This document shows, one piece after another, positions 1 through 54,272 of a stretch of DNA of 54,272 nt (position 1 is its first letter; every line of letters starts with the position of its first letter). A program made the translations under genes and the position numbers. The stretch is from positions 1-54,272 of the IMG/VR virus record IMGVR_UViG_3300035701_000040; one strand, written 5' to 3'. The DNA is from a virus (Duplodnaviria; Caudoviricetes). A model generated the notes under the pieces. That model searched no databases. It saw only the letters and a program-made list of their open reading frames with translations, and was not told the DNA's origin.

Positions 1-127
1 CTGTCTTACCTGCGAAGCCGTTGCCAAGGTGGTCGATGAGAGGTTGATGGAGTGCGGGCATCGACGGCTGGACTGGATTGTCTGTGATGGTTGCGGTGGA
101 GATGGTCGTGAATGCACAAAGTGCCAC
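1..127. repeat. Terminal overlap copy 1 (identical to 54146-54272); marks a circular assembly
   Basis: Exact 127-nt match between the two ends. 127 is a common assembler k-mer length, and an ORF reads across the join. Confidence 0.95.
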
Positions 128-267
128 GGATTCAAGGGTTGGTGTCTCACCTGCGAAGCCGTCGCCAAGGCCCGCGAGGATGCGCTGGCTGAGGCACAGG
201 CGATAGTAGATCGTTGTGTCAGTCCCATAGACATTTCAGTAGAAATGCGCCGATTGCGAGGTGCGAA

Positions 268-792
268 ATGACACCTAATATCTACACCGTAAATGGTCTT
301 AAGTATGTCTCGCTCGATGCCTACGAAGCCCTCAAGGCCGAGCGCGACCAGCTTCGCCGTGAGATGGATGAAGCCTGGGAGCAAATTACACTCGCAAACT
401 CTGACGCAGGCGATGAAGCACGTAGGGCAAATAAGGTCGAGCTTGATGATGCGCGACCGACTCTATCGGCGCTTCAAGACTTGGTTCGCAAATTTGAAAC
501 TGCGCTTGACCTCGCGCTGGCGAAGTGCGCGGAGATAGGCGAGGCCTTGCACTCCATGGAAGTTGATATGCGCCAACGACTTGCCCCACTCCGAGAGGAA
601 AGTCGCAACGAACAGCGTGCGGACGACTTGGAATATTTTGCAGACTACATCCGCAACATCGCCAATAAGGCGACGATTGGACGCCAACCCTTGCTCGACC
701 AACTCAAGGCGCAGCGGGAACGCATCGAGGCGCTGGAGGCGGAGCGGAAAGATGGCCGAGGAGATGGGCGTCGAATCTCACACAGAGATTGA
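268..792 (+). CDS. Hypothetical coiled-coil protein
   Basis: ATG at 268 overlaps the upstream stop (ATGA) with GAGGTG upstream; heptad-like helical sequence. Confidence 0.6.
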   Translation: MTPNIYTVNGLKYVSLDAYEALKAERDQLRREMDEAWEQITLANSDAGDEARRANKVELDDARPTLSALQDLVRKFETALDLALAKCAEIGEALHSMEVDMRQRLAPLREESRNEQRADDLEYFADYIRNIANKATIGRQPLLDQLKAQRERIEALEAERKDGRGDGRRISHRD

Positions 793-845
793 CTGTGCGG
801 AAGAAGTCGAAAGGGTCCTCGCCGCGTGCGAGAAGGAGGCCAGCG

Positions 846-1034
846 ATGCTAGGTGATGGCGCTTGGCTATTTGTTTTGGGTTTGTCCGCCCTAGCGTTCG
901 AGAGTCTAATTATCGCTCTTTGGGCGGGCGCACCCTGGCCCATTCTATTCGGCCTTGCCATTTTAGGTTTGATATGGTTTCACATTAGTTGGGAATTTTG
1001 TGAGGAGGCCAGCGGGCCGGAGGTGAAGCCGTGA
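846..1034 (+). CDS. Small membrane protein (2 TM)
   Basis: AAGGAGG upstream of ATG 846; two hydrophobic stretches. Confidence 0.55.
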   Translation: MLGDGAWLFVLGLSALAFESLIIALWAGAPWPILFGLAILGLIWFHISWEFCEEASGPEVKP

Positions 1035-1258
1035 TAAGGTCAATCCACCAACTGTGCTGCTTGTGTCTAGGTCTGCTGCTATCAGCTAGTGTAGCACTAT
1101 TCAAAGAGCAGTGGACTTGGGCGCTGCTAGCGGTCTGCGTTCCGTGGGACAAGGTGTTCACCTACATGGACACTGTGCTCACTGAATGGTATGAGCATAG
1201 GAAGCAGAAGCGGGTCGAGCGACAAGAGCAGGCTATCTACACGAGGGGTGGCAACTAG
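1031..1258 (+). CDS. Small membrane protein
   Basis: GGAGGTG RBS; GTGA start/stop overlap; hydrophobic N-terminal half. Confidence 0.55.
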   Translation: MIRSIHQLCCLCLGLLLSASVALFKEQWTWALLAVCVPWDKVFTYMDTVLTEWYEHRKQKRVERQEQAIYTRGGN

Positions 1259-1261
1259 CAG

Positions 1262-3208
1262 ATGCTCACCAACGCCAGCGAACACTGCCTCTCCTGTCCT
1301 CAACGCGAGGTCGGTCAGAGCCGCATCTTGCCAGACGGACTCGTGAGCAGCGGGGTTGTGCTAGTCGGCGACTCACCTTACAAGGACGAGATTCGCTTAG
1401 GCAGGAACTTCAGTGGAGCGGCTGGCTACCTACTTGAGCGCCTGATTCGAGCTGTGAGCCGGGAGCGCAGTGAGTTCGGCGTAGCTAATACCATGTGGTG
1501 CTGCCCGCCGAGCTTAGGGTGGACAGACAAGTTTGCTGCTGCCCCAGCCCTAAGCAGTTGCAGAGCACACCTTGACGACTATCTCGCCTCCGTCCGCCCG
1601 CGCTGCATCGTGCCTATGGGTAATGTGGCCCTGCGCCGCATCTGCGACATTACAGGCATCGAGGCTCATCATGGCTACGTGCATGAGACTCCCTATGGGC
1701 TGGCGGTGCCGACCTTCCACCCCGCCTACTTGATTCGCGGCACAAGTGAAGTTGAGGGCCAGAAGTCTCGCAACCTGCGCTACTTCCCCGTGGTGGTGTT
1801 CGCGTTGCAGCGGGCGCTGGAGGTTGCGAGCGGGCGGTTCCAGAAACAGCCCGTCGAATACCTACTCGACCCAAGGCTGGAGGATGCCAAGGCTTATGTC
1901 GAACGCTGCCGTGAGCGCCAACTCGCTGACACCAGCGGAATCTACAGCTTTAGCTGTAGTAATGTAGTATCAAGTGAACACAGCTCGGGAGGTGCGCACG
2001 TTGCACCGACCCTCAAGACGGGCGAAGGAGCAGCCAGGGGTGACGGCGCTCATAGTGAGGGGGGGAACTCTGACGTAAGCATCCCCCCCTTTGTGGCTAG
2101 CCCTGGGGAGAGGCACCTGCTGGTGCCGACGGTCGCTGGGTTGTCGATGAGGATAGACCCGACAATGCCGACGGTCGGCAAGATTATAGGCATAAGCTCT
2201 CGGAGCAGCCAGAAGGCTGCGGCCCTGAGCGCAACAGCTTGTGGGCCAGATGCCGCAACCCGTGAGGGCGCGGGGGCTTCTACGTTTCTCAGCCTTTCCC
2301 CATCTGGCCCCAACCCCTCGGGCGGCGCGGCCCTCCAAGCGCCAGCCCTTGAGAGCGGCGGTGCGGGCGAGGGTAATCTCTGCCAAGGGCTACCTCCTGC
2401 CCGCATCCCGCTTCTATTCCTCGACCTTGAAACGCCGGAATCCTCAGCCTTCGAGGGCCAAGAAGAGGAGCCTCCGCAGTTCGCAGGCCGCAGGCTGAAG
2501 CTAGCTGGCCCCATTATCCGCTGTTCGTTCTCGCTATGGCCGGGGACGGCAGTGAGTTTTCCGTGGCAAGAGCCATTCATTAGTTGGGCGAAAGAGGTGA
2601 TTCAACGTGCTGATACGATTGCAGCCTGGAACGGCTATGACGCTGACTTTCCGAAATTGGGCGCAGAAGGAGTCTTGGGTGCAGGCATCAGAGGACGTTT
2701 ATCTACCGCCGGAGTACAACCTGTGCTGCTTGACCCGATGTGGGCCTGGCATTTCCTGCAAAGTGACCTACCCAAAGCCCTCGGCTTCGTCGCCCCGTTC
2801 TTCTACGACGGCCCGGCGTGGAAGCACCAAAGCGCGTCCGACCCTGCGTACTATAACGCAGTTGACTCAGACGCGGGGCTTAGAGCGCTTATCGGAACTA
2901 AGCAAGCGCTAGAGCGCCAAGGCCGTTGGGCGCGCTTCATGCGCCACTGCACCCAGACTCAGCCTATCTTTGAGCGCATGGGGTTCATTCAAGTTGACCG
3001 CGAGCAGCAGTCGGCGTTCCAAGCTCGACTGAAGCTGGAGTATGATGTTGCTCACGCTACACTGCAAACCAAGGCACCAGAGAGCATCAAGCCTGTGAAG
3101 GTCTGGAAGCGCCCGCCGAAGGATATGGCAGGGGTGCGAGCCGTCAAGGTGCCGACTGGGGAGCACCAAGGGCTGCTGGAACTGGAGGTGCCGGATGAGA
3201 ATACTTGA
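1262..3208 (+). CDS. DNA polymerase A, N-terminal part: family-4-like uracil-DNA glycosylase domain, long insert, 3'-5' exonuclease domain and start of the polymerase domain
   Basis: UDG: CLSC, VLVGDSPY, NFSGAAG, WCCPP, IVPMGNVA, TFHPAY. Exonuclease: ExoI FLDLET, ExoII AWNGYDADF, ExoIII YYNAVD. Confidence 0.85.
   Translation: MLTNASEHCLSCPQREVGQSRILPDGLVSSGVVLVGDSPYKDEIRLGRNFSGAAGYLLERLIRAVSRERSEFGVANTMWCCPPSLGWTDKFAAAPALSSCRAHLDDYLASVRPRCIVPMGNVALRRICDITGIEAHHGYVHETPYGLAVPTFHPAYLIRGTSEVEGQKSRNLRYFPVVVFALQRALEVASGRFQKQPVEYLLDPRLEDAKAYVERCRERQLADTSGIYSFSCSNVVSSEHSSGGAHVAPTLKTGEGAARGDGAHSEGGNSDVSIPPFVASPGERHLLVPTVAGLSMRIDPTMPTVGKIIGISSRSSQKAAALSATACGPDAATREGAGASTFLSLSPSGPNPSGGAALQAPALESGGAGEGNLCQGLPPARIPLLFLDLETPESSAFEGQEEEPPQFAGRRLKLAGPIIRCSFSLWPGTAVSFPWQEPFISWAKEVIQRADTIAAWNGYDADFPKLGAEGVLGAGIRGRLSTAGVQPVLLDPMWAWHFLQSDLPKALGFVAPFFYDGPAWKHQSASDPAYYNAVDSDAGLRALIGTKQALERQGRWARFMRHCTQTQPIFERMGFIQVDREQQSAFQARLKLEYDVAHATLQTKAPESIKPVKVWKRPPKDMAGVRAVKVPTGEHQGLLELEVPDENT
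1942..2406 (+). other. Hairpin-dense, low-complexity in-frame insert inside the polymerase gene (candidate structured RNA)
   Basis: Stems at 1942-1948/1953-1959, 2059-2066/2082-2089, 2112-2117/2122-2127, 2205-2210/2215-2220, 2243-2252/2301-2310, 2344-2351/2384-2391 and 2361-2368/2399-2406. The translation is G/S/A/P-rich. Confidence 0.5.
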
Positions 3209-3656
3209 TGTTTCCGCTGGCAAGAGGGCTGTCTGGTTCAACAAGCATCGTCCGATGGCTACCTACCTCGACATTCGTGCAGAGGTTGAGCCAGACATTG
3301 TGGCAGACAGCCGTAACATGCCACAATTTGTGGACTCGACCTATGACCTAGCTGTGTTTGACCCACCCCACGTTAACTTTAGTGCTAGCGCGGAGCTGTC
3401 ACGGACTTATGGGCACCATACTACAGCGGAGATTCGTGACATCATCTGCCCCACTGGTAAGGAGCTTAGTCGTGTTTTGCGCCCTGACGGGCTGCTAGCG
3501 CTAAAGTGGAATGACCACGACCAGAAGCTGAGCAGGATACTTGATTTGCTGCCCGACTTTGAGCCTCTATTCGGCCACAAGGTAGCTCAGCGCAATCTTA
3601 GAGTAAGCCAAACTTATTGGGTCATGCTCCGCAATCGGAAGTTCGATGCAAACTGA
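3195..3656 (+). CDS. Small SAM-dependent amino (N6-A/N4-C type) methyltransferase
   Basis: Motif I-like ILDVSAG, YLDIR, DIVAD; catalytic motif IV VFDPPH; GGAGGTG RBS at 3184. Confidence 0.85.
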   Translation: MRILDVSAGKRAVWFNKHRPMATYLDIRAEVEPDIVADSRNMPQFVDSTYDLAVFDPPHVNFSASAELSRTYGHHTTAEIRDIICPTGKELSRVLRPDGLLALKWNDHDQKLSRILDLLPDFEPLFGHKVAQRNLRVSQTYWVMLRNRKFDAN

Positions 3657-4830
3657 ACCCGTCTACATCACGCATTGGGAGAAGCTACTCGACTTCAACC
3701 CTCACTCTTGGCAGCAAGTCGGTGCGCTCATCAAGCACTGCGGCCTCGCCATGCCCCGCAAGCGTGGAGAGGACCGTGCAACCACTGAGGCCAAATACCT
3801 GCGCCGGTTCTCCAAGAAGCATGAGGTGTTCAAGTGGGTGCTCGAATGCCGTGAGCGCAAGAAGATGTTGAGCACCTATATGTGGCAGTTGGATGCCGAA
3901 GGGAAGGTGCATACAACCTATGGCTACCATCCGAGTACATGGCGCAAATCGAGCCGCAACGCCAACCTCCAAAATATTCCAGAGCGAAGTGACCTTGCAG
4001 GGAGCTTCCGGCGAATGCTCGTGGCAAGTCAAGGTCGAGTTCTCATCGAAGCCGACTCCAGTGCAATTGAGGCTGTGCTTGTCGGATATGGCGCGGGCTC
4101 TGAGCGATACATTCGCCTCGCCAAAGCGGGGATTCATGGATGGCTAGCCTCCTACTGGCTCGGTTGCCCCATCCCCCTCGACCTACCCGATGGAGAGCTG
4201 GCGCGGCGCTGCAAGGAGATGAAGAAGCTCAACCCGCCCGTCTACGAAGCCTGCAAGCGCGGTGGGATTCACGGCCCTAACTACCTGCTCACCTCACATG
4301 GCACCTATGACGAGTACGCTGAGCTGTTCCCCAAAGGGCTCAAGCAGGTCAAGGAGCTGCATGAGCTGTACTTCTCCCTGCCTCCCGGCCAAGACGTGAA
4401 GCGCTGGCAGCAAGCGACAATGGAACGTGCTCATGCTCAGCACTACCTCGACAACCACTTTGGCTATCGCCACTACTTCTACGACGTGTTCACTTGGGAC
4501 AGGAAGCGCGAGGGCTGGGGATTGGGCACCGACGCCAAGCGAGCTGTGGCCTTTGTGCCGCAGTCGGATGCGAGCGCCATTCAGACGGAAATCCTGCTCA
4601 AGCTCGCTGATACTGCTGTAGCTCCTTGGATGAGGTTGATTGTACATGACTCCCTCATCTTAGAGGCGCCAGAGGAGCAGGTGGACGTGGCTGTGGCACT
4701 CACTCAGCAGGTGTTCACAAGCTCGTGGCCGGAGCTGGGTGGGCTCAGCATCGGCTGCGAAGTGAGCATGGGCCGCAACCTAGCCCCCTTCGACGCGGCC
4801 ACGAACCCAGATGGAATGAGGAGCATATGA
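3646..4830 (+). CDS. DNA polymerase A, C-terminal polymerase domain
   Basis: FNPHSWQQV, TWRKSSRNANLQNIP, motif A LIEADSSAIE, motif B-like KRGGIHGPNY, motif C LIVHDSLILE. Confidence 0.93.
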   Translation: MQTEPVYITHWEKLLDFNPHSWQQVGALIKHCGLAMPRKRGEDRATTEAKYLRRFSKKHEVFKWVLECRERKKMLSTYMWQLDAEGKVHTTYGYHPSTWRKSSRNANLQNIPERSDLAGSFRRMLVASQGRVLIEADSSAIEAVLVGYGAGSERYIRLAKAGIHGWLASYWLGCPIPLDLPDGELARRCKEMKKLNPPVYEACKRGGIHGPNYLLTSHGTYDEYAELFPKGLKQVKELHELYFSLPPGQDVKRWQQATMERAHAQHYLDNHFGYRHYFYDVFTWDRKREGWGLGTDAKRAVAFVPQSDASAIQTEILLKLADTAVAPWMRLIVHDSLILEAPEEQVDVAVALTQQVFTSSWPELGGLSIGCEVSMGRNLAPFDAATNPDGMRSI

Positions 4831-5042
4831 GCCGAGTAGCTATCCGGGCGAGGCACATCCAACCCTTTATGAACTTTAACTATTGGATTGAGCTGGACGG
4901 AGAGTTCATCTCAAATGAGCTTGACTTGTCTGAAGCAGAGCGTAAGGCCCAGAAGATTGCATCTGCTCTAGGGGAGCAGAAATTTGACCGATTGGACTTC
5001 TGGAGTGCGCCTTTGGAAGTCAAGTGTAACTTGATTGAATGA
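4827..5042 (+). CDS. Hypothetical protein
   Basis: ATGA overlap with the polymerase stop; GAGGAG RBS. Confidence 0.55.
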   Translation: MSRVAIRARHIQPFMNFNYWIELDGEFISNELDLSEAERKAQKIASALGEQKFDRLDFWSAPLEVKCNLIE

Positions 5043-5052
5043 GAGGTGTGTG

Positions 5053-5256
5053 ATGGACTATGAGGAGCTGATGGGATGGTTGGAGAGCATCGACCCGGAG
5101 GTTGGCTTACTGTCGCTGTACGATACTTGGGACGGTGAGCGTGTAACAAAAGTGCAGTTAAAGGTTCGACAACTAGCACGTGAACTCAGACGTGAACACT
5201 ACCTATTCCCCAAGGAGGAACTATGTCACTCGTCGATGACATCAAGAAGTGGGTGA
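5053..5256 (+). CDS. Hypothetical protein
   Basis: GAGAGGTG RBS before ATG 5053. Confidence 0.5.
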   Translation: MDYEELMGWLESIDPEVGLLSLYDTWDGERVTKVQLKVRQLARELRREHYLFPKEELCHSSMTSRSG

Positions 5257-5543
5257 ACATCTTCAGTCCGGCAATCGCTGCCATCCCCGGTGTAGGGCCA
5301 GCGATGCCCTACGTCAGCATGGCCTTCGTCGCCATCGGTGAAGCTGAGCTGGCTCTCGGCCCCGGTAAAGGCCCGGAGAAACTCCAGCACGCCGTCAACG
5401 CTGCTGCGGACGCCATCAACATCTACAATGCAGCGATGGGAAAGAACTTCAACACCAGCGACATGATGGCTGCGCTAACCGATATGGTCAACGCTGGCGT
5501 GCGGTTCTGTAATGCGGTGGGGGCGTTCAAGAAGTCTAGTTAG
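5223..5543 (+). CDS. Hydrophobic helical protein, possibly holin-like
   Basis: AAGGAGG RBS; amphipathic N-terminus and GxGPEKL motif reminiscent of LL-H-type holins; stop overlaps the stop of the convergent lysin ORF. Confidence 0.45.
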   Translation: MSLVDDIKKWVNIFSPAIAAIPGVGPAMPYVSMAFVAIGEAELALGPGKGPEKLQHAVNAAADAINIYNAAMGKNFNTSDMMAALTDMVNAGVRFCNAVGAFKKSS

Positions 5544-5873
5544 GCGTCTACACCCTCAACCGGCTCCGGCGGGTTCTGGTAGTCCGCTACGACCTCAAGG
5601 AGCCTATGGCCCGATAGCCACACCCTCTCGCGGGTTGCTCGCGCCATGATGATGCAGCCGTGTGAGGCAGTGTCGGGCAGTTTTACGCTGTCGCCGTGCA
5701 TGAGGAAGCCGGAGCGTCCGAACATCTGGTTGGTGGGGGCGGGCTGTAGCTCCATTACAAATGGCCCGTGTGTAGGTGTGTCGTGTGGGGGGTGAATCGT
5801 GCCCTGCGTAGCCTGTGGCGGAGTGGAGCCCATTGTGGTAGAGTTTGCCTGTGCGCTGCTCACAGGTCCACAC
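5540..5873 (-). pseudogene. Tlde1/DUF2778-like L,D-transpeptidase-fold peptidoglycan enzyme (putative lysin) with an internal frameshift at about 5800
   Basis: N-terminus MWTCEQRTGKLY..TGYAG is in one frame; catalytic region GRSGFLMHGD..ASHGCII is in another. Confidence 0.65.
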
Positions 5874-5874
5874 G

Positions 5875-6174
5875 CTATACAGCCTTCCTCTCGTCAGCCC
5901 GCTCGTGACGACGGTCGATGGCGTCTAGGTGCTCCTTCATAGAATCCTGAATCGCCGTCAGTTGAATGGTAGCGCCCTCCACCAGCCGAATCCGCTCATC
6001 ATGCTGCCCAGAGATGACCTGCAACGACTCGATGCCCCGCTCAATCGCTTGGAGGAGGTAGTCGCGCTTCCCCTTCTGCCAAAGGTATACCGCGACCGCG
6101 ATGCAGAAGGCCATCGTCAGCACGTCACCAACGCTTACGTTGGCTTCCAGCCCCACAGCGAATGGAGGAGTCAT
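5875..6174 (-). CDS. Single-TM plus coiled-coil protein (holin/spanin-like candidate)
   Basis: GGAGG RBS; TM segment VLTMAFCIAVAVYLW followed by a coiled coil; lies next to the lysin. Confidence 0.55.
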   Translation of the reverse strand: MTPPFAVGLEANVSVGDVLTMAFCIAVAVYLWQKGKRDYLLQAIERGIESLQVISGQHDERIRLVEGATIQLTAIQDSMKEHLDAIDRRHERADERKAV

Positions 6175-6413
6175 GGGGTTGGACCTCCTCCAACGGGAGG
6201 CAGGGAGTTGCCGCCTCCTAGCAAACTGCGCACCGCTGGGATGCGGAAGGCGTTCCCCGCAACAAGCTGGCTGATGTCGTGTAGCCAGCCATAGAGAAAC
6301 GCATACCATGCCGCGCCCCCTGGCTGTGGAGACGGCAGCCTGCCTACCGCTGTTGAGAACAGGTAGAACAGTGACAGTGACAACAATCCGTGAGCGTTAA
6401 TCCAATCGAGCAT
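6171..6413 (-). CDS. Small membrane protein, holin candidate
   Basis: GGAGG RBS; two hydrophobic segments; lysis-region context. Confidence 0.55.
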   Translation of the reverse strand: MLDWINAHGLLSLSLFYLFSTAVGRLPSPQPGGAAWYAFLYGWLHDISQLVAGNAFRIPAVRSLLGGGNSLPPVGGGPTP

Positions 6414-6714
6414 GTTTAGTTTCCTCCTCCTCAGATTCCTCTTCCTCTTTCTCGTGTGAGAGCAGCGGGAACTCCTCGCCGTCTGCCGTCCAGAACTTGC
6501 ACACCCAGTCCGCTTTGATGTCCTTGTCGCCTTCTAGCCTCACAATCTCACAGGTTGATGCAGGCCGCACAAGGTTCTCGAAGAAGTGAATGCACCTCCG
6601 GCAACGCTCCGGGCCACTGGCTTCTTCGTAGTCCACTTCCTCCGGGCCGAACTTGGTTGGTCGGTCTGCGAGCAGGTCTTGGTAGTCAGCAAATGATGCG
6701 GTGTCTTCAGCCAT
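6397..6714 (-). CDS. HiPIP-like four-cysteine protein with acidic tail
   Basis: Y..ERCRRCIHF..TCEIV..I..DWVCKFW matches the HiPIP cysteine spacing. Confidence 0.6.
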   Translation of the reverse strand: MAEDTASFADYQDLLADRPTKFGPEEVDYEEASGPERCRRCIHFFENLVRPASTCEIVRLEGDKDIKADWVCKFWTADGEEFPLLSHEKEEEESEEEETKHARLD

Positions 6715-6716
6715 AG

Positions 6717-7010
6717 TTACTCGTTGACCGTGATTGAGAACCGGCCTTGTGTCTCCTTACACACGACATCGAATTGGTAGTCGTTAGCGCGTAGCGGCGC
6801 GCCGGAGATAGTACCGTCCGACTTGATTCCGAGCCCGCCTGGGAGCATATACTTAACGTCTCTTGGGGCTGGGGGCTTGTTGGAGACGCGGCAGCCAGTC
6901 AAGTTGTCCCCAACTTTAGCTGAATAAACTCTGCCGACGGCTCCATCGGGCAGCGGGATGACTGCCTTCGGGCTGTGTGCTAGTGCAATCGCTAGAATCA
7001 GTGTGGTCAT
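6717..7010 (-). CDS. Signal-peptide protein with a single putative Ig (He_PIG-like) domain
   Basis: Hydrophobic N-terminus; LPDGAVGRVYS..LPGGLGIKSDGTISGAP..FSITV. Confidence 0.65.
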   Translation of the reverse strand: MTTLILAIALAHSPKAVIPLPDGAVGRVYSAKVGDNLTGCRVSNKPPAPRDVKYMLPGGLGIKSDGTISGAPLRANDYQFDVVCKETQGRFSITVNE

Positions 7011-7011
7011 A

Positions 7012-8496
7012 CTATGGCCCTACCTTTACTGTGCTTTCCATCTTGTAATAGCCGAAGTCAAGGGTCTTCGCGGCGGCGTTGAGAGCGGTAATGGAGAAGT
7101 ACCAGTTCAATGCATAGCCATCTGTGAAGGTTGCTGCCTTAGTTGCTACAGTTGCCCCGTCTATCCTCCAAGTGACTTGTGCATCGGCGGCGCTGTAGCT
7201 AGTCACGAACTTATGCCAGTTTGTGTCTGGGGCTACTCCTGTGTCTGCTAGCTGCAAGCTCCCATTATTAACTTGTAGAGCTGCCATCCAGTGTGTGTCC
7301 CCTGCTCCGCCAGTTCCACTGGAGTATCTCCACATTGCTATGTCTTGTGTGGAACCGATGGTCGGGTCGTCCTCCGTTTGAAATGAGACAGCTAGAACGT
7401 TAGTGCAACCAAGCCAGACACGCTCCTGCGTGGTCTGGTTAACTCTCACATACATCGTGCATGTCCATGTTGGTGCAGTGTCACCGACATACTCCTCCAG
7501 TAGTTGCTTTATCTCAGTGACGCTTGCGGCTGAGCCGTCCGTACCATATCTAACGTAGCAGTGGGAAGCCCCGGAAAGTGGTAGAGTTGCAAACACTTGA
7601 GTTGAGTAGCTGTCAAGTGGTGTGTCATCTGCTCCAAAGCCTTGAAACAACCAATTCTCGCAGAACGGTATGAACGTGTCTGTCTTATCAGGAGTCGCTG
7701 CTGCTACCCCGCCTCCACAAGTCGCGCAGCCATTGATGGTGTAGGTCACTCGATTGTTCGTAGGGTCGTCAGCAGCACTGACAGTGATGTTGTCCGGCCC
7801 CGCGATGATGTTGACTCCCAGCCTACCTACTGAGTTCACTGGTGTCGCTGAGTTCTGGTAGAAGTTGAAGTTCTGCCACGTTGGGAGCGTCGCCGCAGCG
7901 TTCATGGCAGGCAACTGGCTGGCTGCACCCTTGGCAAAGCGTTCCCAAGTCTGCGCTAGGCTGCCACGAATCAGGTCGCCAACTTCAGGCGGTGTGTAGG
8001 GGATGGTGTCAAGGTGAGTTGCTGATAGCAGGTTGTGAGACGTTGCTGCTATGCAAGGTGCCGCGTTGAGCTGCACTTGAAGTTGCGCTGTGATGTTCTT
8101 AGTCGGCCCGCTGGTAATGAACGTGATGTTGACCCAAGGTGAGCCGCTTGCGCCGATGGCCGTAGCTTGCTTAGTGCCAATGCTGAAAAACCACGAGGTT
8201 GAGGTCACGCTACCCGTAGAAATCTGCGCGTTGTCAGCGAGCACTATGCTCAAGTCGCCGTGAGCATCGGTGAGCTGTCCTACAACAACCCTCTGTGGCA
8301 CAATAGTTGTTGTCCCTGTGAAGGTCGGCTGAGTGCTAGCGTCAGCGGGCACAACCAAGCTGGCGTTATAGGGCACGTTGGCAAGCGGCTGACCACAAGC
8401 ATCGTTCAGCGCCGTAGCTGTGACCGTCGTGTACTGAGCTTGAGCACAAGCTGCTGCAAGTAGGATGAATACAATGCTGAGTAGTGCTCTCTTCAT
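7012..8496 (-). CDS. Signal-peptide-bearing fibre/lectin-like protein
   Basis: MKRALLSIVFILLAAACAQA|Q signal; N-domain resembles that of 23715-25310; beta-rich ConA-like C-domain. Confidence 0.7.
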   Translation of the reverse strand: MKRALLSIVFILLAAACAQAQYTTVTATALNDACGQPLANVPYNASLVVPADASTQPTFTGTTTIVPQRVVVGQLTDAHGDLSIVLADNAQISTGSVTSTSWFFSIGTKQATAIGASGSPWVNITFITSGPTKNITAQLQVQLNAAPCIAATSHNLLSATHLDTIPYTPPEVGDLIRGSLAQTWERFAKGAASQLPAMNAAATLPTWQNFNFYQNSATPVNSVGRLGVNIIAGPDNITVSAADDPTNNRVTYTINGCATCGGGVAAATPDKTDTFIPFCENWLFQGFGADDTPLDSYSTQVFATLPLSGASHCYVRYGTDGSAASVTEIKQLLEEYVGDTAPTWTCTMYVRVNQTTQERVWLGCTNVLAVSFQTEDDPTIGSTQDIAMWRYSSGTGGAGDTHWMAALQVNNGSLQLADTGVAPDTNWHKFVTSYSAADAQVTWRIDGATVATKAATFTDGYALNWYFSITALNAAAKTLDFGYYKMESTVKVGP

Positions 8497-8503
8497 GCTC
8501 ACC

Positions 8504-9853
8504 TCATGGTCCGATATAGGCATCGTCAATCACGATGTCGTCCCAGTAACGCAATTCATCTACCGCCATGTAGTTGTAGCGGTTCGTCTGCCTGCCGTAA
8601 GAAAAGTACTGTACCGGAGCAGGGCAATTCCCGTTAACTTTGAAAGTCGTTGTGCTGTAGACCTGCACACCATCCACCCACAGCCGCACGATGCCGTTGT
8701 AGGGCGGCGAGGCGCTAGGTGTGTTGAGTTGTACTTCCAACTCCAGAGAGTACCAAGTATCAAAACTTAGATTGGCAAGATCATAGACAACTGCCTGTGA
8801 CCCGTAACAGGTCGCGCCCTGTCCAAGTATGGATAAATGTAATACCGTGGGAGTGTTAGTCCAAGAGTTCAAAACAAGTGAGTAAGTGCCCCCACCTCCC
8901 GCGCCGGAATCCGAAATCCAAATGAGTTTCCTCTGCGTGATGGAGGTATCAGGACTTGTTGGAGTTTTGACGCGCAGATAACCGCGTGTGAAAAAGTGTG
9001 TCTGTGTGGGAATAATGACCTCAACGGCGTACCGATTGAAGTCCTGCGAGTTCGCTCCACAGGCAGGATTCGTGCTGTCTCCACAGATGAAATACTGCTG
9101 TTGATAAGCGTAAGTGCCACTGCGTTTAATCGTTGATTGAACGGTTGGCGGATATGTCCCGTTGCCGGAACCAAGTCCGGTCCACGCCGAGAAATTTCCG
9201 CTCTCGAAGCCGTCTGAGAAGAGATATGTTCCTCCTGCCGCAATGGTCGCCGCAAGCGCCCGGTCAAACGTCTGCGCTGTGGCACTCGAATCTGTGACGC
9301 GGACCGTGAAGCTATAGATACCCGAAGCGGTGGGAGTGCCACTGGCAATACCAGTCGTAGGCATACTAATTCCAGGTGGAAGCGCCCCGCCCGGAATAGT
9401 CCAGGAATACGGTGCGGTGCCGCCCGTGGCTTGTAGGGTGGTGCTATAAGCGGACCCTACTACCCCGCTCGGCATACTGTTCGTGGTGATAGAGACAGAT
9501 GGTGTAGGAGCAGGTGCCGAACCCGAGATAACGATGTAGAGCCCTTGGTTGTCTACCGTAGGCGTACCCGCCGAGTCTACAATATGCACCACAAAGCTGT
9601 ATGTGCCATTAACTACAGAGGTGCCTGAAATGGCCCCGGTACTGGCGTTGATGACATTAAAGCCCGTAGGCAACGCCCCACTACCAATGCTCCATGTATA
9701 AGGTTTGGTGCCAAACTTTGCCTTGACAGTCGCGGAATACGCCACTCCATTCTGGCCCGCGACGAGACTCCGGGTATAGATGTCCACAGGCTTGACGGCC
9801 CAGGCAGGTAGCGCCAGTAGGATGATGCTGAACAGCAGGGTAAGTCGTTTCAT
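8504..9853 (-). CDS. Signal-peptide protein with two putative Ig domains and a C-terminal jelly-roll (lectin/lyase-like) domain
   Basis: MKRLTLLFSIILLALPAWA signal; two GGTAPYSW..GALPPG..SGTPT..GTYSF repeats; FSDGFESG..WYSLELEV..WVDG. Confidence 0.75.
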   Translation of the reverse strand: MKRLTLLFSIILLALPAWAVKPVDIYTRSLVAGQNGVAYSATVKAKFGTKPYTWSIGSGALPTGFNVINASTGAISGTSVVNGTYSFVVHIVDSAGTPTVDNQGLYIVISGSAPAPTPSVSITTNSMPSGVVGSAYSTTLQATGGTAPYSWTIPGGALPPGISMPTTGIASGTPTASGIYSFTVRVTDSSATAQTFDRALAATIAAGGTYLFSDGFESGNFSAWTGLGSGNGTYPPTVQSTIKRSGTYAYQQQYFICGDSTNPACGANSQDFNRYAVEVIIPTQTHFFTRGYLRVKTPTSPDTSITQRKLIWISDSGAGGGGTYSLVLNSWTNTPTVLHLSILGQGATCYGSQAVVYDLANLSFDTWYSLELEVQLNTPSASPPYNGIVRLWVDGVQVYSTTTFKVNGNCPAPVQYFSYGRQTNRYNYMAVDELRYWDDIVIDDAYIGP

Positions 9854-9860
9854 AGTGCTC

Positions 9861-10826
9861 CTAGAAATTGCTTTCGATGTACATCCATGCCCGCTTGAAA
9901 TTCTGCGTCGTTGGAGTACAGACTACGCACGTCACAGTGCTGACATAACGCAAAGGCGTAGCGGTCGTAGGAAGGTTCACTATCGCTGTGCGCACCAGCA
10001 CTCCGTCAATGTAGAACAGGAAGCTAACCCCGGGATTCTCTAGAATCTCGAAGTAGTGCAAGCTAGTGTCCGCCGCAACTCCACTGCTCACCGAACTCTG
10101 GGTTGCGTTGTCCTTCGTGACACACATGAAATTCGCGCCAACCACCGATGAGTACAGGAACGCTGCGTAGTTTCCCGCAGGGTCATCTGCCGCTCCCATC
10201 GTCGCAACTGTTTGGTCTGAGAGTCCCCACCAATCGCGCCGCGTGGTAGTGGTTGAAAGGATTCGGTAATCCTGCCGATAGAGTGTGCGGCCAACTACGT
10301 AATTGAGATTCCCAGTCTCAGAGGCTACGTTGGCATTGGTGGTGGTTGTCGTGAACTGTGTAACCGATGGAGCGGTAGCCGATGCAGCAGCATTAGCAAT
10401 CGTTCCGCCTTGCGTGAATATGTCTCCCGTTCCAAGGGTGGTAGAGCCTGTAGCCTGAACCAGCGTCCAACGCCGCGTATTGGGAAGTGGGACGGCCCCC
10501 ATTGCGGAAGCGAAGGTCTTGAAGCTGGGGGCGGCGGCTGCACCAGATAAGGGTCCAGCAAATATATAGTTGGCGCTCGCCGTGGCCACACCTGTTCCAC
10601 CGTTCGCCACAGGGAGCAACCCCAAAACGTCTCTGGTAAGGTTCACCTGTGATACAGCAGCAATAGTCAGCATCGCCGCGAGCAGGACTCCAATTATAAA
10701 GAAGGTTATACTAAGCTTTGACCGTTTTCGTGACGTAGCCCTCCTTCTCCCAGGATTATAGGTGGAGTGAGGAGCGTTATCCTCCATTGAGTTTATTACG
10801 AAAAGTGAATTGTCTTCTTCTCTCAT
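9861..10826 (-). CDS. Fibre-like protein with N-terminal signal/TM segment and lectin-like C-domain
   Basis: Basic plus hydrophobic N-region; LLPVANGGTG fibre motif; FYIDG..NLP C-domain. Confidence 0.7.
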   Translation of the reverse strand: MREEDNSLFVINSMEDNAPHSTYNPGRRRATSRKRSKLSITFFIIGVLLAAMLTIAAVSQVNLTRDVLGLLPVANGGTGVATASANYIFAGPLSGAAAAPSFKTFASAMGAVPLPNTRRWTLVQATGSTTLGTGDIFTQGGTIANAAASATAPSVTQFTTTTTNANVASETGNLNYVVGRTLYRQDYRILSTTTTRRDWWGLSDQTVATMGAADDPAGNYAAFLYSSVVGANFMCVTKDNATQSSVSSGVAADTSLHYFEILENPGVSFLFYIDGVLVRTAIVNLPTTATPLRYVSTVTCVVCTPTTQNFKRAWMYIESNF

Positions 10827-10830
10827 ATTC

Positions 10831-11733
10831 TCACCATGGCGCGAATGTCATCCCTCCCCAAGAATAGCGAAATGTTCCCCCGGTGCTTTGTGGACTGCAA
10901 GCGAATCCACCTACACTCAAGAGAGTCCCAGCCGCAGGAAGATTGTCAGACCGTGTGGCTACACTGACACCATCAATGTAGAAATCGAAGCCCGTACCGA
11001 TGTCCACGATTAAGAAAGTGTGGTTATTCGTGTCCACAGTTATTCCGGTGTCTGAGGTAGAGCCTCCGCCAGCAGTGTCATTCGTGTAGGCTTGCCAAGT
11101 GGTCAGGTCCGCTGAGCATCCTGCTCCTGCGCCGTCGTTGCAGTAGTGAAAGCACGCGATGGCTGTAGCAGCAGGGTCGTCAGAGTTCCTGAATCCGGTG
11201 TTGTCACACCCGAACCCAAACCATGCTCTTGTATCAGTGGTCTGCACAAGTGCCATGCGAGTGAAAAAAATGGCTGAAGTCTGCAATGTCTTAATCTTGG
11301 GATTGCTACTACCAAATGCCCAATGTCCAAAATCATTCGTACATGTCGTAGCTCCCCAAGTTTGAGCACAGTGCGTTCCTAGAGTGGCATTCGCTAATGT
11401 TTCAGTGCAGCCTCCTGCGGTAACGGCGGCATTAAAGCCAGTTCCATTTACAGTCGAGCCATCTGCTATGAGGAATGCAATGAGCCGTGTCTTGGGCGTT
11501 GCCAGATGCGCAGTCTCCAATATCTGCATAGGGACTCGGAAGCTGTAGGCTGCTGCTCCCCCGGAGGCTGGCCCTGCGAGCACCGTTCCTGCTGCTGCTG
11601 TAGCAGTCGCAGTCCCTGCGTTGGCGATGGGCAGGAGGCCCGTAGCCTGATTGGTCAAGTTAATCCGCGTCACTGCCGCAAGACTCAGCAGCGCCAGCAG
11701 GTAGATGCAAAGGATTGGGGTCGCCTTCTTCAT
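10831..11733 (-). CDS. Signal-peptide fibre-like protein, paralog of 9861-10826
   Basis: Likely start at MKKATPILCIYLLALLSLAA, just after the upstream stop; LLPIANAGT..AGPASG; FYIDG..NLP. Confidence 0.7.
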   Translation of the reverse strand: MKKATPILCIYLLALLSLAAVTRINLTNQATGLLPIANAGTATATAAAGTVLAGPASGGAAAYSFRVPMQILETAHLATPKTRLIAFLIADGSTVNGTGFNAAVTAGGCTETLANATLGTHCAQTWGATTCTNDFGHWAFGSSNPKIKTLQTSAIFFTRMALVQTTDTRAWFGFGCDNTGFRNSDDPAATAIACFHYCNDGAGAGCSADLTTWQAYTNDTAGGGSTSDTGITVDTNNHTFLIVDIGTGFDFYIDGVSVATRSDNLPAAGTLLSVGGFACSPQSTGGTFRYSWGGMTFAPW

Positions 11734-11735
11734 GT

Positions 11736-13454
11736 TCAATACCTGTAGTCGCAGACCAGTCCCGTATCGCCTGTCTGAAAGGTTCCCACAGTTGTAACCG
11801 TGGCGAGGCTGAGGGTGTAGTCTGCTGTGAGTTTGAAGCGCAGACCGTTCCCATAGCAATGCAAGCCAGTCGATGGATTTGGAACCTGCGGTAGAACATA
11901 GGTCTGATTGGCGCTGTTGATGGCCCCAGTGGGCACGATACCGTCCGCAAACTGTGTTGTAGGTACGGCTGCTCCGTCTGCTGCCGCTTGCAAGAGCACG
12001 TTGTCGATGTAGAATCCGATGCTCGCTCCGCCACCTGAAACCGTAGCCTTGAAGGTTGTCACGAGATTCTGGCCGGTGTTGAACAGCGACAACGGGAGCA
12101 CTACAAGTTGATAGCTTCCTGTAGTAGAGGAGGTGAAGCCAAATGTCCCTGACTTCAACGATACCGGCAGACCAACCTGAGTTGTGCCATTGAGCCACGT
12201 CAGAGTCAGTCCTTTAGCAGCAGCCCAAGAAGCCTTGGAGCGAATGCGGAAGCCGATAGTTGCGTAACTCGCCAGATTCTCCGTAGCCGCTGCGGGCTTC
12301 GTGAACGTGACGTAGTTGGTTGCTACCGCCGTGGTTGCTTCGACATCCTTAGTTCCGGCGTAGGGATTGCTAGTTGAAGCAGCAGCAAAGTTGGCGGATA
12401 CCGCAGTCGTCCATTCCGTGTTTTCCAGATAGATATCGACCGTCGAGAAGTTTGAGGGCACAACCGCAGAAGTGTCCACGTAAGCAAAGCCCAGTTCAAC
12501 CTGCGATGTGGGGTCAATACTTGGCTTGGCGGCTGGAGTCGCTGCGGTTCCCTTGACTATAACAACCGCACCTGCGTCATTTGCCGCAAACACGTCTATA
12601 CGGGGGTTCGCGCCATTTGCGGCATCAAGTGTCAAGTCAGTCTGTGCTGAGGAGTAGGTGTTGCCCGCAACGTAATACTGAGCCACTGAGACGGTGAAGT
12701 TAAGAAGGCTTGTCCATACCACTCCCCCACCTGAGATGAGGCCGCTGCCAATAATTGTAGTCGTCCCGCCCGTTGGAGCATTAATGAACTCAAGAGCCGT
12801 TTCGCCTGGATTGACAGCAGTAATCTTCCCTGCCTGCCCAGAATAACTCGAAGGTGTATCAGTCAGTCCCAGAAACGTAGTCGTGCCAATAGGACCAGTC
12901 GCACTGCCGTCGTATGAGAAGCATGGCAACCCGGTCACGGGGTCAAATCCGAACAACCCCACATTCGCCTCGGAGGTTCCGCACGCCTCGCCTGTAATCT
13001 CAATCGGATGGTCAGTCGAGAAGTTTCCCGTCACATACAGGTCGTTGTCAATCAGGGTGCTTCCAAAGAGCGTCTTGTTGCCGCCGATGCCCTGTGCTCC
13101 AGTCGTCACCAGTCCTCTTGCCGTAGCGCTGGCATCAGGTATGTTGAGTGTCACACTACTGACATCAAGCAGCCAGTTAACATCGGTGCCGCTCGTGCCG
13201 GTGAGCAGGGTAGGAAGTGCGCTGGGATTGATGACACCACCACTGCCAATACCGATTGCCACATAGACGTTGCTCTGACAAGTATATACAACTCCTGTCC
13301 AAGCTGTGAACACGCTTGGTGCTGTGCAGCGAGTAGGCACTACGCGGCCAGCGATGTAGAGCCCGAAGTTCTGTTGGCTCGACGAGCCTCCAGGCTGCGC
13401 CCAGCTAAGCTGAGCTGCGAGCATTAGTGCTAAGAGCAGAATGAACTTCTTCAT
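11736..13454 (-). CDS. Signal-peptide fibre-like protein with carbohydrate-binding-like domain
   Basis: MKKFILLLALMLAAQLSWA|Q signal; PDASATARGLVTTGAQ and FLGLTDTPSSYSG fibre motifs; NPRID motif; FYIDNVLL. Confidence 0.7.
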   Translation of the reverse strand: MKKFILLLALMLAAQLSWAQPGGSSSQQNFGLYIAGRVVPTRCTAPSVFTAWTGVVYTCQSNVYVAIGIGSGGVINPSALPTLLTGTSGTDVNWLLDVSSVTLNIPDASATARGLVTTGAQGIGGNKTLFGSTLIDNDLYVTGNFSTDHPIEITGEACGTSEANVGLFGFDPVTGLPCFSYDGSATGPIGTTTFLGLTDTPSSYSGQAGKITAVNPGETALEFINAPTGGTTTIIGSGLISGGGVVWTSLLNFTVSVAQYYVAGNTYSSAQTDLTLDAANGANPRIDVFAANDAGAVVIVKGTAATPAAKPSIDPTSQVELGFAYVDTSAVVPSNFSTVDIYLENTEWTTAVSANFAAASTSNPYAGTKDVEATTAVATNYVTFTKPAAATENLASYATIGFRIRSKASWAAAKGLTLTWLNGTTQVGLPVSLKSGTFGFTSSTTGSYQLVVLPLSLFNTGQNLVTTFKATVSGGGASIGFYIDNVLLQAAADGAAVPTTQFADGIVPTGAINSANQTYVLPQVPNPSTGLHCYGNGLRFKLTADYTLSLATVTTVGTFQTGDTGLVCDYRY

Positions 13455-13458
13455 GTGT

Positions 13459-13857
13459 TCACCTTGTCAGCCTTGCTGTGAGTGCCACGTTGTTCGTCAG
13501 AGTAACGACCACCAGCCGGGTGAAGCGGCCCTTGATGGGCGACAGCTCCACACGAGCTGTGAAGTAGGTGCTATCTACCGCGTTGATGACCCCCGCTGCG
13601 GCAAGCGTCTGGTAGTAATTGTTAGTGTCGGTGTCTGCATCCTGAATGTCAATCTCGAAAGCACCGGGGGCGGCAGCGAATAGGACTTCAATGGAACAGG
13701 ATGGCGCGTTCGCTCCATAAGGCCCAGAGTTGGCGAGCCCGAACGGGATGCTAGCCACAGGCACAAGGGCGCTCAACCCCGTTTCAGCGTCGAAGAATAG
13801 CCCTTGCTGACCGGGGAATAGCGTTGTGGGGGGTACGGTGTTCGAGTAGACTGGCAT
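13459..13857 (-). CDS. Hypothetical beta-rich, probably structural protein
   Basis: AGAGGAG RBS; tightly packed in the late arm. Confidence 0.6.
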   Translation of the reverse strand: MPVYSNTVPPTTLFPGQQGLFFDAETGLSALVPVASIPFGLANSGPYGANAPSCSIEVLFAAAPGAFEIDIQDADTDTNNYYQTLAAAGVINAVDSTYFTARVELSPIKGRFTRLVVVTLTNNVALTARLTR

Positions 13858-13869
13858 CTGAGTGCTCCT

Positions 13870-14049
13870 CTAATAGCGTAGCGCTACTCGCTTCGAGCGC
13901 TTCCGCCCTCTAACTGTACGCTTCTTACCACGTCGGCGGCCCTCTGTCAAGGCCGCTTTTGCCTCGTCAGCGGGGTACTCTACGCGAGGGTCGCCTCCGG
14001 GGGTGTCCACACGCTCATCTTGCTGGTCGCCCATTGCGGTGCCGCTCAT
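13870..14049 (-). CDS. 59-aa protein with acidic N-half and Arg/Lys-rich C-half (absent from the ORF track)
   Basis: Translated by hand as MSGTAMGDQQDERVD..GRRRGKKRTVRGRKRSKRVALRY; AAGGAG RBS; ATGA overlap with the upstream gene. Confidence 0.65.
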   Translation of the reverse strand: MSGTAMGDQQDERVDTPGGDPRVEYPADEAKAALTEGRRRGKKRTVRGRKRSKRVALRY

Positions 14050-14258
14050 TTGTGGCTCCTTCGGGTGCGGTGGCGCTGCTTGCGCTTGGTGCGCCTACCG
14101 ACCCGTCGGTAGGTTCCCCTTGACCCTAGGCGGCCCGAGCGCTCCATTCCATAAGCAGCACCGGCAGCTTCCTCAGCAGTCTTGCCCTCACGACGCAAGA
14201 GAGCAATCTTCGCGCTAACTCGCTTCTGAGCTTCACGGCCTAGCTTCTTGCGTTTCAT
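14046..14258 (-). CDS. Small, highly basic protein
   Basis: ATGA overlaps at both ends; VSAKIALLRREGK..AAGAAYGM; Arg-rich tail. Confidence 0.65.
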   Translation of the reverse strand: MKRKKLGREAQKRVSAKIALLRREGKTAEEAAGAAYGMERSGRLGSRGTYRRVGRRTKRKQRHRTRRSHK

Positions 14259-17200
14259 TGTGGCACCTGCTGCTCGGTTTGAAGTTGACGTAGGGCTGGT
14301 GTCATCCCCGGCCCCTCCCGCTCAAACGCGTCAATCTGGCGAATCACGATGCGGGTGTGGGTGGGGACAGCCATGCTCCTCTTTAATGTTGGCTCTCCTG
14401 GGTCCATGTAGATATCAGCCGGTATAGACTTCTCCACACTCACCTTCTCCACTCTCCACCGCCCGAAGGTGAGAGCTTCCTGCTCCTCGAATGCTGACAT
14501 AGGAGCGACGTTGATGCGCTTCACGGGGCCGATAGTCTCGAAGACGAATTTGCCTTCAGCACTTCCAATGCTCATTCTCTTACCGCTAAAGGACTCCGCA
14601 ACCTGCTTTGCATCAGCAAAGCTCATCAGGCGGTCAAGCTCAATAATGTCGCCGGGCTTGAGGGCTTGAAGCTGCTGACGGCGCAACGAAGGGCCAGTTA
14701 TGCTAGATGTCTCTAGGAACTCCCCTCGATACACCCTCACCTGTTCAGGCACAGCAGTCTTGATGGCGTTGACCAGAGCTTGAGCACCCTTGGCGAACTC
14801 CTCGGGTGGGTGAATGCTCTCAGTGTGCCCATCAGCCATTAGCACCGGCCAGCCTTCGACGATGGTGCGACCACGGCGGTCGTAGATGGAGCTGCGGGCC
14901 GCTGCCAGCGCGTCGGCACCGCGCAGAATCTTGCTGGAGATGTCCTGCATAATGCCGAGTCCGGGGTCGCCATGAACATAGCGCCTCGCACCATCGAGGA
15001 GGTTGCGGACGGAGGGGAGGGAGCGATAGGCTTCAGCGAGCTTCGTGGACTGTTCCACTAATTGAGCAACACCGCGCTCTCCGAACTTGTTCTTGAGGGT
15101 TCCCTGCGTCAGCATAACGTCGGAGCTCTCCGCCCACGGCTTTCCCGGTTTGAAATTGACAGCGGCCGCTACTGGAGAGAACCCTAGCTTCAGCATAGAC
15201 TCAATGTTGTACAAAGTCTGTGTATGGGCGAAAGGCTTGCTCTCCTTGAGTTCAGAGAACATCTTGCGAGTAACCTCAGCAGGAATCCTATTCATCAACT
15301 CCGTCGCACTCCGCACCGCCATCTCCTCAGCTTGTGGGCTCAGCTTGCCACGGCTGGCTGCGAACGCCACAAGAGCCCCCAGCGCGATGCTCGCCTGCTT
15401 CACTTCGGGCTGGTCGAGGATTTGCAGCTCGGAGCGGGGCTTGCCTTCCACTGGCTCCGACTGCTCATACAACTCTCGAATCCGCTTGCGCAGTGGGAGT
15501 GGAGCTTTCCTTAGCTGTCGTTGCAATCTCTCCTGCTCACGACCCCGAGGAGCGGAAGGCCGTCCGCTCATATAGGGCTTGACCACGTACTCTTGCACAT
15601 AGCGGTAAAGGTCGCGTTCGCTGGCGATGCTCATGGGGGTCACACCAATGGCGTAGAGCACGCGGTCAGTTAGGGGGATGTTGCGCTGGATGACTGCTCC
15701 AGGGATGCGGTTCCCAGCGCGGTCGCGTCCAGGTACAGGGTCACGTAATATGCCTTGGCGCAGGTCGGTGAGGAACACCTCATGCAGCCTGCGGGCTTGC
15801 GGTGAGACGTTGCGCAGGAGGTTGACTCGCGCCTCGTCGCTGGGTCTGCCCTCCCCAGCCGTGAGGTAAGTAAGCGCATTGTTCAAATCGGAGATTACCG
15901 GAGACATGACATCGCGGGGTGAGATAAGCTGTGGCCCGAAGTATTCGGAGAATCCGATGTTGCGGGTGAGGTCAACCCCCGCGAGTCCTGTGACGCCCCG
16001 CACAGTCCGTGGGTAGCGAATCTTCAGCTCATCGAGCGGGCTGATGGCTGCTTTCATTAAACCAGCCCGCGCAAGCGCACCAGTACCAGCCTTGATGATG
16101 TCGTCCAAGAAGTCGATGCCTGGGAGCCCCACGAGACCGACCGTAGCGATTAGAGCTGTCCAAAAGCGAGCGGCTTCCTCACCCTTGAGCCCTAAGATGA
16201 ACTCCATCTGCTTGAAAGCAAAGGTCTTGAACTGCTTGAGGCTTGCTGGTAGCATCCTCAGAACATATGGGCTGTCCAACTTACCGTACAGGAAGTTGAC
16301 CCGTATATTGCCTTCAAGAGCGGCCCGGATTGCCCCCTCGCGTGATGCACCCTGCGCGAGTGCTCGCTCATAGAACCCTGTAGCTGCGATGCTGATGTTA
16401 GCGGCTTCTGTTCCACGGAACATGAACAGGCCAGAGTCTATTACTGCTTCCCCCGCAGCACCAGGGACTTCGCGCAGGGAGCGGGGCCGGTATCCACTCA
16501 CGTAATCTCGGAACGTGGACTCCTCAACCTTGGACGCCAACTCACGGACCCCTAAGTGCCGGAGTAGCCACTCATGCGTGCCCTTTACATATCCTCGATA
16601 CCCCTTTAGAGTCCACTCAGTCCCTAGCACCGACCATGTGTTGTATAGAGTCTGCGTATGGTTGACAGCAGCCGCTACGGGGCTGAAACCCAACTTCAGC
16701 ATAGACTCGATGACGACGATAGCTCGGTCAGCTCGTGCGAGCGTGTTTGGATTCCAGCCTTGGAGAGCGAAGTAGCGGCGCAGCGAGGCTTCGAGCTTGT
16801 TAGGACGGCCCTCAGCAACGTCAATGAAGTCGTCCAGTGCTCCCAGAATCTCCGCTCCCGTGCGGCGTGGCAAATCAGTGGTCTGCGCGGGCTTGTCACC
16901 TAAGCGCTTTGCTAGAGCATTGCGGTAGTTCTGTAGCTGCGGGCGCAGCTTCACCATCTGAATGGCCCGCTCCATACCGCGCACATAAAGGTTGAAGGCT
17001 TCAGGAGTCCGCAGCCAGCCAGGAAGGTTAGAGCGTCGAGGTTGAGTAGCACCAAAGAATCTGGCACCTGCTTTGGGAGGCCCATAGGCTGCTGCTCCAG
17101 CAGACCGCTTTAGAGCGTCAATAGCAGCTTCCAGTTCTGCTCCTTCCAACTTGGAAGCCTCCTGAATCTGCTTGGCAAGGCGGCGCAGTCTCCCTGTCCC

Positions 17201-18457
17201 ACCTCGACCAGCACTTAGTGTAAACCCAACTTCGTCGAGCATGACAACTACGTTGGCGGCTGGACTGGATGCCTTGTATTCTGCGGCTCGTTGCAAAGCC
17301 GCGCTCTCCGTCACTTGCCGCCAGCCAGTGTCGATGGGGATTAGCCTCCGCTTACCTTTAGCCGTGACCGTGCGGGTAAAAATAGCCCAATTCCCCTCGA
17401 ACGCATGGTGATAGTGCCCAAACTCCATTCCCCAGTCGTCAGGAGTGCGAATCTCGGCTTGCTCCGCTGTCCGCCCCGCGATTATGTCTCCTTCACGACT
17501 CGCTTTAATATACCTCAACCTGAGGTCATCATCCATTGCCCGCAGTTTCAAATAGCCATTGCGGGTTTCCTGGCGCAAGGTAGCTGGCAAGTTCTCTGGT
17601 GTCACCTTCGGGTCATCGAGCAGGCTTACGAGCTTCTGCCACTCTGTATTACTAATGCTTTGTGAAACCTGCCGTGTAATAGCTGCGTTGCGTTTTGTAC
17701 TTGTGTTAGCTAAGATGTCTGAGTAGATAGACTGGTACACAGCTTCATCAGCCTCAGAGGAAACCTTCTTGAACTGCTGTGACGGAGAGCCGAGGTAGCG
17801 AGCCAGTGGGCCGAGGTCTTTGCGAGGAGGAATAACAGTGACCCCGCCCTTGGCTGCCTTCACCTGCTCAGCAGTCGGCAACAGGTTGATGCGTGGGCCA
17901 CGAACTTCTCGCAGCTTAATCTCGCCTTTGGCCCCACCAAAAGCCTTGAACACTCGGCCCCAGATTTTATAGCCACTGAGAGTACCGCCGGTTGTGCCAA
18001 CGAACCCCGCAATGTCTCGTTCGGATACCTCCCGCGCCGCCTCGTGGATAGGGAACAAGGCTTCTCCGGCTCCGCCTAGCGTGCCTGCTACGCCCTCGCC
18101 CTTCCTGGCCGCTTCGGTGCCTCCGGCGTAGGCTCCGTAGGCCGCTAAGCCCGCTGGCAGTAACCAACCAGCGGGGTGCAGCTTCGTTGCAATTCCTATG
18201 GCCCCCATTACCGGCCACATCTTCGGGTCAGCAACCATCGGCATCATAGCTTCAGTCCACTTGCTCTCCAAGCGCTTGAGGATGTCAGGTTGCTTTGCCA
18301 ATCGAGCAGCATTCAAGCGACGAATCTCAGCTTCGACGGGGCCGAGTGATTTAGCGGTAGGCTTATCAGGCACAAAGTCGAAGTCCTGTGAAGCATCGGG
18401 ACTGAAGCCGAAGTTTTGTGGCGGGTCGGGTTTGAAGTCGAATTGTGCTTGAGGCAT
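14255..18457 (-). CDS. Large internal virion (ejection/DNA transfer) protein with C-terminal ADP-ribosyltransferase domain
   Basis: 1400 aa, helical, third gene after the nozzle; C-terminal VYRG..LMSFA..MSAFEEQEAL is an R-S-ExE ART signature. Confidence 0.7.
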   Translation of the reverse strand: MPQAQFDFKPDPPQNFGFSPDASQDFDFVPDKPTAKSLGPVEAEIRRLNAARLAKQPDILKRLESKWTEAMMPMVADPKMWPVMGAIGIATKLHPAGWLLPAGLAAYGAYAGGTEAARKGEGVAGTLGGAGEALFPIHEAAREVSERDIAGFVGTTGGTLSGYKIWGRVFKAFGGAKGEIKLREVRGPRINLLPTAEQVKAAKGGVTVIPPRKDLGPLARYLGSPSQQFKKVSSEADEAVYQSIYSDILANTSTKRNAAITRQVSQSISNTEWQKLVSLLDDPKVTPENLPATLRQETRNGYLKLRAMDDDLRLRYIKASREGDIIAGRTAEQAEIRTPDDWGMEFGHYHHAFEGNWAIFTRTVTAKGKRRLIPIDTGWRQVTESAALQRAAEYKASSPAANVVVMLDEVGFTLSAGRGGTGRLRRLAKQIQEASKLEGAELEAAIDALKRSAGAAAYGPPKAGARFFGATQPRRSNLPGWLRTPEAFNLYVRGMERAIQMVKLRPQLQNYRNALAKRLGDKPAQTTDLPRRTGAEILGALDDFIDVAEGRPNKLEASLRRYFALQGWNPNTLARADRAIVVIESMLKLGFSPVAAAVNHTQTLYNTWSVLGTEWTLKGYRGYVKGTHEWLLRHLGVRELASKVEESTFRDYVSGYRPRSLREVPGAAGEAVIDSGLFMFRGTEAANISIAATGFYERALAQGASREGAIRAALEGNIRVNFLYGKLDSPYVLRMLPASLKQFKTFAFKQMEFILGLKGEEAARFWTALIATVGLVGLPGIDFLDDIIKAGTGALARAGLMKAAISPLDELKIRYPRTVRGVTGLAGVDLTRNIGFSEYFGPQLISPRDVMSPVISDLNNALTYLTAGEGRPSDEARVNLLRNVSPQARRLHEVFLTDLRQGILRDPVPGRDRAGNRIPGAVIQRNIPLTDRVLYAIGVTPMSIASERDLYRYVQEYVVKPYMSGRPSAPRGREQERLQRQLRKAPLPLRKRIRELYEQSEPVEGKPRSELQILDQPEVKQASIALGALVAFAASRGKLSPQAEEMAVRSATELMNRIPAEVTRKMFSELKESKPFAHTQTLYNIESMLKLGFSPVAAAVNFKPGKPWAESSDVMLTQGTLKNKFGERGVAQLVEQSTKLAEAYRSLPSVRNLLDGARRYVHGDPGLGIMQDISSKILRGADALAAARSSIYDRRGRTIVEGWPVLMADGHTESIHPPEEFAKGAQALVNAIKTAVPEQVRVYRGEFLETSSITGPSLRRQQLQALKPGDIIELDRLMSFADAKQVAESFSGKRMSIGSAEGKFVFETIGPVKRINVAPMSAFEEQEALTFGRWRVEKVSVEKSIPADIYMDPGEPTLKRSMAVPTHTRIVIRQIDAFEREGPGMTPALRQLQTEQQVPQ

Positions 18458-19479
18458 TATTCGGGCTTCCAGCCAGCCTTCAAAGCTGCGTCTACTTTGT
18501 TAGCAGGCATAGAACCATGAACCCCAGCCGGGCTAACCATTCTCACTTGGGGCTTCGAGGCACCAAACAAGTCCACTGGGCCTGCTGGAACCTGAGAAGC
18601 CGGAGGCAGCTTGGGCGGTGCCCCAGGTGGTTGCTGCGTAGCAGCTCCCAGCATGGAGTTCATCTCATCCTGAAGCTCAGACATCTGGTCGTAGAGCACT
18701 TGCTTCTGCTGCTCCATCTTAGTTTTAGCTTCAGGGGTCAAGAGGCCGGTAGTCATTGGATTAGCGTAGGTAGCATCAATAGAGGCCACCTTCTGCTGCA
18801 TCATCATGTAGCGCTGCTTGAGTGCAGTCACCTGAAATTTGACTTCCCAAGGAAGCGAACTTGCTCTCTTGGCGAATCGAGCGTCAATACGTGACTGCAT
18901 GAGCTTAGCTCGCTCCATACTGGCTTTAGTTGATTCCCGCAAACGCTCCAGTGCAGCGGTGTCCTTCTGCGTCTGTGTATCCTTCTTCGCTTGGATGTCT
19001 CGCTGCTGCCGCTCTAAGGCGTCTATAGCTCTCTGCTCCGCGAACGTCTCCCGTATAGTGGCCCGGACATCCTCGACAGCGACCTTGCCGAAGACTTGCT
19101 CCGCGTCCTTGAGGGCTTCGTCATAGTCGCCAGTAGCTTGAGCACGAGCTTTCACCATCTCTAACACCGGCTTCAGGTTGTCAGGAGCCTTAGCAAGTGC
19201 TGCGTCGAGTGCGGTCTTCATGGCCCCAACATCGGTGGTTGGCATCCCCGGAACTTCCGTTGCTGACAACTGACCTGATTGCGGGTCAAAGAAGATTTGA
19301 CGGTACTTGCCATCGGCTCCCATCACCGGCTGGCCGAGCGGCTGGCTGACTCGTGCCCGCTGCGCTGCCTCAGCTTGGTATTGCTCGCGGCGTTTGCGCT
19401 CACGGCCCACCATGAGCCCAGTCGCAATCTGGCTGCCTGTCTCACCGATGCCCGTTAAGATGCCTGTGAGATTAGCCAT
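18457..19479 (-). CDS. Putative ejection protein (coiled coil)
   Basis: Position between the pilot-like and large ejection genes; Q/E/K-rich helices. Confidence 0.6.
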   Translation of the reverse strand: MANLTGILTGIGETGSQIATGLMVGRERKRREQYQAEAAQRARVSQPLGQPVMGADGKYRQIFFDPQSGQLSATEVPGMPTTDVGAMKTALDAALAKAPDNLKPVLEMVKARAQATGDYDEALKDAEQVFGKVAVEDVRATIRETFAEQRAIDALERQQRDIQAKKDTQTQKDTAALERLRESTKASMERAKLMQSRIDARFAKRASSLPWEVKFQVTALKQRYMMMQQKVASIDATYANPMTTGLLTPEAKTKMEQQKQVLYDQMSELQDEMNSMLGAATQQPPGAPPKLPPASQVPAGPVDLFGASKPQVRMVSPAGVHGSMPANKVDAALKAGWKPE

Positions 19480-19488
19480 AGAAGATTC

Positions 19489-19980
19489 CTAGCCACCTAT
19501 CGGGAGGGCCATATCCCAGCCCCCTAAGCTGCCACTCGTTGAGCCGCCTCCACCGCCGCCCATGCCCCCGAGCATGTTGGCAATCCCCGAGAGGTCAGAC
19601 TTCGGTGCCCCCGGCATCCCCAACTGGAACGGCATTCCCAGAAGTTGCATCAAGTTCTGAGACGCGAGCGCTTGCTCATTGAACTCGTAAGGAGCAAGCC
19701 CTTGAGCAGTCGCCTCTGCCATCAGCCCAGGACTTCCACCTAACCCGCGCTCAGCCATCGTCGCCTGCACATGCTGGAGCACCACGTTCTCCAAGTTCTG
19801 AGACATAGGCTGTGAGAGCTGCTTCAACATCCCCGCTAGCTGCTGAGGGGTCATGTTGACAATCTTGCCGAGGTGCTTTTGCAGCAGGTCGAATATCTCC
19901 CCCTGTTTGCTGCTGCTCATTATGTTGCCGATGCCTCCTAGCACTGACGAGGCAATCATGGCGATTGTCAAAGGGTCCAT
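19489..19980 (-). CDS. Putative small ejection/pilot protein
   Basis: MDPLTIAMIASSVLGGIG N-terminus; G/M/Q-rich; directly after the nozzle gene. Confidence 0.6.
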   Translation of the reverse strand: MDPLTIAMIASSVLGGIGNIMSSSKQGEIFDLLQKHLGKIVNMTPQQLAGMLKQLSQPMSQNLENVVLQHVQATMAERGLGGSPGLMAEATAQGLAPYEFNEQALASQNLMQLLGMPFQLGMPGAPKSDLSGIANMLGGMGGGGGGSTSGSLGGWDMALPIGG

Positions 19981-19990
19981 AAGTGCTCTC

Positions 19991-22450
19991 CTACTGCATG
20001 ATGCTCACTGGTACTTTACCAGCTTTGGGCACCAAATGCCATTCAAGACTGTCTACCTCAACTTGCCCACTGCCAGAGATAACAGCGCGGGCGGTGAGCC
20101 CAGTTACCCCAATTGGAATCTCCGCCTCGAAGCGGCCCCCCGAAAGTGCGAACTGTTTCACTGAGGACTGCGGCACCGCTGCACCTTCAACAGTCACGGT
20201 AGCAGCAAGCGTCACCGTCCCCGTAGCAATACCCCTTAGGAACACGCGCCGGAAATAGCTACGGTCGCTTGGTGACTGGCCGGATACGTCAGGAGTCTGG
20301 AAGCTCCAGTCTACTGCCCCAGTCGGCCAAGCTGCTGCACCTGATTGCCAACGCCGCGCAATACCATCTGTGAACCCATTGAGTTCCGATGACGAGGTAG
20401 AGTCATGTGCTACAGGCCGATAGCTCGTCATTGACAGCACCGGGAACGGCAAGTCCACTATCGCCCAAGTCTTGCTGATGAGGTCGAGAGTGAACAAGCG
20501 GCGGTGTTGACCACCCAAGGATATATCCTTCACCGGCAAGCTCGCTACATAGAGTGGCGGCGAGGTTGTCTGCATCGAATCGCTATAGGCTGCATAGCCC
20601 CAGTCCACAAACGAGATGCCAGAGACTTCATTGAACAAGTAGGGCCGGATGCCATCGCTGATGATGGTGTCGCGCACGCCGTCGAACAGCGCGAACCCCT
20701 TATGCGTCAGCCGTATGATTCCGAAGCCAGCAAGGAACTGGATGGTGCGTGGAGCGACGCAGCCAAGGTCGGTCTTGGCGCGCACGATGTAGAGGTTCGG
20801 GTCGCCAAAGACACCGTTGACCACATAGGTTGCGTGGTTCTTGAAGGCAACTAGTGAGAGCGTCGGAGCGATACCAGTCTCAGAGATAGCGAGCGTTGCC
20901 AGCCCCATACCCTCCGCGCCATCATCCTTGTCAAGGAAGGCTCGGTTGAGCGGGTTGTACGAGTTCGGGTTGTTGAGGTCGCTCATCACCAAGGCGGAAG
21001 GGCCATCAAGCTTGTCATCAGTGGTCACAGGATAGGTGTTGTAGAGCCACAGGAATCCTGCATGGACGATGCCATGCGCAGCTCCACGCGGCGGGATGAT
21101 GACGTTGACTCCAGATTCCTGCCAGATGGCCCCACCATCAGCAGCCGTTGCCCCCGGAGCCACAGGGAAGCTTGGCGTTGCAACTCCACTCACTCCATCC
21201 TGAATACAGCGATAGAGGTGCCCATTGTCGGGCGTGGCGTTGATGGCCGTGCCTACCACGTAAGGCGTGTTCGACTCCCAGATAGGGAATCCGCCTGTGA
21301 AGTTGTTCTCAAGCGAGGTGACGAGGCTACCTTTAGCGTACTGCTGTGGGGCATAGCCATTACCAAGAATAAGAATCAGCCGATTGCCAAAGCTAAGCAG
21401 TTGCGACTTGGCACTCAACCGACCGAGCACGCCGCCGTTTACGGAAGCTAACGTATTGAGGTTGCCCGCATCAATCCAAGCCGCTGCGCGGACGCTTGAG
21501 GCAGGTAGCTCATCCACAATGTCGGTATCGTCATAAGAAATGGGGCCAGATGCAAATGTCGCTGGGCCAGCTCCTCCACCACCTAGAGGGTCTACTACCG
21601 GAGGCGGATAGGATACCAGCACTGTAGCTTCAGCAGGCAGGGTCACCTCACGTAGCATGTAGCGGCTAGGAGGAGCTACTGTGGTAATTGGCACCACGCC
21701 AGTTGAGAAGAAGACTGCTACTGTTAGGTAGTCCACACCAGCAACGGCACCCGAACCGGGGTCTCCTGTGCATTGCACTTGGAAGCTCACGCCGAAGGCC
21801 GCGTTGTTCACGATAGCGGGGGTGAGCACTGTACCCCACTTGTCGTCACCGCCGCCATAGGCATCCCAATGCAGAGAGTCCACCCAAGCGTAGGGGTTAT
21901 ATTTACTAACGCTGCCTGCAACGCCGACCAGCTTGACTGCCGAGTCGTACACGGCGCTTGTGCCAGAAACCCGCTTCACTAATATCTTGACAATGACACC
22001 AAGGACGGTCGCGCTGCTAGGAACTGTAAACCCGAAGTTCGTAGCAAGCAGAGCATTCGACGGAGTGTTGGGCGGGATAGCGGGCGGGGAATTATACAAG
22101 GTGCAAGTTGTGAGATTCCCGTCCTCAACCTTGATGTTGTTCAGGTTTGCCCATACATCCCCGGTCGCACCGGACTGCGAGACCGTTCCAGCGGGCTTAT
22201 CGCCGCCGCTGGGTGGTGTATCGTCCGCGAGCTGAGCTAGAGCCGCAGCGAGGATGCCACCATCCCCGCGAGTCCAAGCTACTGAAGGCTGAGCCACAGT
22301 CGTCACGCCGTCACAGGTCTTCAGCCCACCTCGCCGCGTGTAGAGCATATTCGACAGGCGCGGGACGGAGCCCTCCGGCTGAGCAAGCTCCTGTACCACA
22401 GCAATCAGCCCCTTGTCGTACTTGCGCTGCGAGATGATTCTAGGTGCCAT
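19991..22450 (-). CDS. Tail nozzle/tubular protein B-like (beta-propeller) with inserted accessory domains
   Basis: Position and size; LVAFKNHATYVV, DLGCVAPRTI, LTHKGFALFDG..ISDGIRP are typical of P22 gp10/T7 gp12-like nozzles. Confidence 0.7.
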   Translation of the reverse strand: MAPRIISQRKYDKGLIAVVQELAQPEGSVPRLSNMLYTRRGGLKTCDGVTTVAQPSVAWTRGDGGILAAALAQLADDTPPSGGDKPAGTVSQSGATGDVWANLNNIKVEDGNLTTCTLYNSPPAIPPNTPSNALLATNFGFTVPSSATVLGVIVKILVKRVSGTSAVYDSAVKLVGVAGSVSKYNPYAWVDSLHWDAYGGGDDKWGTVLTPAIVNNAAFGVSFQVQCTGDPGSGAVAGVDYLTVAVFFSTGVVPITTVAPPSRYMLREVTLPAEATVLVSYPPPVVDPLGGGGAGPATFASGPISYDDTDIVDELPASSVRAAAWIDAGNLNTLASVNGGVLGRLSAKSQLLSFGNRLILILGNGYAPQQYAKGSLVTSLENNFTGGFPIWESNTPYVVGTAINATPDNGHLYRCIQDGVSGVATPSFPVAPGATAADGGAIWQESGVNVIIPPRGAAHGIVHAGFLWLYNTYPVTTDDKLDGPSALVMSDLNNPNSYNPLNRAFLDKDDGAEGMGLATLAISETGIAPTLSLVAFKNHATYVVNGVFGDPNLYIVRAKTDLGCVAPRTIQFLAGFGIIRLTHKGFALFDGVRDTIISDGIRPYLFNEVSGISFVDWGYAAYSDSMQTTSPPLYVASLPVKDISLGGQHRRLFTLDLISKTWAIVDLPFPVLSMTSYRPVAHDSTSSSELNGFTDGIARRWQSGAAAWPTGAVDWSFQTPDVSGQSPSDRSYFRRVFLRGIATGTVTLAATVTVEGAAVPQSSVKQFALSGGRFEAEIPIGVTGLTARAVISGSGQVEVDSLEWHLVPKAGKVPVSIMQ

Positions 22451-22455
22451 CAGTG

Positions 22456-23703
22456 TTAAGGTAAAAACCAGCCTCCACCGAGCCCGCTGCCATACGTCTC
22501 ACGGGCCACGCCGCCTACTTGCGTAGGCCCACTAAGCTGCCTATTCGACCGCGCAAACTTCAGAAGCTCCGCAAAGAACACATCCAGCAACCGCTTCGAT
22601 TCAGCCCCCTCCTGCTCAGCTTCACGGAACTTGTGCAGGAGGTAGGTAGTCAAGATGCTCTCTACACCATAAGGTACGTCGAGTGTCTTGTAGGCGTCAC
22701 CGAGCACGTTCTTGGTAGGCAGCCGTAAGCCTTGGATGCGCAGGTTCAACTCGGTCACGATAGTTCCAATAGGCCATGCCTGAGCTGCCGTCCCCCCTAT
22801 TCCTCGCACGAGGCCATTAAGCTGCCCGACGCCAGAAGGCCCGTACTCGCAGACCTCGGTGCCAATCTGCACGAGGCCGAGTGCGAGGAAGCCAGTCGAG
22901 GCAGTGATGAGCGCCTGCGTGCCAGTTGCCGATAGCGCACTCGAAAGCGTAGTGGTCGAGCCCGTGCGGTTCGCTTGAGGCCACACGGCGAGCACCAACC
23001 CAGTGTTCGTCACCTTGGTCACGTCTGCCATCCAGCTTATGCCAGTAGCGGTGTTGTGGTAGTAAAAGTTGATAGTGCTCTGACGGCTCATCAACCAGCC
23101 GTCGTACCACATCTCGTTAATCTTCGTCCAGCGGCCTGTGAGCAGGTAGCTACCAACACCGTTCACCATGCGCACGCCAGTTTGGTCGCGGACGCCTTTG
23201 GTCGCCAACCCCGACTTGTCGAAGGCTTCGTTGAGCCAGCGGTACATTGTGGCAGCGGAAACGAACTTGCCATCGGAATCGGGCAGGTAGGCACTAGAAA
23301 TGGCCGGGTGCATCCCAGGTTGCCCCTGTGCCGCGTCGATTGTGAAGGGCAGAGTTGTGCCATAGAAGAACCTGCCGTGGTCCCAACTAATTCCCGATGG
23401 AGAAAGCATAGCGGCTTGATAGACGCGGAATCCTGTTACCCCCAGAGGCAGGGTACCAGAAAGTGTAACTGTCATCCCGCTCAACACGGTAACAACGTGC
23501 TCTGGCCCTGAATAAGTCTCGCCCCAAGGATTGAGGTAGGTTATGCGGAAGTAGTTGCTGCCTACTGGCAGGGCTGTGTACCCTGCGGGGGTCGAGACAG
23601 CGCTCAGAGACAACTCAGTATTCAGCGGGACAGCAAGGACCCTACTAGGCAGGTCTGGCCCCAGCTCACGAGCCGACATTATAACATCACCGACCAATGC
23701 CAA
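22456..23703 (-). CDS. Head-tail adaptor-like protein with inserted beta domains
   Basis: VGDVIMSARE..MYRWLNEA..DVPYGVESILTTYLLHK helical frame; lies immediately before the nozzle gene. Confidence 0.55.
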   Translation of the reverse strand: MALVGDVIMSARELGPDLPSRVLAVPLNTELSLSAVSTPAGYTALPVGSNYFRITYLNPWGETYSGPEHVVTVLSGMTVTLSGTLPLGVTGFRVYQAAMLSPSGISWDHGRFFYGTTLPFTIDAAQGQPGMHPAISSAYLPDSDGKFVSAATMYRWLNEAFDKSGLATKGVRDQTGVRMVNGVGSYLLTGRWTKINEMWYDGWLMSRQSTINFYYHNTATGISWMADVTKVTNTGLVLAVWPQANRTGSTTTLSSALSATGTQALITASTGFLALGLVQIGTEVCEYGPSGVGQLNGLVRGIGGTAAQAWPIGTIVTELNLRIQGLRLPTKNVLGDAYKTLDVPYGVESILTTYLLHKFREAEQEGAESKRLLDVFFAELLKFARSNRQLSGPTQVGGVARETYGSGLGGGWFLP

Positions 23704-23714
23704 AGCTCACCTCT

Positions 23715-25310
23715 CTACGGCCAAGTAGTTGTAGTGTCTAATGTCCCGTCGTTCTTCAAGCGCACATAGCGGAGCGTGCCATCGGAATCCTTCGCAGCGA
23801 ACAGGCAGACATAGCTGGCGTTGCCAGCCGTTCCTGGTGTCTGCTTTAGGTCGGCAGCGTCTATGATGATTGCGGCTCCACGTTCATTCGATTCGGAGTC
23901 CAGCATAATCATAGACTTTAGGTTTTTGCCCCCACCACCCGCAGTCGCGGAATGGCGGACGTGCAACCCTGTGGCGATGCCTGAGAAGGTTTGAGTCGAG
24001 CCCGTTTGGACGACAATGTAGCCACCAGCAAGCTCCGTTCCAATAACTTCGGTGTCGTCACTATCAACGATTACCTCGAAGCCCCGCGCTACGTTGATGT
24101 CCTTGCCCTTCAGCAGAATGCCAGTGTAAAGTCCGCGTAGCGTTCCGCTAGGAGAGTCCTCATAGTTCGCAGCAAGCAGGTGGGCTCCTTCACACGCGCC
24201 CGTCATGGCAGCGACTTTGTTGTTGGACCTGCCGTTGAAGGCCACTTGGCTGCCCGTGAGCGCGTTGGTAAGAGACTCAAGCGTGATGCTGAGCTTGTTG
24301 ACTCCCCCTGCGGTAGTTTGCGCTGAGTCGTTGAGGCAGACGCTTCCGCCTGACACAGTAACTAGTTGTCCATTGGACAGCTTAATGTCAGCAGTCTTAA
24401 TGGAGGTGCCTGCCGTTCCGTACAAGTTGATGCCGTATGTGAAGCCCCCGCCCCCGCCCTCATCACTGACATAGAAAGCATTCGTGATGGCGTTCGTGGC
24501 ATGTTCGTTGTAGGCCCAGAACGCATGGCAGTTGGTCACGTTAGCAAGAGTGCCTGCCGTGAATCCAGGAGCCATATATGCGCGGACACCAACAAATGCC
24601 GTACCTGCATCAGCGAGCACAGCGCCGCTAGCCCGTGGGGAAGCGTCAACGCCGACTGAGGTGATGGCTGTGCCATTTAGCGTGTCGTCGATATAGGTAC
24701 GGAAATGCCCGCCCCGCAGAGTCGTCTCATCACCATCAGCTCGTGCTCGCGCAACGCCCTCGACTGCGGTGATAGCACAGACATTGGCACTCGATGAGGT
24801 CTTGTTGTTCTGAACGACCAGCGTTGTGCCGAGTGCGCCCACACCGGGAGCAGCAGAAGTGGTTTTGAGGACAGTGATGCCGTCCCACGTATCCGTGCCG
24901 GTGCTGGCGATGGTGACACCGCTTGGGAAGGTGATTGTGGTGGGACTGATAGCAGCAGTCGTTAAGCTCGCCGACACCGCTTGCAGGGCCGCAGTCACAC
25001 TCTGGCTGGTGCCAGTGATTGTCACCTGCGCTGTGAAGCCAATCAAGCCACTGGAGTTCAAGATGTTGAACTGCCACTTCGTTCCCGGCGGATTGATGTC
25101 GTTGTTGTCAGGAACGGAGAGCGTCGGCAGGTTGCCGCTCGCGTCCAATGCGCCGCCTGCGATGACGCCGGGAATCGGCCCTCCACCAATGAAAGTAGGG
25201 TAAGCTCCTATGCCCGTAGGCAGCACCAGTGTCAAGCTGAAGCTGCCATTAGCGTAGGCGAACCCCGAAGGGTCGAGCACTTGTCCTGTTACTGTGGTGT
25301 AGAATGCCAT
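23715..25310 (-). CDS. Tail fibre/spike-like protein
   Basis: Beta-rich, G/A/T/S-rich with repeated short strands; structural context. Confidence 0.6.
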   Translation of the reverse strand: MAFYTTVTGQVLDPSGFAYANGSFSLTLVLPTGIGAYPTFIGGGPIPGVIAGGALDASGNLPTLSVPDNNDINPPGTKWQFNILNSSGLIGFTAQVTITGTSQSVTAALQAVSASLTTAAISPTTITFPSGVTIASTGTDTWDGITVLKTTSAAPGVGALGTTLVVQNNKTSSSANVCAITAVEGVARARADGDETTLRGGHFRTYIDDTLNGTAITSVGVDASPRASGAVLADAGTAFVGVRAYMAPGFTAGTLANVTNCHAFWAYNEHATNAITNAFYVSDEGGGGGFTYGINLYGTAGTSIKTADIKLSNGQLVTVSGGSVCLNDSAQTTAGGVNKLSITLESLTNALTGSQVAFNGRSNNKVAAMTGACEGAHLLAANYEDSPSGTLRGLYTGILLKGKDINVARGFEVIVDSDDTEVIGTELAGGYIVVQTGSTQTFSGIATGLHVRHSATAGGGGKNLKSMIMLDSESNERGAAIIIDAADLKQTPGTAGNASYVCLFAAKDSDGTLRYVRLKNDGTLDTTTTWP

Positions 25311-25321
25311 AGTCTCCTCAC

Positions 25322-26443
25322 TTAGTAGCGTCTCCCGCGTCCAAGGTGGGAGCGTCGTAGATAAGCTAGCTGAGCATAAAGCTCTGCACGGTCGATTCTG
25401 CGCCCAAGCATGTGGGCAGTGTCGCTCGCTTCATGTGCAGATAAGGTAGCAATCCATGCGCCTGCCCCCGCAGCTCCAAGCAAGTCTCCTGCTTCAGTGA
25501 CCACCATGCTCCCCGTGATTGGTGGTACAGTGACTTGGCCTTGGAAGGCAGCGATGTCAGGCGACCCCGTAACTGTGAGGGTTCCAGTCCACTCAACTGT
25601 GCCCGAAGCAACCAAGAAGTCTGAAGACTCAACCGCAGCCAATGCGCCAACCCAAGCAACCGTCCCCGTAGCAGAGGCGCTATCCGCAGGCTCGGTTGCG
25701 GCCAAGTTGCCAGCCCACTCAACCACACCTGAAGATGCGAGTGTGTCGAAGGATTCTGTAGCTGCGAGGTTCCCAACCCATGCGACTGTGCCTGAAGCAG
25801 ACACAGAATCCGAAGGCTCAGTCGCCGCAAGTGTGCCAGCCCACTCAATCGTGCCGCCTGCGCTTGCTGCATCTTGGCTTTCCAACGCAGCCAAGTTGCC
25901 GACCCAAGCCACAACTCCGCTGCTTGCCACGGAGTCCGTAGCTTCTGTAGCAGAGAGATTCGCAATCCATGAGACTGTTCCAGAAAGCGCAGCAACGTCA
26001 GTGCCTTCTGTCGCAGCCAAATCGCCTGTGGTTTCCGTTGCACCAACGGTTCCAGAGAAGGCGGCAACGTCAGGCGCTTCTGACGCAGCCAAGTTACCAA
26101 TCCACTCAACTGTACCAGAAGAAGCTGCGGAGTCAGCTCCTTCAGTCGCCGCCAGAGTTGCAATCCACGCAATCGTTCCAGAGAATGCAGCGGCATCGGC
26201 GCTACCAGTTGCCGAGAGATTCCCAACCCAAGCGACAGTACCCGAAACTGAGGCAGTGTTAACGCTCTCAGTTGCCGCGAGCGTTCCAACCCAAGCCACT
26301 GTACCTGAGCTTGAGGCTGTGTTCGCTGCTTCTGTGGCAGCCAGCGTGCCGGTGATGTTCTCCAAGAGGAGAACGCCAGAGGAGTCCTCAAGCAAGTAGC
26401 CATCGGTCGCCGAGGATTCAAGAAGGTATCTACTGTCTGCCAC
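25322..26443 (-). CDS. Structural protein with about 15 tandem 21-aa repeats
   Basis: Repeat unit (V/I)G(T/N)LAATExxDxAxxSGTVxW. Confidence 0.75.
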   Translation of the reverse strand: MADSRYLLESSATDGYLLEDSSGVLLLENITGTLAATEAANTASSSGTVAWVGTLAATESVNTASVSGTVAWVGNLSATGSADAAAFSGTIAWIATLAATEGADSAASSGTVEWIGNLAASEAPDVAAFSGTVGATETTGDLAATEGTDVAALSGTVSWIANLSATEATDSVASSGVVAWVGNLAALESQDAASAGGTIEWAGTLAATEPSDSVSASGTVAWVGNLAATESFDTLASSGVVEWAGNLAATEPADSASATGTVAWVGALAAVESSDFLVASGTVEWTGTLTVTGSPDIAAFQGQVTVPPITGSMVVTEAGDLLGAAGAGAWIATLSAHEASDTAHMLGRRIDRAELYAQLAYLRRSHLGRGRRY

Positions 26444-26456
26444 ATCACTCTGCCTA

Positions 26457-27086
26457 TTACGCCATCCGAATCAAGACCCCGCTACTTCCAGCCTTCACGG
26501 TAATTGTGGTAGCGACTTCGGCTCCTGCGTAGAGTTCCAAGTCTCCACCGTCTGACACCACCACCAGCGTCTCCACCATAATTCGATGGAACACGTTGAT
26601 GGTCGTGACGCCTACCCAAGGCCCAAGGTTAGGAGCTGTTGTCGTCTCTGTAGTTGAGTTTGCATACGCAAGGATTTGCCCAGTCGTCGCGTTCGCCACG
26701 TCGATTAACGTGCCCGTCGCTGCGTTGACGCCCGCTGAGGGGAACTGGGCCATGTTCATCATCCGTGTCACAGTGCCCGTGTAGTTCACTCCGAACTTGA
26801 AACTCGTTGTGGTCGTGTCAGAAGCCACAAACAGCGTCCAGCGAGCAAGGTAGGTTCCCGCGACCAAACTCGCAAACTTCAACCCCGTAACCGAAGTGCC
26901 TGTTGTCGTAGCGTTGGTGTAGTCTCCACTCAAAGACATTACAACAGGCAAGCCGCGTGTCCGAAGATAGGCTTCAATCTGCGTGATAGTCAGCTTCTTC
27001 GAGACGCCTGCCTCGTTGATGGCAAGCTCATTTGCCGCTGCCGCAGCAGAGGCAGCAGCCAACGCGCTAATCTTCGTGTCCGCCAT
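26457..27086 (-). CDS. Putative virion structural protein
   Basis: MADTKISAL N-terminus, common in phage fibre/decoration proteins; beta-rich. Confidence 0.6.
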   Translation of the reverse strand: MADTKISALAAASAAAAANELAINEAGVSKKLTITQIEAYLRTRGLPVVMSLSGDYTNATTTGTSVTGLKFASLVAGTYLARWTLFVASDTTTTSFKFGVNYTGTVTRMMNMAQFPSAGVNAATGTLIDVANATTGQILAYANSTTETTTAPNLGPWVGVTTINVFHRIMVETLVVVSDGGDLELYAGAEVATTITVKAGSSGVLIRMA

Positions 27087-27091
27087 GTTTC

Positions 27092-27463
27092 CTAGCCGTG
27101 CGTAATAACCGCACTATTTATTGTGACCTGCTGCGTCTGAGTGATTGAAGTCGAGTTCAAGATGATGTCCGTAGCAGCCGTACCTACAGTCAGCCCCGTC
27201 ACCACGTCAACGTCCGCACCAGTACGGATGCGCGCTATAGCAGCAGCTCCCGTGTTGTCAGCAGAAGTGTCCGACCGTGGCATAGTGAGCGTCAAGACTC
27301 CACTACCAGCGGCCCCTGGAGCTATCGGATTGGCAAGTGTTATAGTCGCCAAAATCGACGCATAAGCAGCACTACAAATCTCTAACTTCGCTGCTGCTCC
27401 AGCGGCAGTCGTCACAGCATCCATCCGAATAATCTTGAGAGCATCTGAGTAAGTTACTGCCAT
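27092..27463 (-). CDS. Putative virion structural protein
   Basis: DTSADNTGAAAIARI..GLTVGT..DIILNSTSI; structural context. Confidence 0.6.
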   Translation of the reverse strand: MAVTYSDALKIIRMDAVTTAAGAAAKLEICSAAYASILATITLANPIAPGAAGSGVLTLTMPRSDTSADNTGAAAIARIRTGADVDVVTGLTVGTAATDIILNSTSITQTQQVTINSAVITHG

Positions 27464-27474
27464 CGTACCCCCCT

Positions 27475-27519
27475 AAAGAAAAATGCCGGAGCCGCAGGTT
27501 TTGTGCCAGCGACCCCGGC
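27475..27519 (-). terminator. Probable intrinsic terminator after the capsid genes
   Basis: Minus-strand stem GCCGGGGTCGC..GCGGCTCCGGC followed by ATTTTTCTTT. Confidence 0.6.
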
Positions 27520-27563
27520 CTGTTCTGAGCGCCATCGAAGGAGAGCGCCTTCTGCTCAGCTCG

Positions 27564-28001
27564 TTACTGAATCCCGAAAACCTCTAAGTCGAGTGATGCC
27601 GTCTCACTCGCATCACCAGCCAGCGTGACCACCACGCTGAAGGTCGTGGCGTTGATGTCGAGGATGAACATGCCCGAAAGTTCGATGCCCGAACCCGCCG
27701 CGCTCGCGTTGGTGCAGGTGAACGCCGCCAGAGGCAACAGCACATCCAGCGTGCTCGTGCCATCCGAGAAGTAAGCCTTCACAATGAAGGTCGGGACGTG
27801 AGCAGCTGACTGGTTGTAGAGCTTAATCCTCCAGCGCCCTCGCGTCAGCGTCACGCTCGATGGGAACGTGAGGGTGACTGCGGCGTTGGCACCGTTTGTG
27901 AGCGCGTTGCCCACAGACTGCCACGAGGAAGCCCCCACACCTCCCAAGAACGGGTGTCCGAGAGTCGGGAACAAGGTCGAGATACTGTTGGTGATTGCCA
28001 T
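27564..28001 (-). CDS. Putative capsid decoration/cement protein
   Basis: Directly follows the major capsid gene; strong TAAGGAG RBS; beta-rich. Confidence 0.5.
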   Translation of the reverse strand: MAITNSISTLFPTLGHPFLGGVGASSWQSVGNALTNGANAAVTLTFPSSVTLTRGRWRIKLYNQSAAHVPTFIVKAYFSDGTSTLDVLLPLAAFTCTNASAAGSGIELSGMFILDINATTFSVVVTLAGDASETASLDLEVFGIQ

Positions 28002-28044
28002 TGCTGCTGCTCCTTAGTTGATGCTCAAAACTCCTGCTCGCTAG

Positions 28045-29052
28045 CTACGCGAGGTTCGCAATCATAACGTTCATACGCGGGCTGGGGCAGACAAGCTGCC
28101 ACGTCAAGTACATCGCGCTCACGACCACTCGCTGATTGCTCGGCTTAATGAACGGTTCCACGTTGAAGTAGTCCATCTCGTGAAACACCGGGAAGATGTA
28201 GCGGCTGTTCAGGATGTGCGCAGTGTTCGCTGGGGCGTTGCGGTCGGGAATCACGATGCAGTTGTTCCACAGGAAGTGGTAGCGGAAGCCCATCTGCACC
28301 GCTTCCTTGTCTTGGAACTCGTTGGTGAACCGGATGTTGGTGAAGAAGTTGTTCTTGAACCCAGCGTAGCGCACGTTGTCCATGATGAGCATGTCCGGCT
28401 CGTCGTAGCCATAGACAACAGTTTGGTAGGCGCTTTCGGCCACGGTCGTTGAGAGCGCCACTCCGCCTCCGGCGACGTTGGCCGGTGGCCTCCACCAAGC
28501 GTTCGCGGCGGTCGTGCGGTTGATGCCCGCGATAGTGTTAGTGGTCGAGTCCACCCATGCAACGATGTCGTCGATGTCGAGTGTGGTATTCTGAGGAGCG
28601 GTGTGCCAGAGAGCGCGCACCAGCTTTTGCAGGAAGCTGGCACTGGCAATCTGGAACTTGGTTTTGAGCACGTCGAGGGCGCTTGTGCCCCCACGGTTCA
28701 AAATCACGTCAGTCACGGGGATAGCGACAGTCTGGTAGTAGTGCCGCCACACCTGGTCGGCAGGCTGCACGCTGTCGATGACAGCAGTGTTGAGCAACTG
28801 GTCGCCCCAGTACGCACCGCCAGTCGTCTCTTCCAGTGTCATCAACGGGTAGACAAGCTCGCCGCCTCCGAACTTGCGCCCGAGACGGGTCATCCCCCAG
28901 AAGGTCGGTGATGGGACAAACACGTTGTCCCCAAGCACCGGCATGATGTACTTCTGCGTGATGGCATTGAGCGTGTTGACCAGTTGTGCTGGAGGGGTGT
29001 TGACGCCCGTGCCTTGGATTGTGTTGCTGGAACTCGCAGCTACGATTGCCAT
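28045..29052 (-). CDS. Major capsid protein
   Basis: 335 aa after portal and scaffold; strongly biased codon usage; GGGELVYPL..YWGDQLL..PDMLIM..GF..FLWNN pattern of HK97-fold coat proteins. Confidence 0.8.
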   Translation of the reverse strand: MAIVAASSSNTIQGTGVNTPPAQLVNTLNAITQKYIMPVLGDNVFVPSPTFWGMTRLGRKFGGGELVYPLMTLEETTGGAYWGDQLLNTAVIDSVQPADQVWRHYYQTVAIPVTDVILNRGGTSALDVLKTKFQIASASFLQKLVRALWHTAPQNTTLDIDDIVAWVDSTTNTIAGINRTTAANAWWRPPANVAGGGVALSTTVAESAYQTVVYGYDEPDMLIMDNVRYAGFKNNFFTNIRFTNEFQDKEAVQMGFRYHFLWNNCIVIPDRNAPANTAHILNSRYIFPVFHEMDYFNVEPFIKPSNQRVVVSAMYLTWQLVCPSPRMNVMIANLA

Positions 29053-29078
29053 GTCCGTGACTCCTCAGTTTGCCCACC

Positions 29079-29906
29079 TTACATGGGCAAGATTTGCAGA
29101 TTGGTGAGGCTTTGCTGCACTTCCGGGTCTTGCGCGGCAGCGTTCATAGCCTCATCGAGATTCTTGAACTCTTGCTTGACGTTAGCGCGGCTCCTGACAC
29201 CGGGCCGGGGAGCGAGAGCGGCGTTGCGCTCCTGCACGAGCTTGTCGGCACGCTCCTCCACCAGCTTGTCCACTTCCGTTTGCGAGTAGCGCAGCGGCTT
29301 CGCCAGCTCGTTGTGGATGGAAGCGATGTCGAACCGTCCGAACTGGTCGGTCTTGCGCTGAGCGGCGGCTTCCTTCACAGCGCGTTCGAGGTTGTAGCCT
29401 TCCGGCCAGTCGTTGAAGCCGTTGAAGACTGATACCAAGCGGTCGTTCTCGTAGAGGGTGCGGGAACCGGCCAGCTCCTTTTGCACCTTGGCGACGCCTT
29501 CGTTGAACGCCTTGACTTGGGCTTCGAGCGCCTTCACCTGCTTCATTACAGGGCCAACGTAGGTGTCTTTGTCGTAGTCGATGGGTTTGGTGTCGCCTGC
29601 GGGGGTAACACCGGCAGCGGGCTTTCCTTCAGCGAAGCGGAACTCTCCGCTGTCAGGGTCAACCGTGACCAGCCCTGCTTCAACCAGCTTCGAGAAGTTC
29701 TGGGCGAGGGTTTGCTGAGCGGCTGAGAGGGCTTCTTTCTCCTTGGTAAGCTCTGCGGTTGCATCGGAGATGCGCTTCTGCTCCACTTGAGATAGCCCTC
29801 GCAGGTCGCCGAGTGTGGTTTCGACCTCGCCCAGCGTGAACTTGGTGTCATCGGGGAAGGCTTTCGGGTCAGCCAGCACTTGCTGTAGAGTTTTGGCAGT
29901 TGGCAT
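29079..29906 (-). CDS. Putative scaffolding protein
   Basis: Charged coiled-coil protein immediately upstream of the capsid gene; AAGGAG RBS. Confidence 0.65.
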   Translation of the reverse strand: MPTAKTLQQVLADPKAFPDDTKFTLGEVETTLGDLRGLSQVEQKRISDATAELTKEKEALSAAQQTLAQNFSKLVEAGLVTVDPDSGEFRFAEGKPAAGVTPAGDTKPIDYDKDTYVGPVMKQVKALEAQVKAFNEGVAKVQKELAGSRTLYENDRLVSVFNGFNDWPEGYNLERAVKEAAAQRKTDQFGRFDIASIHNELAKPLRYSQTEVDKLVEERADKLVQERNAALAPRPGVRSRANVKQEFKNLDEAMNAAAQDPEVQQSLTNLQILPM

Positions 29907-29927
29907 GATAGACTCCTTTTTGCTCTC

Positions 29928-30365
29928 CTATGACGGGAACGCTGGGCCTTGCGGCGGTCCCATAGCTCCCGGTTGTGGCGCTGCGCCGCCCATAGTCGCG
30001 GGTGACGGGGCGGCGGAAGATTCGATTGGTCCGCCCGCTGCACTCATAGTCTGGGCGGCGTTCTGGATTTCCTTGAGACCGCGCTGCATAGCAGGCAAGG
30101 CACGAGCCAAAGCCTGTGCAGCGCCCGGAATCCTCAAGGCATACTGGTTGATGAGGGCGCTCAAGGTGGAAATCATCTCCTTGATTTTAGCCAGCCCTGC
30201 TTGGGGGTCAGCACCGCGAAGCTCGGACAACTGTTGAGCTACAGCGGGGCCAGCACCAGCTCCGGGTGGTGCGCCTACGGCTGCGCCGGGAGCACCACGA
30301 GCGCCTTGCTGACCTGCAAGGCGTTGCATGAGCTGCGCCATCATTGGGCCTTGTAGAGCACCCAT
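29928..30365 (-). CDS. Hypothetical Ala/Pro/Gln-rich protein
   Basis: ORF between portal and scaffold. Confidence 0.6.
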   Translation of the reverse strand: MGALQGPMMAQLMQRLAGQQGARGAPGAAVGAPPGAGAGPAVAQQLSELRGADPQAGLAKIKEMISTLSALINQYALRIPGAAQALARALPAMQRGLKEIQNAAQTMSAAGGPIESSAAPSPATMGGAAPQPGAMGPPQGPAFPS

Positions 30366-30368
30366 CAG

Positions 30369-30554
30369 CTACTTCTTTCCGCCAGTGCCCCCTGGGATGT
30401 AGCCCAGCGGGTCTTTGGCTGTGACCAGCGGTGCGTTGGCGACATCGGGGCCGGGTTCGGCTCCCTGTCGCGGTGCGTTCAATGGACTCAGGAACTCGGG
30501 CGGATAGTTCGTGCCCAAGCCGCTGAGACCGCCTTTGCCTTTCTTCTTCGGCAT
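30369..30554 (-). CDS. Small Gly/Pro/Lys-rich protein
   Basis: AAGGGAG RBS; MPKKKGKGG N-terminus. Confidence 0.55.
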   Translation of the reverse strand: MPKKKGKGGLSGLGTNYPPEFLSPLNAPRQGAEPGPDVANAPLVTAKDPLGYIPGGTGGKK

Positions 30555-30648
30555 GACAATCTCCCTTCGATGTTGGTGCTCAGAGAGGGGCCGAGTGTAT
30601 CCCAGCCCCCTTGAGCTACCCGCTGCGGTTGGAAAGCGCTACCCGCAG

Positions 30649-30696
30649 TTATTTCTTGGAGTGCTTTTTGCCGCGCTTGCGGCCTCTGCGTGCCAT
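30649..30696 (-). CDS. 15-aa basic micropeptide MARRGRKRGKKHSKK
   Basis: AGAGGAGG RBS 4 nt before ATG 30696; TAA at 30649-30651. Confidence 0.6.
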   Translation of the reverse strand: MARRGRKRGKKHSKK

Positions 30697-30707
30697 ACGG
30701 CCTCCTC

Positions 30708-30950
30708 TCAGTTGGCTTCAGCAAACTGGCTGAAGTCTTTCGGTGTGCGGGCATCACCGTAGATGCCGATTAGCGCTACGGCTTGCCGGATGAGGTATTC
30801 AATCCAAGCGTTTTCGTCGCGGAAGTTGTCACGATACGCAGCCGGAACGTCGAACGGCACGCAGACAACGCCATTGACGGCAATCTGCACGCCGCTGTAG
30901 TAGCCAAACTTGCGTTCGGGGAAATTGACCAACTCCGCGTCGGCTCGCAT
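30708..30950 (-). CDS. Hypothetical protein
   Basis: ATG 30950 lies just downstream of a sigma70-like promoter. Confidence 0.55.
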   Translation of the reverse strand: MRADAELVNFPERKFGYYSGVQIAVNGVVCVPFDVPAAYRDNFRDENAWIEYLIRQAVALIGIYGDARTPKDFSQFAEAN

Positions 30951-30961
30951 ATCACGCTGCG

Positions 30962-30991
30962 AGCTTAGACACAAGATGTTGTGGATGTCAA
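30962..30991 (-). promoter_or_regulatory. Sigma70-like promoter upstream of the head-gene block
   Basis: TTGACA-18 nt-TAAGCT. Confidence 0.55.
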
Positions 30992-31023
30992 GGAGGTGTA
31001 ATGCTATGTGTCCGCTACGTCCG

Positions 31024-31239
31024 CTAGTTTATGCTGCGCAGCCACCAGCGGCCCTTGGGGTCACGCCAGACTTGGAAGCCTATTTCACCTGCGAAGCCGG
31101 ACTCGCACCAACGGCGAATCGTGCGCTCAGTCTTGTGCCAGATGCGGGCTACGGTTCCGACACTCATCCAGTGGAGTTCGTTGAAGGCTCCAGGTGGGAA
31201 GGCCGCGCTACCGTTTCTTGGTGCGGGCGAGAGCTGCAA
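31024..31239 (-). CDS. Small winged-HTH (excisionase/MerR-like) DNA-binding protein
   Basis: WMSVGTVARIWHKTERTIRRWC..RDPKGRWW; probable TTG start with AAGGAG RBS inside the portal 3' end. Confidence 0.6.
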   Translation of the reverse strand: MQLSPAPRNGSAAFPPGAFNELHWMSVGTVARIWHKTERTIRRWCESGFAGEIGFQVWRDPKGRWWLRSIN

Positions 31240-32932
31240 GCTGTTGCTCCTTTTCGACCTTCTCCGCGATGGCTTCAGCGTCAGGGATTTCCAAAATCTC
31301 AAGCGCACTTGGTGCGTCAATGAGCCCAGCACTGCGCAGACCCATCACGAGCTGGCGCATAGCGGCTTGCGATATGGGGCGGACGCTGCCAGGGTCGAGG
31401 TGGATTTGCATGTCGGCGCTGGCATCGAGAGGCTTCCATTCGCTGAAGCTGAACGCCTTATCCTCCTCCTCGCTAGTCGGGTTGAATGACGGGAAGTATC
31501 GACTATTGCGGTAGAAGCGGCACATCGAGAAGAAGCGGATTTCGGCGAGCTTCTGCACGGCTTCGGCAAGCAACATCGAACGCAGCCGTGTCAAGAACTG
31601 TGACTGGTAGAGGCTGGCGTCGAACAATCCAGCGCTCACGTTGCCTTTACCCGGCTGGCCTTCGCGGACTTGTGTGAAGCCCCAAAGTTCTTTCTGAAGC
31701 GCAAGGAGGATAGCGGGCATCTTGAGCATGTGCTCAGGCATGGGAGCGGGCCAGCGGATTTCAGGAATCCTAGACTGAGCGTTGATGATGCGGACTTCAC
31801 CCGGAAGCCCACCAAAGTCTTCAGCCTCAATCCCAGTAGCCTCATCAATGAACCAAATCCCGTTATTGAGTCGCACAGCGTTCTCAAAGGCTTGTGAGTA
31901 CATCCGGCCTGCCAGCTCTTGCAGGTCGAGCGAGAAGCGCGGTGGAGGTGGTGCCCAGAAACTTGTCAGATTGGGCAGTGCCCACAGCGGGATAACCGGG
32001 AACTTAACGCGGTCGGTGCGCGGGAAGGGGTTGTCACCATCGGCTAGAATCCGGCCTTCACATTCGACAATGAAGCGGCCATTAGGGTACTTACGGAGGT
32101 GCTTAGGCTTCACAGCAGCTTGCGTCGAGGCGAGGGCATTGAGCGCCTTGTCGATAGCTTTCTCTTTCACCTCTAGTAAGCTGTAGTCATCAGTGAACAG
32201 CACTCGCACCTTCAACCTGCCGTCCCAGGCTTGGCGGGAAGCGGGGGAACCGGGCATGGCGCTCAAGGGGCCAGGGGGCATCTCGAAGCTGTAACCGGCG
32301 CTTTCGCCAACGTTGACGAGGGTGGGAGAGCCACTAGCACGGCGAGGTTGGATGCCCGTGGCTGTCTCAGGCCAGAGCGCCTTCACCTCATCAGCGTACA
32401 AGCGTGACTCCAGAATCACGTAAGTCCAGTCCCGGTCGCTGCGCGCCGAGGGGTCAGGGTAGACAGTCTCAGGGTCAACCCAATCGGTCCAGACCTCACC
32501 ATCCCCCTGCCGCGCATTCGGGTCGTAGCCAACTTGCAGGAAGCTAGTGCCTGCATAGAGAGCCCAGAGTTCAGCGAACAGCAAGCGGTTATTGATACTC
32601 TGCGCTCGCCAATCATCTTGGAATGCCTTCTCTCGCTCCGCATCGCGCTCACGCTTCTTGGTGATGTAGACTTTCGGGGAAAGGCTGCTGAGGTCGGTAG
32701 CCTCACTGAAGGCTAGAAGTTGCATTTGAGGAATCAACACGGCGGGACGGAAGCTCGGACGCGACGCGGAGCCTTGCAAGAGGTTGTAGAGAATGCGGCA
32801 GGTGCGATACCAGTCCGGGCCGAGAAACTGGTTGCGGCGCTCGACACTTATCCTCTGAAGCTCGTCAATCTGACGCGAGCGCGGGTCAGCGGACTGCTCG
32901 GACTTGCGGCGAGTAATAGTCGTGAATGCCAT
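31208..32932 (-). CDS. Portal protein (P22-like)
   Basis: 574 aa between terminase and capsid; GTSFLQVGYD..VDPETVYPDP, ILADGDNPF..FPVIP. Confidence 0.8.
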   Translation of the reverse strand: MAFTTITRRKSEQSADPRSRQIDELQRISVERRNQFLGPDWYRTCRILYNLLQGSASRPSFRPAVLIPQMQLLAFSEATDLSSLSPKVYITKKRERDAEREKAFQDDWRAQSINNRLLFAELWALYAGTSFLQVGYDPNARQGDGEVWTDWVDPETVYPDPSARSDRDWTYVILESRLYADEVKALWPETATGIQPRRASGSPTLVNVGESAGYSFEMPPGPLSAMPGSPASRQAWDGRLKVRVLFTDDYSLLEVKEKAIDKALNALASTQAAVKPKHLRKYPNGRFIVECEGRILADGDNPFPRTDRVKFPVIPLWALPNLTSFWAPPPPRFSLDLQELAGRMYSQAFENAVRLNNGIWFIDEATGIEAEDFGGLPGEVRIINAQSRIPEIRWPAPMPEHMLKMPAILLALQKELWGFTQVREGQPGKGNVSAGLFDASLYQSQFLTRLRSMLLAEAVQKLAEIRFFSMCRFYRNSRYFPSFNPTSEEEDKAFSFSEWKPLDASADMQIHLDPGSVRPISQAAMRQLVMGLRSAGLIDAPSALEILEIPDAEAIAEKVEKEQQLAALARTKKR

Positions 32933-33155
32933 AGGGAGCCACCAAGCTGAGCGGCGCTCTCCTTCGGTGCCTAGCGACTCACTACACAACCTCCAATCCA
33001 AACTCTCCAAGTGAGTCCAAAGTGGCGGCAGCTAGTCACGCAGCATCCTATGCGTCCCCAGAGAGTTCCGGGTATTGGCTCAACGCATGACATGCTCCCA
33101 CAGTCTCGACACATGTAGTTCCACGGACTTATTTGCGACAAGAACTTGGGGAGTC

Positions 33156-33479
33156 TCACTGCACGACCTCCACTTCAGCAGCGCTCTCCTCCACTGGTGA
33201 CTCAGGTTCGTTCAGCCAGCGGGCGAGGAACTCATTGGGAGTCTCACCTTGCTGGGAGACGGAACCTTTGAGGAATTTCTCTAGCTCAGTGGTCATGCTC
33301 AGGAAGTCTTTGAGCGGGATGACGACTGGCACCAGCACGTCAATCTTACTCATTAGGGCTTCCTGCAAGAAGCGATAGGCATCTGCGCTACGCTCGCGCT
33401 TCAGCTCATTGAAGCGCTCACCGATTTCATGGAGCACCTGAGATGCAGCAGTGAGGTTGAGGACTGGGGCATCGCTCAT
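33156..33479 (-). CDS. Hypothetical protein
   Basis: GGAGGAG RBS; ATGA overlap with the upstream gene. Confidence 0.55.
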   Translation of the reverse strand: MSDAPVLNLTAASQVLHEIGERFNELKRERSADAYRFLQEALMSKIDVLVPVVIPLKDFLSMTTELEKFLKGSVSQQGETPNEFLARWLNEPESPVEESAAEVEVVQ

Positions 33480-33718
33480 GCTAGCTCCTCCGCAATCCTA
33501 TGCGCAGGGTCGAGATAGCCAACCTGCCCCTTCCGCCAGTACGAAGTGAACTGTGCAACATCCTCCACGGGGAACATCTGGCACAAGTCAAAGAAGTAAG
33601 CTGCTCGGAAGTCTTCGTGAGTCTTCCAAGAGTCCAAGTCAGAAAAGTGGCGCCTGCGAAGATACTCCGCAGCGTGTCGAAGGATGCGCCTGCAAGCTGT
33701 ACTTGAAGCATCACTCAT
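33476..33718 (-). CDS. Hypothetical protein
   Basis: GGAG RBS; stop overlaps the next start. Confidence 0.5.
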   Translation of the reverse strand: MSDASSTACRRILRHAAEYLRRRHFSDLDSWKTHEDFRAAYFFDLCQMFPVEDVAQFTSYWRKGQVGYLDPAHRIAEELA

Positions 33719-33805
33719 ATCTGCACTCCGTCATGCTAGTCTCCAGTAGCTACATGAATAGGCTAGGCGACCCCCTGCATGTGACCCAGCGAGGGCTGTG
33801 CTCAC

Positions 33806-34276
33806 TCATGCTGGCTCCTCTTTGGGTGCAGGCGCTTCACCCGCGTACCAAGGCACCCGCCCGGATTTGGCTACGGCTTCAGCACCTTGGTCGAGGCCCA
33901 TCTGCCGCACCGTTTGACGAGCCTTCTGCTTCTTCTCAGCTTGAGCTGTAGTAGCGTCGTCGAGCACCTTAGCCCGCTGAGGGTGCATGGCTTCTTCGAG
34001 CGCAGCTCGCGTCGGGGCAATCCAGCTTGAAGGTTCGTTCGCGCCCGCTGTCCCAACATGAGCTTCCCAGGCTTCGTCAGCGGCCTCAGTGCGTAGAATA
34101 ACACCGGACTTTGGAAAGCGCAAGAACAAACCATCGGAAGCGGAGGTTGCCAGAAGCTCAGCGCCGTCCACTTCAACTGTCCCACCCAGCTTGCGCACCA
34201 TGACGATGATGAGGCGGCGGTAGTATTCGACCGTTGAGAGCTTCATTGCTGCGGCTTGATAGGGTGATGCGGGCAT
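33806..34276 (-). CDS. Hypothetical protein
   Basis: TAAGGAG RBS; TAATG overlap. Confidence 0.6.
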   Translation of the reverse strand: MPASPYQAAAMKLSTVEYYRRLIIVMVRKLGGTVEVDGAELLATSASDGLFLRFPKSGVILRTEAADEAWEAHVGTAGANEPSSWIAPTRAALEEAMHPQRAKVLDDATTAQAEKKQKARQTVRQMGLDQGAEAVAKSGRVPWYAGEAPAPKEEPA

Positions 34277-34593
34277 TAACGATGCTCCTTAAGGCTGACT
34301 AGCTGCCACGGTGCAAGAGGCCACTTAAGCTGTGTCGAATAGCTGTCCCATCCTGGCAAAGCGCACTCCAAGTGGTCGAACATCTGCCAGCGATAAGGTG
34401 AACCGTACCACGCGAAGAATCTTCGCGGGTCATCCAGCAACCACAAGACAGCTAAAATGTCTCGATACAGCAGCTTCCTGTAAATCCATCGAGCGTAGAG
34501 CTGACGAGCACGTACCCACCATGCCTCTAAAGCCCACTGTGCTTTCCACAGATGCCAGCGCAGGTAACTTAGCATTGGGGTCATAGCTATCAC
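34276..34593 (-). CDS. Hypothetical Trp-rich protein
   Basis: AAGGAGG RBS; coupled overlaps at both ends. Confidence 0.5.
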   Translation of the reverse strand: MIAMTPMLSYLRWHLWKAQWALEAWWVRARQLYARWIYRKLLYRDILAVLWLLDDPRRFFAWYGSPYRWQMFDHLECALPGWDSYSTQLKWPLAPWQLVSLKEHR

Positions 34594-34853
34594 GCAGCCT
34601 CCTTAGACTTCTTAGCTTCGAGGTAGGCTTGCTCAAGAAGCTCAAAGCTCAACTGCTCGATGCCGCTCGGGGCGAACACGATTGGGGTGCGCAAGTTCTT
34701 AACATGCTCAGGCCATTTGGTCACGGAAAGCATCTCCATAACATTTGGGTCACGTACCACAAGTATGTCACCAGCTTGAAGGCGCAAGCGGGAGATTCGC
34801 AGCAGTAAGTTGGTCTTGAAAGCGTGTGGCCCCATCAAAGGTCTCCTACACAA
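34590..34853 (-). CDS. Hypothetical protein, tandem paralog 2 (start may be the Met at about 34835)
   Basis: LQAGDILVVRDP..WPEHVKNLRTPIVFAP aligns with 34846-35100. Confidence 0.6.
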   Translation of the reverse strand: MCRRPLMGPHAFKTNLLLRISRLRLQAGDILVVRDPNVMEMLSVTKWPEHVKNLRTPIVFAPSGIEQLSFELLEQAYLEAKKSKEAA

Positions 34854-35100
34854 TTACTAGCTGCTTTGACGACTTCGCATCCTTGTAGACCTGCTCCAAC
34901 TGCTCAAAAGGAACCTTCTCTAAACCTTCAGGAGCAAAGACAATCGGGACACGAAGCTTCTTAATACTTTCGGGCCACTCAACTTCCATGAAATACTGCA
35001 TCAGGTCAGGATCGCTAACAAGGATGACATCGCCAGCCTCCAAGTGCAGCGATGTAACACGACGAATCAGCTCACGCCGAACCTCAACCTTACTGCTCAT
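34846..35100 (-). CDS. Hypothetical protein, tandem paralog 1
   Basis: LEAGDVILVSDP..WPESIKKLRVPIVFAP; ATGA overlap with the terminase stop. Confidence 0.65.
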   Translation of the reverse strand: MSSKVEVRRELIRRVTSLHLEAGDVILVSDPDLMQYFMEVEWPESIKKLRVPIVFAPEGLEKVPFEQLEQVYKDAKSSKQLVIV

Positions 35101-36830
35101 AAGTCTCCTACGCGCTCAGTGCGCTTCTTGCCAGACTCAGCCCGACTGATTCTGTCAAGATTGGTGTTAGCCATAAGCTGCTGAGCATACATGCCTCCCT
35201 CAGCATAAGTAAATGGCAGCTTGGGGTCTTCATCCGGCCCGCCAAAGGGCTTCTTCGAGCCGGGAGCACGAGGCGGTGGGGGGTACTGCTCACGGGCAAT
35301 CCACCCGAACAGGCCAGCCATGAACACATCGTCGTGCCCCTTGCGAACCTCGAAGTCAAAGACGTGGCCGGAGCGTTGCATGTTCTCAGCCTGCTGAATG
35401 AAGGTCTTGTCCATTGGGCAGCAACGCTTATGAGCAAGCGCACCACGAAACGTGGCGAAAGCCAGCTCGCGGCTGCGGTAGCTCGTTTCCCAGCCAAGCG
35501 AGGCGCGGCGGGCTTTACCAGGAGCGGCGTCATCGCGGGAGCCCCGCCAGAAGTAGAGATTGGGATAGTAATAGACATCACGAAGGCGCTTCTGTGTCAC
35601 GAGTCCGAGGTTCCCCGTCAGCTCGACATTGATGAGAGCACAATGGTTGCCTGCACGATAGTAGCGACCTGCGGCGTTGGCGAGGACGGTTAAAGTCTCT
35701 GGGTCAACCTTCTCGTCATAAACGGCAGCGCATTTGCCGGAGTGCCCATTCCAGATGAACATGCAAGCAAAGTCACCATACTCAGTGCCACGAGCGGCGT
35801 CAACACCGATGTAGTACCAACTCGCATCGTCAGGGTGCTCGTAGATGCGCCACCCGCCAGAGGCAGGCTCAAACTGGCTTCGGTCACGGTCAACCAGCTC
35901 GATGTGGCCTTTGGCAATAGGCTCAGCTTGAGTCTCACGCATGTAAGCGAGTTCGGCGCGGCTAAAGGAGGGGTCGCCCGACACCTGGAACGCGACACCT
36001 GGACACCACGGATACTGTTCCATGAACACGTCTTCGAGGCCGTGGCACTTTGACTCCATCGTATAGCGATACCAAGCGATTTGGGCTTTCGTTGCCTTAT
36101 ACGGCCTGCCCATCAGCTCCTTTTCGACATCGCCGCTAGGGGCATCGCTGGCCTCATCGGGGTTGCGCACACATGCAGGGTCTTCGAGCCAGCCTAAGAA
36201 CACCGGCAGATAGCCATTATCTCCATGACAAGCGGACTCCCAGTAGTTGTAGAACGCCTCACCATCATCGGTCTTGCCATTCGCCGTTGATTCGATGATG
36301 ATGATGGAGTTCGGGTCGTGGTCACTAACTGTGGGCAGTAAACTTGTGAAGCTGTCTTGACCAGGGTATCGCGCAGCTTCCGAAAGATGCAGACCAGAAA
36401 GTGTCAATCCATGCCCACTTATGACGTTACCCGCCGTGGCGATGCGAAGCTCACTTGCGCCTGCTGCGTGCGGGAAGTAGATTTTTCGTTGTGTTGGTTT
36501 AGGCAGCTCAAACGGCATGGAGCGAGCCCAAGTAAGCGGGTCTTTGAATAGGTCAATACTGGTGTTGAAGTCGTGTGCAACGATGAGAGCTTGAGCACCA
36601 GCTAGGGCATTGCAATGGGCAAACAGCATCCCATCGGAGAGCTTTGAGAACCCTACGCGGCGGCTCTTAACGCAGATGGCTCGAAGCGGGACGCCTGTGG
36701 CTCGCTGACGCTTGTAACCCTCAAGGGCTTTGCGCTGATTGAAGTTGAAGATGAATGGGGATTGGATGCCTAAGTCCCGATGGCGAATAGGCAGCTTAGC
36801 GAGGAACTTTTCAACGTGGTCTAAATTCAC
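35097..36830 (-). CDS. terL: Terminase large subunit
   Basis: Walker A-like VKSRRVGFS, Walker B LHLSEAA, coupling motif IIIESTANG, nuclease motifs YIGVDAARG and HDDVFMA. Confidence 0.93.
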   Translation of the reverse strand: MNLDHVEKFLAKLPIRHRDLGIQSPFIFNFNQRKALEGYKRQRATGVPLRAICVKSRRVGFSKLSDGMLFAHCNALAGAQALIVAHDFNTSIDLFKDPLTWARSMPFELPKPTQRKIYFPHAAGASELRIATAGNVISGHGLTLSGLHLSEAARYPGQDSFTSLLPTVSDHDPNSIIIIESTANGKTDDGEAFYNYWESACHGDNGYLPVFLGWLEDPACVRNPDEASDAPSGDVEKELMGRPYKATKAQIAWYRYTMESKCHGLEDVFMEQYPWCPGVAFQVSGDPSFSRAELAYMRETQAEPIAKGHIELVDRDRSQFEPASGGWRIYEHPDDASWYYIGVDAARGTEYGDFACMFIWNGHSGKCAAVYDEKVDPETLTVLANAAGRYYRAGNHCALINVELTGNLGLVTQKRLRDVYYYPNLYFWRGSRDDAAPGKARRASLGWETSYRSRELAFATFRGALAHKRCCPMDKTFIQQAENMQRSGHVFDFEVRKGHDDVFMAGLFGWIAREQYPPPPRAPGSKKPFGGPDEDPKLPFTYAEGGMYAQQLMANTNLDRISRAESGKKRTERVGDL

Positions 36831-36833
36831 AAC

Positions 36834-37574
36834 CTATCCCTTCGCAGCAGCGGGCGCGAACTGTCCCGCGCTAATACCTGCTGTGTAGCAACGAGCTGAG
36901 CACCACACATCGTTGGTGATAATCTGCGTCACTGGGTCACGGCGAGCCTGAATCATCTTGGCTTGGCGGAGGTCAGGAATCGGACGGCCACACTGGACGC
37001 AGGTGTAGTTACCTTCCTCAGCGGCACTGACGCGAGATTGCAGCTTACGAGCGCCCTCCTCAAGCAGCGCATGAGCAGCATCGAGAGTGTCTTGGCCTTC
37101 TCGCAGGTCGCAAGTATCCCAGTTGGGGAGCACTACCATAGTACTGCCAGCAGGCCAGCTCTTAACGTCGGGGCTATCTTCAATGACGACCTCAGCAGGG
37201 GCAACTCCCCTTGCATGGAAGGGCAGCTCACTCTCCTTGCGAACGACGCGGCGCGGAGCTTGAGTTGGGGCTGGCTCTAGGCCCACAACGTCAGGAGCAA
37301 GCGGACGGCCTTGAACTGCGGGGTCGTTCTCTCCTAGACCTCCAATGCTGTGTCGAGCGGGGTCAATCGCGCCTCCTGAGCCAGCTTCGGGGAGCCTACC
37401 ATAGTTCGGAGGAGGGTCAGGTGGAGCTTCACCACGAGGGGCTTTGGGCTCCACAGCAGCAGCTTGGCGATTAGCGAGCCGAGTGGCAGCAGACTTCTGT
37501 TGAGCTGCACGGCGAGCTTCAGGCGTCATCGCAGCGAAGCCTCGCGGGACCTTCACAACGGGTGTGTCAGACAT
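36834..37574 (-). CDS. Hypothetical protein with C-terminal zinc finger (position compatible with TerS, unproven)
   Basis: RGFAAMTPEARRAAQ N-terminus; CVQC..WCSARC; directly upstream of terL. Confidence 0.55.
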   Translation of the reverse strand: MSDTPVVKVPRGFAAMTPEARRAAQQKSAATRLANRQAAAVEPKAPRGEAPPDPPPNYGRLPEAGSGGAIDPARHSIGGLGENDPAVQGRPLAPDVVGLEPAPTQAPRRVVRKESELPFHARGVAPAEVVIEDSPDVKSWPAGSTMVVLPNWDTCDLREGQDTLDAAHALLEEGARKLQSRVSAAEEGNYTCVQCGRPIPDLRQAKMIQARRDPVTQIITNDVWCSARCYTAGISAGQFAPAAAKG

Positions 37575-37584
37575 GAGCGCTCTC

Positions 37585-37791
37585 CTATTGGGTCGATGGG
37601 ACTAGTGGTGGCTCCGGAGGCGGCATGGCTTCGACGGGGGTGACCCGCTGTGCCATCATGGGCCGAATCTTCTGCACCATCATCAATTCGCGGAAGTATT
37701 CAACGAGGCCCAGCACCAGAACCATGTTGCTTGGGTGCTGCACCTGAATGTCTCCGGTTGCTTCATCGAACTCGATTACGATTCGCTGCAT
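37585..37791 (-). CDS. Hypothetical protein
   Basis: AAGGAG RBS before ATG 37791. Confidence 0.55.
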   Translation of the reverse strand: MQRIVIEFDEATGDIQVQHPSNMVLVLGLVEYFRELMMVQKIRPMMAQRVTPVEAMPPPEPPLVPSTQ

Positions 37792-37954
37792 GGTGTTCTC
37801 CTTCACCTGTTCAACACTGGATTATAGGACGGAGGCATCGAAGGCCAGCAGGGAAGCGGTTGTGGCACCGATGACCACCCGCAGTACGGACACGCTTTCG
37901 GACTCGGTACGTCAATCAGGGTGTGACATTGCGGACAGTGCATCGACAGCTCCT

Positions 37955-38179
37955 TCAAGTGGAATGCAATCTCTTGGGCCGCAACCGTTGCTGAGCAGCG
38001 TGTTGACGAAGCTGAGCGTCTCGCCGCTGCTGCTGAGCTGCATAGGCTTTAGTGACGACCCGGATGCTCTTACAATTCCTGCAACCAAATATCCAATGGT
38101 CATCAGCTTCACCAAGCACGACGATTTGAGAGCGTTCGCACTCGCCCTTCTCGAAGGCTGCACACAGTGGCAGCTCCAT
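37955..38179 (-). CDS. Small Cys-containing hypothetical protein
   Basis: TGATG overlap with the upstream gene; C..C..CRNC. Confidence 0.5.
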   Translation of the reverse strand: MELPLCAAFEKGECERSQIVVLGEADDHWIFGCRNCKSIRVVTKAYAAQQQRRDAQLRQHAAQQRLRPKRLHST

Positions 38180-38709
38180 CAGAGTACCCCCAATGTCGAG
38201 CTGCTTCGTGCTCCCTGGCTCAAGTCACGGTGCTTCTTGAATCCCTGCCCGCGCGCCGGAGGCCAAGTTCCGCGCCGGATTCGAGAGCGCATAGCGAAGA
38301 TACGCTGCCCACGAACCCCCAATCTACGAGCCACTTCTGGACAAGCGCCGATGGCAGAGGTGTACCCAGCTTCGATGCCGCAGATGATTTTGGCGTAGAG
38401 CCATTCACCGGGCTGAGGCCGCTTGCCACGGACTTGCTCCCAGTGGTCGAGGCGGAGCTTCAGGCGCTCCAGCATCCGAGCGCGGAGTTCGGGAGGTTGA
38501 CCCTCGAACAGCATTCGGCGCGGGTGCCGCTTGAGCTTGCGCTCAAAGCTGAAGTCCTCACCAAGTAGGCGCAGGTTGCGGAGCTTCTCCTTGTGAGGCA
38601 TGAAGCCAGATGGGTTCTCCCCTTCCGGCATGATGATAGGGTGCTTGCGGAAGCTGGTGCCGTCGATGAAGGTCGAGGACATCGCGGACAGGGTTAGCAC
38701 AAGTTGCAT
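38179..38709 (-). CDS. Hypothetical basic protein
   Basis: 176-aa ORF co-oriented with its neighbours. Confidence 0.55.
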   Translation of the reverse strand: MQLVLTLSAMSSTFIDGTSFRKHPIIMPEGENPSGFMPHKEKLRNLRLLGEDFSFERKLKRHPRRMLFEGQPPELRARMLERLKLRLDHWEQVRGKRPQPGEWLYAKIICGIEAGYTSAIGACPEVARRLGVRGQRIFAMRSRIRRGTWPPARGQGFKKHRDLSQGARSSSTLGVL

Positions 38710-38715
38710 GGCCTG

Positions 38716-38907
38716 TCAAGCTATTTCTGTGGGAGCTGCCGTAACTGGTTGATTCTGTGGCTGCTGTGGGCGATGCGGCCACCGCTTCTCCCTCGCCTTC
38801 CGCATGTTCTCACGGGTAGCAGCGAGCTTCTTCGGGGTGCGAATCCTACCTAGCTGGCTAAGGTATTCGCGGGCTTCAGGGGTCAATGTCGGCTTCTGGT
38901 TGTCCAT
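38716..38907 (-). CDS. Small basic protein, probably leaderless
   Basis: YLSQLGRIRTPKKLAATRENMRKAREKRW; ATG 6 nt after a -10 box. Confidence 0.55.
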   Translation of the reverse strand: MDNQKPTLTPEAREYLSQLGRIRTPKKLAATRENMRKAREKRWPHRPQQPQNQPVTAAPTEIA

Positions 38908-38913
38908 GACCAC

Positions 38914-38949
38914 AGCCTACCACAACCCACCCCGGCTTGTCAAGCGGTT
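38914..38949 (-). promoter_or_regulatory. Sigma70-like promoter (AACCGC-TTGACA family)
   Basis: AACCGCTTGACA-18 nt-TAGGCT, with TGG immediately before the -10. Confidence 0.65.
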
Positions 38950-39260
38950 TGTGAGTCGGACGCATCTTTCGCTTCCTCCATGACAAGCCTCGAAACCCTC
39001 TCTGCGATAGTATCTCGTGCTTTAGCTATCTCATCAAACCAGCCATCGTATAGGACTGTGAAGTAGCGGCCCGTCAGCCCGCCGTGCTTGTGCTTCTCCA
39101 TGAACTCATCGAAGGCCTTGCCTAAGCCGGGGTTGGTACACCACCCAGAGCTGGGGTAGTACTTTCCGAGGTAGAACTTGGCCTTATCTATATCGAACTG
39201 ACCATCTGGTGAGTCATTGAGACACTTGACACACAGGAGATACATTCTCTGGTTTGCCAT
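38940..39260 (-). CDS. Hypothetical protein, probably leaderless
   Basis: MANQRMYLLCVKC..FYLGKYYPSSGW; ATG 7 nt after TATAGT. Confidence 0.6.
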   Translation of the reverse strand: MANQRMYLLCVKCLNDSPDGQFDIDKAKFYLGKYYPSSGWCTNPGLGKAFDEFMEKHKHGGLTGRYFTVLYDGWFDEIAKARDTIAERVSRLVMEEAKDASDSQTA

Positions 39261-39267
39261 GATGGAC

Positions 39268-39303
39268 ACTATACCACACTTACCAACCTCCTGTCAAGCG
39301 GTT
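39268..39303 (-). promoter_or_regulatory. Sigma70-like promoter (AACCGC-TTGACA family)
   Basis: AACCGCTTGACA-18 nt-TATAGT, with TGG immediately before the -10. Confidence 0.7.
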
Positions 39304-39677
39304 ATCGCATACGAGCTATAGATTTCGCTAGCCTCTCACCCACCACCCGTTATTGTGTTCACCAGCGGATTGTGTATAGAGACTAGGGCTATACAACGCC
39401 TCGCGTCTCGTGAGCGCGCGCGCCTGGGCTCGCAAGCGCGGCTGACGCGCCTCGCGCGCGAGGAGGCTCCACACGGGCGAGCGCGCGGGCCAGCGTGGGC
39501 GGGCGCGTCGCGGGCGGACCGCCCTGGGGTGCGCCAGATTGCGCCGGTCGGACAATTTGTCGCAACGGATATGGAATTCCATTTATCATATACCAAATAA
39601 CGGATATTGCCCCGTCAGTTGCAAACCCAGTTGTCGCCGATTGTTTGTTCTCAACAAGTTACAACAGCAACGGTTTT

Positions 39678-39693
39678 TGGCACGGCGATTGCA
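39678..39693 (+). promoter_or_regulatory. Sigma-54 (-24/-12) promoter
   Basis: TGGCACG-GCGA-TTGCA is an exact consensus match; IHF-like TCTCAACAAGTTA at 39649-39661; intergenic location. Confidence 0.65.
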
Positions 39694-40017
39694 AGGTTGT
39701 TTGGCGACAATCGAACGTGAGCGGCCAATCGGGACACCCAATCCCGACGGGCGACGGGGAGCAAGCCTTCCCCACGGGTTCAGCCTAAGAACTGGGCCTG
39801 CATGAGTCCCGCTAGGCGCTGCCAAGCGCGCAAGTGCCGCACTCGTAAGGCGTGGAACTATGCGGGCGATTGTCGGGCACCGAGCGTATCGAAACGGCGC
39901 ATACCGATAAGGCCGGAACATTAGTCGCCATGCCGGTATGCATATTCTACCGGCCTTTCCTTGCGCATCCCGCTGTAAAGCTGAGGTGTGCTAATTCAAC
40001 CTAGCGTGGAGGAAATT

Positions 40018-40242
40018 GTGCAAAACCAGACTCTCACAGTGACATTCTCGCAGTTCGACGACAAGAAACATTCCGTCCGCTATCGGGCGGATTCCAACGG
40101 CAAGGCAGCGATCGCCTTGCGTGACATCTACGTGGACAAGCTTGCGCTCGCGGAGAAGGGGCTGCCCCAGCACAACAAGCTCAAGGTCACCATCGAAGTG
40201 CTGCCCGAAGCAGCAACCGAACGGCCAGCGAAGGTCGAGTAA
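40018..40242 (+). CDS. Hypothetical small beta protein
   Basis: GGAGGA RBS before GTG 40018. Confidence 0.6.
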   Translation: MQNQTLTVTFSQFDDKKHSVRYRADSNGKAAIALRDIYVDKLALAEKGLPQHNKLKVTIEVLPEAATERPAKVE

Positions 40243-40361
40243 CAGTCCAGAGTGGTCTACTGTTTAGGCCACTCCCAGCGCATCTAGCGCAAGGAGTACA
40301 GCGTGCCGTGGGATGCGGTGTTCATGCTGGCGGTGAAGGCGTCGATGCAGGAGGTGCAACA

Positions 40362-40721
40362 ATGAAAGCGGCATTCGACTTCGATATAGCGGTAAGCTAC
40401 GACTACGTATCGAAGAGGAAATACCACTTAGTGTCCAAGAGCCAGCTTAGGAAGTTAGCGCAAGCTCTAGGGCTGAAAGCTGGCGAGTTTGACCTGCGTT
40501 CCAACATGGGTGGTGACGCAGTATCGGGTGAAGTAACACTCCACACGGACAACTTATATGTTCAAGTAAGCCAACCATTTGCAGACCTGCTAGGCATCCT
40601 ACTTCGCACATGCAAAGGCAGGAAGGACTATTGCGGAGGGCCAAACCACTTCGCGCCAGCTAACCTGCTAAACTCGCCACAACTACTCGCGGAGCACATC
40701 AGAAAAGCTCTTGGCGTATAG
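40362..40721 (+). CDS. Hypothetical protein (GGxAVSGEVTLH motif)
   Basis: GGAGGTG RBS; LRSNMGGDAVSGEVTLHTDNLYVQV. Confidence 0.65.
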   Translation: MKAAFDFDIAVSYDYVSKRKYHLVSKSQLRKLAQALGLKAGEFDLRSNMGGDAVSGEVTLHTDNLYVQVSQPFADLLGILLRTCKGRKDYCGGPNHFAPANLLNSPQLLAEHIRKALGV

Positions 40722-40737
40722 CAGGAGTGGCATCAAA

Positions 40738-40772
40738 AACCGCTTGACAGACTGTGCGAGAGGGTGTATAAG
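40738..40772 (+). promoter_or_regulatory. Sigma70-like promoter (AACCGC-TTGACA family) upstream of the Ubl operon region
   Basis: AACCGCTTGACA-17 nt-TATAAG. Confidence 0.6.
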
Positions 40773-40796
40773 GTCGAGGAAAGTTGGAGGTGCCAA

Positions 40797-41009
40797 GTGT
40801 ACAAGATGAACTTCTACTGCACAAAAGAGGCCGACGGCAGCATCCATGTTCAGAATGCCGTCATGGGCCACTTGGGGCAGCATCACGTCCACACGCTAGA
40901 GGACTTCGAGCAGTGGGGCAAAGGTGTTGACCTAGCCCATATCGTTATGCTTAAGGACTGCGCACCTTGCTCTTGCGGACTTAAGGCGGGTGAGGTCAAA
41001 GACGGTTGA
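40797..41009 (+). CDS. Hypothetical protein
   Basis: GGAGGTG RBS before GTG 40797. Confidence 0.55.
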   Translation: MYKMNFYCTKEADGSIHVQNAVMGHLGQHHVHTLEDFEQWGKGVDLAHIVMLKDCAPCSCGLKAGEVKDG

Positions 41010-41056
41010 TGCGTAGTGAGAGTCTAGTTTTGCACACCTTTAATCGGAGGTGCAAC

Positions 41057-41206
41057 ATGCTGAGACTGGTCGAACCTGAGCCGCTGCCGATGGAGTTCGA
41101 GCTTGTTGACAACGCGGTATTCGAGCTTGAACCCGCAGGGCTCGGGCTGTTCAAGCCTGTGTACCGATGGACGTTGGAGGAAATTGAGACGAGGCTGCAA
41201 AACTAG
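41057..41206 (+). CDS. Hypothetical small protein
   Basis: GGAGGTG RBS before ATG 41057. Confidence 0.5.
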   Translation: MLRLVEPEPLPMEFELVDNAVFELEPAGLGLFKPVYRWTLEEIETRLQN

Positions 41207-41281
41207 CGTGAGTAGCATTGAGCATTAGCTGGTAGCTAGCTAGTGCTCACTGGTGCTCACTAGCACCAATGAAGGTGCGAT

Positions 41282-41533
41282 ATGTCGAGTGGGCCTGTAC
41301 CACCTGAATACTCTGCTGCGGTTAAGGTAGTCGTCAAGCGGTACTGCACGAAGCAAGAGCTGTGTAGGGCCATCAGCAAACACATTGAGGGTAGGTTCAC
41401 AGTGTTTAATCCTATGCTGACGCGCCATGTACAGCCAGCGGAGATAATCAAGCCGGGCCAGTATATAGCTGCCTCTAGCTACACGCTGGGGGAGTGGCCT
41501 ATCAAGGTTCTGGCTGTCGAGGTTATCGGGTAG
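41282..41533 (+). CDS. Hypothetical protein
   Basis: AAGGTG RBS; directly upstream of the Ubl gene. Confidence 0.5.
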   Translation: MSSGPVPPEYSAAVKVVVKRYCTKQELCRAISKHIEGRFTVFNPMLTRHVQPAEIIKPGQYIAASSYTLGEWPIKVLAVEVIG

Positions 41534-41592
41534 CGGTGAGATACCTTACCGCCTCTCGCTGCATTCGGCAGCAACCTGAATGGAGGTGCCCT

Positions 41593-41877
41593 ATGGCAAC
41601 CAAAAAGAAGGCTGCCAAGAAGCGCGAGCCGGGTCAGGAAGTATGGGAACCGGCTGGAGCTGTCTCGACCGTCCGCGTGGTCATCAACGGTGAGCAAGCG
41701 GGTGAGGCGGGACAGCATGAGACTATCGGTGACGTGGCGAAGCGGTTCGCTCAGGCCCACGGCTTGCGGCGATTCTCTGTTGTCACTGATGGTCAGAAGC
41801 GCACAACGGCGGCTGGCGATACCTTGCTTACTAGAGTCCGCACTCTAGAGCTGGTAGCCAAAGACGCGCAGGGGTAG
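41593..41877 (+). CDS. Ubiquitin-like (beta-grasp) protein with C-terminal Gly
   Basis: GGAGGTG RBS; pattern VRVVING / TIGDVAKRFAQAHGL / FSVVTDG / TLELVAKDAQG-stop; neighbours are E1 and JAB genes. Confidence 0.7.
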   Translation: MATKKKAAKKREPGQEVWEPAGAVSTVRVVINGEQAGEAGQHETIGDVAKRFAQAHGLRRFSVVTDGQKRTTAAGDTLLTRVRTLELVAKDAQG

Positions 41878-42002
41878 CGCCCTGTGCTCACTGCGGCTAG
41901 CCTCAGTGGGCCGAGCGAGTGCCAATCGCGGCATGGTTCGGCTCACTTTGGGTAGGCACAGGAGACGGCTTACCGATTCTGCTCAGAGAGGAGGTGAATG
42001 CT

Positions 42003-43121
42003 ATGCAAAGAGCTAGAGTTAATTTGAGGCGGGATGCTGGGGGAGAGCTGGTGCTCACTATCACTGGAGCACTAGAGCCCTCCACAAGCGCTGTGCTGGC
42101 GAAGCTGCCAAAGACGGCGTTTAGGGGAATGGATAGATGGAGGCGCAGTAGGCTGAGCAGGCAGCCAATGCGGGAAGTGGTGTCCGAAGCTATCAGCTAC
42201 GGCACCTCCATCGAAACCGTGTCCAATGCCATCGCTGCTGCTATTCTGGAAACCCAGATAGCCAACGGCGAAGGCTTCACGTCTGAGGCTCCACTAGGGT
42301 TGGAAGGCCAGGACTTGCTGGTAGCGGGCTCGCCTGCGCTGCTAGCGGTCGGCACGGGGCTATTCCAGCTCACACCCATCGGGGTGATAGACGGTGCCAA
42401 AGGACTCAAGACGCTCCGGGAGAAGGCGCGGAGGCAAGTCGCGGCTGAGGCGGCTGCTCTCAAGGCCAATGCTGAGCAGGAAGCTGCTCGCATCGTCCAA
42501 CGGGCGGCTGAAATCGAGCACCGGGCGAGGGAATCAGCGCAAGAGTTGGTTCGCTCACCACTGGGCCGGGTGCCTACGGACATCATGGCGCATTACCCGC
42601 TACGCAGTAACCCGCTGTCGGTGGGGGTACACCTAGACGTGGTAGTGACAGAGTTCGTGAAGACTTTAGAGGGGCAAGTAAAACACTGGGCTGCTAGTGA
42701 GGCGCTGAGTGCAACAACTCTGCTCTGGGTGCCATTCGACCCAGCAACGGGCACGCTGAATGTCAGGAACTCTAGGGTTGACGCTGGGGCATACCAGCTT
42801 CCGCACGCCTCGCACGGGGGCACTTGTGTTGACTTGGCACGGGAGCCGAGGCCGTTTACGAGCTGCGCCAGTGTGGAGTGGCTCCAGCAGCAGTTGCAGG
42901 GTGCGTTCCGGGTAGTCAACCTGTCGTCGCTGCTGCTCTGGCCGAGGCATGGCTGGCATCCGGTTATCAAGAGCGTGTGCCCACCGGATGTGCTGAAGGC
43001 AGCGGACGAGAGGGTTCCTTGGGGCCAAGTTACGACCCGCCCGACTTCCGTTGAGCTAGTTGGCGCGGAGGCGGAGGGTGACGAGGAGTGGCAGGTCGCC
43101 CGAGTAGAAGGGGAGAGGTGA
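42003..43121 (+). CDS. Coiled-coil protein with C-terminal E2/UBC-like domain
   Basis: GGAGGTG RBS before ATG 42003; LPHASHGGTCVDL resembles the E2 active-site HPN..G.ICL; lies between Ubl and E1. Confidence 0.55.
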   Translation: MQRARVNLRRDAGGELVLTITGALEPSTSAVLAKLPKTAFRGMDRWRRSRLSRQPMREVVSEAISYGTSIETVSNAIAAAILETQIANGEGFTSEAPLGLEGQDLLVAGSPALLAVGTGLFQLTPIGVIDGAKGLKTLREKARRQVAAEAAALKANAEQEAARIVQRAAEIEHRARESAQELVRSPLGRVPTDIMAHYPLRSNPLSVGVHLDVVVTEFVKTLEGQVKHWAASEALSATTLLWVPFDPATGTLNVRNSRVDAGAYQLPHASHGGTCVDLAREPRPFTSCASVEWLQQQLQGAFRVVNLSSLLLWPRHGWHPVIKSVCPPDVLKAADERVPWGQVTTRPTSVELVGAEAEGDEEWQVARVEGER

Positions 43122-43124
43122 ACA

Positions 43125-43757
43125 ATGTCCTTTGAGCGGCAAGAAACGCTTGGCATCAAGCAGGAGCAGTCCGTCGCGGTCATCGGCTGTGGCGGGGTAG
43201 GAAGCTGGGTTGCCCTCTACCTCGCAATGGCTGGCGTCGAGCGGATTGACTTGTTCGATGGGGATACAGTTGACGGAACGAACCTCAACCGGCTGCCCGT
43301 GCCCAGGGCCTCTATAGGGCAGCTAAAGACAGATGCGTTGGCCGAAGTCCTCCAGTATCTACGGCCAGAGCAATCAGAGAGCCTGTTCTTGCACGGGAAG
43401 TTCGTTCCTAGGCTGGCTGAGGCTATGGGCATAGGGTGGGATTGGTTGGTTGTCACGACCGACACACTCAGTTCGCGGAAAGAAGCGTACAAGTACAGTC
43501 AGAAACATAGCATCAGCTACATAGAAGCTGCGGCGAACGGGCTGGCTGGCAGCGTAGCAGCGAGTCCGGCTGAGTGGGATTTGGAGGAAGGCGACCCGGC
43601 TGGCTATCGCACGGTGCCGGTGTTCGTCGGGCCGTGTGCGGCAGCGGCAGCGATGGCGAGCTACTATGTACTGCGCAACACTCCGATTGCCGAGGCGCAC
43701 CGAGTTGACTGGTACGACCTTAACGGGTTGAAGCTCACGGAAGCAAGCGATGAGTAG
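43125..43757 (+). CDS. ThiF/MoeB/E1-family adenylyltransferase
   Basis: FERQ arginine finger, VAVIGCGGVGS, DGDTVDGTNLNR, GQLKT, VVTTD..R. Confidence 0.92.
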   Translation: MSFERQETLGIKQEQSVAVIGCGGVGSWVALYLAMAGVERIDLFDGDTVDGTNLNRLPVPRASIGQLKTDALAEVLQYLRPEQSESLFLHGKFVPRLAEAMGIGWDWLVVTTDTLSSRKEAYKYSQKHSISYIEAAANGLAGSVAASPAEWDLEEGDPAGYRTVPVFVGPCAAAAAMASYYVLRNTPIAEAHRVDWYDLNGLKLTEASDE

Positions 43758-43816
43758 CAGGTGAGCACAGGTGTTCACCAGTGTTCACTTGTGCTCAACT
43801 CTAATGGAGGTGCAGT

Positions 43817-44656
43817 ATGGGGAAGCGTGAACGCAGGTTCCGCAGCTGGAGTGATGTGAGGCGGGAGTTCCTGAGAGGCTTCAAAGAAGAGGAGCGCTCA
43901 GGCTCTAGGCCGGACCTCATTCAGCGTCTAGGCCTTGACACGCTTGCCAAGCCTACCGAACCAAAGGCTGAGGAGACGTGGGAATGTGCAGTCGGTGATG
44001 TGCGTGGTTGCCCGATTGTGCAGGCTCCAAAGATTCTCGTGCCTTGGGCGCTCTATCGCACTTGGGTTGAGCTGGCATTCCAGGTTGATACGGAATGGAT
44101 GGCTTACCTCACGGGCGAAGCAACAGAGCGTGGGTTTGAGGTGCGGAAGACGTACTTTCCTGCTCAGGTTGCGCGGCCAGCGCATGTGGAAGCGGTAGGT
44201 GAGCTTACCGCTGTCCGACCGGGCACCATCGGGAAGGTACACTCGCATGCTACGATGGCAGCATTCCATTCTGATGAGGACGAAGCGCATCAGAACTGGC
44301 CTGTGGAAATCGTGGTCAACTCCAAGGGGGAGACTGACTCGACTGTACGGGTCAAGCTGGAATGTGGCAGGTGGTCGAGAGTGAAATCGCGCATCATGCT
44401 CACTGGCACGGCGCAGTCGGAAGGCGCGCTGACTGAGCTGAGAGCGGCAATTGAGCAGGGAGAGGAGTTCGACAAGAAGCGGGCTCCGGCTCCGATGCTC
44501 TATGGCGAGGGCATACGGGCTGAGGTTGTGTCTCCCAGCGTGGGAGCTATCAGCGGTAGCGGGGAGCCGACTGAGGTTGACAAGGCTTATCAGGACTGGA
44601 TTGACCATCTGAATGGCGCTCGCAGCCGAGCACGAGAGTTCAACTTCGGGGTGTGA
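43817..44656 (+). CDS. JAB/JAMM (Mov34/MPN+) metalloisopeptidase
   Basis: DTEW..HSHATMAAFHSDED is an exact E..HxH-x7-S-x2-D motif; GGAGGTG RBS. Confidence 0.88.
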   Translation: MGKRERRFRSWSDVRREFLRGFKEEERSGSRPDLIQRLGLDTLAKPTEPKAEETWECAVGDVRGCPIVQAPKILVPWALYRTWVELAFQVDTEWMAYLTGEATERGFEVRKTYFPAQVARPAHVEAVGELTAVRPGTIGKVHSHATMAAFHSDEDEAHQNWPVEIVVNSKGETDSTVRVKLECGRWSRVKSRIMLTGTAQSEGALTELRAAIEQGEEFDKKRAPAPMLYGEGIRAEVVSPSVGAISGSGEPTEVDKAYQDWIDHLNGARSRAREFNFGV

Positions 44657-44670
44657 GGGAGGTGAGTGAA

Positions 44671-44895
44671 ATGGCGCAGATGTTCAGCAAGAGGCATTAT
44701 GAGGCAGTGGCTCGGGAGATTTCAGCAGCGGTGCGGTACTATGCTGAGCGCGATTGCCCCGGCGGTTATGACCGCTCTGTTGAGGGGCGGGGAATTAGGC
44801 GGGTAGCGGAGAACCTGTCTGCTCGCTTCGTCGAGGATAGCCCCCAATTTAACCGTGAGCGCTTCTTAGCAGCTTGCGGGGTGGAGGAGCGATGA
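44671..44895 (+). CDS. Hypothetical phage protein
   Basis: GGAGGTG RBS; SKRHYEAVA..DSPQFNRERFLAAC. Confidence 0.6.
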   Translation: MAQMFSKRHYEAVAREISAAVRYYAERDCPGGYDRSVEGRGIRRVAENLSARFVEDSPQFNRERFLAACGVEER

Positions 44896-45187
44896 TGCAG
44901 CACTGGCGGGTCAAACTACATTACCCGCGAAGGATTGGCAACGTAGAATACTTCGCAATCGTGGCACGGACGCGGGTTGAAGCTATCGCGGACGTGCTGC
45001 GCGACGAGGATATTCCACGCATCAAATCGGAGCGTGGACAGTGGCTCAAGGTAACGGCAAGGCGAGACCGGAATCCCTATTACGGGGAGGACACCTAATG
45101 TGGCGCAAAGCAGCAATCGCCCTTGTGTGGCTGGTGATCATTGGCGTGGCATTGATGGTCAGAATCTTCGAGCGGAGGAGGTGAGCA

Positions 45188-45385
45188 ATGGAGCACGTTC
45201 TATACGAGTGCGGCATCTGTAGCTGTTACCATCCGTGGGATTGGGACGGCGACTGCCGCGACGACTACAACCGCTGGGGTAGCCCTGAAGAGTATGCCCG
45301 AGCCAAAGGCGTCAGCGCTGACGAGGTTGAGGTTCGCAGCATGGACGACCGCGTAGCTGCTGACGAAGGGGACCAACATGCCTGA
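45188..45385 (+). CDS. Small Cys/acidic hypothetical protein
   Basis: GGAGGAGGTG RBS; YECGICSCYHP..GDCRDD. Confidence 0.55.
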   Translation: MEHVLYECGICSCYHPWDWDGDCRDDYNRWGSPEEYARAKGVSADEVEVRSMDDRVAADEGDQHA

Positions 45386-45689
45386 AATCTTTGGGGTAGC
45401 GTTCATAGCAGCGGTCGCTATCGGGCTTGTGCATACCGCTTGGGCATTCTGGCGTAGGCGACTGTACGCTCTCGGGCTCCTCGCGGGACTTGTAGGAGCG
45501 GGGTTGGCGGGGCTCCTATGGATCGCTATCACGTCGCCGGGATAGCGGTAGGGTGAGCCCCTTCACGGCCTTGGCCCCAGGCTTCCGCTGGGTGCCCTCC
45601 CTCCCGAGTCCGAGTGCCGGAGGCTGAGCCACTCCAAACCGGAGGCAGCCCGACTGGGGCTCGGGAGAGAGCGCACAAGGAGGTGCAAA

Positions 45690-45908
45690 GTGTCAAAGCA
45701 GGTAAGAGTCCAGGACTTGCAAGACCAGATTGGCTACAATGGGCCGCGCGCCATTCTGCGCTGTTCTGTGTGTGGCTCGGAGGCGAGTGCCAACAGGGGG
45801 GACTACTTCATGCTACCGGGAAACCACGTATTCCGGTGCTGTGACCTCCCTATGGCGAAGGTCGTCAAGAGCACAGTGTTCAAGCATGTTGGCCCCGACC
45901 ACGTTTGA
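45690..45908 (+). CDS. Small zinc-ribbon protein
   Basis: AAGGAGGTG RBS; CSVC..SANRGDYF..CC. Confidence 0.55.
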   Translation: MSKQVRVQDLQDQIGYNGPRAILRCSVCGSEASANRGDYFMLPGNHVFRCCDLPMAKVVKSTVFKHVGPDHV

Positions 45909-46532
45909 GGTAGCGTTATGGAAGTAGCTGAGAACGTTCGTCTAGCAGTCGCCTACCTCATCGGCGTGGTGAAGTATACGCTGTTTGTGGGGGCGGTGCT
46001 GGTGGTGGTGTTCAATGTGTGGAACCTGCTGAGGAGGAAGCACAATGGCTGAGAATTGCAAAGTCTGCCCCTGCTGCGGGCTGGTGCTCATTCCGCTCAC
46101 TGAAGTCGCTTGCGAAGTTTGCATCGACTATCTAAGTGAGAAAGATGAGCTACTAGCAGTGGGGGAGAATGAGGAGGGGAAACGATATGGCTAAAGCTAG
46201 AGCTGAGTATTACGTCAGCGTGTGCCCTGAGACCAAGCAGGTGTTCATCTGCAAGGTCGGGGTTGACAACAACCTCTGTATGGTGTTCGACCACGGCAAG
46301 CGCTCCGACACGGAAAACGCGAGGAAGATTGTAGACACTCTGAACCGAGGAGGCAAGAAGCATGGCTAGCAATCAGGGCATCCCAGCCTGCCCCATTTGT
46401 GGTGGGGGGAATACAAATACTCTTACGTTGCTCGGTTGCCAAATGATTGTCTGCCACGACTGCGGAGTTTGTGGAACCGTAGCAGAACTTGAAGCTATGA
46501 AACCTGAAGTCGATGAGGAGTGGGGATAAGCC

Positions 46533-46745
46533 ATGCCTAAAGCTGAATGCAGGTTGAACGAGCACAGCATCGAGTGCCGGGGTCGCCACACTTGCGGCCT
46601 CAAAATGCGCTGCCGTGAGTGTGCTTGGGTCGGGCCGTTGCGGGATGCCTTGCACGAGTACCGGCCTACGGACTTTGGGCAGGATGTCGAGCCGTGGGAT
46701 TATTGTCCTGATTGCCAGTCTGGGGAGTTGCAGCCAGCAGCATAG
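46533..46745 (+). CDS. Small zinc-ribbon protein
   Basis: CRECAWVG..CPDCQS. Confidence 0.5.
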   Translation: MPKAECRLNEHSIECRGRHTCGLKMRCRECAWVGPLRDALHEYRPTDFGQDVEPWDYCPDCQSGELQPAA

Positions 46746-46770
46746 CCGTGCTCCCTTACGGGGGTAAAAC

Positions 46771-47019
46771 GTGAGACTGGGGGTGTATGTAGTTGAATCT
46801 GCTACGCATTATAGAGTCTCATGCCCTCTACGCACAGTGAGACTCCCCTTATTTTACAGTCTCACCGCCCCCACAGCGAGTGAGACTCTTATCTATCTGA
46901 TTCTTAGGGAGTTAGGCTACCAGTCTCACGGTTTCCCCCCTGTTATAGAGGGCGCTCAATGGAATCAGCAACTTATGGCGTTTAAGCTCTGCGCCTGCGC
47001 CGGTAGATTCCAGTCTCAC
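46771..47019. repeat. Cluster of seven GTGAGACT/AGTCTCAC boxes; putative replication origin (iterons)
   Basis: Copies at 46771, 46815 (1 mismatch), 46837, 46858, 46880, 46922 and 47012; IHF-like AATCAGCAACTTA at 46963. Confidence 0.65.
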
Positions 47020-47854
47020 GACGCTCTAATTCGCCCGATTCGATAGCGTCGGTGAACCATCGGAACAAGGAGGCGCGGGAGATTGACTTCTCGGATGCGA
47101 AGTCGCGGAAGGTTTCGATGAAGATGTCTTGGTCGAACACGAGCGACTTTAGGAAGTTGTAGAGTAGGAAGTAGCTGGTTTCGTTGGTGGTCTCAACGAA
47201 GCAGCCCTTGTCGTCGATGCGGAAGTCGAAGCGTTCCTCGCGGGCGTTGCGGGGGAGCAGGTGCATGATGCGGCGGTTGTCGTACACGTCTTGGGGCTTG
47301 ACGCGCTCGATGAGGATGACGGTTTCTGTGTAAGCTGCCCACGCTGCGGAGCCCGAAACCCGCTGGCGCAGGTCGAGGTAGCCTTCATTCTCCTTGGTCT
47401 TGGGAGTGTGAGCACTGCCAATGAGGGTGAGCTTCTCGCGCTCCACGGTGAGCGCTACGCCTAGCAGGAACTTGGAGGTCATAGCGTAGAGCTTACCGCC
47501 CTCACTAGCTGGAGCCATCGACTGAAAGCCTTCCACGAAAAGGACTTCCACGCCAGGGATGTGAGTGCGGGCGAGGGCAATGATGTCAACTATCGGGTGT
47601 CCTCTACCGTCGATGGTGGGCATGGTAGCGGGGTCGATGTCCAAGCGAGCTAGCGTAGCCTCAATGCTAGCACGGCCACGGTCACAGCTCACGTAGGCGT
47701 ATGGCTTGGGGTGCGTAGAATAACCCAGTACGCGCTTGCCTTCGCGCCAATCGCAAATCATACGCAGCAGCCATGTGGTTTTTCCCACACCGCTAGCGCC
47801 TGCGACCAAGTGAATTTGCTCACTTGGGAATATCTGGTCGATAACGAATGGCAT
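46982..47854 (-). CDS. RepA/AAA_25-like helicase with C-terminal winged-helix
   Basis: LVAGASGVGKTT Walker A, YVSCDR, VLFVEG, AHTPK, SGSAAW, PRNA; C-terminal ISRASLFRW..GIYR; GGAG RBS before ATG 47854. Confidence 0.85.
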   Translation of the reverse strand: MPFVIDQIFPSEQIHLVAGASGVGKTTWLLRMICDWREGKRVLGYSTHPKPYAYVSCDRGRASIEATLARLDIDPATMPTIDGRGHPIVDIIALARTHIPGVEVLFVEGFQSMAPASEGGKLYAMTSKFLLGVALTVEREKLTLIGSAHTPKTKENEGYLDLRQRVSGSAAWAAYTETVILIERVKPQDVYDNRRIMHLLPRNAREERFDFRIDDKGCFVETTNETSYFLLYNFLKSLVFDQDIFIETFRDFASEKSISRASLFRWFTDAIESGELERRETGIYRRRRRA

Positions 47855-47957
47855 ATAGACTCCACTCGACGGAGATGAGGAGGCTGATGGTCGAGTCACC
47901 AACCTCCTCGAAGACTGCCCGGCGGGGGCAGTGAACCGGAGGTGCCCGGTTTTTGGA

Positions 47958-48049
47958 AAGGTAGCACGGGCGGCATCAAAAGTCAAGCGCAAAATTCTTG
48001 GGGGCACGTAACGATTTAGCTTGACACGAACACGAATCGGGTGTATGGT
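47958..48049. promoter_or_regulatory. Divergent sigma70-like promoters
   Basis: Minus strand: TTGACT (47986-47981)-17-TACCTT. Plus strand: TTGACA (48021-48026)-17-TATGGT. Confidence 0.55.
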
Positions 48050-48076
48050 CGTAACGAATTGGAGAGCGCCGTCGAG

Positions 48077-48274
48077 ATGGCAAACCACAAGTTGCTGAAA
48101 CCAAACAAGTTCTGTCGGCTATGCGGGAAGCGGCTGCGCGGCCAGCGCCGGAAGTTCTGCTGCAATCGGCATGGGACGCTGGCGAGGGTGCGTAAGTGGC
48201 GTGGCCTCAAGAGGGTCGAGTCCGGCTACGCGAAGGTAATGGTCGGTCAGGAGCGTGTATGTCCAACGTCATAG
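48077..48274 (+). CDS. Small basic zinc-finger protein
   Basis: CRLCG..RKFCCNRH..RVRKWR. Confidence 0.55.
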   Translation: MANHKLLKPNKFCRLCGKRLRGQRRKFCCNRHGTLARVRKWRGLKRVESGYAKVMVGQERVCPTS

Positions 48275-49488
48275 TAGTTGACCGCTCTCGAATCGAAGCT
48301 CACGAGCACTGCCGCCGCAGGCGCTATTGGCAGTACGAATGGCAAGGCCGTGGCTTGGAGTCCACGCGGCCCAGCGCGGCGTTGGAGATTGGGAAGGCTG
48401 TGCATACGGGGCTCGCGGGCCTGCTGGCCGACATCAGCATCGTCGATGAAGCCGTGGGCCTTGCTCTCCATGAATTCAGGCAGAATACCGCCATCTACAA
48501 CATCCAAGGGCAGCCCGAGGACACCGGGGAGGCAGCGGCGCTGGTCGAAGCCTTAGTCCGGGCTTGGGCGGCTGTCAGGCTCCCTGCATGGCTCGACGAG
48601 TACGACGTGCTCAATGTTGAGCGCGAGGAGTTGCTGCCGCTCGATGTGGGCATGGTTCTGCTAACGAGGGCTGACGCGCTGGTTCGGCGCAAGGGTGATG
48701 GCTCCCTGTTCCTCGTCAACTTCAAGACTGCCAAGCAGATTGACGTGGTGTGGCGAGAGCAGTGGCGGCTGGATATGCAGACGCTCTCCGAAGTGCTGCC
48801 GGTTGAGGCGAGGCTGTGTATGGAACACCCGTTTGTAGCAGCCGAGAAGCTCGCTGGTGTCATTATCGAGGGGCTAGTCAAAGGCGGGAAGTCGAAGGAC
48901 GGAAGCATCTCCTACCAGTCTCCCCTAACCTGGCCTTGGGCACAGCAGGCGATTCCGGGCGCTATCTACAAGGGCCGCTATGAGTGGGAGAGCATTGACC
49001 TCGACGGCAGCAGGCGGAACCGGAGGCTTGGCCGCGACTGGAAGCGAGTGCCCATATGGAAGGAGTCGGGCGGGGTCAAGGGCTGGATTGAGGAGCTGCT
49101 GCGCACCGACCGGGCGCTAGTCGAGGAGCAGTTCGTGACGCTACCTCCCATCCTGCGTAGCGAGTGGGAAATTGAAGAGTGGAAACGGGCGACGGTGGTG
49201 AGTGAGCAGAGCATTCGAGGCTGCACCATTCAGCTTGAGACTGACCCTGAGCTGCTGCCTGTGCTGTTCCAGAGGCACACGAGTCATGGCAACTGCCTGC
49301 GCCCGAGCAAGTGTGCTTGCTACGAGCTGTGCTGGGGCACAGCGGCTGCTGACCCAGTGGGCAGCGGACTCTATCGACTGCGAACCCCGAATCATGAGTA
49401 TGAACGTAATCTGCTGAGTGAGCAGACGCTAACTGAAGACGTGCTCAAGGCTGCTCACGAGACTTATGATGGTGAGCACAATCATTGA
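48259..49488 (+). CDS. Cas4/AddB-like PD-(D/E)xK exonuclease with Fe-S cysteines
   Basis: SRIEAHEHCRRRRYW, IGKAVH, VERE, RADAL, VNFKT, Q..SE, C-terminal C..C..YELC. Confidence 0.8.
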   Translation: MSNVIVVDRSRIEAHEHCRRRRYWQYEWQGRGLESTRPSAALEIGKAVHTGLAGLLADISIVDEAVGLALHEFRQNTAIYNIQGQPEDTGEAAALVEALVRAWAAVRLPAWLDEYDVLNVEREELLPLDVGMVLLTRADALVRRKGDGSLFLVNFKTAKQIDVVWREQWRLDMQTLSEVLPVEARLCMEHPFVAAEKLAGVIIEGLVKGGKSKDGSISYQSPLTWPWAQQAIPGAIYKGRYEWESIDLDGSRRNRRLGRDWKRVPIWKESGGVKGWIEELLRTDRALVEEQFVTLPPILRSEWEIEEWKRATVVSEQSIRGCTIQLETDPELLPVLFQRHTSHGNCLRPSKCACYELCWGTAAADPVGSGLYRLRTPNHEYERNLLSEQTLTEDVLKAAHETYDGEHNH

Positions 49489-49500
49489 AAGGAAACTGTT

Positions 49501-49725
49501 ATGCAAATCTGTCCCAAGTGCCGTCGGATAGCCAGTAGTGGAGCAGCGTTCTGCTCACTAGACGGCGCGAAGATGGTCAACGTGGAGTGTCCGAATTGCA
49601 GGTACGTAGCCGTCTCACCCCACGAGAAGTTCTGTGAGCGCTGTGGACGGGAAATCGAGGGGCTGTTTGAAGCAGCGCTTCGAGCCCGTGACGAGGAGGT
49701 AGCAAGTGCAACCAATGGCACCTAA
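49501..49725 (+). CDS. Double zinc-ribbon protein
   Basis: CPKC..FCSLDG..CPNC..FCERCG. Confidence 0.65.
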   Translation: MQICPKCRRIASSGAAFCSLDGAKMVNVECPNCRYVAVSPHEKFCERCGREIEGLFEAALRARDEEVASATNGT

Positions 49726-50626
49726 AGCTGACCTGGTTTATGCGGCAACCGGGCTGCGGAAGACCAGTAACATCGGCCTCGCTGCTCTCTACTTTTGGAA
49801 CAAGCTGCACAAGCGCACCCGCTTAGTGAGCGCCGATGGTGGAGGGTGGGAGCCGGTTCAATCGCTCGTTGATGAGGGCATCATTGTCCCGTGGCAGGTT
49901 GCCCTGCACCGCTTCCCGCTTACCGCCATGCAGCAAGCCTGCCAGGGTCACTGGCCGGTGGATGTGAACGACCCAGCTACCCAGCTCAAGCCCTTGACTA
50001 AGGAGGAGTGGGAAGGCATCGCGCTCGTTGCCTACGAGGGGCTCACCAGCTTTGGCGACCTGATGCTGCAATGGTTTCGCCGTACCGGGCAGAAGCTCTC
50101 ACAGGATGCGAGCTATAGCTACGACGATGGCGGAGGCATTAGCTGGTTCGGCTCCAACATGAGCCAGTATGGAGAAGTCCAGAACCGCATCTATGACTAC
50201 GTGATGAGCACCAACCGGCTGCCTTGTGACAAGGTGTTGTGGACAGCACTCGAAGGCAAGGGTGAGGAGGAAGGCTCGAAGGCTCCTATCTATGGGCCTG
50301 CTATTGCTGGCAAGAAAGCTGTGGGCAAAGCTGGGCAGTGGTTTGGGAACATGCTGCACATTGAGGCTGCTGTGATTGAGGGTGCTGTTGACAAGGACAC
50401 TAAGCAAATCCCCCTTGTCGTGAAGCCCACGATGTACCTTCGTCCTCATGCTGACCCAGTGAGTAAGATTCCGTTTCACGCGAAGACTCGCGCACCTTTT
50501 CAGTTTGCGGCAGAACTGCCGGAGAAGTTAGAGCCACCGGATATAGCCGCTTTGTACAAGCTGCTGGATGCTTTGAACGAGAAAGCACGAGCTTCTCTCA
50601 AGCAGACTGCCGCAACTAAACCATAA
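49706..50626 (+). CDS. AAA_24/Sak4-like ATPase (recombination)
   Basis: LVYAATGLRKTS, VSADGG, AYEGLT, QYG, WTALE, YGPAIAGK, AKTR; lies between the nuclease and SSB-like genes. Confidence 0.7.
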   Translation: MQPMAPKADLVYAATGLRKTSNIGLAALYFWNKLHKRTRLVSADGGGWEPVQSLVDEGIIVPWQVALHRFPLTAMQQACQGHWPVDVNDPATQLKPLTKEEWEGIALVAYEGLTSFGDLMLQWFRRTGQKLSQDASYSYDDGGGISWFGSNMSQYGEVQNRIYDYVMSTNRLPCDKVLWTALEGKGEEEGSKAPIYGPAIAGKKAVGKAGQWFGNMLHIEAAVIEGAVDKDTKQIPLVVKPTMYLRPHADPVSKIPFHAKTRAPFQFAAELPEKLEPPDIAALYKLLDALNEKARASLKQTAATKP

Positions 50627-50638
50627 GGAGGATGACCT

Positions 50639-51265
50639 GTGCCAGATATCAGTGAACTTAACCTGCCAGATGAGGCAATACCGGATATTGATTACAACGC
50701 ACCGGAGCCTGGGAGCTTCCCACCGCAAATCGCTCCCGGTGTCTACGAGTTCATGTTCCACTTGCCGGAGAAGGGAAGCGACTGCTTCGACAAGCAGACC
50801 GTTGAAGGTAAAGACCATGCGGTGTTTGTTCACGAAGCCGAGGCCCTCCGCAACTCTAAGGGTGAGGCCGTTACCGCCAACGCCGATGGCAAGCAGCCCT
50901 TGCTGCGCTTCCAGCGAGCCTCAACCTACAAGCACGTCAAGATGCCAAACTCGATGCTTGGGGACTTGCTGCGCTCACTCAACGTTCACATCGACGGGCC
51001 GCTGACGCTGCACGCCGTAGCTGATGCGCTAGCGGCCATCGACGGTCGAGCAACCTACAAAGGTGAAGTCGGCTGGCGGAGCTACTGTAAGTCCTGCGAC
51101 CAAACGGTGAGCACCCACCCCCGCAAGAAGAAGGGTGATGCTGCTTGGCCGCGCACGGCAGAGGGGCAGTACGAGCTGACAGCGACTTGCCCCAAGTGCG
51201 GTAACAAGTCATATGGAAATGCGGAGATTGTGCGCTACAGGTTGCCAGAGCGCGAACGCAGCTAG
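50639..51265 (+). CDS. Putative ssDNA-binding (DUF669-like) protein with zinc ribbon
   Basis: Acidic N-terminus, PGVYEF, CKSC..CPKC; follows the Sak4-like ATPase. Confidence 0.55.
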   Translation: MPDISELNLPDEAIPDIDYNAPEPGSFPPQIAPGVYEFMFHLPEKGSDCFDKQTVEGKDHAVFVHEAEALRNSKGEAVTANADGKQPLLRFQRASTYKHVKMPNSMLGDLLRSLNVHIDGPLTLHAVADALAAIDGRATYKGEVGWRSYCKSCDQTVSTHPRKKKGDAAWPRTAEGQYELTATCPKCGNKSYGNAEIVRYRLPERERS

Positions 51266-51319
51266 TAGCACAACTCTCCTACTCATCTTGGGTTCTGAGC
51301 GCCCAGAAAGGAGGACACC

Positions 51320-51565
51320 ATGCCAGAGAGCAAAGCAGCGAGAGTGTTGAACTACTTTGAGACAGCGCCGGTTGAGACAGCCGAGTTGGTACTCGACCTA
51401 GCGCGGTCGAAGATGCGGGCACGCAAGGCTTTCTCACAGGTTCGGTCAGCAGCGGCGCGTAAGCGGTTCGCTAAGACTGCGGCCCCGAAAGCTGGGCGGC
51501 CCCGTAAGACCTATCCAGCTTCAGCATCACAGGAAGCGGGGCAGGACGCGGCAGCGCCAGTCTAG
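51320..51565 (+). CDS. Small basic protein
   Basis: AGGAGG RBS; contains a GRPRK AT-hook-like motif. Confidence 0.55.
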   Translation: MPESKAARVLNYFETAPVETAELVLDLARSKMRARKAFSQVRSAAARKRFAKTAAPKAGRPRKTYPASASQEAGQDAAAPV

Positions 51566-51570
51566 CTGCC

Positions 51571-51770
51571 TGTGAGCACCATCGCGTGCTCACAAGGGGG
51601 ATGACTAGAGGGGCTCTGGGCACCTTACCACGCAGGCGTCCGGTTGCAGCGTCTAACCTCTGGAACCCCCCTTGTGAGTGCGTGAGAGCACATAAGCTAT
51701 GCTGCCAGGAAGGTTACTAGCATCGAGTAACGAGGCTCCACATCGGGCTTGGTGGAAAGGATGGCAGCAT
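51571..51770 (+). ncRNA. Structured intergenic RNA candidate
   Basis: Stems at 51571-79/51586-94, 51589-600/51667-78 and 51699-707/51762-70. Confidence 0.45.
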
Positions 51771-51777
51771 TCAACCT

Positions 51778-51972
51778 TGAGGGCGTGCGGCGTGGAAGGA
51801 CACGCGAATGGTGTACATGGGAACGGGGGCAACCCAGTTAGCCTGGGCATCCGATACCCTTCCGGTGCGGAGAAACCGTTTGAGGCAGACGGCCACTGCT
51901 AGAGAGTATCCGCAAATGCAATCGGAGCCGGAGCAATCCCATGATCCGGTATCAAGTCCGGCCACGCCCTCA
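51778..51972 (+). ncRNA. tRNA-like RNA with a roughly 130-nt expanded anticodon arm
   Basis: 10-bp closing stem TGAGGGCGTG/CACGCCCTCA; D-arm-like GCGTG-GAAGGA-CACGC; T-arm-like CCGG-TATCAAGT-CCGG. Confidence 0.6.
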
Positions 51973-52263
51973 GCAGATTGCGTGTCGCGGGGGTCTGAAT
52001 AGGAGGCTAGCATGGAAGCAATGGCAACGATACTGGTGGTAACGATACTGGCCGTGGGATTTCTTCTCTACTACGGTCTTTATCTTATTGACAAAACGCT
52101 GAGTCAGATTCGTGACGCCCTTAAGAAGCAATGACCAGCACGCACAAGTTCGCGCCCCGGCCACGGGGTCAAACGGCCGGTCGTCGGATACTGGGGACTA
52201 TCAGTAATGGCGATGCCAGCGAACTTGGCTGGCGGGTCGGGGCACGATTTATAAGGAGGAACG

Positions 52264-52482
52264 ATGGTAGACACGATTTGTTGGCTAATTGAAGTTGGCA
52301 AAGGTCCATATTACCTTGGCGGTTTTGACAAGGCCACAGGAAAGCCCATAGCAACCGCACAAGTTAGTAAGGCTACGCAATTCGTCTCTAAGCGGGACGC
52401 GGACGAGTGCCTTCGAGCTAATGAACTTAGGAACTCGGCCGGAGGTAAGGCTGTGGCGCGCGCGCATGGATTTGCAGACTAA
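52264..52482 (+). CDS. Hypothetical protein
   Basis: AAGGAGG RBS; WLIE..PYY..ATQFVSKRDA..AHGF. Confidence 0.55.
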   Translation: MVDTICWLIEVGKGPYYLGGFDKATGKPIATAQVSKATQFVSKRDADECLRANELRNSAGGKAVARAHGFAD

Positions 52483-52509
52483 CCAGACACGATTTACAGG
52501 AGGCGGAGA

Positions 52510-52911
52510 ATGGGCGACGCTTACGAAGCAATAGCGAAAAATGCGGCCTTGCAACTCGAAGGCTTTAACAGATGGTCGTGGCAATCGCAAATCACCGTTG
52601 TCCGTGAAACAGTAAACGCCGCCCGCCACGAAGCCCTGGTGGAGAAGTTGCCCTGTGGACATCCTGCCTCGTGCCTCATCCATAACAGCTTGGATGCACG
52701 GTCTATATGGTGTGTTTGGTGTGCCGACCGCAAGGCCGTGGCGGAGGCGGCGAGGGAGGCGGGCCGGCAACGGGTCTATGACTTTATGAGTCTGACCCAA
52801 GAAAAATTCACCGCGAAATACGGAACTTCGGTCTTGGAGAACGCTGTTGCCAATCTCGACCTCTCCAAGATTCTCGGGCAAGGCGCAACCAGCGCGAAGG
52901 GAGTGAGATGA
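52510..52911 (+). CDS. Hypothetical protein with CGH..CxxC motif
   Basis: GGAG RBS; LPCGHP..CVWC. Confidence 0.55.
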   Translation: MGDAYEAIAKNAALQLEGFNRWSWQSQITVVRETVNAARHEALVEKLPCGHPASCLIHNSLDARSIWCVWCADRKAVAEAAREAGRQRVYDFMSLTQEKFTAKYGTSVLENAVANLDLSKILGQGATSAKGVR

Positions 52912-53074
52912 ATATTACCAAATTGTATCCACTCAAAGCCGTGGCCGCAGTTCTACTAGTTGTACTGTCAATCTGGGCACCCATTCCGTGGTGGTATAAA
53001 CTTGGCGCGTGGATATGGTTTCTTGGGACCGAGTAGGCCGCGACCGACAGGGGTGAGTGAGCACTGGGTAAATT

Positions 53075-53422
53075 GTGGCAGTCTACGTGGACAACATGAA
53101 AGCCAAGTTCGGTCGGATGCAGATGTGCCACATGATAGCTGACACGTCCAAAGAACTTCTTGAGATGGCGGACAAGATTGAGGTCAGCCGCCGATGGATT
53201 CAGAAACCGGGTACGGCACAAGAACACTTCGATATCTGCAAGAGAAGGCAGGTGCTGGCGGTGGCTTATGGAGCAGTCGAGATTGGCAGTGTCGAACTCA
53301 GTAGGAAGTTGAAGCGCAAGTCCACCACCTGTGAATTTTGTGGAGGGATAGGTTTGGTGCCTCCATACACAATCTGCCAAGCCTGTCTTGGCACAGGCAA
53401 GCGCCCAAAGGAGAAACGATGA
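53075..53422 (+). CDS. DUF4031-family protein fused to a CxxCxGxG zinc finger
   Basis: MAVYVD..MCHMIADT..EL..WIQ..EHFDI..AVAYGA; CEFCGGIG..CQACLGTG. Confidence 0.75.
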   Translation: MAVYVDNMKAKFGRMQMCHMIADTSKELLEMADKIEVSRRWIQKPGTAQEHFDICKRRQVLAVAYGAVEIGSVELSRKLKRKSTTCEFCGGIGLVPPYTICQACLGTGKRPKEKR

Positions 53423-53700
53423 AGCGCACGGCGAAGCGTCCCACGAGAGAAGATAAGTTCTGGGATTTCGTAGAGCGTAACCACCAAGAGGTTTCTAAAT
53501 GGCCGCAGTGGATGAAGGGTGGAAATCCAGTCCCCGAAGGCCGACGCCCAGGAGGGAAACGTGCGTAAACCAACCAGGGCGCAAGCCGCTGCGAGGCGTT
53601 ACATTAGGAAACACGAATTAGACATCCGGCTTCACGCACTCGCAACGTTGGGGTGGCTGTTATGCCCTCCTGCCGCCAAGCCGGGGCCGAGGAGGAAGAA

Positions 53701-53901
53701 ATGAGCGAAGCGTTTGAGAAAGCGTTCGCAAAATTCTTTGGCACTAAATACGACGAGCTAACCGTTGACCCCGAGTATAAGTTTCGTAGTGGCTGGGACG
53801 CCGCCATGCTCCACGAGCACGATAGAGCAACGAGGTACTTCCAAAAGTTGACTTGGAACGAGCGGGACATTCGAGCGTTCTTGGATTGGAGAGGACGATG
53901 A
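53701..53901 (+). CDS. Hypothetical protein
   Basis: GAGGAGG RBS before ATG 53701. Confidence 0.55.
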   Translation: MSEAFEKAFAKFFGTKYDELTVDPEYKFRSGWDAAMLHEHDRATRYFQKLTWNERDIRAFLDWRGR

Positions 53902-54272
53902 GCGAAGAAACTATTAAGCAAGCATGGCGAGATAGCCATTTTGCGGACGACTATCCAATCGGTAAGCGGTTCGAGGAATTCAAATCTGGCTACGCCTGTG
54001 CTGCTTGTGTCTTGGTCCACTGCACCGCCATCGCCCACGGGCGGGAGTTAAACCCCAAGTGCGGGCATCTGATGGCGAATGTTGTAAGAAGGGCGCATAA
54101 GCACACGGAACATTGCCCCGGAGATTGTGAAGTCTACATTGAAGGCTGTCTTACCTGCGAAGCCGTTGCCAAGGTGGTCGATGAGAGGTTGATGGAGTGC
54201 GGGCATCGACGGCTGGACTGGATTGTCTGTGATGGTTGCGGTGGAGATGGTCGTGAATGCACAAAGTGCCAC
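53898..54272 (+). CDS. Cys/His-rich protein spanning the contig junction (continues at 128-271)
   Basis: Open frame from ATG 53898 (MSEETIKQAW) through the terminal overlap into the 29-271 ORF. Confidence 0.7.
   Translation, partial: MSEETIKQAWRDSHFADDYPIGKRFEEFKSGYACAACVLVHCTAIAHGRELNPKCGHLMANVVRRAHKHTEHCPGDCEVYIEGCLTCEAVAKVVDERLMECGHRRLDWIVCDGCGGDGRECTKCH
54146..54272. repeat. Terminal overlap copy 2 (identical to 1-127)
   Basis: Exact match to the window start. Confidence 0.95.

Follow-up and report, generated by a model that had tools for sequence, protein, structure and literature searches.

A UDG-exonuclease-polymerase gene split at the thumb tip in a sediment phage, with a DPPH methyltransferase gene in the break

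Gene layout and assembly

The stretch of phage DNA analysed, obtained from sediment and hereafter called the window (54,272 nt), carries three overlapping open reading frames on the + strand, each in a different frame. In brief, (i) ORF1 (1262..3208, 648 aa) encodes the N-terminal piece of a polymerase, namely a UDG-like family-4 domain, a 3'-5' exonuclease and the opening helices of the polymerase domain as far as thumb helix H, (ii) ORF2 (3195..3656, 153 aa) occupies the break and encodes a DPPH methyltransferase, identified by its PHROG 954 match, fold and motifs, and (iii) ORF3 (3646..4830, 394 aa) encodes the C-terminal piece, which begins just ahead of the FNPxSxxQ motif (helix H1) and continues through helix I, the palm and the fingers to the C-terminus. 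ORF1 and ORF2 overlap by 14 nt (3195-3208), the TGA stop of ORF1 (3206-3208) being built from the Leu4 and Asp5 codons of ORF2, and ORF2 and ORF3 overlap by 11 nt (3646-3656), the ATG of ORF3 (3646) lying within the final codons of ORF2. As read from the sequence, ORF2 has a strong Shine-Dalgarno, GGAGGTG (3184..3190, + strand), 4 nt ahead of its ATG and within the last codons of ORF1; ORF3 has a weak Shine-Dalgarno-like GGAAG only (3637..3641, + strand), also 4 nt ahead of its ATG, and its frame is closed upstream by an in-frame TAA at 3604. No terminator-like sites were found between 900 and 5600, and no RNA runs holding the stretch were found. The ORF coordinates, the overlaps, the TAA and the weak ribosome-binding site of ORF3 had all been reported in an initial annotation and were recovered on re-reading, as was its view that the arrangement is not a simple frameshift: the gene is truly in two pieces.

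The window comes from a virus record assembled from a metagenome, a kind of source in which a misassembly or chimera could have put a methyltransferase gene into a polymerase gene. This is almost certainly not the case here. Indeed, Logan contigs of four sediment runs (X1, a possible source of the record, X3, X4 and X5) run across both junctions, showing 0 differences and no sign of another joint; the last three runs belong to different samples and studies and are independent; a single 2171-nt contig of X3 covers positions 2700-4038 of the window, and the bridging contigs of X3, X4 and X5 have no loose ends. The junctions, across which the initial annotation had proposed to map reads, are unchanged in the contigs of all four runs, and the arrangement is not an assembly artefact.

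The polymerase halves and the position of the break

Residues 29-163 of ORF1 match Pfam UDG (1.3e-17), and the protein matches NCBIfam UDG_fam4 at 3e-17, which lies under the curated cut-off of that family. Two of the four cysteines (C80 and C100) are invariant in the alignment, and the other two (C9 and C12) almost invariant. This family-4 UDG-like N-terminal domain shares its chain with the exonuclease, as expected of a UDG-PolA protein. Residues D388, E390, D462, Y531 and D535 do not vary across 11 sequences and are taken by us to be the exonuclease (DEDDy) residues. ORF1 aligns with residues 8-455 of unsplit homologues (820-950 aa long). ORF3 matches Pfam DNA_pol_A (4.1e-29) from profile position 29 and is 48-51% identical to about residues 465-940 of unsplit homologues; its residues D137, E142, K204, N212, Y213, H334 and D335 show no variation among 8 sequences, and D137/E142, K204/N212/Y213 and H334/D335 presumably represent motifs A, B and C, respectively. 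The nearest relative (P0134) shares 59% identity, and none of the 222 matches of ORF3 among cultured-phage records reaches 60% identity (23-29% among the 30 matches listed). The presence of a polymerase domain in ORF3 and of a 3'-5' exonuclease domain in ORF1 places the pair among the family A DNA polymerases. Furthermore, the family profile aligns with Klenow (E 2.9e-41), the ORF1 part on chain residues 17-238 and the ORF3 part on 246-602, so that ORF1 retains the first polymerase-domain helices (about 200-238) and the unaligned gap coincides with the break.

The break lies within a hypervariable linker directly ahead of FNPxSxxQ, between thumb helices H and H1, i.e. at the thumb tip; the length of this linker ranges from about 8 to about 190 aa in unsplit homologues. 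Except for this variable linker, ORF1 and ORF3 together span the unsplit homologues end to end, so that the alignment to uninterrupted homologues suggested in the initial annotation maps the break ahead of the motif with nothing conserved missing. Past the conserved blocks there remain an ORF1 tail of ~24 aa (3134..3205, + strand), a remnant of the thumb-tip linker located after the conserved KVWKRPPKDM block, and an ORF3 head of ~15 aa; two homologues, P0004 (446 aa) and P0006 (453 aa), terminate at the same point as the ORF1 tail. In the AF2 model of a fused relative (L021), the blocks at the break (441-470) have a pLDDT of 60-76 versus about 90 in the adjoining helices, and within the polymerase part only block 561-570 is lower (pLDDT 51). 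In T7 gp5, FNPSS stands at residue 334 and the thioredoxin-binding insertion lies on the thumb tip, ahead of helix H1.

Between its UDG and exonuclease domains, ORF1 carries a low-complexity in-frame insertion of about 160 aa (1910..2395, + strand; aa 217-378), a counterpart of which is absent from L021 and from every homologue compared. Its GC content by codon position is flat (0.64/0.635/0.63 versus 0.64/0.47/0.71 in the flanks), its RNA fold z-score is -3.86, it has no Rfam match, and its site matches a disordered stretch of the fused relative's model (residues 234-251, pLDDT <50). This odd insertion, together with the weak ribosome-binding site of ORF3, could be read as the mark of a decaying pseudogene, broken by insertion of the methyltransferase gene in a phage that uses another polymerase. 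Such decay is unlikely, however: both ORFs are full-length and stop-free, they keep all family-invariant residues, the segments flanking the insertion have normal codon-position GC, the sequence is identical in four runs, and the same split is maintained across relatives that are only 45-59% identical. Moreover, among 19 other ORFs of the window selected for comparison with PHROGs, none has a stand-alone polymerase match; one of them (46982-48085, - strand) shows a weak 'DNA polymerase/primase' PHROG match (4.1e-05) and a better one to primase/helicase. The inactivating changes that, according to the initial annotation, would speak against a working enzyme were not seen, and the invariant residues that we read as catalytic are kept in both halves.

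The same cut in related loci

Related loci were collected (101 distinct), 87 of which could be scored, both sides of the linker being visible. The polymerase gene is continuous in 76 of these 87 and split in 11, including eight in which the split lies at this same linker (L006, L010, L014, L019, L024, L036, L122 and L198). In two of the latter (L010 and L019) the halves overlap directly, with no gene between them. Furthermore, 13 of the 150 nearest 50%-cluster representatives, P0134 included, are Met-initiated C-halves starting <=35 aa from the start of ORF3. Some of the 'split' metagenome loci could be sequencing frameshifts. By both counts, the cut has repeatedly arisen or been kept, and its recurrence at the thumb tip suggests that the two stem helices of the thumb may come from different chains.

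The gap contains nothing, small ORFs or an HNH gene in the relatives. The gap ORFs of L024 (68 aa) and L122 (69 aa) are 42% identical, and those of L036 and L198 also match each other. Endonucleases occupy the breaks of L033 (EndoVII, 7.7e-20) and L123 (HNH, 2.9e-6), and two homologues (P0007 and P0135) carry inteins, with HNH, Hint and intein-splicing Pfam matches. The remark in the initial annotation that homing endonucleases or inteins are the usual interruptions is thus true of this family as well. A methyltransferase, which among the related loci is found within the break in the window only, is therefore an odd cargo by comparison.

The N-half tree requires at least 5 changes of split state over 74 rows. 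In this tree, a clade formed by the window, L006, L024 and L122 slightly outperforms the free tree (lnL +4.85, p-AU 0.61); with the C-half, the same clade is 20.45 lnL worse (p-AU 0.154), and the best-supported C-half group of the window comprises 12 rows, 5 of them fused. The split may be either older or younger than the arrival of the methyltransferase.

Introns and inteins are frequent in phage polymerase genes, and P0007 and P0135 show that inteins occur in this family. The initial annotation had offered rejoining of the halves by splicing or ribosomal bypass as an alternative; the routes weighed here are an intron (3209-3645) with an encoded ORF, ribosomal bypass and split inteins. Rejoining by any of these routes is very unlikely, and this part of the annotation is not supported. 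Indeed, (i) Rfam gave 0 matches over the whole window at gathering score and, at E <=5 over 1700-3900, a sole match to an unrelated sRNA (E 2.9), i.e. no intron family; (ii) the overlapping ORFs fill the space fully and leave no non-coding flanks for an intron, which together with the Rfam result argues against a group I or group II intron with an encoded ORF; (iii) the ORF1 tail and the ORF3 head are too short for split-intein halves, and no Hint or intein domain was found by Pfam on ORF1 or ORF3; (iv) a bypass of 440 nt would be about nine times the gap of T4 gene 60; and (v) the abutting, frame-shifted halves and the Met-initiated C-halves of relatives indicate that separate chains are the norm. 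As the halves of relatives directly abut, no rejoining element is needed.

The methyltransferase, the proposed reading and known systems

ORF2 matches PHROG 954 'DNA methyltransferase' (1.3e-30) and has 317 homologues of 84-268 aa (140-225 aa and 54-72% identical among the 120 listed). The conserved motifs of the family are ILDxSAG and VFDPPHVN; the window carries VFDPPH (motif IV DPPH), and residues F55, D56, P57, P58 and H59 are constant across 22 sequences. The AF2 model of ORF2 (pLDDT 84.9) gave 376 Foldseek matches in the PDB at E <=0.001, the best being Trm11, TrmN, TrmM and N6AMT1. On this predicted fold and its motifs, ORF2 is a class I SAM-dependent amino-methyltransferase of the (D/N)PP(Y/F/H) type. 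Its sequence matches to Pfam (E 0.013), NCBIfam (0.043) and the PDB (0.29) are sub-threshold, and its closest solved folds have tRNA, rRNA or proteins as substrates rather than DNA; the proposal of a DNA substrate therefore derives solely from the PHROG and GenBank labels, cultured-phage homologues being annotated as methyltransferase or DNA methyltransferase. A separate target-recognition domain is absent from ORF2, and its GC content (0.519 versus 0.571 for the genome) is among the lowest 3.8% of sequence windows. The protein is complete, and the family to which it belongs consists of stand-alone proteins of about 150 aa.

The methyltransferase could be a functional partner of the polymerase, either by forming a third subunit or by being recruited to the free termini at the thumb tip, so that nascent DNA would be methylated at the fork. 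The tight operon with overlaps on both sides would fit such a role, as would the new termini, which would lie beside the exit of the duplex DNA, and one relative (L136), whose polymerase gene is unsplit, has a methyltransferase of the same subfamily immediately after that gene, the two overlapping by ATGA. A partnership is nevertheless improbable: L136 is the sole case nearby among the 101 polymerase loci, this polymerase lies within 5 kb in 0 of 80 viral loci holding this methyltransferase family, the family occurs widely, as a stand-alone gene, in temperate phages without this polymerase, and the gap of other relatives contains unrelated small ORFs or nothing. A related idea, a long shot, is that of a plug-in replicase, whose free thumb-tip ends beside the emerging duplex would dock the product of whichever gene fills the break; here this would be the methyltransferase, made in coupled amounts, and daughter DNA would be methylated on leaving the enzyme. 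Physical or replication-coupled methylation is speculation, and the most economical view is that the methyltransferase is a passenger.

The reading that we favour, with a probability of roughly 70%, is that of a polymerase of two polypeptides born by gene fission, whose break serves as a gene slot, filled here by an orphan methyltransferase. In this scenario, the replicative UDG-exonuclease-PolA gene would have been split in the poorly ordered thumb-tip linker into two chains, one (ORF1) with the UDG, the exonuclease and helix H and the other (ORF3) with H1, helix I, the palm and the fingers. The halves would reassemble non-covalently, presumably by the packing of the single-chain enzyme itself, and rejoining of RNA or protein would play no part. 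The cut would be an intergenic slot in this polymerase lineage, gaining and swapping small genes, and the DPPH methyltransferase, whose family is often found in the early and replication modules of phages, was probably gained by horizontal transfer and may methylate the phage DNA against host restriction. The three overlapping genes are packed as an operon, ORF3 probably being translated by coupling. A two-subunit polymerase had also been proposed in the initial annotation and is the best reading because the same cut recurs in relatives with both halves intact; the frequent presence of other small genes inside that cut makes a working two-piece enzyme most likely. The coupling to the methyltransferase proposed at the same time is made plausible by the overlap of stop and start codons.

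A split PolA was first reported in 2023, in T7-like (S-SBP1-like) cyanophages, where exonuclease and polymerase are separated, and its authors call it the first split in PolAs (Czernecki et al. 2023, PMC10201439). As described there, that system resembles the window in its two adjacent fission genes with overlapping stop and start and in the envisaged reassembly of two chains with solvent-exposed new termini. However, the cyanophage cut is placed between the exonuclease and polymerase domains with nothing between, whereas in the window ORF1 keeps the first polymerase helices, the cut lies inside the thumb before FNPxSxxQ and holds a gene, and a UDG domain is present; the window is thus not an S-SBP1-like split but represents another PolA lineage (UDG-PolA), with the cut within the polymerase domain. 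The same account describes UDG-PolA fusions (N4-like cluster 17 and unclassified UDG-PolAs) with the same family-4 UDG-like, exonuclease and PolA domains, the unsplit relatives of the window having a comparable total length of about 800-900 aa; those described are single-chain, and the window is two-chain by its genes.

The phage replicative polymerase treated in PMC2677866 (2009) is likewise encoded by two genes with others between them and the original order and orientation kept, although it belongs to a different polymerase family and the intervening genes described are not a methyltransferase. In the 'fractured genes' presented in that source (Dassa et al. 2009), the pieces likewise keep their order at a single locus and flank a free-standing gene, and in the model given there the 5' end of the inserted gene provides the upstream stop and its 3' end the downstream start, as in the window. 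Those fractured genes have split inteins flanking a homing endonuclease; the short extensions of ORF1 and ORF3 do not correspond to a split-intein fractured gene, and with neither split-intein halves nor an endonuclease, protein trans-splicing is not expected. The nrdA gene of Aeromonas phage Aeh1, split by mobE ('genes-in-pieces', Crona et al., PMC3045599), is, as reported, another essential gene fractured by a free-standing gene, the pieces of which form an active enzyme; in the window such assembly is proposed. The Aeh1 case concerns a ribonucleotide reductase and a homing endonuclease, unlike the break of the window, which holds a methyltransferase and does not belong to the homing-endonuclease type, though L033 and L123 do have an endonuclease. 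In the literature searched, which lists no other, the methyltransferase is the first occupant of such a break found to be neither an endonuclease nor an intein.

ORF2 resembles the small orphan methyltransferases (PHROG 954) of Listeria phages A118, A006 and LP-101 and of Lactobacillus phage phig1e (Rorf161), which share 37-40% identity over 88-99% of ORF2, are about 150 aa long and belong to early/replication modules, the A118/A006 homologue adjoining a DnaD-like helicase loader; unlike ORF2, none of these lies within another gene. The recurrent cut shows a fission site becoming a place into which phages put small genes. A parallel for the site itself is T7 gp5, in which the same thumb-tip position before H1/FNPSS tolerates large insertions: there it holds an in-frame loop that binds the processivity factor, whereas in the window the chain is cut at that site. 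The recurrence of the cut marks the thumb tip as a natural permissive site for the engineering of split or insert-bearing PolAs.

Gene arrangement and integrity of the junctions

The DNA polymerase A gene is interrupted by a methyltransferase gene, as the initial annotation had described, and ORF and family matches bear out every detail of that description, from coordinates, overlaps and reading frames to the in-frame TAA and the weak ribosome-binding site of the downstream piece. Indeed, three consecutive genes, each in a different frame, are encoded on the plus strand: (i) ORF1 (1262-3208; 648 aa), the N-terminal polymerase piece, with a Pfam UDG match (1.3e-17), (ii) ORF2 (3195-3656; 153 aa), a DPPH methyltransferase gene matching PHROG 954 'DNA methyltransferase' (1.3e-30), and (iii) ORF3 (3646-4830; 394 aa), the rest of the polymerase, whose Pfam DNA_pol_A match (4.1e-29) sets in at profile position 29. 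ORF1 and ORF2 overlap by 14 nt, and ORF2 and ORF3 by 11 nt; the TGA stop of ORF1 is formed from the Leu4-Asp5 codons of the methyltransferase, and the ATG of ORF3 is placed within its last codons. Because the TAA at 3604 closes the frame of ORF3, the ATG at 3646 is its first standard start. A strong GGAGGTG (3184-3190, plus strand) lies ahead of ORF2, and the sole such motif read from the sequence ahead of ORF3 is GGAAG (3637-3641, plus strand). No terminator-like site was found between 900 and 5600. No PHROG match was obtained for five small ORFs neighbouring the polymerase genes, or for the ORFs antisense to ORF1-ORF3 (2909-3244, 3685-4137, 2050-2580 and 1970-2386), which are treated as GC-rich shadow frames.

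Misassembly across the break is excluded for practical purposes, since contigs from other samples bridge both junctions with 0 differences. The stretch is present without any difference in independently assembled contigs of four sediment metagenome runs, three of which (X3, X4 and X5) belong to samples and studies other than that of the record; X1 is possibly its source. A single 2171-nt contig of X3 covers 2700-4038, and contigs of X4 and X5 bridge each junction. All four runs agree on the junctions, their contigs showing neither loose ends nor any alternative joint. No RNA runs carrying the stretch were found.

The virus record of 54,272 bp is complete, with an exact 127-nt direct terminal repeat (1-127 and 54146-54272), so that the replication module crosses the record ends. 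Its plus-strand genes begin at about 41.9 kb and continue past the record end as far as about 5.5 kb, with weak PHROG matches that include an exonuclease, a Sak4-like annealing protein and a primase/helicase. The minus strand carries the genes for structural proteins and for the large subunit of the terminase.

Position of the cut in the polymerase fold

Alignment of both pieces to unsplit UDG-PolA homologues of 820-950 aa (P0002, P0003, P0005, P0008, P0009, P0011 and P0012), a check suggested in the initial annotation, maps the break to the linker before PFNPxSxxQ. ORF1 aligns to residues ~8-455 and ORF3 to residues ~465-940, with 42-51% identity; the sole uncovered part is a linker of ~8 to ~190 aa across homologues, flanked by the conserved blocks 'KxWKRPPKD' and 'PFNPxSxxQ'. 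Against the Klenow fragment, the family profile aligns as two blocks (chain residues 17-238 and 246-602), and the break falls in the gap between them; T7 gp5 carries FNPSS at residue 334. According to Czernecki et al. 2023 (PMC10201439), the thioredoxin-binding insertion of T7 sits on the thumb tip, before helix H1. Taken together, the gap in the Klenow alignment, the T7 FNPSS site and the placement of the T7 insertion locate the cut at the thumb tip. Thumb helix H closes ORF1, and ORF3 begins shortly ahead of H1 (helix names as in the Klenow literature).

The fused relative L021 (882 aa) was modelled with AF2 at a mean pLDDT of 89.1; in this model, residues 441-470, the blocks over the break, score 60-76 versus ~90 in the flanking helices, and within the polymerase part only block 561-570 scores lower (pLDDT 51). 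Furthermore, D388, E390, D462, Y531 and D535 of ORF1, read as exonuclease residues, and D137, E142, K204, N212, Y213, H334 and D335 of ORF3, read as motifs A, B and C of the polymerase, are invariant in the aligned family. These alignments show no loss of conserved content at the cut.

ORF1 also carries an insertion of ~160 aa (aa 217-378; 1910-2395) that keeps the frame, contains no stop and separates the UDG from the exonuclease domain; it is rich in Gly, Ala, Ser and Pro and absent from all related loci and proteins. Its GC content is flat over codon positions, its RNA fold lies far below shuffled controls (z -3.86), and it falls at a linker for which the fused relative's model shows disorder. 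It has no Rfam match and no usable protein atlas match, and blastn against the rest of the window gave nothing above 17 nt. The repeats around it are short two-copy matches only, probably due to chance. This insertion may be an expanded disordered linker or the remnant of an inserted element.

Recurrence of the split and contents of the break in relatives

With the family alignment as query, scans of viral, metagenome and genome contigs yielded 118 loci, 101 of them distinct. The linker could be scored on both sides in 87 loci, 76 of which are continuous and 11 split: eight at the same linker (L006, L010, L014, L019, L024, L036, L122 and L198) and three (L030, L033 and L189) ~70-85 residues further in. 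A stricter end-to-end pass over the 101 loci classed 71 as one ORF (five of these have large inserts in frame), 17 as broken and 13 as indeterminate. The broken loci include L032 and L039, split near ORF3 residue 130, and four unclear cases (L133, L149, L161 and L178), possibly errors. Of the indeterminate loci, L123 has an HNH gene ahead of its C-half (312-545; Pfam 2.9e-6), L144 an 81-aa ORF in that position, and L165 a 73-aa ORF at a cut that parts the exonuclease from the polymerase domain. Viral contigs scanned with ORF3 alone for close relatives gave four distant loci only, which were set aside, and tblastn of ORF1 against cultured phages gave four records matching the UDG part only.

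ORF3 was also searched exhaustively against 1.84 billion cluster representatives, and the best 150 were classed by phmmer coordinates. In 89, homology to the end of ORF1 lies upstream, and these are therefore fused. Thirteen are Met-initiated with a start at most 35 aa before that of ORF3, including the nearest relative, P0134 (59% identity). The match begins after ORF3 residue 25 in 38, a class that includes fused proteins with divergent heads as well as Met-start proteins that begin near ORF3 residues 73-84 and 121-135, in line with the other two break sites. Nine have 84-165 aa upstream without ORF1-end homology, and one lacks a Met start. On an N-half tree of 74 rows, the split state requires at least five changes. 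This recurrence across loci and representatives argues that separate chains are a stable state of the enzyme and not a lesion. The two-subunit polymerase proposed earlier is the most probable reading, the same linker being split in 8/87 loci and 13/150 best representatives, and a split polymerase is strongly supported by the comparative evidence.

The contents of the break vary. In L010 and L019 the gap is empty and the halves overlap by 74 nt and 8 nt, respectively. In L014 the halves share one frame, with a single TAG in the linker at 2748 and a start codon 18 nt later, a pattern that a true split, stop-codon readthrough or a sequencing error could each explain. The other five same-linker loci (L006, L024, L036, L122 and L198) carry one to three small ORFs in the gap. 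Two families of small proteins (~68-71 aa each), encoded directly upstream of the C-terminal piece, recur there: one in L024 (6756-6962) and L122 (2539-2748), 42% identical, and a Cys-rich one in L036 (6620-6832) and L198 (1040-1255), whose members match each other. Both families may assist the split polymerase as accessory factors. The break of L033 (4201-4665) holds an EndoVII-type endonuclease gene (7.7e-20).

Several insertions were observed besides. About 3.5 kb (3401-6960) separates the pieces in L030, with ORFs of 539, 105, 405, 81 and 61 aa, the three largest of which gave no Pfam or PHROG match. HNH-containing inteins are present in P0007 and P0135, and in-frame inserts of 180-300 aa without Pfam recognition occur at ORF3 residues ~85-100 or ~215 in L022, L037, L147, L148, L168, L024 and P0134. 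The family of this polymerase is a mobile-element hot spot.

Rejoining of the two halves, by splicing or ribosomal bypass as considered in the initial annotation or by split inteins, is unlikely: no Rfam intron was found, the tails beyond the conserved blocks are too short for split inteins, and abutting halves suffice in relatives. The most likely picture is gene fission at a permissive thumb-tip loop, after which the two polypeptides would come back together in the arrangement of the single-chain fold. As an intergenic slot, the break would here carry a common phage orphan methyltransferase as cargo, and the three genes would be expressed from one operon, with translation of ORF3 probably coupled to termination of ORF2.

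The split may or may not have preceded the arrival of the methyltransferase. Placing the window in one clade with split loci L006, L024 and L122 improves the fit of the N-half over that of the unconstrained tree (lnL +4.85, p-AU 0.61); on the C-half the same clade is 20.45 lnL worse and not rejected (p-AU 0.154). The smallest well-supported C-half group of the window (12 rows, SH-aLRT 98) comprises five linker-split rows including the window, five fused loci (L007, L009, L011, L020 and L127), L123, which is probably split, and L136.

The methyltransferase and comparison with known split genes

ORF2 has 317 homologues of 84-268 aa; among the matches listed (120/317), lengths are 140-225 aa and identities 54-72%. 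ORF2 is itself complete and belongs to a large stand-alone protein family. The motifs ILDxSAG and VFDPPHVN are conserved. No precomputed Pfam domain was found among the homologues, the best Pfam match of ORF2 (E 0.013) and its NCBIfam match fall below threshold, and the best match of the family profile to PDB sequences has E 0.29. The AF2 model (pLDDT 84.9) shows a class I SAM methyltransferase fold, and its nearest solved folds are (D/N)PP(Y/F)-type amino-methyltransferases (Trm11, TrmN, TrmM and N6AMT1). Since these act on RNA or protein, DNA as the substrate comes from PHROG and GenBank labels only. Cultured-phage homologues (37-40% identical), e.g. in Listeria A118, A006 and LP-101 and Lactobacillus phig1e, are labelled methyltransferase or DNA methyltransferase; for A118 and A006, the match additionally extends over a gene for a DnaD-like helicase loader.

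Most likely, the methyltransferase travels as a passenger. Of 80 viral loci with a member of the ORF2 family, none has the window's polymerase family within 5 kb, and besides the window only one of the 101 polymerase loci carries the methyltransferase. This locus (L136, a 1896-nt metagenome contig; 64% identity to ORF2) has it at 1400-1867, directly after an unsplit polymerase gene with an ATGA overlap; the two methyltransferases share a subgroup of 13 of 121 rows (support 83) and are not sisters. The GC content of ORF2 (0.519, versus a genome mean of 0.571) is in the lowest 3.8% of same-size windows, which would fit horizontal acquisition. Compared by blastn with the remaining window sequence, the methyltransferase region likewise gave nothing above 17 nt. 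A physical link between methyltransferase and polymerase is supported by no result of this analysis; a complex prediction of ORF1 aa 376-648 and ORF3 with the methyltransferase, run without controls, returned 'no answer' (score 0.00) and bears neither way.

Genes in pieces are known from other phages, the classic cases being T4-like gp43 split by intervening genes (PMC2677866) and Aeh1 nrdA split by mobE (PMC3045599); split polymerases are also noted in a T7-like cyanophage lineage in a 2019 preprint. No published description of such a polymerase cut or cargo was found in the literature searched. In the model of Dassa et al. 2009 (PMC2677866) for invading endonuclease genes, the inserted gene brings a stop to the piece upstream and a start to the piece downstream; ORF2 likewise provides the stop of ORF1 and the start of ORF3. 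The present polymerase differs from the known split ones in its lineage (UDG-PolA), in its site, at the thumb tip inside the polymerase domain, and in its cargo, a methyltransferase.
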